A stretch of 64,000 nt of DNA from Gemmatimonadetes bacterium 13_1_20CM_4_69_16 (GTDB taxonomy: Bacteria; Gemmatimonadota; Gemmatimonadetes; Gemmatimonadales; GWC2-71-9): positions 15,430 to 79,429 of the forward strand of contig MNIR01000058.1 of the NCBI GenBank assembly GCA_001919865.1, given 5' to 3'. The notes below the pieces were generated by a model. That model made no database searches. It had not been told where the DNA came from and was given only the letters and a program-made list of their open reading frames with translations. The position numbers and the translations under genes were made by a program. This document shows positions 1 to 64,000 of the stretch, in pieces. Position 1 is the stretch's first letter, and each line of letters begins with the position of its first letter.

Positions 1-565
1 CGCCTTCGTGGGAGCAGTGCCACAGGTTCCGGTCGGTCGAGTACGGCTTCTCCACGGTCGCCTGGACGGGAATGCCTTTCGCCCTGACGTAAGCGATCAG
101 GTCCTCGCGGCCCTTGAACGCCCACTCCCGCCACGGGGCGATCACCTGCAGCTCGGGTGCGAGGGCGGTGTAGGTGAGCTCGAAGCGGACCTGGTCGTTT
201 CCCTTCCCGGTGCAGCCGTGGGCCACTGCCTGCGCGCCGATGCGCTGGGCGAGGGCGACCTGGTGGGCCGCGATCGCCGGTCGCGCCATCGAGGTGCCGA
301 GCAGATAGGTTCTGGCGTATACGGCCCCGGCACGGAGCGTGGGGAACACGAAGTCGCGGACGAACTCCTCGCGCAGGTCCTCGATGACGCAATCCGCCGC
401 GCCGGAGCGTTTGGCTTTCTCCGCCAGGCCCGCGAGCTCGCCGCCTCCCTGCCCCACGTCGGCCGCGAAGCACACGACCCGGGCGCCGTATCGCTCGCGC
501 AGCCAGGGCACGATCGCCGATGTGTCCAGTCCGCCCGAATACGCCAGCACCACCAACGGCCCCAT
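1..565 (-). CDS. argG: Argininosuccinate synthase, N-terminal part (runs off window edge; absent from ORF track)
   Basis: Reverse-strand ATG at 565 reads [16 protein letters not shown], then later [14 protein letters not shown]; AAAGGAG RBS upstream. Confidence 0.95.
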
Positions 566-573
566 GTCGCGCT

Positions 574-612
574 CCTTTGTGGTTTATGCAGTAGGATGCA
601 TAAACATACATA
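574..612 (-). promoter_or_regulatory. ARG box(es), ArgR operator upstream of argG
   Basis: AT-rich quasi-palindrome ATGCATAAACATACAT (596-611) plus adjacent degenerate copy ending TTTATGCAG; argR is present in the window. Confidence 0.7.
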
Positions 613-683
613 CGCCGGTGCACCTGTCAACGTCCCCGGAGACCTAGCGGCGGCGCCGCACCGCGCCGATCTTTGCGTTCCCG

Positions 684-1271
684 ATGAACCGGCGAGACCT
701 GGTCCGCGCTCTCGGCACCGCCGCCCTGCTGCCGCCGTTGTCCGGGCTTTCCCCCGGGCGCCTCGCCGCCACAGGGCGCCGGGCGCACCGCCGGGCGCGG
801 AGCCGCGACCTCCAGGTGCTCGATCCGCACCAGAGCGAGACCGTCGCCACGATGGCGGAGCTGATCATTCCGGCCACCGACACCCCCGGCGCGCGCGCGG
901 CGCAGGTCGATCGGTTCATCGATCTGCTGCTGGCGGAGTGGGCCACGGACGACGACCGTGCCAGCTTTCTCGCGGGGCTCGCCGACGTCGACGCCCGGGC
1001 ACACACCGCCTTCGGCACCGACTTCTTGACGGCCACGGAGGCGCAGCGCGCCACGCTCCTCACCCAGCTCGACACCGAAGCACAGGAGCGGCGCACCGGG
1101 AAGGCCGACGCGCAGCCCCCGTTTTTCCAGCGCATGAAATTCCTCACGGTGTACGGCTACTGCACGTCGGAGGTCGGCGCCACGGCGGAGCTGCACTACC
1201 AGACGATTCCGGGCTCGTATGACGCGTGCAGCGAGCTCGGCCGCTGGCGTGCGGGCCCGGGGGACTACTGA
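684..1271 (+). CDS. Gluconate 2-dehydrogenase subunit 3 family protein (Tat-exported small subunit)
   Basis: MNRRDL Tat motif, IIPATDTPGA, GYCTSEVG; overlaps start of the GMC gene. Confidence 0.88.
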   Translation: MNRRDLVRALGTAALLPPLSGLSPGRLAATGRRAHRRARSRDLQVLDPHQSETVATMAELIIPATDTPGARAAQVDRFIDLLLAEWATDDDRASFLAGLADVDARAHTAFGTDFLTATEAQRATLLTQLDTEAQERRTGKADAQPPFFQRMKFLTVYGYCTSEVGATAELHYQTIPGSYDACSELGRWRAGPGDY

Positions 1272-2956
1272 TGGCGGCGCCTAGCTTCGACGCCATCGTC
1301 GTCGGCTCCGGCATCACGGGCGGGTGGGCGGCGAAGGAGCTGTGCGAGCGCGGGCTCAAGACGCTCGTGCTCGAGGCCGGTCGGCCGATCGACCCCGCGC
1401 GGGATTACGTCGAGCACGTACCCCCTTGGGAGATGAAGTTCCGGGGCTTCGGGGACCGCAAGGCGCTCGAGCGCGACCAGTTCATCCAGCGCCACTGCTA
1501 CGCGTGCAACGAGTACAGCGGCAAGTTCTTCGTCAACGACCGCGAGAACCCGTACACCTTCGACGCCGACAAGCCGTTCCACTGGATCCGCGGCCGCCAG
1601 GTGGGTGGCAAGTCCATCATGTGGGGCCGACAGGTGTACCGCTGGAGCGACCTCGACTTCGAAGCCAACGCGCGCGACGGCTTCGGGGTGGATTGGCCGA
1701 TCCGCTATGCCGACATCGCGCCGTGGTACGATTACGTCGAGGAGTTCATCGGGATCAGCGGCGAGGCGCTCGGCCTGCCGCAGCTGCCCGACGGGAAATT
1801 CCTCCCGCCGATGGCGCTCAACTGCGCCGAGCAGGTCGTCCGGGACGGGGTCGCGAAGCGCTTCGCCCCCGAGCGCGTCGTCACCATCGGCCGGGTGGCG
1901 ATCCTCACGGCACCGCACCGGGGACGCGCGGCGTGTCACTACTGCGGCCCGTGCGAGCGCGGCTGCATCACCCACTCCTACTTCAACAGCATCGGCGTGA
2001 CGCTGCCGGTGGCGCGCGCCACGGGGCGGCTCACGCTCCGGCCCTACAGTGTCGTTCACAGCGTGATCTACGATGAGCAGCGTGACCGGGCGGCGGGCGT
2101 GCGCGTCATCGACGGGCAAACCCACGAGCCGCTCGAGTTCCGCGCGCGCATCGTGTTTCTGTGTGCCTCGACACTCGAATCGACGCGCATCCTGCTCAAC
2201 TCCAAGGGGCCGCGCTTCCCCACCGGTCTCGCCAACTCGAGCGGCGAGCTGGGCAGGAACCTGATGGACCACGCGATGGGCGGCGGGGCGAACGGCGCCA
2301 TCCCGGGCATGGAAGACCGCACCGTCCACGGCAACCGCCCCAACGGCATCTACGTCCCCCGGTTCCGCAACGTGAAGACGCCGAGCCCTGACTTCCTGCG
2401 CGGCTACGGATTTCAGGGGGGCGGCGGACGCGGTGGTTGGGGACGGGCGGCCTCGCAGCCGGGATTCGGCGCGGAGCTCAAGCGAGCCCTGCTCAAGCCG
2501 GGACCGTGGGGCTTTTCATTTTACGGCTTCGGCGAGTGCCTGCCGCGCCCCACCAACTACGTGGAGCTCGATCCGGAAAAGGTCGACGCCTGGGGAGTCC
2601 CGGCGCTGCGGATCCACTGCCAGTGGAGCGACAACGAGCGCAAGCTGCTGCACGACATGTCGGTCTCCGCGGCCGAGATGCTCGAGGCGGCGGGCGCGCG
2701 CGACATCCAACCGTTCGTGGACGACAACCCGCCGGGCCTGACCATCCACGAAATGGGGACCGCCCGCATGGGCCGCGACCCGAAGACGTCGGTCTTGAAC
2801 GCCCATAACCAGTGCCACGACGTGAAAAACCTGTTCGTCACCGACGGCGCCTGCATGGCGTCCACGGCGTGTCAGAATCCATCCATCACGTACATGGCGC
2901 TCACGGCGCGGGCGGCGGCGTACGCGGTGGAAGCCATGAAACGACACGAGCTCTAG
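1271..2956 (+). CDS. GMC oxidoreductase, glycoside 3-dehydrogenase-like flavoprotein
   Basis: GSGITGG FAD motif, CHYCGPCERGC Fe-S motif, IHEMGTARMG, QNPSITYMAL. Confidence 0.92.
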   Translation: MAAPSFDAIVVGSGITGGWAAKELCERGLKTLVLEAGRPIDPARDYVEHVPPWEMKFRGFGDRKALERDQFIQRHCYACNEYSGKFFVNDRENPYTFDADKPFHWIRGRQVGGKSIMWGRQVYRWSDLDFEANARDGFGVDWPIRYADIAPWYDYVEEFIGISGEALGLPQLPDGKFLPPMALNCAEQVVRDGVAKRFAPERVVTIGRVAILTAPHRGRAACHYCGPCERGCITHSYFNSIGVTLPVARATGRLTLRPYSVVHSVIYDEQRDRAAGVRVIDGQTHEPLEFRARIVFLCASTLESTRILLNSKGPRFPTGLANSSGELGRNLMDHAMGGGANGAIPGMEDRTVHGNRPNGIYVPRFRNVKTPSPDFLRGYGFQGGGGRGGWGRAASQPGFGAELKRALLKPGPWGFSFYGFGECLPRPTNYVELDPEKVDAWGVPALRIHCQWSDNERKLLHDMSVSAAEMLEAAGARDIQPFVDDNPPGLTIHEMGTARMGRDPKTSVLNAHNQCHDVKNLFVTDGACMASTACQNPSITYMALTARAAAYAVEAMKRHEL

Positions 2957-2998
2957 GGGATCGGGGCTCGGGACTCGGGACCAAGGGAGAGAACGACC

Positions 2999-3846
2999 AT
3001 GACTGATCGACGCGACTTCATCAAGGCTCTCGGCGCTGCGGCGGTTGGGCCGACCTTGTGGCCCCTAGCCCCGAGCCCCTATCACCGAGCCCCTAGCCGC
3101 AAGCTCGACCGCGTCGGCCTCCAGCTCTACACCGTGCGGCAGGCGATGGAACACGACATGGAAGGGACGCTCGCCAAGGTCGCCGAGGCCGGCTACGGCG
3201 AAGTGGAGTTCGCCGGCTACTTCGGCCACACACCGAAAGAGGTCCGGGCGATGCTCGAGCATCACGGGCTCGCGGCCCCTTCGGCGCACATGGCATCGCT
3301 CGCGCCCGACGAGTGGACCGCGTCGCTCGACGTCGCGAAGGCGATCGGCCACGAATACATCGTCGTCCCGTGGATTCCCGCGGAGGCGCGCAAAACCTTG
3401 GACGGCTTTAAGCGGGTCGCCCAGGACTTCAACCGCGCGGCGGCCCAAGCCCACGACGCCGGCCTGCAGTTCGCCTACCACAACCACGACTTCGAGTTCG
3501 CGCGGACGGAGGGCCGCCTCCCCTACGACGTGCTGATCGCGGAGACCGACCCCAAGCTCGTGCAGTTCGAGATCGACTTGTACTGGATGGTCAAGGGCGG
3601 TCAGGATCCGCTGGCGTACTTCGCCCGTTTGCCGGGTCGCGTCCCGATGGTGCACGTGAAGGATTCGGCCGGCCCGCCCGCCCACCGCATGGTGGACGTG
3701 GGTGCCGGGAAGATCGACTTCAAGAAGATCTTCGCGCAGCGCGATCAAGCGGGGATCCGGCACTTCTTCGTCGAGCACGACCAGCCGGCGGACCCGTTCG
3801 CGTCCATCCGGGCGAGCTGCGATTACCTGAAGCGGCTTGAGTTCTA

Positions 3847-3847
<1 letters not shown>
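2999..3847 (+). CDS. Sugar phosphate isomerase/epimerase TIM-barrel protein (Tat)
   Basis: DRRDFIK, GLQLYTVR, YHNHDFEF, HVKD, FVEHD. Confidence 0.88.
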
Positions 3848-4731
<884 letters not shown>

Positions 4732-4750
4732 GCAAAGGACGCTCGAGAGC

Positions 4751-6445
4751 ATGACGTTCTTCCCGCAAGCGAAGGTCTACGACGTCTGTGTCGTCGGCTC
4801 GGGGGCGGGCGGCGGCATGGCCGCCTACGCGCTCACCCAGGCGGGAGCCGACGTGATGGTGCTGGAAGCGGGCGCGCCGTGGGACAACTCCAAGGACTCG
4901 GCGATGCTGACCTGGCCCTACGAGTCCCCCCGACGCGGCAAGTCCACCAAGGAGCGACCGTTCGGCGAGTTCGACGCGTGTATCGGCGGCTGGGAGATCG
5001 AGGGCGAGCCCTTCACGCGGGCGCCCGGCACCGAGTTCAGCTGGTGGCGGGCCCGCATGGTGGGGGGGCGCACCAACCACTGGGGCCGCATCTCGCTGCG
5101 GTTCGGCCCCTACGACTTCAAGCGCAAGAGTCGCGACGGCCTGGGCGACGACTGGCCGATCTCCTACGAGGATGTCGCGCCGTACTACGACAAGATCGAT
5201 CGGCTGATCGGGATCTTCGGCAGCAAGGAGAACCTCCCCAACGAGCCGAACGGCGTGTTCCTGCCGCCGCCCAAACCGCGCTGTCACGAGCTGCTGGTCA
5301 AGCAGGCCGCGGACAAGCTGCGCATCACGTGCATTCCCTCGCGGCTCTCGATCCTGACGCGCCCGCTGAACGGCCGGGCCGCGTGTCATTACTGCGGCCA
5401 GTGTAACCGCGGCTGCAAGGTCAACGCGAATTTCACCTCCACCAACGTGTTGATCGCCCCGGCGCTCGCCACCGGCAAGCTCACGCTCCTGACCAACGCG
5501 ATGGCGCGCGAGGTGACAGTGGACAAGAGCGGTCGCGCCACCGGCGTCGCCTACGTGGACAAGACGACCGGCACCGATCAGCATGTCCGGGCGAAGGTGG
5601 TGGTGGTCGCGGCGAGCGCGCTCGAGTCCGCCCGACTACTGCTCAACTCCAAGTCGGCGGGGTTCCCGAACGGCCTGGCCAACGCGAGCGGCACGGTGGG
5701 CAAGTACATCACCGACACGACCGGCACGGACGTGGGAGGGTTCATCCCGAAGATGGTGGACCGCGTGCCGCACAACCACGACGGCGTGGGAGGCATGCAC
5801 CTCTACATGCCGTGGTGGCTGGACAACAAGCAGCTCGACTTCCCGCGCGGTTACCACGTCGAGGTCTGGGGCGGCGCCCACACGCCGTCCTACGGGTTCA
5901 TGGGCGGTATTCATCGCTACCCGCCGGGCGGCGGTTACGGGAAGCAGCTCAAGGAAGACTACCGGCGCTACTACGGCGCCACGATCGGATTCTCCGGTCG
6001 CGGCGAGATGATCCCGAACGACGACAGCTACTGCGAAATCGACCCCCGCACCGTGGACCGTTGGGGCATTCCCGTGCTGCGCTTCCATTGGAAGTGGTCG
6101 GACCACGAGTACAAGCAGGTGAAGCACATGCAGGAGACGTTCCGGGCACTCATTGCCGAAATGGGGGGACAGGCGTCCTCGCCCATGCCAGGCGCCGAGC
6201 GCGGCTACGGCATCGCGGCGGGCGGGACCATCATCCACGAGCTCGGCGGGACACGCATGGGGGACGACGCCAAGACCTCGGTGCTCAACCGCTGGTGCCA
6301 GGCGCACGACTGCAAGAACCTGTTCGTGACCGACGGCGGGCCGTTCGTGTCGCAGGCGGACAAGAACCCCACCTGGACTATCCTGGCGCTGTCGCTGCGG
6401 ACGAGCGAATACATCGCGGACCAAATGAAGAAGGGAGCGCTCTGA
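4751..6445 (+). CDS. GMC oxidoreductase, second paralog
   Basis: GSGAGGG, GGRTNHWGR, CHYCGQCNRGC, IIHELGG, KNPTWTILAL. Confidence 0.92.
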   Translation: MTFFPQAKVYDVCVVGSGAGGGMAAYALTQAGADVMVLEAGAPWDNSKDSAMLTWPYESPRRGKSTKERPFGEFDACIGGWEIEGEPFTRAPGTEFSWWRARMVGGRTNHWGRISLRFGPYDFKRKSRDGLGDDWPISYEDVAPYYDKIDRLIGIFGSKENLPNEPNGVFLPPPKPRCHELLVKQAADKLRITCIPSRLSILTRPLNGRAACHYCGQCNRGCKVNANFTSTNVLIAPALATGKLTLLTNAMAREVTVDKSGRATGVAYVDKTTGTDQHVRAKVVVVAASALESARLLLNSKSAGFPNGLANASGTVGKYITDTTGTDVGGFIPKMVDRVPHNHDGVGGMHLYMPWWLDNKQLDFPRGYHVEVWGGAHTPSYGFMGGIHRYPPGGGYGKQLKEDYRRYYGATIGFSGRGEMIPNDDSYCEIDPRTVDRWGIPVLRFHWKWSDHEYKQVKHMQETFRALIAEMGGQASSPMPGAERGYGIAAGGTIIHELGGTRMGDDAKTSVLNRWCQAHDCKNLFVTDGGPFVSQADKNPTWTILALSLRTSEYIADQMKKGAL

Positions 6446-7035
6446 TGCAACGTCGCGACGCCGTGCAGGTGTTGGCCGTGGCGCCGCTGGCCGCGGCATT
6501 CCGTTGGGCTCCCGAGTCGGTGCGCGAAGCCTCGGCCCTGGCGCGGACGGCGGTGGCGCGTGGCGCGCCGTACGAGCCGAAGCACTTCACCGCGCACGAG
6601 TGGGAGACCGTCCGCTTGCTGGTGGACCTGATCATCCCCAAAGACGAGCGCTCGGGGAGCGCCACCGACGCGGGCGTGCCCGAGTTCATAGACTTCATGG
6701 TGGGCGACGACGCGGACCTGGAGACGCCGATTCGCGGCGGGCTGGCCTGGCTCGACCACGAGTGCGATAACCGCTACGGCAAGACGCTCGTGGCGAGCAG
6801 CGACACCGACCGCACTGCGTTGCTGGACGACATCGCATGGCCGAAGAAGGCGAAGCGGGAGCACTCGGCCGGCGTCGCGTTTTTCAACAGCTTCCGCGAT
6901 CTCACCGCCTCGGGCTTCTTCTCGAGCAAGCTGGGCGTGCAGGATTTGCGCTACATCGGCAACACCTTCGTCTCCGAGTGGAAGGGGTGCCCGCCGGAGG
7001 CGCTCGCCAAGCTCGGAGTGACGTACGGAGAGTGA
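6445..7035 (+). CDS. Gluconate 2-dehydrogenase subunit 3 family protein
   Basis: ATG overlaps the GMC stop; MQRRDA, IIPKDERSGSATDAGVPEFIDF, GFFSSKLG. Confidence 0.88.
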   Translation: MQRRDAVQVLAVAPLAAAFRWAPESVREASALARTAVARGAPYEPKHFTAHEWETVRLLVDLIIPKDERSGSATDAGVPEFIDFMVGDDADLETPIRGGLAWLDHECDNRYGKTLVASSDTDRTALLDDIAWPKKAKREHSAGVAFFNSFRDLTASGFFSSKLGVQDLRYIGNTFVSEWKGCPPEALAKLGVTYGE

Positions 7036-7064
7036 CGCCGGGGAATCGGGACGCCGGAAGGGCG

Positions 7065-8306
7065 ATGCCTGACAAGCGACTCGGCGTCGGGTTCATCGGA
7101 AGCGGCTTCAACGCGCGGTTCCACCTCCAGGCGTTCCAGGCGGTACGCGACGCCGACGTGCTCGGCGTGTGGAGTCCCACCAGGAAGCGCGCCGAGGAGA
7201 CGGCCGCGCTGGCGCGCCGGCTCGACCTCGGCCAGACGAAGGCGTACCGGTCCATCGCTGAGATGGTGGCCGATCCGGCGATCGACGCGCTGTGGCTGTG
7301 CGGCCGCAACGACGCGCGCATCGAGAACGTGGAGGAGATCGTCGAGGCGGTGACGCGCGGCAAAGGGCAACTCACAGGAGTGGCCTGCGAGAAGCCCCTC
7401 GCGCGCAATCTCGCCGAGGCGAAGCGGGTCGCCGAGCTGGTGAAAACGGCCGGTATCACCGACGGCTACCTGGAGGACCAGGTGTTCGCGCCGGCCGTGG
7501 CGCAGGGTCGGGCCATCATCTGGGCGCGGGGCGCGGCCTTGACCGGCCGCCCCTACCTCGCGCGAGCGACCGAGGAGCACAGCGGGCCACACAGGCCATG
7601 GTTCTGGCAAGGGCCGCTGCAGGGCGGCGGCGTGTTGAACGACATGATGTGTCACTCGGCGCTCGTGGTGCGACACCTGCTGACGCAGCCCGATGCGCCG
7701 CTCTCGACCGTGCGGCCCGTCCGGGTGACGGGGCACATCGCAAGCCTCAAGTGGACGCGGCCGGAGTACGCCAAGCGGTTGCAGCAGACCATGGGCAAAG
7801 AGGTGGACTACGCGAAGCATCCGTCGGAAGACTTTGCCAGTGTCATGATCGAGTTCCAGGCGAACGACGGCGCCACCGTGCTCGGTGAGGCGACCACTTC
7901 CTGGAGTTTCGTGGGCGCGGGCCTGCGCCTCTCGGCCGAGCTGCTCGGCCCCGAGTACTCGATGTCGTGGAACTCGCTGGACAGCCCGCTCAAGCTGTTC
8001 TTCAGCCGCGCAGTGAAGGGAAAAACGGGTGAGGACCTGGTCGAGAAGCAGAACGCCGAGATGGGGTTGATGCCCGTGGTGCCAGGCGAGCCGGCGGTGT
8101 ACGGCTACGAAGCCGAGGACCGGCATTTCGTGCGGGCGTTTTTGGGACGCGAACCGCCGCAGCTCACGTTCGACGATGGCGTGGAGGTCGTGAAAGTCTT
8201 GATGACCGCCTACATGAGCGCCGAGCAGGGGAAGACGCTGGGGTTCCCCCCCAAAGGGCTGGAGACATTCGTGCCTGCCGTCGCCAAGGGAACATGGAAG
8301 CCATGA
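7065..8306 (+). CDS. Gfo/Idh/MocA family oxidoreductase
   Basis: GFIGSGF Rossmann motif, CEKPLA, GGGVLNDMMCH. Confidence 0.88.
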   Translation: MPDKRLGVGFIGSGFNARFHLQAFQAVRDADVLGVWSPTRKRAEETAALARRLDLGQTKAYRSIAEMVADPAIDALWLCGRNDARIENVEEIVEAVTRGKGQLTGVACEKPLARNLAEAKRVAELVKTAGITDGYLEDQVFAPAVAQGRAIIWARGAALTGRPYLARATEEHSGPHRPWFWQGPLQGGGVLNDMMCHSALVVRHLLTQPDAPLSTVRPVRVTGHIASLKWTRPEYAKRLQQTMGKEVDYAKHPSEDFASVMIEFQANDGATVLGEATTSWSFVGAGLRLSAELLGPEYSMSWNSLDSPLKLFFSRAVKGKTGEDLVEKQNAEMGLMPVVPGEPAVYGYEAEDRHFVRAFLGREPPQLTFDDGVEVVKVLMTAYMSAEQGKTLGFPPKGLETFVPAVAKGTWKP

Positions 8307-9127
8307 ACAAATTGCGGATTGCGGATTTCGGATTGCGGATTCGACGGTCGCTCTTCCAATCCGCAATCCGCAATCCACGATCCGCAATCGGCTCGCTGGC
8401 GCTCCTGGCGCTGGTTTGCAGCCCCGAGCGCTCGGCGGCGCAGCAGTGGCCCGTTCATTCTCTCGACCGCCCGCGTCCTCCCGTCGTGGATCCCGGGCCC
8501 GACCGCCCACCCGTGCCGCCGCCCTCGGACGCGGTCGTGCTGTTCGACGGCAAGGACCTTTCGCAGTGGCAGTCGCACGACAGCACGCCTGCGAAGTGGG
8601 TGGTGCGGGAGGGATACGTCGAGGTCGCCGCCGGCACGGGAGTGATCATGACGAAGCGCGGCTTCGGCAACGTTCAACTTCACATCGAGTGGGCGACGCC
8701 GACCCCGCCGCGGGGCGAAGGCCAGGAGCGCGGCAACAGCGGCGTGTTCCTGATGAGCCACTACGAAATCCAGGTGCTCGATTCCTACCACAGCGACACG
8801 TATGCCGACGGCCAGGCGGCCGCCGTCTACGGGCAGTCGCCCCCGCTCGTGAATGCGAGCCGCCCGCCCGGCCAGTGGCAGACGTACGACATCGTGTTTC
8901 ACCGCCCGCACTTCGCGGCCGACGGCTCGGTGCGGGATTCCGCCCGAGTGACCGTGTTCCACAACGGCGTGCTGGTGCAGGACAACACGTTCATCACCGG
9001 TTGGACGGTGCACGGGAGCCGGGCACATTACCAGCCGCACCCGGACAAGCTGCCGCTCGTGCTCCAGGACCACGGCAATCCGGTCCGCTACCGGGACATC
9101 TGGGTGCGCGAGCTCCCCGACCACTGA
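8303..9127 (+). CDS. DUF1080 / 3-keto-disaccharide hydrolase family protein
   Basis: LFDGKDL, GNSGVF, YEIQVLD, WQTYDI, LQDHG; start uncertain because of an N-terminal repeat. Confidence 0.85.
   Translation: MNKLRIADFGLRIRRSLFQSAIRNPRSAIGSLALLALVCSPERSAAQQWPVHSLDRPRPPVVDPGPDRPPVPPPSDAVVLFDGKDLSQWQSHDSTPAKWVVREGYVEVAAGTGVIMTKRGFGNVQLHIEWATPTPPRGEGQERGNSGVFLMSHYEIQVLDSYHSDTYADGQAAAVYGQSPPLVNASRPPGQWQTYDIVFHRPHFAADGSVRDSARVTVFHNGVLVQDNTFITGWTVHGSRAHYQPHPDKLPLVLQDHGNPVRYRDIWVRELPDH
8311..8388. repeat. Heptamer tandem-inverted repeat (ATTGCGG)n...(CCGCAAT)n
   Basis: Visible in sequence; lies in the 5' coding part of the DUF1080 gene. Confidence 0.9.
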
Positions 9128-9134
9128 GGCCCGC

Positions 9135-10775
9135 ATGATCCGATTGCCCGCCAGCGCGTGCCTTGCCGTGCTGCTCGCTGTGCCGGCCGGCGCGTCGGCC
9201 CAACTGGCGGGGGCCTCGACCGCCCCTGCCCTGATCCCGCGCCCCGTTCGCGTGACGGTCAAGCCTGGCAGCTTTACGCTCAGCGGCGCCACCGTGATCA
9301 CGACGGACCGCGCGAGCCGCGCGCTGGGCGAGATGCTCGCCGACTATTTCTTCCCTGCGACGGGGTTCCGGCTCGCCGTGCGGTCGGCGGCCCCCGGGGG
9401 CGCCCGCGTGATCTCGGTCGGCCTCGACGCGACCCTGACCGCGCTCGGCGAGGAGGGATACCGGCTGGAGGTAAGCCCCGCGCGCCTCACGATTCGCGCG
9501 GCCCGGCCCGCAGGCGCGTTCTACGCGATCCAGACGCTACGCCAGCTGCTGCCGGCGGCCATCTTCCGCCAGGCGCGCGTGCCGACCGCCGTCTGGACGA
9601 TTCCCGCCGTGTCGATCGAAGACTCCCCGCGGTTCCGCTGGCGGGGCATCCACCTGGACGTGGCGCGCCACTTCATGCCGAAGGAGTTCGTGAAGAAGCT
9701 CGTCGATCTCGCTGCGCTGCATAAGCTCAACCGGCTGCACCTCCACCTGACCGACGACCAGGGGTGGCGTATCGAGATCCGCCAGTACCCACGGCTCACC
9801 CAAGTAGGCGCGTGGCGGCGCCAGACGATCATCGGGCGGCCGGACCCCGATTCGACCAAGTGGCGCTTCGACGGCCAGCCGCACGGCGGCTTCTATACTC
9901 AGGACGACATCACGGAGCTGGTCGCGTACGCGCAGGCGCGGTTCGTCACGATCGTGCCGGAGATCGAGATGCCGGGCCACTCCCAGGCCGCGATCGCGGC
10001 GTATCCCGAGCTGGGCAACAAGCCCGACACACTTCCGGTATGGACGGCTTGGGGAGTGGACGAGAACATCCTCAACCCCGGAGACGCGACGATCCGGTTC
10101 GAGCAGAACGTCCTCACCGAGGTGATGGCGCTGTTCCCCGGACGCTGGATCCATGTCGGCGGCGACGAGGCGCCGAAGACCCAGTGGAAGGCGAGCCCGC
10201 TCGCGCAGGCGCGGATCCGCGAGCTCAGCCTCAAGGATGAGGACGAGCTGCAGAGCTACTTCACGCGCCGCATGGACGAGTTCCTCACGGCGCACGGTCG
10301 CTCGCTCGTGGGCTGGGACGAGATCCTCGAAGGCGGTCTCGCACCCAACGCGGTCGTCATGTCATGGCGCGGGATAGACGGCGGCATCGCGGCCGCGCGC
10401 GCCGGGCACGACGTCGTGATGGCGCCCGGATCGCACACCTACTTCGACCACTACCAGGCCGCCGACACGACCGAGCCGCTGGCGATCGGGGGGTTCCTCC
10501 CGCTCGACACGGTGTACGCCTACGAGCCCGTCCCGGCGGCCCTCACGCCGGACGAGGCGCGCCACGTGCTCGGCGCGCAGGGCCAGCTGTGGACCGAATA
10601 CATCCCCGACGCGAAACGGGCCGAGTACATGGCGTTCCCGAGGGCGTGCGCGCTCGCCGAGGTGCTGTGGACGCCGCAGCAGGAAAAGAACTATCCGGAT
10701 TTCCTGGTCCGGCTCGCCGTGCATCTCGCCCGGCTCGCCGTGCTGGACGTGAACTACCGGCCGCTCAAGAACTAA
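9135..10775 (+). CDS. Beta-N-acetylhexosaminidase (GH20)
   Basis: WRGIHLDVARHF, HLTDDQGWR, PEIEMPGH, HVGGDE; signal peptide. Confidence 0.95.
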   Translation: MIRLPASACLAVLLAVPAGASAQLAGASTAPALIPRPVRVTVKPGSFTLSGATVITTDRASRALGEMLADYFFPATGFRLAVRSAAPGGARVISVGLDATLTALGEEGYRLEVSPARLTIRAARPAGAFYAIQTLRQLLPAAIFRQARVPTAVWTIPAVSIEDSPRFRWRGIHLDVARHFMPKEFVKKLVDLAALHKLNRLHLHLTDDQGWRIEIRQYPRLTQVGAWRRQTIIGRPDPDSTKWRFDGQPHGGFYTQDDITELVAYAQARFVTIVPEIEMPGHSQAAIAAYPELGNKPDTLPVWTAWGVDENILNPGDATIRFEQNVLTEVMALFPGRWIHVGGDEAPKTQWKASPLAQARIRELSLKDEDELQSYFTRRMDEFLTAHGRSLVGWDEILEGGLAPNAVVMSWRGIDGGIAAARAGHDVVMAPGSHTYFDHYQAADTTEPLAIGGFLPLDTVYAYEPVPAALTPDEARHVLGAQGQLWTEYIPDAKRAEYMAFPRACALAEVLWTPQQEKNYPDFLVRLAVHLARLAVLDVNYRPLKN

Positions 10776-10802
10776 GGCACTCGGCATCAGGGGAATCGAT
10801 CG

Positions 10803-11945
10803 ATGCACTCCCGTCTCGCCAAGCCGGTCCTGGCCGCGCTGCTCATCGCCCCGCTCGCCGCGTCGGACCCGGGCCGCGCCTCCCCCGCCGCCCGCGCCAC
10901 CCTCGACAACGGCCTGGCGCGCACTCCTCCCATGGGGTGGAACAGCTGGAACCATTTCGGCTGCAACGTGAGCGAGCAGCTCATCAAGGAAACGGCGGAC
11001 GCGATCGTGGCCAGCGGAATGCGCGACGCCGCCGGCGCCCTAGTCGCCGACTCCACCCGCTTTCCGCACGGCATCAAGACGCTGGCGGACTACGTCCACG
11101 CCAAGGGCTTGGGATTCGGGATCTACACCGACGCGGGGACCAACACGTGTCAGCGCCGGCCGGGGACCTACGGTCACGAGGACCAGGATGCCCGCAGCTT
11201 CGCCGCCTGGGGCGTGGACTACGTGAAGGAAGACTGGTGTCACGCGGAGCACCTCGACGCGCCGACCCAGTACGCCAAATTCCGCGACGCGCTCGCCAAG
11301 GCGGGCCGGCCGATCGTCTTCAGCATCTGCGAATGGGGGTCGAACCAGCCGTGGGAGTGGGCGCCGCAGATCGGTAACCTGTGGCGCACGACCGGCGACA
11401 TCCAAGACAAGTGGTCGTCCATGCTGTCTCTGCTGGATGTCTCGTCGCAGCACGCCAGCGTCGCCCATCCCGGCGCATGGAACGACCCCGATATGCTGGA
11501 GGTGGGGAACGGTGGCATGACGGACGACGAGTACCGCGCCCACTTCAGCCTCTGGGCCATTATGGCGGCGCCGCTCATGGCCGGCAACGATGTCCGTGCC
11601 ATGTCCACCGCGACGCGTGACATCCTGACCAACCCCGAGGTGATCGCCGTGGATCAGGACTCGCTCGGAGTGCAGGGGATGCTCGTGCGGGAGGGCCCGC
11701 CCGCGCTCCAGGTCTGGGCGAAGCCGCTCAAGGACGGTGCGCGCGCCGTGGCGTTGCTCAACCGGGGCGACACGTCGGCCACGGTCACCGCGCGCTTTGA
11801 CCGACTCGGCATCCGCACCGATTCGGCGGCGGTGCGCGATCTGTGGACCCGCGCCGATCGCGGAGCGTTCAAGCGCGAGTACGGCGCGACCGTGCCGTCG
11901 CACGGCGTCGTGCTGCTGCGGATCGCGCCGATCCGAACACCGTAG
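10803..11945 (+). CDS. Alpha-galactosidase (GH27) with apparent in-frame deletion of the IDDCW segment
   Basis: TPPMGWNSWN, DYVKEDWC, WRTTGDI, WNDPDMLEVG present; GYxYxxIDDCW absent. Confidence 0.88.
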   Translation: MHSRLAKPVLAALLIAPLAASDPGRASPAARATLDNGLARTPPMGWNSWNHFGCNVSEQLIKETADAIVASGMRDAAGALVADSTRFPHGIKTLADYVHAKGLGFGIYTDAGTNTCQRRPGTYGHEDQDARSFAAWGVDYVKEDWCHAEHLDAPTQYAKFRDALAKAGRPIVFSICEWGSNQPWEWAPQIGNLWRTTGDIQDKWSSMLSLLDVSSQHASVAHPGAWNDPDMLEVGNGGMTDDEYRAHFSLWAIMAAPLMAGNDVRAMSTATRDILTNPEVIAVDQDSLGVQGMLVREGPPALQVWAKPLKDGARAVALLNRGDTSATVTARFDRLGIRTDSAAVRDLWTRADRGAFKREYGATVPSHGVVLLRIAPIRTP

Positions 11946-12023
11946 ACCCCGGCTCACCTCTTGCCCTTCCGGCAGCGTGAGCCAGTTTAGAACCCGTCCC
12001 ACGAGACCGGGAGACACCCTGGC

Positions 12024-13871
12024 ATGACACTCCACTGGGTCGACTACGCCATCATGCTGCTGTACTTCGCGTTCGTGCTCGGCATCGGCGCGATGTTGCG
12101 ACGCTACGTGCACACCAGCGAGGACTTCTTTCTTTCGGGTCGTTCGATCCCCGCCTGGGTGACCGGGCTCGCGTTCATCTCGGCGAACCTCGGTGCGCAG
12201 GAGGTCATCGGCATGGGCGCGTCGGGCGCCAAGTACGGCATCGCGACGAGCCACTTCTACTGGGTGGGCGCCATTCCCGCCATGGTGTTCGTCGGCCTGT
12301 TCATGATGCCGTTCTACTACGGCTCACGTGCCCGCTCCGTCCCCGAGTACCTGAAGCTGCGGTTCGACGAGAAGACCCGGGCCGTGAACGCCATATCGTT
12401 CGCCGTCATGACGGTGTTCTCGTCCGGCATTTCGCTGTACGCGATGGGGAAGCTGCTCAATCTGCTGCTGGGGTGGAGCTTCGACGCCAGCATCCTCGTC
12501 GCCGGCGGTATCGTGCTCGGGTACATCTTCTTGGGCGGCCTCACCAGCGCCATCTACAACGAGGTGTTGCAGTTCTTCCTCATCGTGTTCGGCTTCGCCC
12601 CGCTGGTGTTCCTGGGACTGCGCGACGTGGGCGGCTGGACCGGCCTCTCGGCGCGGCTGGCCGAGCACGCGACGGCGACCGGCTTCGCGGCCGGCGCTTA
12701 CACCCGGAGCTGGGCCTTCATGGGGAACGCGTCCGCAAACCCCGTGGGCGTGGAGTGGTTCGGGCTGGTCATGGGCCTGGGCTTCGTGCTGTCGTTCGGG
12801 TACTGGTGCACCGACTTCCTGGTGGTGCAACGCGCCATGGCGGCGAACTCGATGACCGCCGCCCGCCGCACGCCGCTCATCGCCGCGCTGCCCAAGATGT
12901 GCTTTCCGTTCCTCGTGATCCTCCCCGGCATGCTCGCCCTGGTGGTGAGCGCGTCGAGCGGGGTGCGGCCCCGCCCCCCGCTCGAGGGCGCGCCCGCCGT
13001 GTCGGCGACCGCGGCCGCCGCCCCGGCCGCCCCGGCCCCCGGCGATCCCGCGCCGGCTTCCCTCCCCCCGGCGCGAGGCATCGTCCCGCCGAAGATCGAT
13101 GCGCGCACCGGCCAGCCGGTGCTCGACGCGCGTGGCCGCGTGGTTCTCGACTACGACCTCGCCACGCCGATGATGCTGGTGCACTTCTTCCCCGCGGGGC
13201 TGCTCGGGCTCGGGCTCACGGCGCTGCTCGCCTCGTTCATGTCGGGGATGGCCGGGAACGTGACCGCCTTCAACACCGTGTGGACCTACGACCTGTACCA
13301 GAGCTACGTGCGGCCCGGCGCGGCGGACTCGCATTACCTCGCGATGGGCCGCTTCGCCACGGTGTTCGGCGTCGCGATCTCGATCGCGGCAGCCTACGTC
13401 GCGGCCTCGTTCAACAACATCATGGACTTCCTGCAGCTCGTGTTCGCGTTCGTGAACGCGCCGCTGTTCGCGACCTTCGCGCTCGGGATGTTCTGGCCGC
13501 GCGCCACCGGACACGGGGCGTTCACCGGACTCCTGTCCGGCACCCTCGCCGCGGCGGTGCATCACGGGATCTCACTCCCCGCGGGTGCGCACGTCGGCGT
13601 GAAGGGCGGCTACCTCGGCGTCCTGACCACCTATCCGAGCGAGCTGGCGCAGACGTTCTGGACGGCGATCGCGGCGTGGGTCACCTGCTTTGTGGTCACG
13701 ATCGTCGTGAGCTCGTTCACTCAGCCCCGTCCCGCGGAAGCACTGCGCGGTCTCGTGTACGGGCTGACGCCCAAGCCCACCGACGACGTGAAGCAGTGGT
13801 ACGAGCGACCCGGCACGCTGGCGGTGATCGTGCTGACGCTGACGCTCGCCTTGAACCTGATCTTCTTCTAG
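12024..13871 (+). CDS. Sodium:solute symporter (sugar)
   Basis: DFFLSGRS, SVPEYLKLRFD, YWCTDFLVVQR; many TM segments. Confidence 0.93.
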   Translation: MTLHWVDYAIMLLYFAFVLGIGAMLRRYVHTSEDFFLSGRSIPAWVTGLAFISANLGAQEVIGMGASGAKYGIATSHFYWVGAIPAMVFVGLFMMPFYYGSRARSVPEYLKLRFDEKTRAVNAISFAVMTVFSSGISLYAMGKLLNLLLGWSFDASILVAGGIVLGYIFLGGLTSAIYNEVLQFFLIVFGFAPLVFLGLRDVGGWTGLSARLAEHATATGFAAGAYTRSWAFMGNASANPVGVEWFGLVMGLGFVLSFGYWCTDFLVVQRAMAANSMTAARRTPLIAALPKMCFPFLVILPGMLALVVSASSGVRPRPPLEGAPAVSATAAAAPAAPAPGDPAPASLPPARGIVPPKIDARTGQPVLDARGRVVLDYDLATPMMLVHFFPAGLLGLGLTALLASFMSGMAGNVTAFNTVWTYDLYQSYVRPGAADSHYLAMGRFATVFGVAISIAAAYVAASFNNIMDFLQLVFAFVNAPLFATFALGMFWPRATGHGAFTGLLSGTLAAAVHHGISLPAGAHVGVKGGYLGVLTTYPSELAQTFWTAIAAWVTCFVVTIVVSSFTQPRPAEALRGLVYGLTPKPTDDVKQWYERPGTLAVIVLTLTLALNLIFF

Positions 13872-13884
13872 CCCAGGAGGCGGC

Positions 13885-14097
13885 GTGGGAATCGATCTGC
13901 GATTGCCGGTAGGGACGTTGTTCGCGTTGCTCGGCCTGCTGCTCACCGTGTACGGCGCCGCAACGCGCGGCCAACCGGGCACCGAGCCGACGGGGGTGCC
14001 GATCAACCTGATCTGGGGCGTGGTCCTCGTCGCGTTCGGGCTGTGGATGCTGCTGCTCGCGCGCCGCGCGCGGCGCGCCCCGTCGTCGACGCCCTGA
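13885..14097 (+). CDS. Small two-TM membrane protein associated with the SSS transporter
   Basis: AGGAGG RBS; DLRLPVG...INLIWG; two hydrophobic helices. Confidence 0.75.
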   Translation: MGIDLRLPVGTLFALLGLLLTVYGAATRGQPGTEPTGVPINLIWGVVLVAFGLWMLLLARRARRAPSSTP

Positions 14098-14153
14098 CGC
14101 CACATGGGCGCCGCGCGTACCTTGAAGCAGAGGCCATTCCCAGGAGGCACGAG

Positions 14154-14735
14154 ATGAGACGTCTTGCTGTCGCGCTCGCCGTACCGCTGTTCGCCGGCAT
14201 CGCCGCGCCCGCGGCGCGGGCGCAGGAAGCGCCCAAGGAGCCGGAACCGCTGCAGGTCGGCGCACCAGCGCCCGACTTCATGCTGACGGGCGCCACGCGC
14301 TACGGGACGCTCAGGAATCCGATCCACCTGAGCGATTTCAAGGGAAAAACGGTCGTCCTCGCTTTCTTCTATAAGGCGCGAACCAAGGGCTGAACGGTGC
14401 AAATGCATGCGTACCGTGATCAGTACGCACAGTTGTTCCGCGACGGCCGCAACGTCGTCCTCATCGCCATCAGCGTCGATCCGGCGGACACCCTCGCGGC
14501 GTGGGCCCGGGACGACGAGTTCCAGTACCTGTTTGCGAGCGACACCGGGGGCGTGGTCGGCAAGACGTACGGCGCCCGTAACACCAAGTATGGGCTCGAC
14601 AACCGCAACCTCTTCGTGGTGGGCCCGGACGGGAAGATCTCGTACCGGGCGGTCCCGTTCCGGGAGATCGACCCGACGGCGTACAAGGAGCTGGGCGCGG
14701 CGATAGACCGGGTGGCGCCCAAACCGGGGGAGTAG
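14154..14735 (+). CDS. Exported peroxiredoxin (AhpC/TSA, BCP-like), probable selenoprotein with Sec at TGA 14391-14393
   Basis: Signal peptide; VGAPAPDF...VVLAFFYKARTKG-TGA-TVQM...ISVD...RNLFVVGPDGKI in one frame; hairpin immediately after the TGA. Confidence 0.8.
14394..14418 (+). promoter_or_regulatory. Candidate SECIS-like stem-loop
   Basis: ACGGU-GCA-(AAUGCA)-UGC-GU-ACCGU directly after the in-frame UGA. Confidence 0.55.
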
Positions 14736-15236
14736 CTAGTCGCCGAGCAGCCGCTGCAGCACTGCCGCGACGTCCTGCTCGGCGCCGGCGCCGGTATACA
14801 CGACCTTGCCGGCGCGATCCAGCACCACGATGTACGACGTGGTCGGCGCTTGGTACGCCCGCACCGCCGCTCCGTCCGCGTCGTACAGCACCGGGAATGG
14901 CAGGGGGTCCGCCGCGAGGTGGCGTTTGATCGACGCCGGCGTTTCGTTCACGGCGACGGCGACGGCGACGAACGTAACCTTGTCGCCGTACTTGACGTGC
15001 GCCGCCTTGAGCGATGGCTCGAGCGCCTTGCACAGCGGGCACCAGGTGGCCCAGAACTCCAGCAGCACCGGTCGTTTCCCAACGTACTGCCCCAGGTCCA
15101 CCGATTTCCCGTCAAGATCCTGCAGCTGCGCGGCGGGGGCCCGCGTTCCGATGGGCAGGCCGACGTCCTGCCCCACCAGGGCGCCCGGGACGGCGAGCGC
15201 GCAAGCCGTCGCCAGGACCAGCAATCGTGTCGTCAC
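14736..15236 (-). CDS. TlpA/ResA-like thioredoxin family disulfide reductase
   Basis: EFWATWCPLC; signal peptide; GTG start overlaps the ccdA stop. Confidence 0.88.
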   Translation of the reverse strand: MTTRLLVLATACALAVPGALVGQDVGLPIGTRAPAAQLQDLDGKSVDLGQYVGKRPVLLEFWATWCPLCKALEPSLKAAHVKYGDKVTFVAVAVAVNETPASIKRHLAADPLPFPVLYDADGAAVRAYQAPTTSYIVVLDRAGKVVYTGAGAEQDVAAVLQRLLGD

Positions 15237-15955
15237 AGGACTTGTCCCATCTGTACGAAGTAGTACTCCGCCATCGCGAGGAGTGCCACGCCCGCGACCT
15301 TCTTGATCCACAGCGTCCAGGACCCGGCCTGGGGGAGCGCCGCCAGCGTGCCTGAGAACAGTCCGACGACGACCAGCAGCGCCGTCATGCCGAGCGAGAA
15401 CACGAACAGATAAATGAAGCCCAGCGTCGCACTCCGCGTCGTTGCCACCCACGTGAGCACCGCCGCGAATGCCGGCGCGCCGCACGGCGCCGCGACGATA
15501 CCCGAGGTAGCGCCCAGCAGGAACACACCCGAGTACGACCCCCCTGTGAGGCGTCCGGCCCACTGCAGCAGACGTTGCGGCGCGGACACGGGAAACACGT
15601 CCAGCATGGCAAGGCCGAACACGAGCAGCAGGTTCCCGATCACGAATCGGGCCCACGGGCTCGCGCTCACCGTGCCGAACAGCGAGCCGCTGAGGCCTGC
15701 GACCAGACCGAGAATGGCGTAGAACAGCGCCAGACCCGAGACGTACGCCAGCGTGAGCTTCGCCGCGCGCGCGCGCGAGGTCTGTCCCGCGCCGGTACCC
15801 GCGAGGATACCCGCGGTGATCGGGATCATTGGGTAGATGCACGGCGTGAGGCTGGTGACGAGCCCCGCGCCGAACAACGTGACGAGGGCGAGGAGCGGGT
15901 TGTGCGCCAGCGCCCCGCCCAGGTCCACAACGACGAGCAACAGGCCGAGGGTCAA
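15233..15955 (-). CDS. ccdA: CcdA/DsbD-type transmembrane electron transporter
   Basis: SLTPCIYPMIP and AAPCGAP motifs; about six TM helices. Confidence 0.85.
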   Translation of the reverse strand: MTLGLLLVVVDLGGALAHNPLLALVTLFGAGLVTSLTPCIYPMIPITAGILAGTGAGQTSRARAAKLTLAYVSGLALFYAILGLVAGLSGSLFGTVSASPWARFVIGNLLLVFGLAMLDVFPVSAPQRLLQWAGRLTGGSYSGVFLLGATSGIVAAPCGAPAFAAVLTWVATTRSATLGFIYLFVFSLGMTALLVVVGLFSGTLAALPQAGSWTLWIKKVAGVALLAMAEYYFVQMGQVL

Positions 15956-15961
15956 CGTCCG

Positions 15962-17311
15962 CTACAAGCTCCACCCCGACCGATAATGCGGGTGGATGTA
16001 TTCCTCGGGGACGCTCACATTCGTCACCTGCCCGTTCTCAGGATTAATCTCCAGCGCCCGGCCCAGCCGCACGGCCAGGCAGCCGAGCAGTACCATGGAC
16101 GTTAGCCCGCCGGCATGACCGTCGAATGTCGAGCCGGCCGGCGCTCCGCCCTTGCACGCCGCGATCCACTCGGCGTACACGCCCTGTGAGCGCGGGTACT
16201 TCGGCTGTTGCGCCGGCGGGGGGGGATCACCGCTCGCGACGCCCTGCTTCGCGGCCGTGAGCAGCTTGGGGTCGTCTCCGTACGTGCCCGCGGTGAGCTT
16301 GCCGTCGCTCCCGATCCATAGTTGCCCACCGCCCCTGTCGAACGGCCAACCCGCGTCGTCCGCGACCTCGACCGGTCGCGGTGGGTAGAGGCTGCCGTCG
16401 CGCCACACCACCTTCACTTCGGGGCGCTTTCCTTTCGCCGCGAAGCTGTAGCTGATGCGCGAACCGGCCGGCGCCGTCTCCTTGAAGAGCGGCGTGGACT
16501 CGGCCTCGATGCGCGTGGGGTAGCCGAGATCGAGCGTCCAGTAGGCGGCGTCCATGATGTGGCAGGCCATGTCGCCCAGCGCGCCGGTGCCGAAATCCCA
16601 GAAGCCGCGCCACTTGAACGGCGCGTACGCCGGGTGATACGGCCGCTCCGGCGCGGGCCCGAGCCAGAGGTTCCAGTCGAGCGTGGCAGGCGCGTAGTAC
16701 TCTTCCAGCGGCCGGTCGATCGCCTGCGGCCAGATCGGCCGATTGGTCCAGAAATGCACCTCGCGCACCGTCCCGATCGCGCCGGCCTCGACCAACTCGC
16801 GGATCTGGCGCGTGCCATCGCGCGCGTGGCCCTGGTTCCCCATCTGGGTCATGATCTTGGGGTGACTACGCGCGTAGTCCGCCAACACTCGCACCTCGCC
16901 CATGGTCCGCGCCAGCGGCTTCTGAATGTAGGTGTGCTTCCCCGCCTTCATCGCAAGCATTCCGGCCGCGGCGTGCGAATGGTCGGGCGTGGTCACGGTC
17001 ACCGCGTCGATGCTCTTCGCCTCGCGGTCGAACATCTCGCGATAGTCCTTGTAGCGTTTCGCCTTGGGATAGGTCTGGAACGCGTCTTCAGCGCTCTTCC
17101 AATCCACGTCGCACAGCGCGTAGAGGTTCTCGCCTTCCATGCCCCGCACGTCGCTGCGGCCCATGCCGCCCACGCCGATGCACGCGACGTTGAGCTTGTC
17201 GCTCGGCGCCCGATAGCCCCGCCCCAGGACGTGCCGTGGCACGATGGTGAACGCCAGGCCGCTGCCTACCCCGCCGATGAATTTCCGTCTCGAGATGCGT
17301 TTGCGTGCCAT
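15962..17311 (-). CDS. Gfo/Idh/MocA oxidoreductase (Tat)
   Basis: SRRKFIG, CIGVGGMG, TPDHSH, TQMGNQG, GALGDMACH. Confidence 0.9.
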   Translation of the reverse strand: MARKRISRRKFIGGVGSGLAFTIVPRHVLGRGYRAPSDKLNVACIGVGGMGRSDVRGMEGENLYALCDVDWKSAEDAFQTYPKAKRYKDYREMFDREAKSIDAVTVTTPDHSHAAAGMLAMKAGKHTYIQKPLARTMGEVRVLADYARSHPKIMTQMGNQGHARDGTRQIRELVEAGAIGTVREVHFWTNRPIWPQAIDRPLEEYYAPATLDWNLWLGPAPERPYHPAYAPFKWRGFWDFGTGALGDMACHIMDAAYWTLDLGYPTRIEAESTPLFKETAPAGSRISYSFAAKGKRPEVKVVWRDGSLYPPRPVEVADDAGWPFDRGGGQLWIGSDGKLTAGTYGDDPKLLTAAKQGVASGDPPPPAQQPKYPRSQGVYAEWIAACKGGAPAGSTFDGHAGGLTSMVLLGCLAVRLGRALEINPENGQVTNVSVPEEYIHPHYRSGWSL

Positions 17312-17323
17312 GATGGACCCTCC

Positions 17324-18559
17324 TCAGTCGGCCGCCACGGGGTGGGGCGCACGCGCGCCCCCCGGGCGAAACAGCGCTGCGAATAGAAGCAGGACGACCG
17401 CGGCGAACCCGGCGGGCAGCACCCAGAAGCTGGGCCAACGCTCGAGGGTCAGCCCAGCGGCGCCGCCGAGCAGCCGGTTGTACACGTTGCCGGCCACCTG
17501 TGCGCCGATGAGCATGCCGATGCCGTAGGTGACCAGCACGAGGAATCCCTGCGCCTGGCCGCGAACCGCGGGCGTGGACTTCTTGTCGACGTAGATCTGA
17601 CCGGTCACGAAAAAGAAGTCGTAGCAGACGCCGTGGAGCAGGATACCGATGATGATGAGCGAGAACACCGCAGCCGGCGCCGCGATCGCAAAGAGAGCAT
17701 ACCGCAGGACCCAGGCGGCCATGCCCACCATCAGCATCCACTTCACCCCGAGCCGCACAAAAAAGACCGGCATCAGCAGCATAAAGATGACTTCGGACAT
17801 CTGACCGAGCGACTGCGTCGCCGCGATCTTTTTGACGCCGGCGTCGCCCAGGAAGATCTGGGTGAAGTTGTAGTAGGCCGCCAGCGGGATGCACAACAAG
17901 AGCGAGGCGGCAATGAAGACGTAGAAGGCGCGGTCGCCGAGCTGTGTCAGCGCGTCGAGCCCGACGATACTGCGCAGCGAGACCCGCTGCCCCGCACCCG
18001 GCGGCGGCGTGTGCGGCAGGGTGAAGCTGTAGAGGCCGAGCAGCACGCTGGCTCCGGCGGCGGTGTAGATCGGCAGCGCGGTCTGTTCCGGGACGGCCGC
18101 CATGAGGCCGCCCAGCACGAGGCTGATGAACAGCCCGGCCACGATCCAGCCGATGGTGCCGAAGACTCGGATCAGGGGAAACTGTTTCTCCTGTGACTGG
18201 ATGTGGTGGAACGCCAGGCTGTTGGCGAGGCCGAGGGTCGGCATGTAGCACAGGTTGTAGAACAGCAGAAGCAGGATGAACACCACGGGCGCGCCCGTGG
18301 CCCGCGGCACGGCGAACATCACCACGCCGCCCAGCAGGTGGAGCATGCCCAGCACCTTCTCGGTCGCGAAGTAGCGGTCGGCGACGAGTCCCAGGAAGAA
18401 CGGCGCCACGATGGCCGCGATCGGGTTCACCGTGTAGGGCCAGTGCGTCAGGGTCTCCATGCCGTGGTGGGTCATGTACACCGCGATCGTCGTGTACCAC
18501 GCGCCCCAGATGAAGAACTGCAGGAACATCATCGTCGACAGTCTAGCTCGGACGGTCAC
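17324..18559 (-). CDS. MFS nucleoside-permease-like transporter (NupG family)
   Basis: MMFLQFFIWGAW, RVFGTIGWI, LHGVCYDFFFV. Confidence 0.9.
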   Translation of the reverse strand: MTVRARLSTMMFLQFFIWGAWYTTIAVYMTHHGMETLTHWPYTVNPIAAIVAPFFLGLVADRYFATEKVLGMLHLLGGVVMFAVPRATGAPVVFILLLLFYNLCYMPTLGLANSLAFHHIQSQEKQFPLIRVFGTIGWIVAGLFISLVLGGLMAAVPEQTALPIYTAAGASVLLGLYSFTLPHTPPPGAGQRVSLRSIVGLDALTQLGDRAFYVFIAASLLLCIPLAAYYNFTQIFLGDAGVKKIAATQSLGQMSEVIFMLLMPVFFVRLGVKWMLMVGMAAWVLRYALFAIAAPAAVFSLIIIGILLHGVCYDFFFVTGQIYVDKKSTPAVRGQAQGFLVLVTYGIGMLIGAQVAGNVYNRLLGGAAGLTLERWPSFWVLPAGFAAVVLLLFAALFRPGGARAPHPVAAD

Positions 18560-19299
18560 GGCAGCACCCGGATCTTGATGCTGCGGAAGGCCACGCGGAA
18601 CTCATGCTCCTGCAAGCCGATGTACCCCTCGGCGTTACGTCCGTAGCGCGGGTGAGAGGCGAACTTGCTCGCTTTCACCTTGGCCTCCCAATCCGGGCTC
18701 CCGAACTCGTACTCGACGATCTTCACCCCGTTGAGCCAATGCTCGACGTGTTTCCCATTCACCACGAGGCGTACCTGGTTCCACTGACCCGCGGGCTTCA
18801 CGACCCCGGCAGGCGAGGGATAGATGCCGTAGGCGGACCCGGCCGCCGTGAGGCGGGACTGCCCGTCTGCATGCCCCGAGTCATCCAACACCTGCATCTC
18901 GGGCCCGCTCCAATAGATGGCGTTGTCGTCCGGATCCTCGCTCGCGCGGTAGAAGATCCCGCTGTTGCCGCCGGGCGCCACGTTCCATTCGAGCGACAGC
19001 TCGAAGTTCTTGAACTTCTCCGTTGTGATGATGTCTGCCGCGGGCCGCACCCGGGTGAGCGCACCCTCTCTGACCCCCCACCCCGACGGGATCGTGTCCA
19101 TCTTCCACCCCCGCCAGCCGAGGGTGGAATGACCGTCGAACAGCAGCTTCCAGCCCGCAGCGCGCTCCTCCGGGGTCAACGTGTTGAGCGGCGCGCGTGC
19201 GCTCGTCGCGCCGGCCTGCTGCGCCACGGCGCCCGGCGCGACCAAGCACGCCCCTGCAAGGCACGCCCACAGCAGACTCATCGCCGTCAGGTGCTTCAC
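18556..19299 (-). CDS. DUF1080 / 3-keto-disaccharide hydrolase family protein
   Basis: GWKLLFDG, GNSGIFY, PEMQVLD, VEHWLNG; GAGGAGG RBS before GTG. Confidence 0.88.
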   Translation of the reverse strand: MKHLTAMSLLWACLAGACLVAPGAVAQQAGATSARAPLNTLTPEERAAGWKLLFDGHSTLGWRGWKMDTIPSGWGVREGALTRVRPAADIITTEKFKNFELSLEWNVAPGGNSGIFYRASEDPDDNAIYWSGPEMQVLDDSGHADGQSRLTAAGSAYGIYPSPAGVVKPAGQWNQVRLVVNGKHVEHWLNGVKIVEYEFGSPDWEAKVKASKFASHPRYGRNAEGYIGLQEHEFRVAFRSIKIRVLP

Positions 19300-19394
19300 G
19301 TCGTCCTCCTCTCGCTTTGGGGGAAATCGGGCTCCAACGCTACGCCGGCTCCGCGTGTCAGGTAAGTTCGGGCGCAAAGGCCGTGCCCGGAAGA

Positions 19395-19853
19395 TCAGTC
19401 CGGGAGGCCGGCCAACTCCTTCAGGCGCGTCTGGACCGCTCGCCGGGCGCGCTCGCTTCGGTGAATGACGAGAATCGCATCGTCGCCCGCAATGGTGCCG
19501 ATGATCTCCTCCCACCCGGCGCCGTCGATCGCCAGGGCCAGCGCCTGCGCGCCCCCCGCGGGTGTCTTGACGACGAGCAGCGGTCCGACGCCGTCCAGGG
19601 ACACCAGCATCGCGGGGAGGACCTGTTCCAGGTGGGGACGAATCCCGGGGCCGCTCTCGAGCGGCGGTGCGTAGTGCGAGCCCCCGTCCGGGGCGGCGAC
19701 CTTCGCGAGGCCGAGATCGCGGATGTCGCGCGACAGGGTCGCCTGGGTCACGTCGAAGCCCTCGGCCTTGAGCCGCTCGCGCAGCTGTTCCTGGCTCGCG
19801 ACCTTGTCGGAACGCACAATCTTCAGAATCGCGGCGTGCCGCTGGGTTTTCAT
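19395..19853 (-). CDS. argR: Arginine repressor
   Basis: SQEQL, VTQATLSRDI, GTIAGDD. Confidence 0.93.
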   Translation of the reverse strand: MKTQRHAAILKIVRSDKVASQEQLRERLKAEGFDVTQATLSRDIRDLGLAKVAAPDGGSHYAPPLESGPGIRPHLEQVLPAMLVSLDGVGPLLVVKTPAGGAQALALAIDGAGWEEIIGTIAGDDAILVIHRSERARRAVQTRLKELAGLPD

Positions 19854-21058
19854 GGCGCCTGAATGTAGCGGTGGACTACGCGTCCGGCGACGACGGTCAA
19901 GAGGGCGGCAGAGGGCGGCAGAAGGCGGGAGAGGGCGGTAGAAGGGAAGACGGCGAGGTCCGCCTGCTTCCCCACCTCGAGCGAGCCGATCTCGGCGTCG
20001 TGGCCGAGGGCTCGGGCACCTTCCAGCGTGAGCATGCGGAGCGCCTCTTCGCCCCCCAGCCCTGCGGCTGTGGCCTCGGACCAGAGATCGACGTCCCCCG
20101 TGCTGACCACCGAATCCGTCCCGAAGCCGACCTTGACCCCGGCGCGGCGAAACGCTCCCAGCGGAGCGGTGCCGTGCCCGTGAGCGCGGTTCGAGCGAGG
20201 ACAGTGGGCGATGGCGGCGCCCGCGTCCCGCAAGAGCTCGACGTCCCGCTGGTCCACTTGCACGCAGTGGATGCAGAGACACGCCGTTCCAGGTTGCACG
20301 ACGCCCAGTTGCACGAGATGCTCGACAGGTGACCGGCCTCGAGCCGCGACCCGAATGCCGCGGGCACGCAACGCCTCGGCGAATGGGCCAGCTCCGTCCG
20401 CGACCAGCTGGGTCTCCTCTCGCGACTCGGCGAGGTGCACGGCGAGCGGCAGGCCTGCGCCGCGGGCGAACTCGGCAACTGCCCGATACAGCGGCTCGCT
20501 CACGGTATACGGCGCGTGCGGCGAGACACCCAAGCGGGCGCGGCGGGAGACGAGTGGACGGAGCCGCTCGACCGCGGCGGTGAGCTCCGCGACGCTCGCG
20601 GCGCACTGCGCCGGGTCCGGCCCGAAGACCTCCTGATAGTAGATGCCCCGCGCACCCAGCCGGGCGAGTGCCTCGAGCGGGGACCCGGAGCTGCCCGTAT
20701 CCGCCACGCATGTGACGCCCGCCGCCCAGCAGTCCCGCACCCCCTGTTCCGCGGCACGCGAGAATTCAGCCGGCGGGGTGGCGTCTTTGAGAGTGCGGAT
20801 CGCCCGGATCCACTGGACGAAGTCGCGCTCGGCGTTCCGCCCGGCGAGGTGCGTCAGCTCGAGATGGGTGTGGCAGTTCACCAGTCCGGGGACGAGGACG
20901 GCGGCGGGAAACTCGAGGGCCTCCACTTCGGGAGGCGTAGGCACCTGGGAATTCGGGCCGATGGCGGCGATGCGGCCGCCCACGTCAACGAGAACGGCGC
21001 CGTCGTGGATCGGCGGCGCCGTGACGGGATGCACGGAGCGAGCGCGGAGACGCAGCAC
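19850..21058 (-). CDS. Metal-dependent amidohydrolase (nucleoside deaminase-like)
   Basis: PGLVNCHTHLEL, SPHAPY, HLAES, HCPRSN, GTDS; start may be 21106. Confidence 0.85.
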   Translation of the reverse strand: MLRLRARSVHPVTAPPIHDGAVLVDVGGRIAAIGPNSQVPTPPEVEALEFPAAVLVPGLVNCHTHLELTHLAGRNAERDFVQWIRAIRTLKDATPPAEFSRAAEQGVRDCWAAGVTCVADTGSSGSPLEALARLGARGIYYQEVFGPDPAQCAASVAELTAAVERLRPLVSRRARLGVSPHAPYTVSEPLYRAVAEFARGAGLPLAVHLAESREETQLVADGAGPFAEALRARGIRVAARGRSPVEHLVQLGVVQPGTACLCIHCVQVDQRDVELLRDAGAAIAHCPRSNRAHGHGTAPLGAFRRAGVKVGFGTDSVVSTGDVDLWSEATAAGLGGEEALRMLTLEGARALGHDAEIGSLEVGKQADLAVFPSTALSRLLPPSAALLTVVAGRVVHRYIQAP

Positions 21059-21139
21059 TAGGGGCTCGGGGGTCGGGGATCGGGGATCGGGGCCCGCGGG
21101 GCGCACTCCCTAGCCCCTAACCCCCAGCCCCTAGCCCCT
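21059..21139. repeat. Heptamer tandem-inverted repeat (GGGGmTC)n...(CCCTAGC)n
   Basis: Visible in sequence; same family as 2954-2982 and 3061-3098. Confidence 0.8.
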
Positions 21140-21143
21140 TCTC

Positions 21144-23312
21144 TCAAGGCGACACCCCGATGCCGCCGAACGGCGTATGCACCGGGCAGGACTGCGTCGG
21201 CTCGGTGCCCGGATAGAACCAGTCCCAGTGTCTCACGTCCTGCGGACAGAACGGCGTGGCCAAGTATCCGTTGGACCAGTCCACCTCGCGGGTGATCAGG
21301 GAATCGGGGCGCTCCCAGTCGGGCGGCGCCGGCCGCCGGTCGTAGACGTCCCGCATGAACGCGGTCCAGGCCGGCGCCACGATCCGGCCACCGCCGGCGT
21401 TGTGCTCCAGGATACGCTGCTGGATGTCGTATCCCACCCAGATGCCGGCGACGAGCTCCGGCGTGTATCCGATGAACCAGGCGTCGGTATAGTCGTCGGT
21501 GGTGCCCGTCTTGCCGGCGGCCGGGTATGTAAACCCGGCTTTCCACACGGCGGTGAAGGCGGTGCCGCGGCGGATCACGTCCTTCATCATGTCCACCATC
21601 AGCCAGGTGTGCTCGCGGTCCATCACGTCCTCACGCCGGGTGTCGGTCTTCCAGAGGATATTGCCCTGGCGGTCCTCCACGCGCAGGATGCCGATCGGCT
21701 CCGCGCGGGTGCCGAGCGTGGCGAACGCGGTGTAGGCGGCGATCATCTCGATCGGCTTCACGCCCTGCGCGCCGATGTGGATCGCCGGGAACGGCGGCAG
21801 CGTGGTGGTGATGCCGTAGCGGCGCGCTTCGCCGATCACGGTCTGCTCGCCCAGCGCCATCCCGAGCTTGATCGTCGCCAGGTTGCGGGACAAGTACAAC
21901 CCCTCCCGCATGGGAATCATTCCGAGCGTGGTGTCGTCGTCGTCTTTCGGCTGCCACAGCGAGCTGTCGAGCTGGACGACCGGCGTGCTGAGCGGCGAGT
22001 CGTCGAGGATCTCGGTGACCGGGTGGCCGGCACGGACCGCGGCGGAGTACACGAACGGCTTGAAGGTCGAGCCCGGCTGGCGGATCGCCTGAGTGGCGCG
22101 ATTGTACTTGGAGTCGTCGAAGTCGCGCCCGCCGATCATGGCGCGGATGTACCCGGTGTTCGCTTCGAGCGCGACCAGGGCGCCCTGCAGGTACGGGGTG
22201 AACCCCGATCCATGGTCCTCGCCCGCCGCCTTGGAGGACTCGATGTACTCCCGGTAGGTGGTCCGGCCGGGGAACTTGCCGTTCGAGTACGCTCCAGCCT
22301 CGATGGCGTCGAGCTGCGACTGGAGCGCCCGCTCGGCCGCTTCTTGCATATCGAGGTCGAGCGTCGTGTAGATGCGCAGGCCGCTCTCGTACAGATCGCG
22401 CCCGAAGCGCGCGTCCAGCTGGACCCGCAGCCACTCGACGAAATAGGGCGCCACGTCGCCGTAGTTGGTGCGATGCGTGGTCAGGACGAGCGGGTACGCC
22501 TTCCAGAGCTCGACCTCGTCTTCCGTGAGGAACCCCTGATCCCGCATCAGGCTCAGCACGACGTTGCGGCGCCGCACCGCGCGCTCGGGGTGCGTGCGCG
22601 GGTTGTAGAACGCGGGCGCCTTGGGGAGCGCGGCCAGGGTCGCGGCTTCCGCGACGTTCAGCTGCCGCGCCGACTTCCCGAAGTAGATCTGGGCCGCGGC
22701 CTCGACCCCGTGCGCGCCCGCGCCCAGGTCGATCTGGTTCAGGTAGAGCTGGAGGATCGTGTCCTTGGGGAAATTGCGCTCGATCTCCACCGCGACGCGG
22801 GCTTCCTTGAGCTTGCGCGTGAGCTGCTTTTGCCGGCTGATCTCATCGGGAAAGATGTTGCGGGCCAGCTGCATACTGATCGTCGAGAAGCCCTGCGAAT
22901 AGCCGAACGACAACAGATTCGCCTTGAGCGCGCCGAGGATGCGCCGGTAGTCGATGCCGTGATGGGAGTAAAACCGCTTGTCCTCGGTGGCGATGAACGC
23001 TTGCCGCAGCGCCACCGGAATGGCGGAGAGCGGAAGCACGGTGCGGCGCTCCAGCCCGAGCTCGCTGATGAGCCGGCCGTCGGCAGCGAACAACTTGGAG
23101 GTCTGCATCTGCACGTTGTCGCCGGCCGAGAGCAGGCGCGAGATGCTGGGGCAGTGCTCGCCCGCGCAGACGCGGGTCCACGAGCCGTAGGCGAGCCCCA
23201 CGAGGTACGCCACCGCCAGGGCCGCGACCGCGATCAGACGAGCGCGGATCTTGGGGTCGTGCCACCAGGCGGCGGGGCTCGGCAGGGAAACAGGCGCGGG
23301 GATCGAAGCCAT
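21144..23312 (-). CDS. Class A penicillin-binding protein (PBP1A family)
   Basis: EDKRFYSHHG, GFSTISMQL, RKLKE; transpeptidase motifs STFK, SRN, KTG. Confidence 0.93.
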   Translation of the reverse strand: MASIPAPVSLPSPAAWWHDPKIRARLIAVAALAVAYLVGLAYGSWTRVCAGEHCPSISRLLSAGDNVQMQTSKLFAADGRLISELGLERRTVLPLSAIPVALRQAFIATEDKRFYSHHGIDYRRILGALKANLLSFGYSQGFSTISMQLARNIFPDEISRQKQLTRKLKEARVAVEIERNFPKDTILQLYLNQIDLGAGAHGVEAAAQIYFGKSARQLNVAEAATLAALPKAPAFYNPRTHPERAVRRRNVVLSLMRDQGFLTEDEVELWKAYPLVLTTHRTNYGDVAPYFVEWLRVQLDARFGRDLYESGLRIYTTLDLDMQEAAERALQSQLDAIEAGAYSNGKFPGRTTYREYIESSKAAGEDHGSGFTPYLQGALVALEANTGYIRAMIGGRDFDDSKYNRATQAIRQPGSTFKPFVYSAAVRAGHPVTEILDDSPLSTPVVQLDSSLWQPKDDDDTTLGMIPMREGLYLSRNLATIKLGMALGEQTVIGEARRYGITTTLPPFPAIHIGAQGVKPIEMIAAYTAFATLGTRAEPIGILRVEDRQGNILWKTDTRREDVMDREHTWLMVDMMKDVIRRGTAFTAVWKAGFTYPAAGKTGTTDDYTDAWFIGYTPELVAGIWVGYDIQQRILEHNAGGGRIVAPAWTAFMRDVYDRRPAPPDWERPDSLITREVDWSNGYLATPFCPQDVRHWDWFYPGTEPTQSCPVHTPFGGIGVSP

Positions 23313-23380
23313 CGCGTTACAACCTAGCGGGGGCCACAAGCGCTTGCCAGCGGTACGGGCTTCTCGTACGATTCCGCGCC

Positions 23381-24640
23381 ATGTCGGACCTCTTTGCGGA
23401 GCTCGAGTGGCGCGGGTTCGTGTACCACGCCACGCAGCAGCTGTCGCAGCACCTCGCCGGGGGACGGCGCACGGTGTACTGCGGCTTCGACCCGACCGCG
23501 CCCAGCTTGCAGCTCGGCAATCTCATGCCGCTGATGCTGCTGCGCCACTTCCAGCTCCACGGCCACAAACCCATCGTGCTGATGGGCGGCGGCACCGGAC
23601 TGATTGGCGACCCGAGCGGCAAGCCGGGCGAGCGCCCGCTGCTCTCGCGCGAGCAGATCCGCGAGAACCTGCAGCGGCAGCGCGATCAGATGCAGCGGCT
23701 CCTCGACTTCGACACCAAAGAGACGCGGGCCCTGGTGCTGAACAACGCCGACTGGCTGGTCGACCAACGGCTGGTGGACTTCCTGCGCGACGTCGGCAAG
23801 CACTTCAGCGTGAACGTCATGCTGCAGAAGGAGTCGGTGCAGGCGCGGCGCAACACGGGCATCTCCTACACCGAATTCAGCTACATGTTGCTGCAGGCCT
23901 ACGATTTTCTGCACCTGTTCCGCAAGGAGCAGTGCACCATCCAGGTCGGCGGCAGCGACCAGTGGGGGAACATCACCGCGGGGATCGACTTGATCCGCCG
24001 CGTGGAGGAGGGCGAGGCGCACGGCCTGGTGGCGCCGCTCGTCACCACGGCGACGGGATCGAAGTTTGGCAAGACCGAGGCCGGCGCGATCTGGCTCGAC
24101 CCCGCAATGACGTCCCCCTACAAATTCCACCAATTCTGGGTCAATACGGACGACCGCGACGTGGAGGCATACCTCAAGCTCTTCTCGCTCAAGCCCCGCG
24201 ACGAGGTGAAGGCGCTACTACAGCGGGCGAAGCGGGATCCCGCCCTGCGCGAAGCCCAGCGCGCGCTCGCCGCTGAGGTGACGGAGCGCGTGCATGGTGA
24301 GGCGGCTCGGAGCGCGATGGTGGCGTCCGAGATCCTGTTCGGGGACTTCGATCCGCGGAACGCGGGCGGTGGCGTGTTCGACGCGCTGGCCCAGGAGATC
24401 CCGAGTACGCGGGTCCCGAGTCGCGACAATCTCACCCTCGTGGACGCCATTGTGCTCGCGCAGCTCGCGAAGTCCAAGAGTGAAGCTCGCCGGTCGATCG
24501 AGCAGGGCGGCATCTACGTCAACCAGCAACGGGTGAAGGACGTCGCCCGGCGCATTGAGAGCGCCGACTGGCTCGCTGGGAGGAATTTGCTACTTCGCAA
24601 GGGCAAGAAGGAGTACGGCCTGCTGCGGCTCGGCAACTAG
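23381..24640 (+). CDS. tyrS: Tyrosine--tRNA ligase
   Basis: YCGFDPTA, YMLLQAYDF, GGSDQWGNI, KFGKT, C-terminal S4 domain. Confidence 0.97.
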   Translation: MSDLFAELEWRGFVYHATQQLSQHLAGGRRTVYCGFDPTAPSLQLGNLMPLMLLRHFQLHGHKPIVLMGGGTGLIGDPSGKPGERPLLSREQIRENLQRQRDQMQRLLDFDTKETRALVLNNADWLVDQRLVDFLRDVGKHFSVNVMLQKESVQARRNTGISYTEFSYMLLQAYDFLHLFRKEQCTIQVGGSDQWGNITAGIDLIRRVEEGEAHGLVAPLVTTATGSKFGKTEAGAIWLDPAMTSPYKFHQFWVNTDDRDVEAYLKLFSLKPRDEVKALLQRAKRDPALREAQRALAAEVTERVHGEAARSAMVASEILFGDFDPRNAGGGVFDALAQEIPSTRVPSRDNLTLVDAIVLAQLAKSKSEARRSIEQGGIYVNQQRVKDVARRIESADWLAGRNLLLRKGKKEYGLLRLGN

Positions 24641-24651
24641 GGCGGATAGAC

Positions 24652-24711
24652 CGTCACACGTTGCACGTCACACGTCGCACGACGTCGTGGAACGTGCGAC
24701 GTGTGACGTGT
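24652..24711. repeat. Heptamer tandem-inverted repeat (CACGTCr)n between convergent genes; possible bidirectional terminator
   Basis: cacgtcacacgtcgcacg...cgtgcgacgtgtgacgtg; related copy at 41600-41672. Confidence 0.85.
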
Positions 24712-24719
24712 AGCGGTTT

Positions 24720-25907
24720 TTACTCCAGCTGATCCAACACATCCAGCACCCGCTCCATCTCCTCCACCGTGTTGTAGCAGTGCGGTGAGAGCCGGATCGC
24801 GCCCTCGCGCAGCGAGCACACCACGTGGGCGCGCTTGACGGCGTGGTACGCCTCGGCGGGGTGCGGCGGCGCGATGCAGACGATGGCGGAGCGGTGGGCG
24901 TCGTCGCGCGGCGACACAATGCGCACGCCGTTCTGCTCGGCCCACTTGAATACGGGCTCGTGCAGCGCGCGGGTGTGCTGCGCGATGTCCGCCACGCCGA
25001 TCTCGCCGAGCAGGCGCACCGACTCGGTCATTCCGTAGAAGTCCTGATAGGGGAGCGTCACCATCTCGAAGCGGCGGGCGTCGGGGCGGAACGTGGGGTT
25101 GTAGTCGGTGAGGCGGGAGAAGTCGTCGGTGCCTTCGAACGCCATCCAGCCCGCCACCGCGGGCTCGAGCGCCGGGACCAGCTCCCTGCGCACGTAGACG
25201 AAGCCCGAGCCCCACGGGGACAGCAGCCACTTCTGGCCGCCGCACGCCAGGATGTCAACCGCGGTCTCGCGCACGTCCAGCATCGAGTTGGCCACGCCCT
25301 GGATCCCGTCCACCACGAGGAACGTGCCGTTGGCGCGGCACGCCGCGCCCAGGCGATCGAGGTCGGCGCGGTACCCGTTCGAGAACTGCACGAACGACAC
25401 GGCGAGGACCCGCACCCGCGGATCGTGCAGCCGCTCCACCAGATAGTCCTCGTCGGGCCAGCCTTCCGGCCCGCAGGGGGCCAGCTCGACGTCGATCCCC
25501 TGCTTCTTCAGGCGGAGCCAGGGATACACGTTGGCCGGGAACTCGCGATCCGAGACCAGCACCACGTCGCCCGGCTTGAGCGGCAGCGCGCGCGCCGCGA
25601 GGTTCAGCCCGTGGCTGGTGTTGGTGGCGAGGGCGATCTCGCACGGCTCCGCGTTGATCAGCCCGGCGACCGCCTCGCGCGCCGCCTGGAGCCCGGCCTG
25701 GAGCTCCCGGTCGGGAAGGAGGTGCGGCGCGGTGCGCTTGGCGGTGAACTCATCGAGCGCGCGGCGGGTGCGCTCCGGGATCGGCCCGATGGACGCGTTG
25801 TTCAGGTACACGGTGTCCGCGGTCCAGGGGAACTCGGTAGCGCGCAGCGCCCGGAAGGTGTCGCGCAGCGCCCGGAGTCGGGTGGGGTGATACGCGATGT
25901 CGGTCAT
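24720..25907 (-). CDS. PLP-dependent aminotransferase class V (cysteine desulfurase/isopenicillin epimerase-like)
   Basis: YLNNASIGP, VDGIQG, GGQKWLLSP, IRLSPHCYN. Confidence 0.88.
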   Translation of the reverse strand: MTDIAYHPTRLRALRDTFRALRATEFPWTADTVYLNNASIGPIPERTRRALDEFTAKRTAPHLLPDRELQAGLQAAREAVAGLINAEPCEIALATNTSHGLNLAARALPLKPGDVVLVSDREFPANVYPWLRLKKQGIDVELAPCGPEGWPDEDYLVERLHDPRVRVLAVSFVQFSNGYRADLDRLGAACRANGTFLVVDGIQGVANSMLDVRETAVDILACGGQKWLLSPWGSGFVYVRRELVPALEPAVAGWMAFEGTDDFSRLTDYNPTFRPDARRFEMVTLPYQDFYGMTESVRLLGEIGVADIAQHTRALHEPVFKWAEQNGVRIVSPRDDAHRSAIVCIAPPHPAEAYHAVKRAHVVCSLREGAIRLSPHCYNTVEEMERVLDVLDQLE

Positions 25908-26734
25908 GTACGCACGTCGAGCGCATCCCGCAGCCCGTCGCCCACCAGGTTCAAGCCCAGCACGGCGACGCCGATCGCGAGCCCCGGGAACAGCGACACC
26001 CAGGGCGCCACCCGCAGCAGGTCGCGCCCCTCCGCGACCATCGCCCCCCACGACGGAGTGGGCGGTTGCGCGCCCAGCCCGACGAACGACAGGGCTGCCT
26101 CCGCCATGATGGCGCCGCCGACGCCGAGCGTCGCGGCGATGATGACGGGGGCGACCACGTTCGGGAGGATGTGACGCGACACGAGGCGCGCGTCCGAGGC
26201 GCCGAGCGCGCGCGCTGCCTGCACGTAATCGAGCGCGCGCACCACGAGCACTTGACCGCGTACCAGGCGCGCCATCCCGGCCCAGCCGACGAGCCCGATC
26301 ACAACGCACACGACCGGGAGCGACGGCTTGACGGCGGCGGCGATGGCGATGAGGAGCAGGAGCGACGGGAAGGCGAGTGTGATGTCGGCGACGCGCATCA
26401 GCAGCGCGTCGGTCCAGCGTCCGTAGTACCCCGCCACGAGTCCGAGCGCGATGCCCACCGCGAGCGAGATCACCTGACTGCCGAAGCCCACGGCGAGCGA
26501 CAAGCGCGCGCCGAACAACACCCGGCTCAGGACGTCGCGGCCTTGGGCATCCGTTCCAAAGAGGTAGCTCGACGACGGCGGCCGGAGCCCGACGGACAAC
26601 GCACCGCGGTAAGCATCGCCGGGCGCGAGCCACGGCGCGGCGAGCGCGACGAGGCCGAGCGTCACCACCACGGCGAGGCCGGCCATCGTCCAGCGACTGC
26701 GCACGACGCGACGGCGAATGAGTAGCGCGGGCAT
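25904..26734 (-). CDS. Peptide ABC transporter permease (DppC/OppC type)
   Basis: FGTDAQGRDVLSR, YVQAARALGAS, EAALSFVGLG..PSWG. Confidence 0.9.
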   Translation of the reverse strand: MPALLIRRRVVRSRWTMAGLAVVVTLGLVALAAPWLAPGDAYRGALSVGLRPPSSSYLFGTDAQGRDVLSRVLFGARLSLAVGFGSQVISLAVGIALGLVAGYYGRWTDALLMRVADITLAFPSLLLLIAIAAAVKPSLPVVCVVIGLVGWAGMARLVRGQVLVVRALDYVQAARALGASDARLVSRHILPNVVAPVIIAATLGVGGAIMAEAALSFVGLGAQPPTPSWGAMVAEGRDLLRVAPWVSLFPGLAIGVAVLGLNLVGDGLRDALDVRT

Positions 26735-26788
26735 AGGGGCCACGACTACGTTACTCGAACGCTCACCTTCGGGGCAAGCGGCGGTCTC

Positions 26789-27874
26789 GTGAACAGCGGC
26801 ACACGCTTCAGTCTCGTCCTCGGCGGCGGCGGCATGAAGGGCCTCGCGCACATCGGCGTGCTCCAGGCTCTCACCGAGCGCGGCCTGTTGCCGACCCAGA
26901 TCGTCGGCTCGAGCGTGGGCGCGCTGGTCGGCGCGGCGTGGTCGGCGGGCCACAGCATCGCCGAGCTGCGCGAGATCGCGATCAACCTGCGCCGCAAGGA
27001 CGTCTTCGCCGTCGCCCACGCCGACATGGCGTTCAGGCGGATGCGCTCTCCCGCCCTGTTCCGCCGCGAGCCGCTCGACACCCTGATCGAGCGGCTGGTC
27101 GGCGATCTCACCTTCCAGCAGCTGGACTACCCCTTGGTGGTCAACACGGTGGACGTCAATTCGGGGAGCCAGATGTTCTGGGGCCTCGAGGGCCTGGACG
27201 ACGTGCCGGTGAAGGACGCCGTGTTTGCTTCTTGCGCGCTGCCCGGGTTCCTGCCGCCGCGCGAGATCCGCGGCCGCGTCTACATGGACGGTGCCACGGT
27301 GGACAACCTCCCCGTCGGGACGGCGCTCGTGCTCGGCACCGAGGTCGTGTTCGCGGTCGACGTCTCGGCGTCGAACGCGTTCCGCGCGGACGTGCAGGAG
27401 GAGGGGTTCGCCTCGGTGTTCGCGCGCGCCACCGAGATCGCCATGCAGTCACTGCTCGAGCTGCGGCTGCACTCGTGGACCACGCCACCCATCTACTACG
27501 TGCATCCCCGCGTCGAGCACATCTCGATGTTCTCGTTCGACCATCTGCGCGAAGTGGTCGAGGAAGGCTACCGCTCGACTAGCGCCGCGCTCGACACTCC
27601 CCAGGAGTGGCCCCAACCGGGGGATGTCGGGGTCTACCCGAAGCGGGGTGTCGTGGTGCGGGTCCAGCGGGAGCGGTGCATCGGGTGCGGCGCCTGCTTG
27701 CTCCAGGCGCCCCCGGGGATGTTCGTGCTCGACGCCCAGGGGAAAGCGGTCGTCACGCGGCCCGAGCAGGAGTGGTCCCCCATCGACGGGGAGTTCATCC
27801 GCCACTGTCCCACCTACGCCATCAGCGCGCGCCCGGTGGCGGCCCCCGCCGAAACTCGCCGTCGATCCGGATGA
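26789..27874 (+). CDS. Patatin-like phospholipase with C-terminal ferredoxin domain
   Basis: GGGGMKG, GSSVG, DGA motifs; CIGCGAC...CPTYAI. Confidence 0.88.
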   Translation: MNSGTRFSLVLGGGGMKGLAHIGVLQALTERGLLPTQIVGSSVGALVGAAWSAGHSIAELREIAINLRRKDVFAVAHADMAFRRMRSPALFRREPLDTLIERLVGDLTFQQLDYPLVVNTVDVNSGSQMFWGLEGLDDVPVKDAVFASCALPGFLPPREIRGRVYMDGATVDNLPVGTALVLGTEVVFAVDVSASNAFRADVQEEGFASVFARATEIAMQSLLELRLHSWTTPPIYYVHPRVEHISMFSFDHLREVVEEGYRSTSAALDTPQEWPQPGDVGVYPKRGVVVRVQRERCIGCGACLLQAPPGMFVLDAQGKAVVTRPEQEWSPIDGEFIRHCPTYAISARPVAAPAETRRRSG

Positions 27875-29015
27875 GGTCCGCGGCCACGCGGTCCCAGTTG
27901 TAGTAGGTCTCGACCGCGCGGCGGCCCGCGTCGCCCATCCGGCGGCGCGCCGCGGCGTCCGCGAGCAAGCCGCTGATCCCCGCCGCGACCGCCGCGGGGT
28001 CGTCCGGATCGACCAGGATTCCCGTCTCGCCGTCGCGCACCGCGTCCGGGACGCCGCCCGAGCGCCCGCCCACGACCGCGAGCCCGCACGCGGACGCCTC
28101 GACCAGCGCGATGCCGAAGCCCTCGGCAAGCAGATCGTAGCGGCGCGACGCGCCGACGTAGAGGTCCGCCGCGTTGTACAGCGCGGGGAGCTGATCGTCG
28201 CCGACGAACCCGAGGAACTTGACCGCGTCGCCCAACCCGAGACCGCGCACCAGTCGCTCGAACTCCGGCCGGCGCGCGCCCACGCCCGCCACGGCGTAGC
28301 GTGCCGCCGGAAAAGCGGCCCGCACGGCGGGGAGCGCCCGGATCACCGTGTCGATTCCCTTATGCGTATCGAGGCGCGAGACGGTGAGGAGCCAGGGGCC
28401 GCCGTCGAGGCCGTACCGCTCCCGCACCGGGCGCGGGTCGATCCCGGGCCGGAAATGCGACGGTGTAGTACCCAGTGGGACGACGCGCACGTCTGCGGCG
28501 AGCGCGGGGAGGTCCAGGGCGCCCAGAACCGAGCGAGCGAGCTCCGCCGTCCAGCGGCTGTTCGCCACCACGACGGCGGCGCCACCGAGCAGCGCCCGCG
28601 CCGTCCACCGCTTGAAACGGGAGCGACCTATCTTCGCTTGCAACAGCAGCAGCTCCGTGCCGTGCACGATCACCCCGTACGGCAGGCCGTAGCGGACGCG
28701 CAGCCACCGCGCCGGATACCCCGCGGGCTTGAGCTCGGCGCACCAACCAAAGCCGGGTCGCGTGCGTCGTACGAGCGCGCTCGCGCGCGCGGTCCAGAGC
28801 GCGAGCCCGTTGAGGGTACGCAGCCGCGTGGCGCGGATGGGGGTGTGATCGATCGGCTGGGGGAAGCGCGGGTCGCTGGTCTCGCTCCCCCCGTGTCGGC
28901 CGGTCGAGACGAGCAGCGAGTGGGGCGGATAGCGCAGCGCCAGCTCGCCCATCCAACGGGCGATGCCGCCGCCTAAGGGGGGAAAGTTGAAGGCGAGAAG
29001 GAGTGTGGTGCCCAA
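27822..29015 (-). CDS. Glycosyltransferase family 4
   Basis: NFPPLGGGI, HKGID, EGFGIALVEA. Confidence 0.9.
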   Translation of the reverse strand: MGTTLLLAFNFPPLGGGIARWMGELALRYPPHSLLVSTGRHGGSETSDPRFPQPIDHTPIRATRLRTLNGLALWTARASALVRRTRPGFGWCAELKPAGYPARWLRVRYGLPYGVIVHGTELLLLQAKIGRSRFKRWTARALLGGAAVVVANSRWTAELARSVLGALDLPALAADVRVVPLGTTPSHFRPGIDPRPVRERYGLDGGPWLLTVSRLDTHKGIDTVIRALPAVRAAFPAARYAVAGVGARRPEFERLVRGLGLGDAVKFLGFVGDDQLPALYNAADLYVGASRRYDLLAEGFGIALVEASACGLAVVGGRSGGVPDAVRDGETGILVDPDDPAAVAAGISGLLADAAARRRMGDAGRRAVETYYNWDRVAADLIRIDGEFRRGPPPGAR

Positions 29016-29016
29016 G

Positions 29017-30198
29017 CTACCGCGCCAGCACCTCGGCTTCGATCGCCCGCAGATCGCGCACCACGCGATCCCAGTTGTAGTAGGTCTCGACCGCCCGGCG
29101 TCCCGCGGCCCCCATCCGCTGGGCCAGCGCGGCGTCGCCGAGCAGGCGACAGATGGCGTCGGCGAATGCCGCCGGATCTTCCGGGGGCACCAGAAACCCG
29201 GTTTCGCCGTCGCGCACCGCGTCGGGAACCCCGCCCGCGTTTCCCGCGACCACCGGCAGTCCGCACGCCGACGCCTCGACGAGCGAGATACCGAACCCCT
29301 CGACCCCGATGCGTTCGGTTCGGCGCGAGGCGCCGACGTACACCGCCGCCAGACTGTACAGCGCGGGGAGATCGCGCTCGCTCACCTCTCCCAGAAAGCG
29401 CACCCGCTCACCGACGCCCATTTTGGCTGCGAGCTTCTCGAGCTGGTCGCGCTCGCTGCCCGCCCCCGCGACCGCGTAGCGCACGTCGGGCTCGCGCTCG
29501 AGGATGGCGGGGAGCGCCCGGAGCACCGTGTCCACACCTTTGTGCGGCTCGAGCCGCGCCACGGTGAGCAGCCAGCGGGCGCCATTCGCCGGCAGCTCCA
29601 GGCGCCGCAGCAACTCGGGTGAGTCGACGCCAGGGTGGAAGCGGGCGGGATCGGTGCCGAGGTGGACGACCCGCAGCCGCTGGCCGTGACCGTCGAGGGC
29701 CAGCTCACCCAGCACGGTGAGGGCGAGGTCGCGCGTCCACTGGGAGATTGCGACCAGCGCAGCCGCGCCACCCAGGATCGCGCGCGTCGAGCGGCGCTTC
29801 AACCCCGAGTGGTGGTACTTGTGCTGCTCGCTCAGCAGGTCGGCACCGTAGAGGAAGATGCAGTAGGGGACTTTGGTCCGCTCGTAGACCCAGCGGGCGG
29901 GGTAGCCGGCCGGCTTTACGTTGCCGCAATACACGAATTGCACCCGGTGCTGGCGCGCGAGGCTGGCGGCGCGGCGCGACCACAGTAGCAGCCCCGGAAG
30001 CGACTTGGTGCGGCGCCGGCCCACCGGCAAGCGGTCGACTGCGCCGCCGAACTGCGCGTCCACGTCGGCCGCGTCGGGATCCTGCGGGGTCGAGACGATC
30101 AGCTCTCCCCGCGGGTAGCGCCGGGCCAGCTCGCCGTGCAGGCGAGCGATCCCGCCGCCCATGGGCGGAAAATCCTGCGCCAGCAGGAGATCGGTCAT
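29017..30198 (-). CDS. Glycosyltransferase family 4 (paralog of neighbour)
   Basis: DFPPMGGGI, HKGVD, EGFGISLVEA. Confidence 0.9.
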   Translation of the reverse strand: MTDLLLAQDFPPMGGGIARLHGELARRYPRGELIVSTPQDPDAADVDAQFGGAVDRLPVGRRRTKSLPGLLLWSRRAASLARQHRVQFVYCGNVKPAGYPARWVYERTKVPYCIFLYGADLLSEQHKYHHSGLKRRSTRAILGGAAALVAISQWTRDLALTVLGELALDGHGQRLRVVHLGTDPARFHPGVDSPELLRRLELPANGARWLLTVARLEPHKGVDTVLRALPAILEREPDVRYAVAGAGSERDQLEKLAAKMGVGERVRFLGEVSERDLPALYSLAAVYVGASRRTERIGVEGFGISLVEASACGLPVVAGNAGGVPDAVRDGETGFLVPPEDPAAFADAICRLLGDAALAQRMGAAGRRAVETYYNWDRVVRDLRAIEAEVLAR

Positions 30199-30212
30199 GT
30201 TGGGAATGCTAA

Positions 30213-31310
30213 CTACTTCGGTCGCCGGCGCGCGAGCGCCTCGCGATACACCGCCTCGGTGCGGTCCGCGGTCCGTTCGAGCGTGAACTCGCGCCGCACG
30301 TAGGCACGACCCGCCGCCGCCAGCCGATCCGAGAACCCGCCGTCCCCGAGCAGCCGTCCCAGCGCCTCCGCCCACGCCGCCGGGTCGAGCGGCGCCACCA
30401 GCAGGCCGGTTTCGCCCGAGCGGATGAGATCCGGATTACCGCCGGCGTCCGACGCCACCACCGGCAACCCCAGTGCCATCGCCTCGAGCAGAGACTGCGA
30501 CAGCCCTTCCATCCGGGACGGCAGCGCGGCCAGGGCTGCCCCCTGATAGAAAGCGAGCGCGCGGTCGATCAGGGGCACGAACACGACGCGGTGGCGTTCC
30601 GGAACAGCCTGCGCCAGGGCGCGCAACTGGGCGTCCGGCTCCACGCCGACGCACACCACAAGCACCCCACGCTCGATCCGGGGAAGCGCCTGGAGCAAGA
30701 CGTGCTGATCCTTGCGCCGGGAGACGACCGCGACGACCGGCCGCCCATCCGGATCGCCGAGCGCGTCGCGGGCGGCCGCGAGCTCGGCCAGCGGCACGGG
30801 CGCATCCACGCGCTCGAGCGCGATGCCGTTGGGCACGACGCGGAGGCGGGCGCCGGGATGCAGTCGCCGCCGCAGCGCGCGGGCCACCGCGCCGCTCACC
30901 GCGATCGTCCGGTCCGCCGCGAGCCCGACCGGCAGCAGCTCGAGCGGCGACGTCAGCGGCATCGTGCGGCGTGTGACGACGAACGCCTGAGGCAGCCGGC
31001 CCCGCCAGCGCAGCCACGTGAGCGCGCGACGGTCCAGCGTGGCGTGGGAGTTGACGACGTCTATTCGCTCGCGAGTCAGGACGTCCCCGAGGGCGCGCGC
31101 CAGTGCACCTCGCTGCAAGAACGCGAGCGAGACGACGGGCAGTCCGGCTGCGCGCGCCAGCCGCGCCAGCAGCACGTCGTCGCGGCAGCCCACCAGCACA
31201 CGGTGTCCGCGCTGGGCGAGCTGTTGGCTCAAGTTGAAGATCGACTGTGTGGACCCGGCGGGGCCGCCCTGATGGGTGAGCTGAAGAATCGTGAGCGGCC
31301 CGCCTGTCAT
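30213..31310 (-). CDS. Glycosyltransferase family 4
   Basis: VPNGI, PSRMEGLSQSLLEAM. Confidence 0.9.
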   Translation of the reverse strand: MTGGPLTILQLTHQGGPAGSTQSIFNLSQQLAQRGHRVLVGCRDDVLLARLARAAGLPVVSLAFLQRGALARALGDVLTRERIDVVNSHATLDRRALTWLRWRGRLPQAFVVTRRTMPLTSPLELLPVGLAADRTIAVSGAVARALRRRLHPGARLRVVPNGIALERVDAPVPLAELAAARDALGDPDGRPVVAVVSRRKDQHVLLQALPRIERGVLVVCVGVEPDAQLRALAQAVPERHRVVFVPLIDRALAFYQGAALAALPSRMEGLSQSLLEAMALGLPVVASDAGGNPDLIRSGETGLLVAPLDPAAWAEALGRLLGDGGFSDRLAAAGRAYVRREFTLERTADRTEAVYREALARRRPK

Positions 31311-31319
31311 GGCCCGAAG

Positions 31320-32609
31320 CTAGTTATCTGATCTTGCTACGTGGACCCCTTCGGCCCGGCCCGGTCCGAGATAGCAAGGAATCAAGGACTTAGGGCGGCG
31401 GATGGGTTGGCACGCCGGCGCCACGATAGGTCTATCAGCCTAGGGTCTTGGTGTAGCAGGCGAACGATCTCGAAGCAGGGAGGCCTCCTGCGGCGCGTGA
31501 TGCCAGGCGTGCACTACTTGGATTTGGTGTCTTGGGTCCATTCACTCCCTCCTGCCGTGAAAGATAGCTAACCTCAAAGCCACCACCGCCCGACTTGGCG
31601 TGGCGGGGCGCGATCCCGCGACCGCGCCCTTGCGATTCGACTTCCCTCGCGCTAACTCTGCCGATCTCACCCGTCCTGAAAGCTGTTTTATCGAATGCCC
31701 CGTTTTTTCGGTGGGGCGTTCACTAGCGCAGTAGCGCGACAGCGGGAGGTTTCCCGTGCGCCATCTTACCTTACTCTGCATTCCATCGCTGCTGGCGTGG
31801 TTCGAGAACCTACCGGCCCAAGCCGCCCAAGACTCGGCTGCAGGCCAGACGCCTACCCGGCTCTGTTACCGCGCCCGACCCAAACCGGCATGCTCCACAT
31901 TCATCCTCACGGATTTCGGCGGCTACCTGGTGACGGGCGACTTTCCACTCGGGGGAGTCGTGGATTGGGGCTTGATGGTCAACGTCAGCACGCGGGACGC
32001 AATTGGCACGTCGGTGTTCGCGAGTCTGGACCCGCTTGGGTTCGGGCTCGGGCCCGCCGTCCGCTACCGCCGCTGGCTCCCGCCTTCAGGATCGTTCGAG
32101 GTCGCCGTGGGTACGCCGCTAACACGCACCAACGACATCCGGGGCGCAGTGTTTGGCCTTGTCAGGTGGAGTCCCAACCATTGGCTTGCGGTTGCGGCTC
32201 GTCCGGAGCTCGTGCACCGGCCGGTGTTTCTCTGCGGTGGGCCGACCAATACTTGCACCTCCGAAGTCCAGTGGCGGCGGCGCGTACCGCTCGGGGTGGA
32301 GTTCGGTTGGGTGCCCGGGCTCGCGCTCACCGCCGCGAGCGGCTTCACGATCGTGGGGCTCTTCCTGGGGCTCTTCGCCGGACGGATTCACTAGAACAGT
32401 CGAGCCCGACGCCCGGGGCGGGCCTCTAAGTGGAAACCAGGGCGGTGGGTGCTTCTACTACAGTGCGGGGCGCGATCCGGGGACCGGGGCCCTACGGACG
32501 CGCGCCTACGCCTCTTCCGCTTCTACCACAAAGACGATCGCTGAACCGGCAAGACGCAGCCACGAACTCTCGCCACGATCTCAGGGTTACTGACCTAGTT
32601 ATCTTATCT
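31320..32609. mobile_element. Small inserted islet bounded by 15-bp direct repeats CTAGTTATCT(G/T)ATCT
   Basis: Repeats at 31320-31334 and 32595-32609; visibly lower GC; no recombinase inside. Confidence 0.55.
31756..32394 (+). CDS. Hypothetical exported, beta-rich protein
   Basis: GGGAGG RBS, signal peptide, amphipathic beta-strand pattern, two Cys pairs, hydrophobic C-terminus. Confidence 0.7.
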   Translation: MRHLTLLCIPSLLAWFENLPAQAAQDSAAGQTPTRLCYRARPKPACSTFILTDFGGYLVTGDFPLGGVVDWGLMVNVSTRDAIGTSVFASLDPLGFGLGPAVRYRRWLPPSGSFEVAVGTPLTRTNDIRGAVFGLVRWSPNHWLAVAARPELVHRPVFLCGGPTNTCTSEVQWRRRVPLGVEFGWVPGLALTAASGFTIVGLFLGLFAGRIH

Positions 32610-32614
32610 CGTCG

Positions 32615-33577
32615 ATGCACGTCGTCCTCGCCTGCAACCAACAGCTGCCCGCGAAGGGATACGGCGGACCCCAGCGCGTGGTCGTGGCACTCGTGCGCGG
32701 GCTGGCGGCGCTCGGGCACCGCGTCACTTTGCTGGCGCTGCCAGGCTCGCGAGTGGCGGAGGCGACGCTGGTGGAAGTCCCCGCCCGTAAATTCGGCGCT
32801 GCGGCGGACCTCGCAGCCTACGTCCCGCGCGACGCGGACATCCTGCACACGCACCTGCCGCTCAAGCCCGGCCCTGCTCGCCCCGGCGCGCCGCCCTTGG
32901 TCCAGACGATTCACCGCAACCTGAAGCCCGGCGCGCCGCCTGCTCCTAACAGCGTGTTCCTCTCGCGCGACCACGCCCGGCGCCATGGGAGCGACGTCTT
33001 CGTCTACAACGGACTCGATCCCGCGGATTACCTGTTCCGCCGCTTCCCCAAGCGCGCCGCGCAGTTCGATCTGTTCCTCGGCAAGCTGCACAGCGCCAAG
33101 GGCTACCATTGGGCGGTGGAAGCCGCGAAGCACACCGGGCACCGGTTGGTGCTCGCCGGCGGCTGGAGGCCCAGCTTCACGGGGGCGATCAAGTACGTCG
33201 GCGAAGTGGATGGCGGCGCGAAGGCGGCGCTGCTCGCCCGGGCGCGTTGCCTGTGGAACCCCGCGCAGTGGGACGAGCCGTTCGGCCTCGTCACGGTCGA
33301 GGCGTTGCTCTCGGGGACGCCGGTGCTCGGCACCCGGCGCGGGGCGCTCCCTGAGCTGATCACGCCGGAGGTGGGCGCGCTGTGCGACACGTTGGAAGAG
33401 ATGATGGCCGCGGCACAGGTGATCCACACCCGCAGCCCCGAGGCCTGCCGTGCGCTCGCCGAACGCCGCTTCACTCACCTGGTGATGGCAGAGGAGTACG
33501 TCCGGATGTACCACTCCCTGCGCGACACCGGCAAACTGCCGCCGGGCGGAGGACGCGCCGCGCTCGACGCCGCCTAG
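32615..33577 (+). CDS. Glycosyltransferase family 4
   Basis: GYGGPQRVV, WDEPFGLVTVEAL. Confidence 0.88.
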   Translation: MHVVLACNQQLPAKGYGGPQRVVVALVRGLAALGHRVTLLALPGSRVAEATLVEVPARKFGAAADLAAYVPRDADILHTHLPLKPGPARPGAPPLVQTIHRNLKPGAPPAPNSVFLSRDHARRHGSDVFVYNGLDPADYLFRRFPKRAAQFDLFLGKLHSAKGYHWAVEAAKHTGHRLVLAGGWRPSFTGAIKYVGEVDGGAKAALLARARCLWNPAQWDEPFGLVTVEALLSGTPVLGTRRGALPELITPEVGALCDTLEEMMAAAQVIHTRSPEACRALAERRFTHLVMAEEYVRMYHSLRDTGKLPPGGGRAALDAA

Positions 33578-34530
33578 CGCAGCGCGACGGTGAGTAGCTC
33601 TTCCATGCGGTGCCGCCAGGTGTGCTCCCGCAGCGCGCGCTCCCGCGCCGCGGCGGCGAGCGAGCGACGCGCCGGCTCGTCCCCCAGCAGCCACCGAGCC
33701 CGCTCCCGCAGGTCGCCCAAGTCGCGGTACAGCACGACCTCGCGATCGGGCTCGAAATGGCGCGCGATGTCGCCTTTCGCATCCGAGAGCTGAGGCGTCC
33801 CGATAGCGGCGAGCTCGAACACGCGCATGTTGGCGCCGGTGCCGTAGCGCGCCGGGTTCCCCCCCTCCCCGAAGTGCTGATGGACGTTGAGGCCGACGGC
33901 GGCGCCCGAGAGGGCGCGCACGAAATCGTCCCCATACGCCGGGCCGTTGGGCCACCCGGGACCCCAGGCGACGAGGCCCAAGTCGGCCAGCTCGCGGACC
34001 ACGCGCTCGCGCGCCGGGTCGCGCGACCCCGCGAACACGAGCGGCGCCCGCCAGCGGGCCCCGCCGTCGAGCGGCCGGTGGTACTCGGGGTCGCACCCGA
34101 ACGCGAGGTAGTGGGCCCGCGCGCCGGCGCGGCGATGGCGCTCGAGGCTCGAGCCGTCATGTGTGAACAGGACGTCGTAGGCGGGCCCCAACGCGAGTGA
34201 CACCGCTAGTTCATGGGGATCGTCGGGGAACCAGTTCACCCAGCGGCCGCCGAACCGGCGCTTCAGCTCCGCGACCTCGCCGGGCTCGAGCTTGGTTCCC
34301 TTGAACACGAGCACGACGTCCGCCGGTGCGCGCTCGAGCAGCCCGCCCAGTCGGGCGCCGAGCGGCCGGCGCAACACGGCGTTCAGGCCGCGCAGCCGCT
34401 CCTCGCACCGCCGTACCTCGCACCCCACCTCGGCGAGGGCGCGGGCGAGCGCGAGGCCGCTGCGGTGGTAGCGCGGATTGAACGCCGCCACCAGCGTCAC
34501 GCGCAATCCCGTGAAGGGACGCGCCGTCAT
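33574..34530 (-). CDS. CgeB-like glycosyltransferase
   Basis: WFPDDP, NMRVFELAA, EHTWRHR. Confidence 0.8.
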   Translation of the reverse strand: MTARPFTGLRVTLVAAFNPRYHRSGLALARALAEVGCEVRRCEERLRGLNAVLRRPLGARLGGLLERAPADVVLVFKGTKLEPGEVAELKRRFGGRWVNWFPDDPHELAVSLALGPAYDVLFTHDGSSLERHRRAGARAHYLAFGCDPEYHRPLDGGARWRAPLVFAGSRDPARERVVRELADLGLVAWGPGWPNGPAYGDDFVRALSGAAVGLNVHQHFGEGGNPARYGTGANMRVFELAAIGTPQLSDAKGDIARHFEPDREVVLYRDLGDLRERARWLLGDEPARRSLAAAARERALREHTWRHRMEELLTVALR

Positions 34531-35396
34531 AGCTCGACGTAGTTGCGGTATTCGAAGACGCGGGCCCCGGTGAGGCGCTCGATCCAGTCCGACGCGTACA
34601 GCCGCAGATGCCCGAGTCGGAGTCGCTGCGGGGCCACGGCGTGACCCGGGGGCGAATGGCGCCGCGCGGCGATCCACTCCTGGGCCACCCGCGGGTGTGT
34701 GCCGTCGAATCGTCGCAGCAAGGGGGTCCACTCGAGGCCGCGCCGGGCCGCGCTGCGCCGCTCCAGCTGCGCCACCGCTTCGGTGAAGATCTCCTTGGAC
34801 ACCACCAGCTTGTGGTTGAGCGACTGCGGGGCGCCGGCCCAGCCGTAGTGGAACATCGGCGCGCCCGTCACGCGTGCGCGGACGCGCCGCATTTCGGGCC
34901 CGACGCGGAAGCCCTGCGCGTCCTGGTAGGAGTGGATGTCCCGACCGAGCCGCACGCAGCGCACCTCGCGGCGGTACCAGTGCCGGTTCGTCGCCACGGT
35001 GTCGAAGTCGCCGTAGAAGTGCCGGTAGTCCACCAGCAGCCCCTCCACCCGCGGGTCCGCGTGGCACGCCGCGACGCTGTCACGCAGGATCGCCGCGCCC
35101 GTCTCGTGCAGCACCTCGTCCGCCTGGATGTAGAGCCCCCAGGCGCCGCGGCACGCCCGCATGGCGCGCTCCGTCTCCTGGGCGAGCACGCTCGAGCCGC
35201 GCGAGAAGTCCCAGACGGTGTCGAGGATGCGCACGCGCGGGTCGCCGAGCCCGGCGACCAGATCACGCGTCGCGTCGTCCGACTTCCCCACGTTCACGAC
35301 GACCTCGTCGCAAATCTCGAGGATCGAGCGGATCGCCGGGACGATGGGGTAATCGAGCCGCACCGCGTTGCGGACGAGCGTGAAGCCCGAGACCAT
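34527..35396 (-). CDS. Glycosyltransferase family 2
   Basis: SGFTLVRNA, YIQADE, HYGW. Confidence 0.85.
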   Translation of the reverse strand: MVSGFTLVRNAVRLDYPIVPAIRSILEICDEVVVNVGKSDDATRDLVAGLGDPRVRILDTVWDFSRGSSVLAQETERAMRACRGAWGLYIQADEVLHETGAAILRDSVAACHADPRVEGLLVDYRHFYGDFDTVATNRHWYRREVRCVRLGRDIHSYQDAQGFRVGPEMRRVRARVTGAPMFHYGWAGAPQSLNHKLVVSKEIFTEAVAQLERRSAARRGLEWTPLLRRFDGTHPRVAQEWIAARRHSPPGHAVAPQRLRLGHLRLYASDWIERLTGARVFEYRNYVEL

Positions 35397-35397
35397 G

Positions 35398-37200
35398 TCA
35401 GGCGCGGAATTGCATGTCGTACAGGCGGCGGTACAGTCCTCCGGCGGCGAACAGCGCGTCGTGCGTGCCGCGCTCGACCAGCCGGCCGTCGGCGAGCACC
35501 ACGATCAGGTTCGCGTGCCGCACCGTAGCGAGGCGGTGCGCGATCACGAGCACCGTGCGGTGCGCCATCAGGCGGTCGATCGCCTCCTGCACCAGCCGCT
35601 CCGACTCGGTGTCGAGGGCGCTGGTCGCCTCGTCGAGGATCAGGAGCGGCGGGTCGCGCAGCAGCGCCCGCGCGATCGCGATCCGCTGGCGCTGCCCGCC
35701 CGAGAGCCGGGTGCCACGCTCGCCCAGCAGCGTGTCGTAGCCCTGCGGCAGCTGGGCGATGAACTCGTCCGCGTTCGCGGCTCGAGCGGCGGCGCGCACC
35801 TGCTCGAGCGTGAAGTCGCCGCGCCCGTACGCGATGTTCGCGTGCACCGTGTCGTTGAGCAGCACGGTCTCCTGCGACACGATGCCCATCAGCGCCCGCA
35901 GACTGCGGCGCGTGAACCGCGTGATCGGTACGCCGTCCATCAGGATCTGGCCGCCGGTCGGCTCGTAGAAGCGCGGCAGCAGGTCCACGAGCGTAGTCTT
36001 CCCCGCCCCCGATGGCCCCACGATGGCAACGATGTGGCCGCGCCGCACCTCGAGCTCGACGTCCCGCAGCACGGGAGCTTCGCCGTCGTAGGAGAACGTC
36101 ACGCCGCGGAACTCGATCCGATCCCCGAAGCGGGCGGTGGTCTCTCCCGCCCGGTCGCCCTCGTCCGCCGGGACTTCGAGCACCTCGAAACAGCGGTCCG
36201 CCGCCGCAACCGCGCCGGCCATGATCGTGGGATACTGCGTCACCGCCTTGATCGGCGACATGAGCCGCAGGGCCACGGCGATGAACACGATGAACACCTC
36301 CGGCCGCAGCGACGCCGACGCCCCGAGCGCGAGGCGCGTCCCCACCAGGAAGATCGCCACGATGACCAGGCCGGCGAAGATCTCGCTCACCGGGCTCGTC
36401 AGGGTCGACGCGGCCTGGGCGCGTAGCACTCGCTTGCGGTACCGGTTGGCGAGGCGCTGGAACCGGTCGACCTCGAACGCCTCGGCGACATAGGCTCGCA
36501 CCAGCTTCACCGACGCCACCATCTCGCTCACGAGACTGGTCAGCTCGCCGCGGTCGTCGGCTTGCTCCCGCGAGCGGCGTCGCACGCGCGCGACGAGCGG
36601 GCGGATGGTAAGGACGAGGGCCGGGGCGAGGGCCAGCGTGATGATCGCGAGCCGCCAGGAGAGGCCGATGAGGATCGCGAGGTACACGACGATCAAGCAC
36701 ACGTTGCGGAGGAACGAGGCGAGGGCCGCGGTGACGGCGGTCTTGACCTGATCCGTGTCACTGATGATGCGGGCGAGCAGCTGGCCGCCCTTGGTGCGCT
36801 GGAAGAAGCCGAGCGGCAAGGTCTGGAGGTGGCGGAACAGGCGGACCCGCAGGTCGCGCACCACGCCTTCTTCGATCGCCACGCTGCACATCGCGGCCGC
36901 GTAGGCAGCCGCGTTCTTGATGACGAGCGCCACGACGAGCACCAGGACCACGTTGCGCAGCGCCACCTCGGGCGCCCCCACCGTGAGCAGCGGCCCGGTG
37001 ATCTGGCCGAGCACCTTCTCCACCGTGGAGGAGCCTGTCGCCGGCAACGCCTGCAGCTTGAACAAGGCGCGGAGGAACGGAAGCACCAAGACGAACGTCG
37101 CCCCGTCCAGGATGGACGACACGATCGTGGCGACGATGTTGGCGCCGAAGAGAAGCCTGTAGGGGCGGAGCAGGCCGAGCACGCGGCCGCTGCGCCCCAT
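35398..37200 (-). CDS. MsbA-like ABC exporter (TMD+NBD)
   Basis: GPSGAGKT, LSGGQRQR, LILDEATSALD; LPS context. Confidence 0.9.
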   Translation of the reverse strand: MGRSGRVLGLLRPYRLLFGANIVATIVSSILDGATFVLVLPFLRALFKLQALPATGSSTVEKVLGQITGPLLTVGAPEVALRNVVLVLVVALVIKNAAAYAAAMCSVAIEEGVVRDLRVRLFRHLQTLPLGFFQRTKGGQLLARIISDTDQVKTAVTAALASFLRNVCLIVVYLAILIGLSWRLAIITLALAPALVLTIRPLVARVRRRSREQADDRGELTSLVSEMVASVKLVRAYVAEAFEVDRFQRLANRYRKRVLRAQAASTLTSPVSEIFAGLVIVAIFLVGTRLALGASASLRPEVFIVFIAVALRLMSPIKAVTQYPTIMAGAVAAADRCFEVLEVPADEGDRAGETTARFGDRIEFRGVTFSYDGEAPVLRDVELEVRRGHIVAIVGPSGAGKTTLVDLLPRFYEPTGGQILMDGVPITRFTRRSLRALMGIVSQETVLLNDTVHANIAYGRGDFTLEQVRAAARAANADEFIAQLPQGYDTLLGERGTRLSGGQRQRIAIARALLRDPPLLILDEATSALDTESERLVQEAIDRLMAHRTVLVIAHRLATVRHANLIVVLADGRLVERGTHDALFAAGGLYRRLYDMQFRA

Positions 37201-37201
37201 T

Positions 37202-38800
37202 CTAGCGCGTCCCCCCGCTCCCGGATCCCTTGGCACGGCCGCGCGGCGTGAGCAGCGCCACCGGGAGGATCATCTCTTCGGGCGTTACGCCGCCGTGCAG
37301 GAAGGAGCCGCGGTAGCGGGCCTGGTACTCGCGCAGCTTGGTCGGGTACACGAAGAACCGATCGCCGGCAGCGAGCAGCAACCGCACGCCGAGACCCATT
37401 CCCGGAAGACCGTAGGACTTCAAGTCCTCGACGGAGAGCGCGGCCTCCGGGTCCTCGCTCCGCAGGTCCTCGCCGAACTTGTAGCGCAGGTTCGCGGTGG
37501 CGTCCCGCTTCGCATACACCGTCGCCGGCGTCTCGCAGTGGATGGAGCCGTGATCCGTGGTGAGCAGCACCGTGACACCGCGCCGCTCCGCCTCCTCGAG
37601 CGCGGCGCGGACCGGCGAGCGCTCGAACCAGGTGCGCGTGAGGCTCCGCAGCGCTGGGACGTCCCGGGCCACCTCGTACAGGATCGCGCTCTCCGAGCGC
37701 CCGTGCGTGAGCTGGTCGATGAAGTTGAACACGAGCGCCGTCACGCCGTCCTGTGCGAGATGCGCCGGGAGCCGGCGCAGCAGGTCGCTGCCGTCGGCCG
37801 AGCTGAAGAGCTTCTCGTAGCGCACCGGCACCGGTGCCCCCACGAGCTCCGCCAGCTGCTCGGTGAGGAGCTCCCCCTCGTGGGCGTTGAGGCTCTCGTC
37901 GTCCGAGGCCTGGCCCCACCAGTCGGGATGCCGGGCGGCGATCTCCATCGGGAAGAGGCCGGAGAAGATGGCGTTGCGCGCGAACGGCGTCGCGGTCGGC
38001 AGGATGCTGTAGTAATACGACTCCTCGACCTCGAACAGCGGCGTCACGAGATCGCGCAGCTGCTCCCACTGGTCCAGCCGCAAGCAGTCGATGACGATGA
38101 ACAGCACCCGACCCTGCGCCTTGAGGACTGGCACCAGGAACTCGGCGCCCACGTCCACCGAGAGGGGCGGCCGGTCGCCCTCGGGATTGGCGAGCCAGCG
38201 CGGATACTGGCGTGCGATGTAGCCCGCGAAGTCCTTGCGCAAGCTCGCTTGCAGGGCGCGGAGCGCCTCCGACAGGCCGGGCTCGTTGGAGGCGGTGAGC
38301 CGGACCTCCCAGCGCGACAGCTCGACCACGAACTCGATCCACTCGCGCCATGCCAGCGTCGCGCCGCGGCGACCCTCGAGCTCGCGGAAGCGCGCCACGA
38401 AGTCGCGGGCGATGCGCTGCTGCCGGATACGATCGCCCTCGAGCAGGCGCGTCACCACGGACAGGATCTGACGCGGCTGCACCGGCTTGACGAGGTAATC
38501 GTCCACCTCGACCCCGATCGCGTCACGCAGCGTCCCTTCGTCCTCGCTCTGCGTCACCATCACGACCGCCACACCCGCATCGATGGCGCGGATCTCGGGG
38601 AGCAGCTCCAGGCCCCGGCGCCCCGGCATCTGCTCATCCAGCAGGACCACGCTGTACGGCTCCCGTCGCAACATCGCGAGCGCGTCGTCGCCGTGGGCCG
38701 CCGATGCGACCGTAAATCCCTGCGCCTCGAGGAAGCGGCGGTGCGGGGCGAGCCCGTCGACCTCGTCGTCCACCCAGAGAATGCGCTTTGGCCGCGCCAT
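37202..38800 (-). CDS. PorX-like response regulator (REC + PglZ/alkaline phosphatase domain)
   Basis: ILWVDDE, LLDEQMPG, YLVKP; IDCLRLDQW, LPTATPFARN, TTDHG, FLHGG. Confidence 0.88.
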   Translation of the reverse strand: MARPKRILWVDDEVDGLAPHRRFLEAQGFTVASAAHGDDALAMLRREPYSVVLLDEQMPGRRGLELLPEIRAIDAGVAVVMVTQSEDEGTLRDAIGVEVDDYLVKPVQPRQILSVVTRLLEGDRIRQQRIARDFVARFRELEGRRGATLAWREWIEFVVELSRWEVRLTASNEPGLSEALRALQASLRKDFAGYIARQYPRWLANPEGDRPPLSVDVGAEFLVPVLKAQGRVLFIVIDCLRLDQWEQLRDLVTPLFEVEESYYYSILPTATPFARNAIFSGLFPMEIAARHPDWWGQASDDESLNAHEGELLTEQLAELVGAPVPVRYEKLFSSADGSDLLRRLPAHLAQDGVTALVFNFIDQLTHGRSESAILYEVARDVPALRSLTRTWFERSPVRAALEEAERRGVTVLLTTDHGSIHCETPATVYAKRDATANLRYKFGEDLRSEDPEAALSVEDLKSYGLPGMGLGVRLLLAAGDRFFVYPTKLREYQARYRGSFLHGGVTPEEMILPVALLTPRGRAKGSGSGGTR

Positions 38801-38858
38801 AGGCGAAAGCTAATGACGACTGGCGAACGGCGGCAACGCGACCGTAGTTTCCGGCTCC

Positions 38859-39860
38859 GTGTTGTGCGTCCTGCTGGTGCGCTTCAGCTCCATCGGCGAC
38901 ATCCTGTTGACGACGCCGCTCGTGCGCGCGCTGTCCCGGCGCCACCCGGAGGCGCGGCTCGTCTATGTCACGAAGCGGGCCATGGCTCCGCTGGTCGCCG
39001 ACAACCCGCACCTCGCGGAGGTGGTGGCGCTAGAGCCCGACGAGCCGATCCGTCACCTCGCCCGGCGCCTGTCGGCGCTCGCCCCCACGCACGGGCTCGA
39101 CCTCCACGGCAGCGTGCGCAGCGCCCTGCTGCGCCTGTTGGTCCGCTGCCGCTGGTCGGGGTACCGCAAGCGCAAGCTCCCCCGCACCCTGCTCATCGCC
39201 ACCAAGCTCGATGCCTACCGCGCCCGCGTCCCGGTCGCGGAGCGTTACTTCGAGGCGGCGGCTCAGCTCGACACGCGCCCCGATGGCGGTCCCCCGGAGT
39301 TCCACCTCGGTCGCGGCGCGACGGAGCGTGTGGCGCAGTGGCTGATGGAGCGTGGGCTCGCGGACGCCCGGCTCGCGGCCCTGGCTCCCGGCGCGGCTCA
39401 CGCGACCAAGCGCTGGCCGGTCGCTCACTGGAGCGCGCTCATCGAGCAGCTGCGCGACGGCGGCTACCGGCCCGTTGTCGTGGGCGGGCCGGAGGACCGC
39501 GGCCTCGCCCAGCAGCTCGTCGCGAGTGGGGGGGGGGCCGCGGCCAGCGCGGCGGGAGAGTTCTCCCTCCAGGAGACCGGCGCGATGCTGGCACGCGCGA
39601 CCGTGCTCGTTTCGGGCGACACGGGGGTGATGCACATGGCGACCGGCGTAGGCACGCCCGTCGTGGCGCTGTTCGGGCCGACCGTCGAGCAGTTCGGGTT
39701 CTTCCCGTACCGCGGCCCCGCCGCCGTGCTGCAGCGCGATCTCGACTGTCGCCCCTGCTCCGCCTCCGGCACCGCGACCTGCCCGCTCGGCCACCACCGT
39801 TGTCTCCGCGACATCGCACCCGCCGACGTGGCGGCGGCGGTGGCGCGCCTCGTCGCGTGA
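38859..39860 (+). CDS. Glycosyltransferase family 9 (LPS heptosyltransferase)
   Basis: RFSSIGD, APGAAHATKRWP, GDTGVMHMA, LFGPT. Confidence 0.9.
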   Translation: MLCVLLVRFSSIGDILLTTPLVRALSRRHPEARLVYVTKRAMAPLVADNPHLAEVVALEPDEPIRHLARRLSALAPTHGLDLHGSVRSALLRLLVRCRWSGYRKRKLPRTLLIATKLDAYRARVPVAERYFEAAAQLDTRPDGGPPEFHLGRGATERVAQWLMERGLADARLAALAPGAAHATKRWPVAHWSALIEQLRDGGYRPVVVGGPEDRGLAQQLVASGGGAAASAAGEFSLQETGAMLARATVLVSGDTGVMHMATGVGTPVVALFGPTVEQFGFFPYRGPAAVLQRDLDCRPCSASGTATCPLGHHRCLRDIAPADVAAAVARLVA

Positions 39861-40234
39861 TCCAGGCCACGACCCCCGCCGAAGGCCGTTTGATCGTGCT
39901 GGTCGGTGCGGCGGCGCGCGGCCCGAAGCGCGACGGCTTGTTCGCGCTCTGGCTGATCCTCCGCGCGGCGGAGGGGCTGCTCCCGCCGGGCGCCGTCTCG
40001 CCCAGGAACCACCGGCGCCGCCTGCAGGCCCTCGAGTCCAGGCTCGCGAGTCTCGCGCTCCCCGCGCCGCTCAAGCGCGCGCTCACCGCCGCGCTGCAGC
40101 ACCTCGAGCCGGCGAGCCCCGCCGCCGCGGCGCTGGTCCTGTCGCAGCTCGTCGCCCCAGCCCGCGAAGTGCTGGGGCCGGAGGCCGGAGACGCCATCGC
40201 GGTTGCCGCCCGCTCCGCCCGCATACATCTATAA
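39857..40234 (+). CDS. Hypothetical protein
   Basis: GTGA overlap with GT9 stop; fills the gap to the next gene. Confidence 0.6.
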   Translation: MIQATTPAEGRLIVLVGAAARGPKRDGLFALWLILRAAEGLLPPGAVSPRNHRRRLQALESRLASLALPAPLKRALTAALQHLEPASPAAAALVLSQLVAPAREVLGPEAGDAIAVAARSARIHL

Positions 40235-40271
40235 GGCGAGACGGATAGACGGGTAGACGGACAGGAGGGTC

Positions 40272-41144
40272 ATGCCGCCACGTCGCGTGGAACGCGCTCC
40301 TTCGCCTGAGTCCCTCGTCGAGCGCGTGGACCAACAGCGCCCGGGGGAGCTCCCCGGGGACACCGTCCCTACGGGCTTCCCCTCCGTGGACCGGATCCTG
40401 GGCGGGGGGCTGCGCCGCCGGGACCTGGTCGTGCTGGGCGGAGACGTCGGTTCCGGCAAGTCAGCGCTCGCCCTGGGGCTGGCGCTGCGGGTGGCGCGGC
40501 AGGGGGTCGGCGTGGCGTTCTTCTCGGGAGAGATGGACCAGGAGCGGCTGATGGAACGGGCGCTCGCGATCGAGGGTCGGGTCGCAGTGGACGAGCTACG
40601 CGCCGCCCAGCTCAGCGACCAGACGCGCGCCGAGGTCGGTGCGGCAGCAGTCCGGCTGCGTGGCTTGCCGCTCACGATTCTGCCGCTCGCCGCTCCAGAC
40701 TTCGAGACGCTGGCGGCGCGGCTCGACCCCCTGCGCCAGCTCGGCTTGGTCGTCGTCGACTACCTGCAGCTCGTGCCGACGCCCGCCGGGACGACCCGCT
40801 CCACTCAGGACGAGGACCTCGCCCTCGTGCTGCAACGGCTCAAGGCGCTGGCGCTGGAACGCCAGGTCGCGCTATTCGTCGTGTCGCAGCTCTCACGCTT
40901 CGCGGCCAAGCGGGAGCAGGTGCGTCCCGACCTCGACGACTTCGGCCACCTGGGCGCGATCAAACAGCACGCCGATGTGGCGCTGGGGCTGTTCCGCGAG
41001 GAGATGTACCATCCGGGCTACGGCGTGGAAGGCGCGACCGAGCTGATGATCCTGAAGAACCGCAACGGCCCGACGGGGTTCGTGGACCTCTACTTCTACC
41101 GTCGCTGGATGCGGTTCGAGGACATGCTCGACCCCGACCGCTGA
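40272..41144 (+). CDS. DnaB-like helicase, C-terminal ATPase domain only
   Basis: TGFPSVD, GDVGSGKS, FSGEM, DYLQL, SQLSR, KNRNGPTG; AGGAGG RBS. Confidence 0.85.
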   Translation: MPPRRVERAPSPESLVERVDQQRPGELPGDTVPTGFPSVDRILGGGLRRRDLVVLGGDVGSGKSALALGLALRVARQGVGVAFFSGEMDQERLMERALAIEGRVAVDELRAAQLSDQTRAEVGAAAVRLRGLPLTILPLAAPDFETLAARLDPLRQLGLVVVDYLQLVPTPAGTTRSTQDEDLALVLQRLKALALERQVALFVVSQLSRFAAKREQVRPDLDDFGHLGAIKQHADVALGLFREEMYHPGYGVEGATELMILKNRNGPTGFVDLYFYRRWMRFEDMLDPDR

Positions 41145-41545
41145 GCCCGCGCCGAGTCGGCGGAAGGAAGCGTGCCCACCAGCGTGTAGGTCGTGCCCGG
41201 ACCACCGTTATTGCGCCGCAGGGTGATCCACAGCGGCTTGCCCCGCCGCACGGCGTACAGCGCGATCGAGCCGTCCGCCATCAGCTGATCGCCCTTCATA
41301 TCCCAATCGTTCAACTTGAGGTTGACGCGGTACCACGCCGCCACGTTCTGGAGGGCGGCGGGCGTCGTGAACGCCGCCTGAGCGGCGTCCTGCCCGGCCG
41401 ACACGCTCACGACGGCGGATCCCGGGAAGGCCAGGACGTCCTGTAACGCGGCGGCGGCGAGCTCACGGTCGGCCGCGCCCTCGCCGGCACGCTCGCACGC
41501 CGCGAACAGGACCAGCGCGATCAGGGCGCACCGCGGACGATTCAT
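41096..41545 (-). CDS. Hypothetical lipoprotein
   Basis: Signal peptide with lipobox FAAC. Confidence 0.7.
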   Translation of the reverse strand: MNRPRCALIALVLFAACERAGEGAADRELAAAALQDVLAFPGSAVVSVSAGQDAAQAAFTTPAALQNVAAWYRVNLKLNDWDMKGDQLMADGSIALYAVRRGKPLWITLRRNNGGPGTTYTLVGTLPSADSARAQRSGSSMSSNRIQRR

Positions 41546-41599
41546 GGGCCGGTATCCTACCTGTGGCGTGGCGGTGTGGTCAAGTTGTAGGTTAGAGCG

Positions 41600-41672
41600 A
41601 CGTCGCACGGTCCACGTCGCACGTTGCACGAGGGCGCCCGGCCGTGGAACGTGCAACGTGGAACCTGCAACG
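41600..41672. repeat. Heptamer tandem-inverted repeat in the yebC leader
   Basis: cacgtcgcacgttgcacg...cgtggaacgtgcaacgtgg. Confidence 0.85.
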
Positions 41673-41681
41673 GGTGCTCCC

Positions 41682-42431
41682 ATGGCCGGCCACAGCAAGT
41701 GGAAGCAAATCAAGCGCAAGAAGGCCGTCACCGACGCGCGGCGCGGGGCGCTTTTCACCAAGCTGATCCGGGAAATCACCATCGCGGCGAAGCAGGGCGG
41801 CGGGGACCCGGACGGCAACGCGCGGCTCCGGACCGCGATCGATGCGGCCAAGGCTGAGAACATGCCGCTCGACAACATCGAGCGCGCCATCAAGAAGGGC
41901 ACCGGCGAGCTGGAAGGCGTCCAGTACGAGGAGGTGTCCTACGAGGGCTACGGGCCGGGCGGCGCCGCGCTGTTCATCGAGGCGACGACCGACAACGCCA
42001 ACCGGACGGTCGCAGAGATCCGCCATGTGTTCCAGCGGTACGGCGGCAACCTCGGCGCCGCGCACTCCGTGGCGTGGATGTTCGACCGCAAGGCACAGAT
42101 CGCGCTGGACGCGACCAAGCTCGATGAGGACGCCGTGCTGGAGGCCGCGCTCGAAGCGGGCGCCGAAGACGTGGTCCGCGACGCGGACACGTTCGTCATC
42201 ACCGGCCCGGTGCAGCAACTGCACGCCATCACCGAACAGCTGAAGACCAAGCGGATCCCGGTGCAATCCGCCGAGATCACCATGATGCCGAAGAGCACGG
42301 TAAAGGTCGACGGCAAGGACGCGAAGAGGCTGCTCGAGCTGATCGATGCGCTGGAGGCGATGGACGACGTCGCGAAGGTGTCCTCGAACTTCGACATCGA
42401 CGCCGAGGCGCTGGCGGCGGCGACGGCGTGA
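41682..42431 (+). CDS. yebC: YebC/PmpR family protein
   Basis: MAGHSKW, YEGYGPGG, TDNANRT. Confidence 0.95.
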   Translation: MAGHSKWKQIKRKKAVTDARRGALFTKLIREITIAAKQGGGDPDGNARLRTAIDAAKAENMPLDNIERAIKKGTGELEGVQYEEVSYEGYGPGGAALFIEATTDNANRTVAEIRHVFQRYGGNLGAAHSVAWMFDRKAQIALDATKLDEDAVLEAALEAGAEDVVRDADTFVITGPVQQLHAITEQLKTKRIPVQSAEITMMPKSTVKVDGKDAKRLLELIDALEAMDDVAKVSSNFDIDAEALAAATA

Positions 42432-42432
42432 C

Positions 42433-42755
42433 GTGAGAGTCCTGGGCGTCGACCCGGGAACCTCGGTCACCGGCTACGGCGTGATCGAGACGGGGAACGG
42501 GGCGCCCGCCATGGGCCGGCTGATCGAATGTGGTGTCATCAGCTTCGGATCCTGCTGGCCGCCGCGCAGGCGGGCCTCGCCATCGCGCAATATCCGCCCG
42601 CCACCGTGAAGAAGACCGTCGCCGGCGCGGGGGGCGCCCCCAAGGCGCAGGTCGGCGCGGTGGTGGCTCGGCTCCTCAAGCTGACGCGCGCCCCGACGCC
42701 GCCGGACGCGGCCGACGGCGTGGCGGTCGCACTCACGCACATTCTCCGCTCATGA
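42433..42755 (+). pseudogene. ruvC: RuvC Holliday junction resolvase with internal deletion and frameshift
   Basis: VLGVDPG..TGYGVI in one frame; ILLAA..YPPATVKK..DAADGVAVA in another; central part missing. Confidence 0.85.
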
Positions 42756-42762
42756 GCGCGCG

Positions 42763-43356
42763 ATGATCGCCCAGGTCAGCGGGCGCCTCGCCGCCAAGCA
42801 AGCCGACCGCGTCGTGGTCCAGACGGCGGGTGGGGTCGGTTACGAGATCGCCGTCCCGCTCGGCGTCATGGAAGACCTGCCGGCGGTGGGCGAGAGCGTG
42901 AGCCTCGCGACCGAGCTCGTGGTGCGGGAGGACGGCTGGGCGCTGTACGGGTTCCGAGACGCGGCGGGGCGGCGATTTTTCCAGCGGCTCATCGGCGTCA
43001 CCGGCATCGGTCCGAAGATCGCGATCGCGCTGATGTCGGCACTCGGCGTGGAGCGCGGCGCGCGGGCGGTCCGGGAGCGGAACATCGGCCTCCTGGCATC
43101 GGTCAGTGGCATCGGCAAGAAGACCGCCGAGCGCCTGGCGCTTGAACTCGCCGACAAGCTCGGCGAGTTTGAGGAGCCGGAGGGCGGCGCGGCCCCGAGC
43201 GACGGCACCGCCGAAGCCGCCCTCAAGGCGCTCGAGCGGCTGGGATACGGCACGGCCGAGGCGGACCGGGCGCTGCGAGACGTGCTGGCCGCCGACGGCG
43301 GTGCCGACACCGAGGCGCTCGTCCGGCGGGCGCTGCAACTGCTCACCCAGAGGTGA
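42763..43356 (+). CDS. ruvA: Holliday junction branch migration protein RuvA
   Basis: GGVGYEI, VREDGWALYGF, GIGPK, GIGKKTAER. Confidence 0.95.
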   Translation: MIAQVSGRLAAKQADRVVVQTAGGVGYEIAVPLGVMEDLPAVGESVSLATELVVREDGWALYGFRDAAGRRFFQRLIGVTGIGPKIAIALMSALGVERGARAVRERNIGLLASVSGIGKKTAERLALELADKLGEFEEPEGGAAPSDGTAEAALKALERLGYGTAEADRALRDVLAADGGADTEALVRRALQLLTQR

Positions 43357-43358
43357 CG

Positions 43359-43538
43359 ATGGCAGCCACCGCTGAATGGATCTGCACGCGCTGCGGCTCG
43401 ACCAACCGGCGGCTCGTCCCGGACGGCGCGAGGCGCGCGGTGGACGAGTGTCTCACGTGCCACACGCGCCACGAGCTCGAAGCCGACGCCCGGCCGGTGC
43501 GCTGGCGCGCGCGGCCGCTGGGAAAGAAGGCCGCGTGA
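43359..43538 (+). CDS. Small zinc-ribbon protein
   Basis: [10 protein letters not shown]...CLTCH; located between ruvA and ruvB. Confidence 0.7.
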
Positions 43539-43572
43539 CTGCCTTCAGGGTGGGAACGCGCGGGCAGTTGCC

Positions 43573-44613
43573 ATGAAGCCGGCAGGTCGCACCCAGATCA
43601 CCACCCCCGAGGCGCTCCCCGACGAGCGCGTGACGGACGCGGCGCTGCGCCCCTCGCGCCTGGACGAATTCGTCGGCCAGAGCAAGGTGAAGGAATCGCT
43701 CCAGATCGCCATCGACGCGGCGAAGCAGCGCAAAGAACCGCTCGACCACACCCTGTTTTTCGGCCCCCCCGGCCTCGGCAAGACGACGCTCGCGTTGTTG
43801 ATGGCTCGCGAGCTCGGCGTGAACGTGCGCACCACCTCGGGACCGGTGCTCGAGCGCCCGGGCGATCTGGTCGGCCTGCTCACGTCGCTCAAGGCGGGCG
43901 ACATCCTGTTCATCGACGAGATCCACCGGCTCCGCCCCGCGCTGGAGGAATTCCTGTACCCCGCGATGGAGGAATTCCACGTCGATGTCCGCATCGCCGA
44001 CGGGCCGCACGCGCAGACCATCCCGATGGCGCTGGAGCGCTTCACGCTGATCGGCGCGACGACGCGGTTCGGCTTGCTCACACCACCGATGCGCGCGCGC
44101 TTCGGCCTGGTCGAGCGACTGTCGTACTATCCCCCCGACGACCTGGCCCAGATCCTCGTCCGCTCGGCCGGAATCCTCGCCGTGCCCGCCGACGCGGCGG
44201 GCATCGCCGAAATCGCCCGTCGCAGCCGTGGCACGCCGCGCGTCGCGAATCGGTTGCTCAAGCGGGTGCGCGACTTCGCCCAGGTTCGTGCCAACGGGAA
44301 GATCACCGCCCAGGTCGCCGGCGAGGCGCTCAAGCGGCTCGACGTGGACGAGTTCGGGCTCGACGACATGGATGGTCGCATCCTGAAGACGATCATCGAG
44401 CAGTTCGACGGCGGGCCGGTCGGGCTGACGACCATCGCCGCGGCCGTGGGTGAAGACCCCGGGACGGTGGAGGAGGTGTACGAGCCGTTCCTGATGCAAC
44501 GCGGCTTTCTGGCCCGCACGGCGCGCGGCCGCTGCGCCACGGGCGCCGCGTATCGACACTTCGGGTTCACCCCCCCTAAGAGCGCCGAGCAGCCGACGAT
44601 GTTCGACGGCTGA
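43573..44613 (+). CDS. ruvB: Holliday junction DNA helicase RuvB
   Basis: [30 protein letters not shown]. Confidence 0.97.
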
Positions 44614-44690
44614 GCGCGGAACGCGCAAGTCGGAACGCGGAACTGAAGTGCGCCTGCCTGTTCCGCGTTCCGCCTTCCGACTTCCGCGCT
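44613..44690. repeat. Heptamer tandem-inverted repeat (GGAACGC)n...(GCGTTCC)n
   Basis: Visible in sequence; second copy at 45743-45820. Confidence 0.85.
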
Positions 44691-44696
44691 TCACTC

Positions 44697-45743
44697 ATGC
44701 ACTCCTCCGACTTCGAATACGATCTCCCCCCTGCGCTCATCGCGCAGCACCCCCTCCCCGACCGCGCGGCGAGTCGCCTGCTCGTTCTGGAGCGCTCGAA
44801 CGGCGTCATCCGCCATGCCCGGTTCCGCGACATCGTCGAGCTGGTCGCGCCCGAAGACGTCTTGGTCCTCAACGTTTCCCGCGTGATCCCTGCGAGACTG
44901 CACGGGACCCGGGGCCCGGGATCCGGGACCCGGGGCCCGAGTGGTGCGGCCGAGCTCCTGCTGGTGCGCGAGCTGCCCGACGGGACCTGGCTCGCGCTGG
45001 GGCACCCCGGCGGGAAGCTCAAGCCCGGGCGCACGGTACGATTCGGCAACGACAGCGCGGTCGAGGTCATCGAGGTGCTGGGCGGGGGCCTGCGGCGCAT
45101 AAAATTCGTCGGTGCGCTCGATGCCCCCGCCACGCTCGCCCGGTACGGCGAGGTGCCGCTGCCGCCCTACATTCGCCGACGCCCGCGTCCCGAAGATCGC
45201 GACCGCTACCAGACGGTGTATGCGGCACACGACGGCAGCGTGGCGGCGCCCACTGCCGGATTGCATTTCACGTCGGAGCTGCTCGAGCGCGTGCGCGCAA
45301 GAGGCACGGCCGTCGCGGCGCTCGATCTGCACGTCGGCCCCGGCACCTTCAAGCCGGTCGAGGTGGACGACCTCGCGGACCATGTGATGCACGCCGAAGC
45401 GTACGCGGTGAGCGAGGACGCGGCGGCGACCGTCAACGAGAGGCGGCAGGCGGGAGGCCGGCTATGGGCGGTGGGGACGACCGTGGTGCGCACGCTCGAG
45501 AGCTGCGCCGCCGCCGACGGCTCGATCCGCCCAGGGGCCGGCGAGACGCAGGCCTTCATCTATCCCCCCTACACGTTCCGCGCAGTGGACCGGCTCCTCA
45601 CGAATTTCCACCTGCCGCGCTCGACCCTGCTAATGTTGGTGTGCGCGTTCGGGGGCTACGAGCACGTGATGGGGGCGTATCGGGAAGCGATCGCCGAGGG
45701 GTACCGGTTTTATTCATATGGGGATGCGATGGCGGTCACGTGA
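44697..45743 (+). CDS. queA: S-adenosylmethionine:tRNA ribosyltransferase-isomerase
   Basis: PLPPYI, YQTVYA, AAPTAGLHF, TNFHLPRSTL, YRFYSYGDAM. Confidence 0.96.
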   Translation: MHSSDFEYDLPPALIAQHPLPDRAASRLLVLERSNGVIRHARFRDIVELVAPEDVLVLNVSRVIPARLHGTRGPGSGTRGPSGAAELLLVRELPDGTWLALGHPGGKLKPGRTVRFGNDSAVEVIEVLGGGLRRIKFVGALDAPATLARYGEVPLPPYIRRRPRPEDRDRYQTVYAAHDGSVAAPTAGLHFTSELLERVRARGTAVAALDLHVGPGTFKPVEVDDLADHVMHAEAYAVSEDAAATVNERRQAGGRLWAVGTTVVRTLESCAAADGSIRPGAGETQAFIYPPYTFRAVDRLLTNFHLPRSTLLMLVCAFGGYEHVMGAYREAIAEGYRFYSYGDAMAVT

Positions 45744-45820
45744 ACGCGGAAGTGCGAACGCGGAACGCGGAACGGAAGGGCGAGCACCTGTTCCGCGTTC
45801 CGACTTCCGGGTTCCGCGTT
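45743..45820. repeat. Heptamer tandem-inverted repeat (GGAACGC family)
   Basis: Visible between queA and tgt. Confidence 0.85.
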
Positions 45821-45835
45821 GACGTCGGCTGACCC

Positions 45836-47008
45836 ATGTTCGAATTCACGCTCGACGCCACCTGCGGCCCCGCTCGCGCCGGTACGCTCGTCCTCCCCCA
45901 CGGCACGGTCGAGACTCCGGCCTTCATGCCCGTTGGGACACAGGGGACGGTCCGCACGCTGTCGCCCGCCGACCTGCATGCCGTCGGTGCGGAGCTGGTG
46001 CTCGCGAACACGTACCACTTGCACGTGCGCCCCGGCGAGGGCGTGGTAGCGCGATTGGGCGGCCTGCACCGCTTCATGAGCTGGGACCGACCGCTGCTCA
46101 CCGACTCTGGGGGCTTCCAGGTGTTCTCACTCGAGGGGTTCCGGCGCGTGGACGACGACGGCGTCGAGTTCCAAAGCCACGTGGACGGTGGGCGGCGACA
46201 CCTCACTCCGGAGCGCGCCACGGAGATCCAGTGGACGCTGGGGGCAGACATCGCGATGGCGTTCGATCACGTGGTGCCGGGGGGGGCGGATGAGGCCACC
46301 GCGAGGGACGCCATGGAGCGGACGCTGCGCTGGTTAGGACGGTGCGCCAAGAGGCACGCGGAGCTGAAGGAACGATGGACGGATGGAAAGATGGAACGAT
46401 CGTTCCCACGTTCCAACGTTCCATCGGTCCCCCAGACCCTCTGGCCCATTCTCCAGGGCGGCACCCACCTGGCGCTGCGGGAGGAGGGCCTGCGCCGGAT
46501 CTGCGACCTCGACTCCTGGACCGGCCTCGCGATCGGCGGCCTGTCCGTCGGCGAGCCGAAGCCCCTGATGTACGAGATGCTCGCGAGCCTGGAGCCCCGG
46601 CTGCCTCCCGCCGGGCCGCGTTATCTTATGGGCGTGGGGTTCCCCGAGGACCTCGTCGCGGCGACGGAGCGCGGCATCGACCTGTTCGACTGCGTGGCGC
46701 CCACGCGGAACGGGCGCAACGGCTCCGCCTTCACGCCGGACGGTCCCGTGAACATCCGCAACGCCGAGCACCGCGAGGACGCGCGGCCGCTCGACGCGAC
46801 GTGCGACTGCGAGACCTGCACCACGTTCTCGCGCGGCTACCTGCGCCACTTGTTCGTGGCCGAGGAGCTGTTGGGGCTGCGGCTCTTGTCGCTGCACAAC
46901 GTCCGGTTCCTGATCCGGCTCGCCGCGGCGATGCGCGCCGCGATCCGCGCCGGGACTTTCCCGCGGTGGGCCGCCGAATGGCGGCACCGCTACACTCGAT
47001 CGGACTGA
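45836..47008 (+). CDS. tgt: tRNA-guanine transglycosylase
   Basis: TPAFMPVGT, TDSGGFQVFSL, DCVAPTRNGR, CDCETC. Confidence 0.96.
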   Translation: MFEFTLDATCGPARAGTLVLPHGTVETPAFMPVGTQGTVRTLSPADLHAVGAELVLANTYHLHVRPGEGVVARLGGLHRFMSWDRPLLTDSGGFQVFSLEGFRRVDDDGVEFQSHVDGGRRHLTPERATEIQWTLGADIAMAFDHVVPGGADEATARDAMERTLRWLGRCAKRHAELKERWTDGKMERSFPRSNVPSVPQTLWPILQGGTHLALREEGLRRICDLDSWTGLAIGGLSVGEPKPLMYEMLASLEPRLPPAGPRYLMGVGFPEDLVAATERGIDLFDCVAPTRNGRNGSAFTPDGPVNIRNAEHREDARPLDATCDCETCTTFSRGYLRHLFVAEELLGLRLLSLHNVRFLIRLAAAMRAAIRAGTFPRWAAEWRHRYTRSD

Positions 47009-47010
47009 CC

Positions 47011-47334
47011 ATGCCCATGTACGCAGTGCTCTTCACGCCCTCCGGCCAGGGGGGGCCAGCCGCCGGGTGGTTCGTGTTCCAGCTGGCGGCGGTGTTCGCC
47101 ATCATCTATTTCCTGATCCTCCGTCCGCAAAAGAAGCAACAGGAGCGCCATCGCCAGCTGCTGGCCTCGCTGCAGCGCGGGGACAAGGTGCTGACGTCCG
47201 GTGGCATCCTCGGCGAAGTGGTGCACCTGAAGGACGACGAGGTGACGGTGAAGAGTGGCGAGGCGCGTCTCATCGTCGCGCGGTCGAACATCGCCAACAT
47301 CCTCAACCGGTCCGCCGAAGCCAAGCCGCAGTGA
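47011..47334 (+). CDS. yajC: Preprotein translocase subunit YajC
   Basis: YFLILRPQKK, GDKVLTSGGI. Confidence 0.92.
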   Translation: MPMYAVLFTPSGQGGPAAGWFVFQLAAVFAIIYFLILRPQKKQQERHRQLLASLQRGDKVLTSGGILGEVVHLKDDEVTVKSGEARLIVARSNIANILNRSAEAKPQ

Positions 47335-47879
47335 CCGTCCGGAAGCTCCACCTCCTGGGCTCGCCCGTGCTGCGACGGCCCGCGACACCGGTCGCCGCCG
47401 TGGACGACGCGGTTCGCGAGCTCGTGGACGACCTGTTCGAAACCATGCGCGCGGCCAAAGGGGTGGGGCTAGCCGCGAACCAGGTGGGCGTGGCCCAGCG
47501 CATCGCCGTCGTGGACGTGGGAGAGGAATTCCCGCCGCCGCTCGTGCTGGTCAATCCCCGCATCGTCCAGGCGAGCGACGTCACCGAGACCGCCGAGGAG
47601 GGCTGTCTCTCGATTCCCGACATCTATGGTGACGTGGAGCGTTCGCTCGCCGTCACCCTCGAAGCGCTCGACCGGGACGGCCGGCCGTACCGCACCGAGC
47701 TCTCCGGCTTCAAGGCCCGCGCCGTACAACACGAGATCGATCATCTCGACGGCATCCTGTTCCTCGATCACTTGAGCGCCGTGAAGCGGCACCTGCTGAT
47801 CGCGAAGTGGAAGCGCTCCCGCAAGGGGCAGTCCGGTTACATCAAGGACGTGACGCCGGAGCCGGCGGGCGAGCTCTAG
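47331..47879 (+). CDS. def: Peptide deformylase
   Basis: GVGLAANQVG, EGCLS, QHEIDHLDG. Confidence 0.96.
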   Translation: MTVRKLHLLGSPVLRRPATPVAAVDDAVRELVDDLFETMRAAKGVGLAANQVGVAQRIAVVDVGEEFPPPLVLVNPRIVQASDVTETAEEGCLSIPDIYGDVERSLAVTLEALDRDGRPYRTELSGFKARAVQHEIDHLDGILFLDHLSAVKRHLLIAKWKRSRKGQSGYIKDVTPEPAGEL

Positions 47880-48806
47880 GTGCGCGTCGTCTTCTTCGGC
47901 ACGCCGGAATTCGCCGTCCCGTCGCTGCGCGCCCTGGTGGGCGAGGGGTTCGACGTCGTCGCCGCGGTGACGCCGCCCGATCGGCCGCAGGGCCGCTCGC
48001 GCTCGCAGCTCGTCCCCCCGCCGGTGAAGCTGGCCGCCGAGGCGGAAGGCGTCCCCGTATTGCAGCCCGCGCGCCCGACCGATGCCGGCTTCCTCGACCG
48101 GATCCGGGAGCTGGCGGCGGATGTCGGGGTCGTGGTGGCGTACGGGCACATCCTCAAGCCTGAGCTGCTGCAGCTCCCCCGGCGCGGGATGGTCAACGTG
48201 CACCCCTCCCTCCTTCCCGAGCTGCGTGGAGCGGCGCCCGTGGAGTGGGCGATCCTGACCGGCCTCGAGAAGACGGGCGTCAGCATCATGCAGCTCGACG
48301 AGGGCCTCGATTCGGGACCCATCCTGCTGCAGATCCCGCACCGCATCGATCCGGACCAAACCGGGGGCGAGCTCTCGGCGCATCTCGCCGAAGTCGGCGC
48401 GCAAGCCCTGGTCGAGGCGCTGGCGCTGTGGGAGCGTGACGCGCTCCGCCCGGTCCCGCAGGATGCCGCCCGCGCCACCTACGCGCCCAAGCTCACGCGC
48501 GAAACGGCCCACATCCGCTGGAGCGAGCCCGCCGATCGGGTCGCGTGCCTGATCCGTGGCCTCGACCCGAAGCCCGGCGCCTGGACGCAGCTGGACGGCC
48601 AGGAGATCAAGCTGTTCGGCCCCCCCCGGCGCGTGGAGCAGCGGGGCTCTCCCGGGGAAGTGCTGAAGGCCGACAGCCGGCTGCTGATCGCGGCGGCGAG
48701 CGGCGCGGTGGAGGTGGAGGAAGTCCAGCCCGCCGGCAAGGCCCGGCTGCGCGTCGCGGATTGGGTGCGTGGCCGCGGCGTGAAGGTGGGCCAGCGCTTC
48801 GCGTGA
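47880..48806 (+). CDS. fmt: Methionyl-tRNA formyltransferase
   Basis: FFGTPEFA, NVHPSLLP..RGAAP, LDSGP. Confidence 0.95.
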   Translation: MRVVFFGTPEFAVPSLRALVGEGFDVVAAVTPPDRPQGRSRSQLVPPPVKLAAEAEGVPVLQPARPTDAGFLDRIRELAADVGVVVAYGHILKPELLQLPRRGMVNVHPSLLPELRGAAPVEWAILTGLEKTGVSIMQLDEGLDSGPILLQIPHRIDPDQTGGELSAHLAEVGAQALVEALALWERDALRPVPQDAARATYAPKLTRETAHIRWSEPADRVACLIRGLDPKPGAWTQLDGQEIKLFGPPRRVEQRGSPGEVLKADSRLLIAAASGAVEVEEVQPAGKARLRVADWVRGRGVKVGQRFA

Positions 48807-49423
48807 CGCACCCCGCGCCGTTGCCGCGGCTGCACGCGATCACCGACGAGCGCATCGCCCGAAGTGCGGACCTGGATGGACTCGCGCAACAGCTCGCCGC
48901 CGGCGCGGGTGCCGAGCTGGCATTCCACGCACGCGGCCGTGCGCTCACCGGACTCGAGCACTACGATCTCGCTGTCCGTCTATCCGTCTACCCGTCTACC
49001 CGTCTATTCGTCAACGACCGCCTCGACGTCGCGCTCGCCGCCAGCGCCAGTGGGGTCCAGCTCGGCACCGGGAGTCTCGATCCGGCGCACGCGCGCCACC
49101 TCGACTCGGGCTGGTGGATCGGCAAGTCCGTGCACGATTTGCGCGAGGCGCTGGCCGCACAAGCGGCCGGCGCCGACTATCTTTTGGTGGGGCCGGTGTA
49201 CCGAACCGCCACCCACCCGGGGCGCGAGCCGCTGGGATCAGGGCCACTGGCCGAGATCAGCGCACTGGGGCTCCCGGTGCTCGCGATCGGCGGCGTGACG
49301 CCCGAGCGGATCCGCGAGCTGCGCGCCGCCGGCGCGTACGGGGTGGCGGCGATCCGGGCGTTGTGGGACGCGCCCGATCCGGAGGCCGCGGCCCGAAGCA
49401 TGGTGCGGGAGCTGACACGGTGA
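48803..49423 (+). CDS. thiE: Thiamine phosphate synthase / TenI family
   Basis: VNDRLDVA, GKSVH, GPVYRTATH, AIGG; precedes thiS-thiG. Confidence 0.8.
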   Translation: MTHPAPLPRLHAITDERIARSADLDGLAQQLAAGAGAELAFHARGRALTGLEHYDLAVRLSVYPSTRLFVNDRLDVALAASASGVQLGTGSLDPAHARHLDSGWWIGKSVHDLREALAAQAAGADYLLVGPVYRTATHPGREPLGSGPLAEISALGLPVLAIGGVTPERIRELRAAGAYGVAAIRALWDAPDPEAAARSMVRELTR

Positions 49424-49632
49424 ACGATACGATCGACATCACGCTGAACGGGGAGCGCCGCGCGGTGGCGCGGGGGGCGACCCTGCTCGAGCTGCTCGCC
49501 GCGCTCGACCTCGACCCGCGCGCGGTGGTCGTCGAGCATAACCGCGCGATCGTGCGGCGGCTCGCGCTGGGCGACGTACGGGTCGCCCCAGGGGACGCGG
49601 TCGAGCTGGTGCATTTCGTGGGAGGAGGGTGA
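49420..49632 (+). CDS. thiS: Sulfur carrier protein ThiS
   Basis: C-terminal VHFVGGG. Confidence 0.93.
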
Positions 49633-49636
49633 GCCG

Positions 49637-50434
49637 ATGGCCACAGCCGTCGAGACCCTGCGTGACACGCCGTTCGCCATCGGTGGGCGCACGTTCCACT
49701 CGCGCCTGCTGGTGGGGACGGGCAAGTACTCGGACAACGAGACGATGGTCCGCGCCATCGAAGCGTCGGGGGCGGAGATCGTCACCGTCGCGGTGCGGCG
49801 CGTGGATCTGGACCGCACGAAGCAGGCGGGCGTGCTGTACCACCTCGACCCCAAGCGCTATTTCCTGCTCGCGAACACCGCTGGCTGCGCCACGGCGGAG
49901 GACGCGGTGCGGTACGCCCGGCTGGCCCGTGAGGCCGGCTTCAATGAGTTCATCAAGCTCGAAGTGATCGGCGACCAGGAGACGCTCCTCCCCGACGTGC
50001 AGGGCCTGCTCGAGGCCGCGCAGCTTCTGGTGCGGGACGGTTTCAAGGTGCTCGCCTACACGAACGAGGATCTGGTGACGGCGCTGCGACTCGAGGACGC
50101 GGGCTGCGCCGCGGTGATGCCGCTCGCGTCGCCGATCGGCAGCGGGCTCGGGCTCTTGAACCCGTACAGCGTCCGCATCATCAAGCGGCGACTCAAGGTG
50201 CCCGTGGTGGTGGACGCGGGCGTCGGGACAGCGTCGGACGCCTGCATCACGATGGAGCAGGGCGTGGACGGAATCCTCATGAACACCGCGCTGGCGGCGG
50301 CTCAGGATCCGGTCGCGATGGCGCACGCGATGCATCTCGCGGTGGAGGCGGGACGGACCGCGTACCTCGCCGGTCGCATGCCGCGGCGCGAGGTGGCGGT
50401 GCCCTCCTCCCCGCTCGAGGGGATGCTGGATTAG
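49637..50434 (+). CDS. thiG: Thiazole synthase
   Basis: [30 protein letters not shown]. Confidence 0.96.
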
Positions 50435-50462
50435 GGACGCCACCGCCGCCCGGCGCGCGGCG

Positions 50463-51707
50463 TTGCGGATCCTCGAGGCGGTGCGCTCGGGCGCCACCTT
50501 CGCGACGGCGCGCGATCAGTATCTGGCAGGACTCCACGACCGCGACCGCCGCCTCGCCTACGAGCTCGCCGCGGGCGTGCTGCGCAGCCGGGCCGACCTC
50601 GACCGGGCACTCGAGCTCGCGACGGCTGATCCCCGCCTCCACGACATCCTGCGACTCGGGGCCTACCAGCTGCGCGCACTCGCCCGCGTGCCCGCGTATG
50701 CCGCCGTGTCCACCAGCGTGGACCTGGCGCGCGAGGTCGCCGGGGAAGGCGGCGCCGCGTACCTCAATCAGGCGCTGCGACGACTCGCGGAGTCTGGGAG
50801 CCGGGAGCCGGGAGCAGTACCCTCCCATCCCGAATGGCTCTTGGCCCGCTGGCGGAAGCAGTTCGGCGACGACGAGACGGCGCGGCTCGTCGCGTGGAAC
50901 GACGCCAAGCCGCCCCTGACGCTCCAACCGGCTCGCTGGAATGCAGAGACGCTACGCGCGCGGCTCCAAGCGGCCGGCTTCGGGGTACGAGAAGCGCCGT
51001 GGGGCGCGGGGCTGCTGCTGGCACCGACAGCGACCGCTCCCCGCTCCCTGCTCCCCAGCCGTTTGCCCGGGTTCGGGGAGGGCGCGTTCATCGTGCAAGA
51101 CTCCGCCCACGCGCTCGTCTGCCGCTTCGCGGCGATCCCGCCCGGGGCGCTCACGTACGACGCCTGCGCCGCTCCCGGCGGCAAAGCCGTCTTGCTCGAG
51201 CGGCTGGGCGCGCGGGTAGTGGCCGGCGACGCGCGCCGCGACCGGATGGAGCGCCTCGCGCAGACGGCGCGGCGCGCCGGAGTGGCAATTCGGCTCGCCG
51301 TCGCCGATCTTCTGTCGGCGCCGTTCGCAGCGGGGATACCGGTCGCCGTGTTCGTGGACGCTCCGTGCACGGCGACGGGAACGATGGCGCGTCACCCCGA
51401 TGCGCGCTGGAGGATATCCCTGCGCGCGATCGCCCGCGCGGCGGCGCGGCAGCGCGCCCTGCTCGACGCAGCGGCGCGCCTGGTGCCGCCGGGCGGCCTG
51501 CTGGTGTACGCGACCTGCTCGCTCGAGGCGGAGGAGAACAGCGACATCGTGAACGATTTCCTGGGACGACACCGCGAGTTTCGGCGCGACCGAGCGCCGG
51601 GCACGGTGCCTGCCGAGCTGCTGACGGGGGAGGGCGACTTCCAGTCGCTCCCACAGCGGCACGGCATGGACGGCGCCTACGCGGCGCGCTGCGTGCGGGT
51701 GCGGTGA
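50463..51707 (+). CDS. rsmB: 16S rRNA m5C methyltransferase RsmB/Sun
   Basis: SHPEWL, DACAAPGGK, DAPC, YATCS; true start may be slightly upstream. Confidence 0.88.
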   Translation: MRILEAVRSGATFATARDQYLAGLHDRDRRLAYELAAGVLRSRADLDRALELATADPRLHDILRLGAYQLRALARVPAYAAVSTSVDLAREVAGEGGAAYLNQALRRLAESGSREPGAVPSHPEWLLARWRKQFGDDETARLVAWNDAKPPLTLQPARWNAETLRARLQAAGFGVREAPWGAGLLLAPTATAPRSLLPSRLPGFGEGAFIVQDSAHALVCRFAAIPPGALTYDACAAPGGKAVLLERLGARVVAGDARRDRMERLAQTARRAGVAIRLAVADLLSAPFAAGIPVAVFVDAPCTATGTMARHPDARWRISLRAIARAAARQRALLDAAARLVPPGGLLVYATCSLEAEENSDIVNDFLGRHREFRRDRAPGTVPAELLTGEGDFQSLPQRHGMDGAYAARCVRVR

Positions 51708-52477
51708 TGCAATTCCGGCGCCATCTGCCGCCGATCCACGAGTGGCGACTGCCGGGGCTCGATGCGCGCGGCGCCAAGCGCTGGGGCGCGGCAGTCGCCG
51801 CGGCACTCGCCGCCGGATATCTGACGGCTTACCTGGTGATCTTTCCGGCGCCGATCCTGCACGGGCACCAGGTCGTGCCCCGGGTGCTCGGGCTGTCGCT
51901 GGCCGAAGCCTCGGCCGCGCTCCGCAAGGCCGGGCTGCAGGTCCAGGACGGCGGCTCCGAGCCGCATCCCACGGCGCCGCAGGGGACGGTGATCTGGCAG
52001 GATCCGCCGCCCGGTCTCTCCGCGCCGGCGGGGCTGCGGGTGACCCTGGTGGCGAGCGACGGCCCCCCCAAGATTCCGGTACCGGACGTGGCGGGGCTGG
52101 ACGGCGCCCTGGCTCAGCGTCTGGTGGCGGCCGCGGGCCTCACGGTGAGTCAGGTCGAGTCGGTGCAGGCCGCGGCACCGCGGGGCATCGCGATGCTCAC
52201 TCGCCCGCCGGCGACCACCGTGCTGGCGCCGGGCGCGCCCGTGAGCGTCGTGGTGAGCCGGGGGGCGCCAACCATTCCGGTGCCGGACCTCTTGGGGATG
52301 TCGCAGGCGGACGCGCGCACCCGGCTCGAACTGGAGGGACTGACGCTCGGCACGGTGACGCGACGGCGCACGGCCGACGCGAACCCGGGCACGGTCGTGG
52401 CCCAGCGGCCCGCGGCGGGGACGCTCGCCGCCGCCGCCACCGTGGTGGACATCGTCGTGGCCCGGAGCCCGCAATGA
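51707..52477 (+). CDS. Membrane-anchored PASTA-domain protein (three repeats)
   Basis: VPRVLG, VPDVAG, VPDLLG repeats after a TM helix. Confidence 0.88.
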   Translation: MQFRRHLPPIHEWRLPGLDARGAKRWGAAVAAALAAGYLTAYLVIFPAPILHGHQVVPRVLGLSLAEASAALRKAGLQVQDGGSEPHPTAPQGTVIWQDPPPGLSAPAGLRVTLVASDGPPKIPVPDVAGLDGALAQRLVAAAGLTVSQVESVQAAAPRGIAMLTRPPATTVLAPGAPVSVVVSRGAPTIPVPDLLGMSQADARTRLELEGLTLGTVTRRRTADANPGTVVAQRPAAGTLAAAATVVDIVVARSPQ

Positions 52478-53145
52478 ATAACGGCATCCGCATCGCGCCC
52501 AGCGTGCTCTCCGCCGACCTGACCCGGCTCGCCGAGCAAGTGGGCCAGGTCCTGGCGGGTGGTGCCGATTGGCTGCACGTGGACGTGATGGACGGCCGCT
52601 TCGTGCCGAACCTCACCTTCGGCGCCAACATGATCGAGGCGTTGCGCAAGCTCACCGATCGGCCGATCGATGTGCACCTCATGGTGGTCGAGCCGGAGCG
52701 GTACATCGATGCCTTTGCCGCCGCGGGCGCCTCGGTGTTCACACTGCACCCCGAAGCGACGCTGCACGTGCAACGCCAACTCGCCGCCGCACGCGACCGC
52801 GGGATGCTCGCCGGCCTGGCGCTCAATCCGGGCACGCCGCTCGCGCTGGCGGAGGAAGTCGTCGCTGACTTGGATCTGCTGCTCGTCATGACGGTGAACC
52901 CGGGGTTCGGCGGGCAGGGGTACCTCCCCGCCTCGAACGAGAAGATCCGGCGTGCTCGTGAGCTGCTCTCGGCGCACGGCTCGCGGGCGCTGCTGGAGGT
53001 GGACGGCGGCATCACACCGCAGACGATCGCCGCGGCGCACGCCGCGGGTGCCGACACGTTCGTGGCCGGAAACGCGGTCTTCACCAGCCCCGATCCCGCC
53101 CGCGAGGTACGGGAGCTGCGGCGTCAATGCCTGGTGACCGCGTGA
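52474..53145 (+). CDS. rpe: Ribulose-phosphate 3-epimerase
   Basis: IAPSVLSAD, HVDVMDG, MTVNPGFGGQ, EVDGG. Confidence 0.96.
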   Translation: MNNGIRIAPSVLSADLTRLAEQVGQVLAGGADWLHVDVMDGRFVPNLTFGANMIEALRKLTDRPIDVHLMVVEPERYIDAFAAAGASVFTLHPEATLHVQRQLAAARDRGMLAGLALNPGTPLALAEEVVADLDLLLVMTVNPGFGGQGYLPASNEKIRRARELLSAHGSRALLEVDGGITPQTIAAAHAAGADTFVAGNAVFTSPDPAREVRELRRQCLVTA

Positions 53146-53678
53146 CGCCGCTGCGGCAGTGGTCCATCGCGATCAGCGCCGTCACGGCGCTGGGGTTCGG
53201 CACGGCGCTGGCGGTCAAAGTGTGGCCGCAGCTCGATCTGGTGGGCGCCGGGTCGCGCGCCCCCGGGTTCCACGCCGTGAACCTGCGTACGGCGCAGCCC
53301 GCGTCCCTCGCGAGCTACCGCGACAGGGTGATCCTGCTCAACGTGTGGGCCACCTGGTGCCCGCCGTGCCGCGTCGAGATGCCGTCCCTGGAGCGGCTGC
53401 AGCGAAAGCTCGGCGGCCCGGGCTTCGCGGTGGTCGCGGTGAGCATCGATGAGGGCGACTCGAGCGAAGTGATGAAGTTCGTGCAACAGCTGGGGTTGAG
53501 CTTCGACATCCTCCACGACAAGGGCGGGGCCATCCAGCGCATCTACCAGACCACGGGCGTGCCCGAAAGCTTCGTCATCGACCGAGACGGCGTCATCATC
53601 AAGAAGGTGATCGGCGCGGCGGAATGGGACGGGCCGGTGAACGAGCTCCTGATCCGGAAACTCATCGATGCCCGTTAA
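53142..53678 (+). CDS. TlpA/ResA family disulfide reductase
   Basis: NVWATWCPPCRVEMP, GVPESF; N-terminal TM; start could be 53127. Confidence 0.88.
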   Translation: MTPLRQWSIAISAVTALGFGTALAVKVWPQLDLVGAGSRAPGFHAVNLRTAQPASLASYRDRVILLNVWATWCPPCRVEMPSLERLQRKLGGPGFAVVAVSIDEGDSSEVMKFVQQLGLSFDILHDKGGAIQRIYQTTGVPESFVIDRDGVIIKKVIGAAEWDGPVNELLIRKLIDAR

Positions 53679-54597
53679 CATCGGGCAGCTGTTCGTCCGC
53701 AACTGGCCGATCAAGCTCGCGGCGATGTTCTTCGCCGTCATGCTGTACGTCGCGGTCGCGGCGCAGCAGCCGCTGTCGCAGCGCTTCGCCCTGCGGCTCG
53801 CGGTCACCGTACCGCCGGGGCGCGCCGTGCGGCAGCAGCCCGCGGGGGTGACGGTCACCGTGACCGGCAAAGGCAGCGAGATCATGAAGCTGCGCTCGTT
53901 CCCACGCACCATTCGCAAGACGATCTCCGACACCTTCTCCGGATCGGTGTGGAGCATCCATCTGCAGGCGTCCGACGTGGACATCCCCAAGGGCACCGAC
54001 GTGCAGGTCGTGGAGATCACCCCGCGCGACGTCGACGTGGTGCTCGACCCCGTCGGGAAGAAGGACGTCAGGATCGTACCCCTGGTGCGCGTCGAGGCCG
54101 AGTCGGGCTACGTGCTGCGGGGCCTGTCGATCGTGCCGAGCGTGGCGCGCGTCGTGGGGCCGGAGAAGAGCCTCGCCGCCGTCGACTCCATCACGACGCT
54201 GCCCACCGTCATCTCGAGCGTGAACGGCCCGTTCTTCCGGACCGTCCCGCTCGACACCACGCCGCTCGGCGTGGTACGGGTCGCGCCCAAGGAGGTTCGG
54301 GTCGCGGGTGAGGTGGCGGCGATCGTCGAGCGCTCGATCGGCGCCGTGCCGATCACGACGGCGGCGTCCGGCTTCGCCGGGTTCCTGCTCACGCCCGAAC
54401 GGGTGAGCGTGTGGGTCCGCGGCCCCGAGTCGAAGGTCAGCACGCTCACGAAGGACAGCGTGCGCGTGATCGCGCATCTGGTCGGCAAAGCGGGACCGGG
54501 CGGCTACGCCCGTCTCAGCGTCACCGCGCCGCCCGGGATCCGGGCGCGCGCCGTGCCCGACTCCGTCGGGCTGCGGCGCAAGACGGGCCGTGGCTGA
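53668..54597 (+). CDS. YbbR/CdaR-like protein
   Basis: RNWPIKLAAM TM start; repeated P..V.V.GP beta domains. Confidence 0.75.
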   Translation: MPVNIGQLFVRNWPIKLAAMFFAVMLYVAVAAQQPLSQRFALRLAVTVPPGRAVRQQPAGVTVTVTGKGSEIMKLRSFPRTIRKTISDTFSGSVWSIHLQASDVDIPKGTDVQVVEITPRDVDVVLDPVGKKDVRIVPLVRVEAESGYVLRGLSIVPSVARVVGPEKSLAAVDSITTLPTVISSVNGPFFRTVPLDTTPLGVVRVAPKEVRVAGEVAAIVERSIGAVPITTAASGFAGFLLTPERVSVWVRGPESKVSTLTKDSVRVIAHLVGKAGPGGYARLSVTAPPGIRARAVPDSVGLRRKTGRG

Positions 54598-55642
54598 CGT
54601 CGTCCTGGGGATCGAGACGTCGTGCGACGAGACCTCGGCCGCCGTGCTGGTAGCCGAGCGGGCGGGGCGCCCGCCCGAGCTCGCGAGCCTGGTGATTCTG
54701 TCGCAGGACATCCACAAGGTGTTCGGCGGCGTGGTCCCCGAGTTGGCGAGCCGGGCACACCTCGCGGCGCTCCCCGCGGTGGTGGAGCGCGCCCTCGTGG
54801 AGGCGGGCATCGGGTGGAGCGCGCTGGACGCGGTCGCCGTGACCCAGGGACCGGGGCTCGTGGGTGCGCTGCTGGTCGGCGTGGTGTACGCCAAGGCGCT
54901 CGCCTACGCCGGCGATCGCGCCGTGATCGGGGTGCACCACATGGAGGGACACCTGTTCGCGCCGGCCCTCGAGGATCCCGAGCTCGCGCCCCCGTTCGTC
55001 GCCTTGCTCGTCTCGGGCGGTCATACCCTGCTGCTCGACGTTCTCGCGTGGGGCCGCTACCGCCTGCTCGGCGCAACCCGCGACGACGCCGCCGGCGAAG
55101 CCTTCGACAAGGTCGCGACGCTGCTCGGGCTCGGCTATCCCGGCGGGCCAGCGATCGAGCGGCTGGCCCCAGAAGGTGACCCGGCGCGCTTCAGCTTGCC
55201 CCGCCCGATGCTGGACGACGGATTCGAGTTCTCCTTCTCGGGTCTGAAGACCGCGGTGCTGCACGTGGTGCGCGCGAGCGACGACCTGAGCCGCGACCGG
55301 CCGCACATCGCCCGTGCGTTCCAGGACGCCGTGCTCGACGTGCTGGTGACGAAGCTCGAGCGCGCGGTGCGCGCCACCGGTCGCTCCACGGTCGTGCTGG
55401 GCGGCGGTGTCGCCTGCAGCCGCGCCCTCACGGCCCGCGCCGCCGAGCGACTCACCGGCCTGGCGCGCGTCGCCGTCGCGAGCCCCCGGCTGAACGCGGA
55501 TAACGCCGCCATGATTGCGCGCGCCGGCTGGCATCGTCTCGGCAGGGGCGAGCGCAGCGACTGGACCCTCGACGCCCGCGCCGACCTGCCGTTCCCCGGT
55601 CTCGAGCCGGCGGCCATGCCGCGCGGCGTCCCACACCCATGA
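54590..55642 (+). CDS. tsaD: tRNA t6A transferase subunit TsaD
   Basis: GIETSCDET, HHMEGH, SGGHT, GEAFDK, DNAAMIA. Confidence 0.96.
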   Translation: MADVVLGIETSCDETSAAVLVAERAGRPPELASLVILSQDIHKVFGGVVPELASRAHLAALPAVVERALVEAGIGWSALDAVAVTQGPGLVGALLVGVVYAKALAYAGDRAVIGVHHMEGHLFAPALEDPELAPPFVALLVSGGHTLLLDVLAWGRYRLLGATRDDAAGEAFDKVATLLGLGYPGGPAIERLAPEGDPARFSLPRPMLDDGFEFSFSGLKTAVLHVVRASDDLSRDRPHIARAFQDAVLDVLVTKLERAVRATGRSTVVLGGGVACSRALTARAAERLTGLARVAVASPRLNADNAAMIARAGWHRLGRGERSDWTLDARADLPFPGLEPAAMPRGVPHP

Positions 55643-56511
55643 ACGTTTACCCGCTCGTCGTCCACCTGCCCTTCTGCCTCGGGATTCCCGGGAAGTTCTG
55701 CATTGAGGAGCTCACCGGCTACGGCCTGATGATGATGGTCGCGTTCCTGATGGCGGGCTGGGTGATCCAAGTCGACCTGCGGCGGCGGCACATGAATGAG
55801 GACTACGCCGCGGACATCGTGTTCGGAGCCGTGATCGGCGGCATCGTCGGAGCCAAGATCTGGTACGTGCTACTCACGGGCGCTTGGGACGCCCTGTTCG
55901 GCCGCGGCGGCTTCGTCTGGTACGGCGGGTTCCTGGGCGGCGTCGCCGGGGTGCTCCTGAACGGCTGGCGGAGACGCATCCCCGCGCGCTGGACCATGGA
56001 GCTCACCGCCGCTCCGCTGGCGCTAGGATACGCCCTCGGGCGGGTGGGATGCTTCCTCATCAACGACGACTACGGCATTCCGTCGAAGCTGCCGTGGGCG
56101 ATGTCGTTTCCGGACGGCCGGCCGCCCACGCGGGTCGCCTATCTCCAGCAGATGCACGTAACGTTCCCGCCCGGAACGGACCCCGGCCAATTGGTGGCCG
56201 TGCAGCCCACGCAGCTGTACGAGACCGCGCTGATGATGTTCGCATTCTGGCTGCTGTGGCGCCTGCGGGAGCACGGGCACGGCACCGGCTGGCGATTCGG
56301 GGTCTACCTGGTGCTCGCCGGCGCCGAGCGATTTCTCGTGGAGTTCGTGCGCGCGAAGGACGACCGGCTGCTCGGCCCCTTCACCATCGCCCAAGCGACG
56401 AGCCTGGCGTTGGTGCTGGTGGGCGTCTACGCGATGCAGCGGCTGTGGCACCCCGAGGCCACCGCCTTGCCGACCCCAGCGGCTCTCCAGCTGCCACACA
56501 CCCCCGCCTGA
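55639..56511 (+). CDS. lgt: Prolipoprotein diacylglyceryl transferase
   Basis: WYGG, GRVGCF, PTQLYE, RFLVEFVR. Confidence 0.9.
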   Translation: MNVYPLVVHLPFCLGIPGKFCIEELTGYGLMMMVAFLMAGWVIQVDLRRRHMNEDYAADIVFGAVIGGIVGAKIWYVLLTGAWDALFGRGGFVWYGGFLGGVAGVLLNGWRRRIPARWTMELTAAPLALGYALGRVGCFLINDDYGIPSKLPWAMSFPDGRPPTRVAYLQQMHVTFPPGTDPGQLVAVQPTQLYETALMMFAFWLLWRLREHGHGTGWRFGVYLVLAGAERFLVEFVRAKDDRLLGPFTIAQATSLALVLVGVYAMQRLWHPEATALPTPAALQLPHTPA

Positions 56512-58148
56512 TGCGGCGGCTGCCGGCGATCGCGCTCGCGGCGCTGGCGCTCGGGGCCTGCGAGCGGGGGAGATCCGGACCGCCGGACCTGATCCTCACC
56601 GGGGGCCGGATCTTTACGGCGGACTCGGAGCGCCCCTGGGCCGAAGCGCTCGCCCTGCGCGGTGACCGCATCGTGGCCGTCGGCAGCACGGACTCGGTGC
56701 GCCGTCTGGCCGGCCCGCGCACCCGAGCGCTGGAGCTGGGCGGCCGCACCGTCATCCCCGGCTTAAACGACGCGCACGCGCATCCCGGGCCCGAGCTACG
56801 GGGCACCAGAATCGCGGCAGCCACGGGGGACCCCGCTCTCCTCGAGGTGGTGCGCGCGCTCGCCGCGGCGAGTCGAGTTCGCCCGCGCGGGACGTGGCTA
56901 CTCGCGACGGTGGGCGAGCGCGTGCTCGACGACCCCCGCACCAACCGCTTCTTTCTGGACAGCGTCGTTCCCGACCATCCCGTGGTGCTCGAGAGCTGGT
57001 CGGGCCACATGGCGATCCTCAATAGCGCGACGCTGGGGACGCTCGGGATCGGCCACGACACGCCGGATCCGCCGGGCGGCCGCTACGGACGGGCGCCGGG
57101 ATCGGGGGTGCTGGACGGACGCCTGACAGAGTACGCGTGGTGGAACGCGCGCCGGCGACTCTCTAGCAGCGTCCCCGACAGCGCGAGCCGCGCCGACCTG
57201 CGACGCTATGCCGATGCGGCCGCGCGCTTCGGCATCACCACGGTGCAGGACATGAATAGCGCACTCACGACGGCGCGCGCCGTGGCACTGCTGCGCACCG
57301 CTGACGTGGCGATCCGGTGGCGCGTGATCCGCTTCCCCATGACCCGGCCCGGGGGCCGGGACGTCGCCGACGCGCGCGCCGCCGGCCCGAGCCCGGGCGG
57401 GATGCTCAGGGTCTCGGGGGTCAAGTACATCCTCGACGGCACGCCCGTCGAGCGGGGTGCCGCGATGCGCCGCCCCTACGCCGACCGGCCCGGGTGGTCC
57501 GGCGAGGTCGACTTCCCTCCCGAGACGCTGCAGGCGATCATCCGCGAGACGCTCGCCTCGCGGGAGCAGTTGCTGGTGCACGCCGTGGGAGACAGCGCGA
57601 TCGCCGTGCTGCTGCGCCTGCTGTCCGGCGCCGCGCCGGAATCGACGTGGCACGCGCTGCGGCCGCGGATCGAGCACGGTGACTTCCTCACCGCCGACCT
57701 GCTCCCATCGGCCCGCCGCCTCGGAGTCGTGGTGGTCCAGAACCCCGCACACTTCACGATCCCCGACTTGATCCGGCGCCGCTACGGGCCAGGCCTGGCG
57801 GGCGCAGCGCAGCCGCTGCGCTCGCTCCTCACCGCCGGAGTCCCGATCGCCCTCGGCTCCGATGGTCCGATGAACCCGTACCTCAACCTCATGTTCGCGG
57901 TGACGCACCCCGTCAACCCTGCGGAGGCGCTCACCCGCGAGCAGGCAGTTCTCGCCTACACGCGCGGCTCGGCATACGCCGAGTTCGCCGAGCGGGAGAA
58001 GGGTATGCTCACGCCCGGCATGCTGGCCGACCTCGCCGTCTTGTCGCAGGACATTTTTGCGGTTCCGCTGGGGGAGCTCTCGAAGACCGAGAGCGTGCTG
58101 ACGTTGGTGGGGGGGAAGGTGGCGTACGACGCGGGCGTGGTGAAATAA
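56511..58148 (+). CDS. YtcJ-like amidohydrolase (lipoprotein)
   Basis: Lipobox LGAC, PGLNDAHAH, HAVGD, RIEH, GSD. Confidence 0.88.
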   Translation: MRRLPAIALAALALGACERGRSGPPDLILTGGRIFTADSERPWAEALALRGDRIVAVGSTDSVRRLAGPRTRALELGGRTVIPGLNDAHAHPGPELRGTRIAAATGDPALLEVVRALAAASRVRPRGTWLLATVGERVLDDPRTNRFFLDSVVPDHPVVLESWSGHMAILNSATLGTLGIGHDTPDPPGGRYGRAPGSGVLDGRLTEYAWWNARRRLSSSVPDSASRADLRRYADAAARFGITTVQDMNSALTTARAVALLRTADVAIRWRVIRFPMTRPGGRDVADARAAGPSPGGMLRVSGVKYILDGTPVERGAAMRRPYADRPGWSGEVDFPPETLQAIIRETLASREQLLVHAVGDSAIAVLLRLLSGAAPESTWHALRPRIEHGDFLTADLLPSARRLGVVVVQNPAHFTIPDLIRRRYGPGLAGAAQPLRSLLTAGVPIALGSDGPMNPYLNLMFAVTHPVNPAEALTREQAVLAYTRGSAYAEFAEREKGMLTPGMLADLAVLSQDIFAVPLGELSKTESVLTLVGGKVAYDAGVVK

Positions 58149-58152
58149 GGCG

Positions 58153-60228
58153 TCAGGGAAACGACGGTCGCCTGCGCTCGTCGCCGGCCGCAAACCGGTT
58201 CCGCTGCAGCCACACGACCGCGACGAGCAGCAGCACAACGAGCAGGGCCTGGAGCGACAGCGACTGCAGCGTGGGATAGATCCCGAGCACCGGTATGCGC
58301 GGGGCCCACTCGACGACGGTCGTCTTCACCAGCCCCGCTTCCTGCAAGTCGGCGATGCCCTTTCCGGCGAACACGAAGGCCATGTAGTAGAGCATCGCGC
58401 TGGTGATCGCGAAGAACGGCTTGAGGGGAAGCTTCAAACCGAAGCGATTGATGCCGAGGTAGACCAGCACGAGCGCCGCCGCTCCCACAAGCAGCCCGCC
58501 CACCACCGCCGTCGCGCCCCCCCCCCCGCCGCCGGCTCCACCCACTCCCGGACCGGCTGACGTGAGCAGCGCCTTGTAGAAGAGGATCGTCTCGAATCCT
58601 TCGCGGTAGACCGCGAGGAACGCCACGGACGCGAGCGCGAGACCCGACCCCGCGGACAGCGCGTCTTCCATGCGGCTCTTCACGTAGGCGTTCCACTTGG
58701 CGGCCTCGATCTTCGAGACGAGCCAGTAGCTCACGTAGAACAACACCGCCGTCGCGAGCAGCATGGTCACGCCCTCGAGCGTCTCACGCTGACCCGGCGT
58801 GATCTGGAACAGCACCTCGATCACCACCGCGGTCACCACGCTGGCCGCGACGGCGGCCCACGCGCCGCGCGCGACGTGCCGGCGTCGCTCGACCGCTCCC
58901 GCCTTCGCGAGGAAGGTCATCAGCGCCGCCACGATCAGGATCGCCTCGAACCCTTCCCGCAGCAGCAAGACGAACGACTCCATGAACAGGTTGGCCGCCG
59001 AGCCCTGATCCGCGACCAGCCGCTCGGCGCGCTCGAGCCCCGACAGGAGCCGCGCGTGGATCGCGTCCAGTTCTTCGCGCCCCGCCCCACCGGTCGCACG
59101 CGCGCGCAACGCGGCGAACGCATCCTCGAGCTCGCTCGCCAGGCCCGCGTTGCGCGCACGCACCGCCGTCTCCACTTGCTCGAAGGTGAGGTAGGCGTCG
59201 AAGGCGAGCGGCCCGGACCGAAGCGCCACGGCCGAATCGACCTGACGCCGCACCGCCTCGAACGTCGCCGCGGCCGGTGACGTCGCCTCGTGCCGCTGCC
59301 GCTCCGCCGTCGGCAGCACCCGCAGGAAGGCGACCAGCTTCGCCGCACTCGCCCGATCGAGTGCCTGCGCGAACCCCGGCATCGGCGTGCCGGGACGCCC
59401 GTGCAGGATCAGCTCGATGAGCTCGTCGTCCGAGAACCGGCCCTGTATCGCGAGGTCGCGCAACGCCGGCGGCTGTACGGAGAGCGACGCGGCGAGCGGC
59501 CCGTCGCCGCCGCCGGTGGCGCCGTGGCAGGAAGCGCAGTGCGCCGCGTACAGCCCCTCCCCCTCTCGCTCCTCACCACTCCCCGCGCGCAGCGTGGCGA
59601 CGTAGGTCGCCACCGCCCAGCGGTCTTCCGGCGCCAGCGTTTCCTCGAACTGGGGCATGGCGGTGCCGGCGACCCCGATCGTGACCTTGCGGTAGACGTC
59701 CACGGGTGACACGGGGCTCATCAAGCGCGGGTCGGCGAGACTCGCGGGCCGCGGCCCCTGGAGCTGCGGCGCCTTCGGGCCGTCGCCTCCGCCCGCCGGG
59801 CCGTGACACGCGAGGCACTGCTCACGATAGACGGCCGCTCCGCGCGCCAGGGACGGCGGCTGGACCGGGAATGGGTCGATCGCGCCGCCCGTGGCGGCGG
59901 CGATGCGTCCCACGAGGGCGTTCGCTCGGGCGGTGACGGAATCGGGTGGGGCGGCGCGGTCGACCATCGCCCGCAGGGCGCCGAGCTCCGTGTCGGCGAC
60001 TGCGCGCACTCGGACGGGCAACGCCGGAGCGTCGAGCCGCGCCTGATCGAGAAACTGGCGCGCCTCGTCCACTTCGGCGGGGGCCGTGACCCGCCCGCCC
60101 CGCGGCACCACGCCGGTGGCGTACTCCTTGGCGGCAAGCGATGCGGCGGCGACGATGCGTCGCGCCACCGCCAGGGAGTCCGTCCCCTGCCCGTGGGCTT
60201 CGGCCACGGCACATGCGCTCAACAGCAA
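58153..60228 (-). CDS. Di-heme cytochrome c - FTR1 iron permease fusion
   Basis: CLACH and CASCH; two REGFE motifs; frame open upstream to a CTG at 60267. Confidence 0.9.
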   Translation of the reverse strand: MLLSACAVAEAHGQGTDSLAVARRIVAAASLAAKEYATGVVPRGGRVTAPAEVDEARQFLDQARLDAPALPVRVRAVADTELGALRAMVDRAAPPDSVTARANALVGRIAAATGGAIDPFPVQPPSLARGAAVYREQCLACHGPAGGGDGPKAPQLQGPRPASLADPRLMSPVSPVDVYRKVTIGVAGTAMPQFEETLAPEDRWAVATYVATLRAGSGEEREGEGLYAAHCASCHGATGGGDGPLAASLSVQPPALRDLAIQGRFSDDELIELILHGRPGTPMPGFAQALDRASAAKLVAFLRVLPTAERQRHEATSPAAATFEAVRRQVDSAVALRSGPLAFDAYLTFEQVETAVRARNAGLASELEDAFAALRARATGGAGREELDAIHARLLSGLERAERLVADQGSAANLFMESFVLLLREGFEAILIVAALMTFLAKAGAVERRRHVARGAWAAVAASVVTAVVIEVLFQITPGQRETLEGVTMLLATAVLFYVSYWLVSKIEAAKWNAYVKSRMEDALSAGSGLALASVAFLAVYREGFETILFYKALLTSAGPGVGGAGGGGGGATAVVGGLLVGAAALVLVYLGINRFGLKLPLKPFFAITSAMLYYMAFVFAGKGIADLQEAGLVKTTVVEWAPRIPVLGIYPTLQSLSLQALLVVLLLVAVVWLQRNRFAAGDERRRPSFP

Positions 60229-60252
60229 GCTGACAAACAGCTTACGACAGAT

Positions 60253-60267
60253 GGGGATGATTCTCAG
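60253..60267 (-). promoter_or_regulatory. Putative Fur-type iron box
   Basis: Minus strand TGAGAATCATCCCCA resembles TGAGAATCATTCTCA; located at the 5' end of an iron permease gene. Confidence 0.45.
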
Positions 60268-60606
60268 TCAGGAGGTGCCAAATACTAGAGTAAAACTGTC
60301 GGGAATTCAAGCACGCTCGCCCAGGTCTGGTAATTCTCCAGGTTCACTTCTAACAGCCGGGCCGGAGCCATCAAGGCGACCAAGTCTTCAACCCTCCACC
60401 TAGAAACGTCCTTCGGGCGCTTGTTAAACGTTTAACATCCCGAGGCGCGTGGAGAAGGGCACCGCCTTTCGGTGCCGAGCCCTTGCTGTCCGTTACATTG
60501 CTTCGCGCGGCGCTTGAGTTCACGTGACATGGCCCCCAAGTGTAATCTGACTCACACCATTACTGGCGATAACCGCGATGATCAGACACAACCTTGGATC
60601 TTTTAC

Positions 60607-60636
60607 TTGACACCGCGTCGGTATGACTATAAATAT
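60607..60636 (+). promoter_or_regulatory. Sigma70-like promoter
   Basis: TTGACA (60607-60612) followed by AT-rich TATAAATAT (60628-60636). Confidence 0.6.
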
Positions 60637-60637
60637 T

Positions 60638-60709
60638 GCCCTTACTCATCCCCGAAACGGGCGCAAGCCTGCTAGGGTCCCCCCGGGTCACGATCCGGGG
60701 GTTTTTATT
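60638..60709 (+). ncRNA. Candidate short structured RNA/leader upstream of the NYN gene
   Basis: CGGGC-GCAA-GCCUG GNRA hairpin within a CCC/GGG stem, then a terminator hairpin. Confidence 0.5.
60680..60709 (+). terminator. Intrinsic terminator upstream of the NYN gene
   Basis: CCCCCGGGT-CACG-ATCCGGGGG followed by TTTTTATT. Confidence 0.75.
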
Positions 60710-60723
60710 CCAGGGGCCCACTA

Positions 60724-61353
60724 GTGCCCAACCGCGTCTGCTTCCTCGTCGACGGCTTCAATGTCTACCACTCAATCATCGAGGCCCTAAAGATCAATCC
60801 GACCGCCTCGATGAAGTGGTTGGATTTCCAGGCTTTCTGCAGTTCTTTCCTCCCGTTGATCAGCCGAGACGCGACCCTGGAGAAGGTATTCTACTTCTCG
60901 GCATCGGCGGATTTTCGACCCGACAAGGCTGCCCGACACGCAATCCTTGTTGCCGCCCTTCGCTCAACCGGGGTTGCGGTCCAGCTCGGACGATTCAAGG
61001 AAAAGGACATCCGGTGCCCTAAGTGCAAGACCAACTTCACGCGTCATGAGGAGAAGGAAACCGATGTGGCCGTAGCCGTTAAGCTCCTCGAGCTACTTGC
61101 CGTGAATGCGTGCGAAACCGTCGTGCTTCTAACAGGCGACACAGACTTAGCACCTGCGATTCGCACGGCCAAGACGCTGTACCCCGATAAGCGGATCTGG
61201 GTGATCTTTCCATACAGCCGCCACAACGCAGAACTGAAGGCACTCGCTCATGGGACGATCCAGGTCAAAGCCAAGAGGTATGTCGCCAATCAGCTTCCCA
61301 ATCCCGTCAAGGTGTCCGACACCGAGTTGATCTGGAAGCCTACTGGCTGGTAA
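60724..61353 (+). CDS. NYN domain (LabA/DUF88, PIN-fold) nuclease
   Basis: FLVDGFNVYH, EEKETDV, LTGDTDLAP; CPKC insert; atypical codon usage. Confidence 0.9.
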   Translation: MPNRVCFLVDGFNVYHSIIEALKINPTASMKWLDFQAFCSSFLPLISRDATLEKVFYFSASADFRPDKAARHAILVAALRSTGVAVQLGRFKEKDIRCPKCKTNFTRHEEKETDVAVAVKLLELLAVNACETVVLLTGDTDLAPAIRTAKTLYPDKRIWVIFPYSRHNAELKALAHGTIQVKAKRYVANQLPNPVKVSDTELIWKPTGW

Positions 61354-61407
61354 CTCGTTACCTCGCTACCGGCCGGATAGTAACCGCTGAAACGGGCCAC
61401 CACTCGC

Positions 61408-61794
61408 CTAGTCACGCTCCAGCACGGCGACTGCGATGGCGGCCAAGTGGGTGTGGGACAGCGAAAGCAGCACGCGCCGTACGCCCAGCTCGCGCGCCCG
61501 CCGCGTGGCCACGCCCGAGAGACTCACGTCCGGCCGCCCGTCCGGGGCCCGGATGACCTCGATCTCTCGCCACCCGATCCCGCGCGCGGCGGCACTCCCC
61601 TGGAGCGCCTTGTAGACGGCTTCCTTCGCGGCGAGCCGCACCGCCACGTGGGTCGCGACGTCGGGGCGGCTCTCGCAATACGCCCGCTCGGCCGGTGTCA
61701 GCAGTCGCTCGAGCACGCGCGCGCCTTTGTCTTTGAGGATCGCGCTCACGCGCGGGACCTCCACGAGATCAACACCCACGCCGATCGCGCTCAC
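61408..61794 (-). CDS. acpS: Holo-ACP synthase
   Basis: GVGVDLVE, AAKEAVYKA, LSLSH. Confidence 0.92.
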   Translation of the reverse strand: MSAIGVGVDLVEVPRVSAILKDKGARVLERLLTPAERAYCESRPDVATHVAVRLAAKEAVYKALQGSAAARGIGWREIEVIRAPDGRPDVSLSGVATRRARELGVRRVLLSLSHTHLAAIAVAVLERD

Positions 61795-62528
61795 TAGAAG
61801 CCCAGCCGGGCGGCGAGCCAGGCGGGGGCGGCGACGTACCCACCCAGCACCAGCCCCAGCCACACCAGCAGCGCGCCGAGCGGCGCCCACAGGACCAGCA
61901 CGGGCCAGAGTGGGGGACGCCAGCGCTCGACCGCCTCGATCTCTGGAGCCCAGCGCCGCTCTTCCTCCGCCGCCACCGCTTCGAGGGCGAGCCAGGCCGC
62001 TTCGAGCCGGCGCGCGGCGCTGCGCAACGCCTCCTGCCACTCGCCGTGCGCTGTTTTGTCGAGGACCGTGGCGTCCCGCACCCGTGCGGCGACGGCGTCG
62101 AGCGCATCGAGCGCCGCGATGAACGGCTCTCCCCCCGACGCGAGCCGTGCCGCGATGGCGCGCTTCTCGGGCGTGGAGAGCAGCCGGCGGCGCCAGCCGC
62201 GGCGCGGCATCCGCCCGCGACGGGCGGTCCGCTCGATCCGGCCGTCCAGCGCCTCGGTCACCCGATCGGCGACGCGCCGCACTGCCTGCTCCCACGCGGC
62301 GAACCACGCCCGCCGGCTGACCGCCTCGAGCACCCGCTCGCGGTCCTCGCGCAGCGCCGCCGCTCGCGCCTCGCCCCCGAGCTCGAGCGCCCGCGTCGCG
62401 AGCGCCTCACGGATGTCGTCCAGCGGCACCCACGGCTCGGCGACGCGCCGGGGGACGAGCACGCGGCCCAGCGAGGGGGCGAGCTCGGGCACGCGCAACG
62501 GCATCGGGATCTTGACCGCGGCACTCAC
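61794..62528 (-). CDS. Hypothetical helical protein with C-terminal TM anchor
   Basis: Translationally coupled between the CYTH gene and acpS. Confidence 0.7.
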   Translation of the reverse strand: MSAAVKIPMPLRVPELAPSLGRVLVPRRVAEPWVPLDDIREALATRALELGGEARAAALREDRERVLEAVSRRAWFAAWEQAVRRVADRVTEALDGRIERTARRGRMPRRGWRRRLLSTPEKRAIAARLASGGEPFIAALDALDAVAARVRDATVLDKTAHGEWQEALRSAARRLEAAWLALEAVAAEEERRWAPEIEAVERWRPPLWPVLVLWAPLGALLVWLGLVLGGYVAAPAWLAARLGF

Positions 62529-63106
62529 GAGCGGCGCTCCGCGAGGCGGGCGCTTCGGCCCGTGCGCGTCTCGTACATTTGCACGAAGTGCGGCAGCGAC
62601 TGGGGGAGGAAGCGGTCCCGCGGCAATCCGGTGGCGCGGATGGCCTGCTCGATGGCAGCCGGCGCGCCCTCCACCTCCAGCAACACGTCCATCGCGGGAT
62701 ACCACTCGAGCCGCAACATCGCCTCTCCCAACCGATAGACCTCGACCGTGCGATCGATTCGCAGCGTGACAGCGAACCCCGCCCGTTGGAGGATCGCGAG
62801 TGCGGCGTCCGGATCGGTCAGGCGGGTTTCCACCTCGCTGCGATGACGGTAGTCGCCGCGCTGCGACTGCGGTCCCTTCCAGCCGAGCATGCCGAACGCG
62901 GCCGCCCCGTCGGCCGGCCGAAAGATGCGCAACCGCAGGACCTCGTCCCGCGCGCCGAACTCACCATCCCGATCGAACCGCCGATCCAGCATGACTCCGC
63001 GGAACTCGAGCCGCGCGCCGGCGCGCTCCAGCTGCTGACGCACGCCGTCGGGGTGGTCCACCTTCGCCTTGACTTCGAGTTCGTCCGACGGCGCAGAGTG
63101 GCTCAA
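62525..63106 (-). CDS. CYTH domain protein (class IV adenylate cyclase-like)
   Basis: ELEVKA, LRLR, KGP, LEVEG. Confidence 0.85.
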   Translation of the reverse strand: MSHSAPSDELEVKAKVDHPDGVRQQLERAGARLEFRGVMLDRRFDRDGEFGARDEVLRLRIFRPADGAAAFGMLGWKGPQSQRGDYRHRSEVETRLTDPDAALAILQRAGFAVTLRIDRTVEVYRLGEAMLRLEWYPAMDVLLEVEGAPAAIEQAIRATGLPRDRFLPQSLPHFVQMYETRTGRSARLAERRS

Positions 63107-63828
63107 GCGAGCAGCGCGTCGAGCACCGCTGCCGTGTCGGCGAGCGTCTCGAACACTCGGTCGGCGCCGGCGGCGCGCAGCGTAGCGACGTCGTAGAAGC
63201 CGGTCGCCACGGCCACCGCACGCGCGCCGATCGGGCGGCCACAGGCCACGTCTTCCGGCGTGTCACCCACGATCACGACGTCCTTCCCGACGAAGCCGCC
63301 CCCTCCCCCGCCCCCTCCCCCATCCCCGGTGAGCGCCGCGGCGCGCCGCGCCGCCACCGCCGGAAGATCGGCGCGGCGGTGCGAGTCCGATCCATAGGCC
63401 CCGACGCGGAAGCGGGCGGGGTCGAGCCCCGCCGAACGGAGCTTGAGCGCGGCCCCCGCCTCGAGGTTCCCGGTCAACAGGCCCACGAGCGCTCGCCCCG
63501 CTTGCTCGTGCGGCTCGAGCGCCGCGAGCAGCTGCGCGACGCCGCCCATCAGGCGCGTGGCCTGGGCGGGCTTGGCGAGCTCGGCCGCGAGCAGGCCGAG
63601 ATAGCGGCGGCAGACCGCCTGAATGCGCACTTCGTCCTCCGCGTCGCGGTGACCCGCGAGCGTCAGCAGCTCGCGCACGATTTGCGGGTCGGTCTTGCCG
63701 TCGAAGCGGTAGGTCCCGATCGGCCCCGCCGTGCCCGCCTCAGCCAGCAGCGCGCCATGGATCGCCCGCCGGCCCGCGCCGTCGGTCCACAGCAGAGTGC
63801 CGTCAATGTCGAAGAGGACGAGCTTCAT
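63103..63828 (-). CDS. HAD family hydrolase
   Basis: LVLFDIDGTL, GKTD, LTGN, VGDTPEDV. Confidence 0.9.
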   Translation of the reverse strand: MKLVLFDIDGTLLWTDGAGRRAIHGALLAEAGTAGPIGTYRFDGKTDPQIVRELLTLAGHRDAEDEVRIQAVCRRYLGLLAAELAKPAQATRLMGGVAQLLAALEPHEQAGRALVGLLTGNLEAGAALKLRSAGLDPARFRVGAYGSDSHRRADLPAVAARRAAALTGDGGGGGGGGGFVGKDVVIVGDTPEDVACGRPIGARAVAVATGFYDVATLRAAGADRVFETLADTAAVLDALLA

Positions 63829-64000
63829 GCCGGAAAGATAGCTACCCCTCTCTGCCTCTACCCATCCAACCGCTCTACTCGTCGCACCGTCACCAGCATT
63901 TCCCGCAGCCGCCGCGCCCCCGGCTCGTCGTCCCACAAGGCGTCCGACGCGACGCCGCCCCGGGACAGGGCCGAGTGCACGATGGCCCCCGCTCCCCCCC

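Follow-up and report, generated by a model that had tools for sequence, protein, structure and literature searches.

We report that the window, the 64,000-nucleotide stretch of DNA analysed here, carries a module in which a small structured RNA element lies directly in front of a NYN-domain gene. This RNA-NYN module is real and apparently undescribed. [quoted passage not shown]

Table 1. Features of the RNA-NYN module and of the insertion that carries it, in window coordinates.
Feature	Position	Strand	Basis
Predicted sigma-70-type promoter	60607..60635	+	Read from sequence
NYN-associated small RNA unit, ~65 nt (order 5' to 3': tail, P1, linker, P2, U tract)	60643..60709	+	R1 covariance model, 57.8 bits, E 3e-14
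Conserved unpaired 5' tail, UCAUCC	60646..60651	+	Column conservation in A4/A5
Hairpin P1	60651..60677	+	Folding; covariation across loci
Hairpin P2 and U tract, intrinsic-terminator-like	60680..60709	+	Terminator scan
Shine-Dalgarno-like AGGGG, 7 nt before the start codon	60712..60716	+	Read from sequence
NYN-domain gene, 209 aa, GTG start, HEC-09 family	60724..61353	+	Pfam, PADLOC, AlphaFold2
1.08-kb lower-GC insertion carrying the module	60325..61406		Absent from congeners; GC

The covariance model R1, built from 36 leaders, recognizes a single copy of the RNA in the window and in the whole genome, at 60643-60709, and homology to non-identical relatives starts exactly at 60643-60646. The outer helix of P1 consists of three pairs (60651-53 with 60675-77) followed by an internal loop, and its inner helix of five pairs (60658-62 with 60667-71) is capped by GCAA. 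P2 has a G+C-rich stem of 9-10 bp (60680-60701) with the loop CACG; the U tract (TTTTT, 60702-60706) lies directly 3' of the stem and is followed by AUU. Our analysis confirmed the GCAA hairpin at 60658-60671 and the terminator with U tract at 60680-60709 that the preliminary description had pointed out, as well as the 14 nt that separate the end of the RNA (60709) from the GTG start codon (60724). The UCAUCC tail did not pair in any fold computed, and a search by eye, which was not quantified, revealed no convincing partner for it within P2, within the linker or early in the NYN coding sequence. When folded as a single sequence, the window copy was weakly better than its shuffles (z -1.71 and z -2.25). 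That the element at 60643-60709 is more than a chance structure rests on comparison across loci and not on this single fold.

We fetched 80 genome loci and 80 metagenome loci, 160 in total, none of the metagenome loci having been used in building R1. RNAalifold applied to an unfitted MAFFT alignment of the 36 leaders predicted two hairpins in which 14 of the 17 pairs were changed on both sides. In that same alignment, 93.4% of cells could pair compared to 29-59% when the partners were slid, and none of 500 shuffles reached the observed values. Model-fitted sets behaved alike, as 94.5% of cells paired in the genome set (78 distinct rows) and 94.3% in the metagenome set (73 distinct rows), while the slid controls over all sets gave 26-59%. 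All eight model pairs of P1 were changed on both sides across loci, and this hairpin is free in both sequence and loop length. For P2, 99.5-100% of cells paired and 6-7 of the 9 pairs were changed on both sides, with the top of the stem conserved as GGGUU(A/G)CGA(U/C)CC. Few unpaired bases are conserved, and they lie in the tail and the linker. In A4/A5, the tail columns read U in 96-97%, C in 97-99%, A in 86-90%, U in 73-88% and C in 97-100%; both the tail and the top of P2 are kept although the proteins are only 41-52% identical. G-U pairs are frequent, one P2 position being G-U in 39 of 78 rows. On the reverse strand, R1 scored at most 24 bits, over part of the model and mostly over P2. We also considered whether the top of P2 could be a T-loop and dropped the idea, the 4-nt loop being UNCG-like, closed by U-A and devoid of the T-loop consensus.

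Rfam 15 holds no such family. No Rfam family exceeded its threshold on the window, where the best match, anti-hemB, scored 22.8 bits (threshold 49.5), and nothing above threshold covered the leader at 20 other loci. The sub-threshold matches to anti-hemB and NsiR1 were set aside, as they reflect the terminator only. In the literature searched, no report links NYN genes to an RNA motif, and the terms NYN, DUF88 and LabA are absent from the main text of PMC5737381.

The predicted promoter is composed of a -35 box TTGACA at 60607-60612 and either TATAAA (60628-60633, 15-nt spacer) or TAAATA (60630-60635, 17-nt spacer) as the -10 box. The TTGACA and AT-rich -10 noted earlier are therefore present, though a consensus scan of this region of the window called no promoter because the -10 box is imperfect. 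At the equivalent site, 117 of 145 homologous loci have a promoter with 9 or more of 12 positions matching, compared to 33 of 725 control segments (4.6%). At the loci with such a match, the -10 box mostly ends 4-8 nt before position 1 of the model. Furthermore, the promoter and the U tract are conserved in one orientation across loci.

Translation signals are arranged in two ways. A median of 12 nt (n = 149) separates the end of the motif from the start codon, and of the 94 loci where this spacer exceeds 8 nt, 43 carry a Shine-Dalgarno-like tetramer in it. At 54 of 148 loci, the gap is 8 nt or shorter and there is no Shine-Dalgarno sequence outside P2; in 53 of these 54, the sole Shine-Dalgarno-like tetramer lies within the 3' arm of P2, at a median distance of 12 nt to the start codon. 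Therefore, formation of the hairpin could also block translation. The preliminary description had further proposed that GCCCTT (60638-43) can pair with AGGGGC (60712-17), a pairing that would mask the probable ribosome-binding site. Both segments are present and complementary, but the pairing is not conserved: the longest complementary run of this type averaged 4.21 nt against 4.17 in shuffles (n = 95), and the GCCCTT arm is located at the predicted start of transcription or upstream of it.

The protein encoded downstream matches the Pfam family NYN (PF01936) over residues 6-175 with 39 bits against a cut-off of 24.2, and no other Pfam family was found on it. It also matches PADLOC HEC-09 (PDLC04163) over positions 2-202 of 203 (E 7.3e-47, 157.6 bits) and is the only HEC-09 copy in the genome. 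The AlphaFold2 model (pLDDT 94.6) has its best PDB fold matches in the LabA-like structure 2qip and the MARF1 NYN domains 5yaa and 6fdl (Foldseek E 3e-8 to 2e-5), with which it shares the same fold. We know of no dedicated RNA partner for these solved NYN relatives. As stated earlier, the acidic motifs are intact, D10, D114, D139 and D141 being invariant in 22 sequences. The model and the alignment point to a PIN-like/NYN fold with conserved acidic metal-binding residues in a putative ribonuclease. In contrast to 2qip and MARF1, the protein has an extra beta-hairpin (approximately residues 85-111) with invariant R90, K92, K94, C98 and C101 and a nearly invariant H108.

The RNA and the NYN gene are tightly linked. 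R1 matched 77 of the 80 genome loci, 76 of them directly upstream of the gene and one inverted, and 77 of the 80 metagenome loci. The covarying structure whose presence upstream of homologous NYN genes had been put forward as a test was thus clearly found, at 154 of 160 loci, with compensatory changes in both helices. Four of the six misses had no upstream DNA and the other two had variant two-hairpin leaders recognized by eye. Among the 154 positive loci, the RNA was in leader position in 152. A search starting from the RNA in 151 Gemmatimonadota genomes yielded seven matches of at least 47 bits; their neighbours were an intact NYN gene in four cases, a truncated NYN gene in one, an IS insertion in one and no NYN gene in one. 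In a search of 151 genomes of the class of G182, all three strong matches lay beside NYN. The motif occurred once per genome in the five genomes checked. The order promoter, RNA, terminator and NYN is conserved across many phyla, and the fetched loci include Gemmatimonadota, Chloroflexota, Omnitrophota, Desulfobacterota, Acidobacteriota and Bacteroidota. Two genomes, G071 and G085, each contain two different RNA-NYN pairs or remnants of pairs, in which distinct cognate RNA variants go with distinct NYN subclades within one genome. Weak R1 matches of 26-31 bits (L099, L100, L186 and L187) were treated as terminator look-alikes; the first three have no NYN gene beside them.

The module sits in an insertion between the start of an FTR1-cytochrome c gene and the stop of acpS. 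In all five congeneric genomes examined, the sequence corresponding to 59300-60324 of the window is directly adjacent to that of 61405/61407-62300. The GC content is 0.54-0.59 inside the insertion against 0.70-0.78 in the flanks, in agreement with the lower-GC islet between housekeeping genes described previously. Homology with relatives covers exactly the RNA and the ORF, and neither boundary of the insertion (60325, 61406) falls at the motif. Judged from these sequence comparisons, the cassette is mobile and probably horizontally acquired. Among neighbouring ORFs, about 20 of 139 are restriction-modification, toxin-antitoxin or mobile-element genes, and some relatives are embedded in such systems, L081 having a methylase on one side and a Res subunit on the other. 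In the window, immediately downstream of the NYN stop codon at 61378-61397, we observed a 75% look-alike of the first 20 nt of the motif. No tRNA or tmRNA was found in 58000-64000. The insertion contains no conserved protein-coding partner, which bears out the earlier statement that no protein antitoxin is nearby. Three small ORFs, 60472-60675 (+), 60371-60523 (-) and 60560-60721 (-), were rejected as protein antitoxins because they lie wholly or mostly in 60325-60642, which relatives do not share; the first of them had no Pfam match.

Type III systems (ToxIN, CptIN and TenpIN) are composed of a promoter, a non-coding RNA, an intrinsic terminator and an endoribonuclease-type gene expressed by read-through. 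The same order of parts is predicted from the sequence of the window module. Furthermore, type III cassettes are small, autonomous, mobile and often near defence genes, features also seen across the RNA-NYN loci. In type III systems, the RNA binds and neutralizes the toxin and is processed by it; for the RNA-NYN module, such processing and binding are hypothetical. The layout and the covarying RNA of the type III-like module suggested in the preliminary description were conserved, but none of the known type III families includes this module, as the fold of its putative toxin differs: the window protein has a NYN (PIN-like) fold whereas type III toxins belong to the ToxN/AbiQ (or CptN/TenpN) family. 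The RNA also differs, as one two-hairpin unit of about 65 nt stands in place of arrays of short repeats. The window copy is a single unit without a repeat array, and tandem arrays resembling those of type III, of two or three units, occur only in a distant NYN subclade.

Structured 5' leaders that limit the expression of their own RNase gene are also found at rne and rnc. They share with the window module a structured leader before a ribonuclease gene. However, the rne and rnc leaders act through cleavage or stability of the mRNA; release of a discrete small RNA at a strong intrinsic terminator is not part of their mode of action. They are not known to be mobile cassettes or to have stand-alone or arrayed copies.

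AbiF provides a closer parallel on the RNA side. [quoted passage not shown] Like the window module, AbiF combines a structured non-coding RNA with a stand-alone RNase-like toxin directly downstream. In contrast, the AbiF protein is a HEPN (Abi_2) protein whereas the window protein is a NYN protein, and the window RNA is unrelated to the abiF motif, which remained below the Rfam threshold on the window and on 20 other loci.

HEC-09 itself was introduced as a candidate defence gene embedded in Hma (Payne et al., bioRxiv 10.1101/2024.01.29.577857). According to that preprint, the HEC-09 representative failed to protect against the phages used in its one published assay, toxicity upon IPTG induction was seen only for HEC-03 and HEC-04, and HEC-09 was likened to the MARF1 NYN domain, as here. 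Its passages on HEC-09 present a single protein gene and mention no RNA, whereas the window gene has an RNA element upstream. Furthermore, the window HEC-09 gene is not part of a Hma, BREX or restriction-modification system, the kind of setting that led to the candidate being proposed, and is a solitary insertion between housekeeping genes.

In our preferred explanation, the sigma-70-type promoter would start transcription at about 60641-60646, and P2 would end most transcripts, giving rise to an abundant RNA of about 65 nt made of the UCAUCC tail, P1 and P2. NYN mRNA would be produced only by read-through of P2, as there is no room for a second promoter, and this dependence on read-through would keep the RNA in excess over the protein. 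A drop in RNA supply or degradation of the RNA, for instance when a phage shuts off host transcription, would then free NYN to cleave RNA. What the comparisons show is the conservation and covariation of the RNA, its strict linkage to NYN, the constant layout, the stand-alone or arrayed copies and the mobility of the cassette; the ends of the transcript, its termination, binding of the RNA to the protein, inhibition, toxicity and any part in defence are inferred. Metatranscriptomes left a few traces of the locus. Parts of the stretch were covered at a depth of 2-3.5 in two RNA-library runs, a depth that cannot show a small RNA or tell where it ends and how abundant it is, and parts without cover carry no information. 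One contig (60667-60817) bridges P2 into NYN, so read-through molecules may exist. Another (60440-60590) lies upstream of the promoter, and DNA carry-over or other transcription is therefore possible.

The main competitor, possible but clearly less probable than our preferred explanation, is a purely cis-acting leader: a transcription attenuator, either constitutive or under protein control and maybe bound or cleaved by NYN for autoregulation, that throttles a potentially harmful RNase and yields the short RNA as a by-product without function in trans. The leader position at 152 of the 154 positive loci would fit such an attenuator too. The 12-nt median gap, hence the dependence of NYN on read-through, and the potential block of translation at the short-gap loci also speak for it. 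Conversely, RNAalifold predicted only P1 and P2, and no alternative pairing, such as a conserved antiterminator, was seen in a search that was not exhaustive; in addition, the freely varying sequence of P1 is unlike that of a ligand aptamer. Unusual arrangements argue against a mere leader as well. At L036, the promoter and the RNA are inverted and located just 3' of an intact NYN gene. In this position the RNA cannot serve as a leader, but R1 still scores it at 67.5 bits, and that genome has no other copy. L176 keeps a second, orphan copy of the promoter and RNA with no NYN gene after it; the RNA units of the two copies are identical and their promoters differ at a few bases, so that the element forms direct repeats flanking NYN and two small ORFs. 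In the distant NYN subclade, three tandem units are found in L208, L209 and L210 and two in L223 and L233, with the UCAUCC tail recurring between units and the U tract present on the last unit only; the three-unit arrays are hard to explain as attenuators. Tandem Repeats Finder reported no array in L210, to which it is blind because the units share fold and tail and not stem sequence. Taken together, inverted, orphan and arrayed copies favour a discrete trans-acting RNA partner over a mere leader. Such arrangements are few, and the inverted and orphan copies, found at one locus each, could reflect recent rearrangement or assembly error.

We consider it unlikely that the RNA is instead a positive cofactor (a scaffold, a specificity subunit or a guide-like element acting through UCAUCC) and that the active nuclease is a ribonucleoprotein. 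The strict RNA-NYN linkage, the conserved unpaired tail and the pairing of distinct RNA variants with distinct NYN subclades in G071 and G085 are all compatible with this alternative. However, an invariant tail of 6 nt that is the same in all phyla leaves no programmable targeting, a terminator-limited layout with RNA in excess is a hallmark of antidote-type RNAs, and the RNA is still there at loci whose NYN gene is truncated, interrupted by an IS or missing.

A DNA-level element, for example a recombination or attachment site whose hairpins reflect a DNA palindrome, is very improbable. The mobility of the cassette, the direct repeats at L176 and the look-alike at 61378-61397 would suit it, but the frequent G-U pairs are mismatches on the other strand and in DNA, the reverse strand reaches no more than a partial R1 match, the promoter and U tract keep one orientation, and the insertion boundaries are away from the motif. 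Finally, the chance that an ordinary promoter happens to precede a terminator-like hairpin with no specific role is negligible: the single-sequence fold is marginal and the region holds two terminator-like sites where 1.4 are expected, but it is already refuted by a motif kept, with compensatory changes, at some 150 loci across many phyla.

We tentatively extend our preferred explanation to all these loci in a joint reading, somewhat short of an even chance, in which HEC-09-type NYN proteins and the two-hairpin RNA make up a new pan-bacterial type III-like family with a PIN-like/NYN toxin. NYN would recognize the UCAUCC tail and the top of P2, cut multi-unit transcripts at the tails between units, and remain bound and inhibited by the processed unit, and cognate RNA-NYN specificity types would coexist in genomes. 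The built-in terminator and antidote RNA could also explain why the HEC-09 clone (with about 150 bp upstream) was neither toxic nor protective.

If the RNA is an antidote or partner, RNA-antitoxin systems would reach a second, unrelated RNase superfamily (NYN/PIN-like) and extend to many phyla. The element would contribute a family of at least about 150 members, missing from Rfam 15, to the known RNAs, and the candidate defence gene HEC-09 would be worth re-testing with and without its leader RNA.

Small enterobacterial plasmids were found to carry more distant NYN relatives, one of them with a related variant leader. The natural plasmids bearing related NYN genes measure 3.5-4.3 kb and, together with the array-bearing relatives, offer simple experimental entry points.

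The first clue to the RNA came from database homologues of NYN, whose N-terminal 'extensions' proved to be the translated conserved leader. Our homologue set comprised 80 loci from species genomes, and at least 551 relatives were found among 600 candidate stretches. The upstream DNA of nearly all 80 loci contains, in order, a promoter, UCAUCC, a hairpin of free sequence (P1), a C-rich linker, a second hairpin (P2) and a U run, and the top of the second hairpin reads GGGUU(A/G)CGA(U/C)CC across the set.

RNAalifold applied to A2, an unfitted MAFFT alignment of 36 leaders, returned two hairpins in which 14 of 17 pairs have changed on both sides. In this alignment 93.4% of the cells pair, compared with 29-59% when partners were slid, and 0 of 500 shuffles reached the observed values. 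R1, a covariance model built from A2, located the motif (E < 1e-5) at 77 of the 80 genome loci, missing L040, where the upstream DNA is just 9 nt long, as well as L065 and L090, whose leaders are, by eye, two-hairpin variants. Of 80 metagenome loci that had played no part in model building, R1 recognized the motif in 77; the three missed (L123, L128 and L170) all begin within the NYN gene. The covarying structure that the preliminary description suggested looking for upstream of homologous NYN genes is thus present. Model-fitted alignments gave 94.5% and 94.3% of cells pairing; because such alignments lean towards the model, the unfitted figure is reported too. G-U pairs are frequent on the plus strand and reverse-strand R1 scores did not exceed 24 bits, indicating that the plus strand is the one read as RNA. 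A search of Rfam 15 with the window and 20 other loci revealed no family matching the RNA, and a literature search found no RNA motif linked to NYN. The protein belongs to a known family (NYN; HEC-09 candidate); the RNA family and its obligate association with NYN seem not to have been described.

In the window, the module occupies an islet with a GC content of 0.54-0.59 (from about 60200 to 61400) in surroundings of 0.70-0.78. The lower-GC islet between housekeeping genes, the GCAA hairpin and the strong terminator with its U tract, all pointed out previously, were confirmed, the terminator also being called by a strict consensus scan. The promoter proposed at the same time stood in part: TTGACA and an AT-rich -10 are present, but the consensus scan called no promoter at the module. 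The single-sequence fold of the window copy was marginally better than those of shuffles (z -1.71 and -2.25). Given the empty promoter scan and the marginal fold, the window copy is unconvincing by itself.

Features of the RNA-NYN module and its borders in the window
Feature	Position	Strand	Remarks
FTR1-cytochrome c gene	58153-60228	minus	start borders the islet
-35 TTGACA	60607-12		read from the sequence
-10, AT-rich			TATAAA with 15-nt spacing or TAAATA with 17-nt spacing
P1	60658-71		GCAA-loop hairpin, plus three outer pairs 60651-53/60675-77
P2	60680-60701		G+C-rich hairpin of 9-10 bp, then UUUUU
SD-like AGGGG	60712-16		
NYN	60724-61353	plus	GTG start at 60724
acpS	61408-61797		stop borders the islet on the other side

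The NYN gene encodes a 209-aa NYN-domain protein (Pfam NYN, 39 bits; cut-off 24.2) that matches the PADLOC HEC-09 profile over its full length (E 7e-47). An AlphaFold2 model was confident (pLDDT 94.6), and among solved structures it most resembled 2qip, a LabA-like protein, and the MARF1 NYN domains of mouse and human. An alignment of 22 sequences bore out the intact acidic motifs noted earlier, as D10, D114, D139 and D141 are invariant. So are R90, K92, K94, C98 and C101 of a basic, cysteine-bearing beta-hairpin insert, in which H108 is nearly so. The HEC preprint (bioRxiv 10.1101/2024.01.29.577857) proposed HEC-09 as a candidate for defence on the grounds that it lies within Hma systems. The one HEC-09 representative tested there, cloned behind a T5/lac promoter together with about 150 bp of its upstream sequence, gave no protection against any phage tried, and IPTG toxicity was noted for HEC-03 and HEC-04 only.

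A search of 151 Gemmatimonadota genomes with the RNA alone gave seven matches of at least 47 bits. Four lie directly before an intact NYN gene (G000, G053, G142 and G061); in G071 the RNA precedes an NYN gene cut down to its last ~97 residues, in G067 it precedes an IS-type transposase inserted immediately after the RNA, and in G085 it has no adjoining NYN. In 151 genomes from the class to which G182 belongs, all three strong matches were at NYN genes. The motif was single-copy in 5 of 5 genomes checked. G071 and G085 each carry a second, more distant NYN gene (at L255 and L257, respectively) with its own variant two-hairpin leader; therefore, different cognate pairs can coexist, which suggests that several RNA-NYN specificity types exist. 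The canonical RNA of these two genomes is orphan or decayed.

Just upstream of the RNA, 117 of 145 loci have a sigma-70-type promoter that agrees with the consensus in at least 9 of 12 positions, compared with 33 of 725 control segments. In loci with such a promoter, the -10 usually stops 4-8 nt short of model position 1, which places the UCAUCC tail at the extreme 5' end of the predicted RNA. The median distance from motif end to start codon is 12 nt (n=149, one value being an artefact and one locus lacking a callable start), leaving no space for a second promoter, so that NYN would be transcribed by read-through of P2. At 54 of 148 loci the gap is at most 8 nt and an SD-like tetramer is absent outside P2; in 53 of these 54 such a tetramer is found inside the P2 3' arm, separated from the start by a median of 12 nt, so that folding of P2 may in addition occlude the ribosome-binding site. 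Of the 94 loci whose spacer is longer, 43 possess a separate SD-like tetramer, and so does the window. The pairing of GCCCTT with AGGGGC proposed for the window was not found conserved across loci. Two metatranscriptome runs contained read-length contigs of the stretch at depths of 2-3.5, one spanning P2 into NYN (60667-60817) and one upstream of the promoter (60440-60590), all of which may be DNA carry-over; libraries of this type would miss a 65-nt RNA regardless.

That the RNA is purely a cis-acting attenuator is a serious rival explanation, albeit one we consider somewhat less likely than a partner role. Across proteins that are only 41-52% identical, the unpaired tail and the P2 top are kept, which a terminator alone would not require. 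Furthermore, at one locus, L036 (3654-3775, minus), the full unit of promoter, RNA and terminator stands inverted on the 3' side of an intact NYN, directly adjoining its stop codon; this RNA scores 67.5 bits and is the sole copy in its genome (G185). At another single locus, L176, promoter and RNA occur twice (2380-2500 and 4510-4640, 2.1 kb apart), the RNA unit being identical and the promoter differing at a few bases; no start codon remains after the second copy, where there is no gene. The two copies flank NYN and two small membrane-like ORFs. More distant NYN relatives on viral contigs (35-39% identity) have repeated tail-P1-P2 units, three in L208 and L209/L210 and two in L223 and L233, with the U tract on the last unit only; the stems differ from unit to unit, while the tail and P2 loop are retained. 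L208 folds into six successive hairpins (z -8.7). The triple units lie in tandem upstream of NYN on IMG/VR contigs (L210, 2813-2971; L208, 2810-2974), with the P2 loop CUGC/UUGC. NYN genes with as little as ~25-30% identity are still preceded by variant leaders built on the same plan, including one on a 3.5-kb Serratia plasmid; E. coli records of the same length are also among the matches. Because of the inversion, the extra copy, the arrays, the conserved tail and P2 top, and the variant leaders of distant relatives, we think, as far as sequence comparison can tell, that the RNA is a partner of NYN and not only its leader.

[quoted passage not shown] The RNA-NYN module can be likened to a type III or AbiF-type module in its predicted mode of action. 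The type III-like module of the preliminary description holds for layout and arrangements but not for membership; the module belongs to neither the type III nor the AbiF group, since its putative toxin has another fold, its RNA is unrelated to theirs and only one unit is present in the window. We infer that NYN may be toxic, that the RNA may be bound by it and processed, and that the module may serve in defence.

Between the window and its non-identical relatives, homology extends from 60643-46 to the NYN stop codon, and in one relative, L104, on to 61398. The segments 59300-60324 and 61405/7-62300 abut in 5 of 5 congeners, identifying 60325-61406 as an insertion. In a neighbour survey covering 139 of 233 computed ORFs, those of the genome loci, about 20 were restriction-modification, toxin-antitoxin or mobile-element genes, and the remainder were housekeeping genes or had no Pfam match. 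In L081 (1-4562) the module has a DNA methylase gene on one side and a Res-type restriction subunit on the other, and is thus embedded in a restriction-modification system. NYN relatives also occur in 291 plasmid records (206 from Klebsiella, mostly small), 3 phage records and 55 IMG/VR contigs. Two of the small plasmids, L188 (Klebsiella, 4.2 kb) and L189 (Serratia, 3.5 kb), are of ColE1 type, and their NYN genes (27-30% identity) are divergent from a helix-turn-helix gene. The Serratia leader begins CAUCAC-UA-P1-CGCGAGG, resembling the variant leaders of L006 and L007; that of Klebsiella has just a terminator-like hairpin, 25 nt before the start.

The stretch of ~320 bp that opens the insertion and precedes the module (60325-60642) is common to no relative; within it lie a perfect palindrome of 14 nt (GTTAAACGTTTAAC, 60423-60436) and a hairpin of 7 bp (60458-60476). 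Just past the NYN stop, 20 nt (61378-61397) match the opening 20 nt of the RNA motif (60643-60662) at 75% identity; they may be left over from a second RNA copy or be due to chance. The FTR1-cytochrome c gene, whose promoter region adjoins the insertion, encodes a 691-aa product with two cytochrome c domains fused to an FTR1 iron permease.
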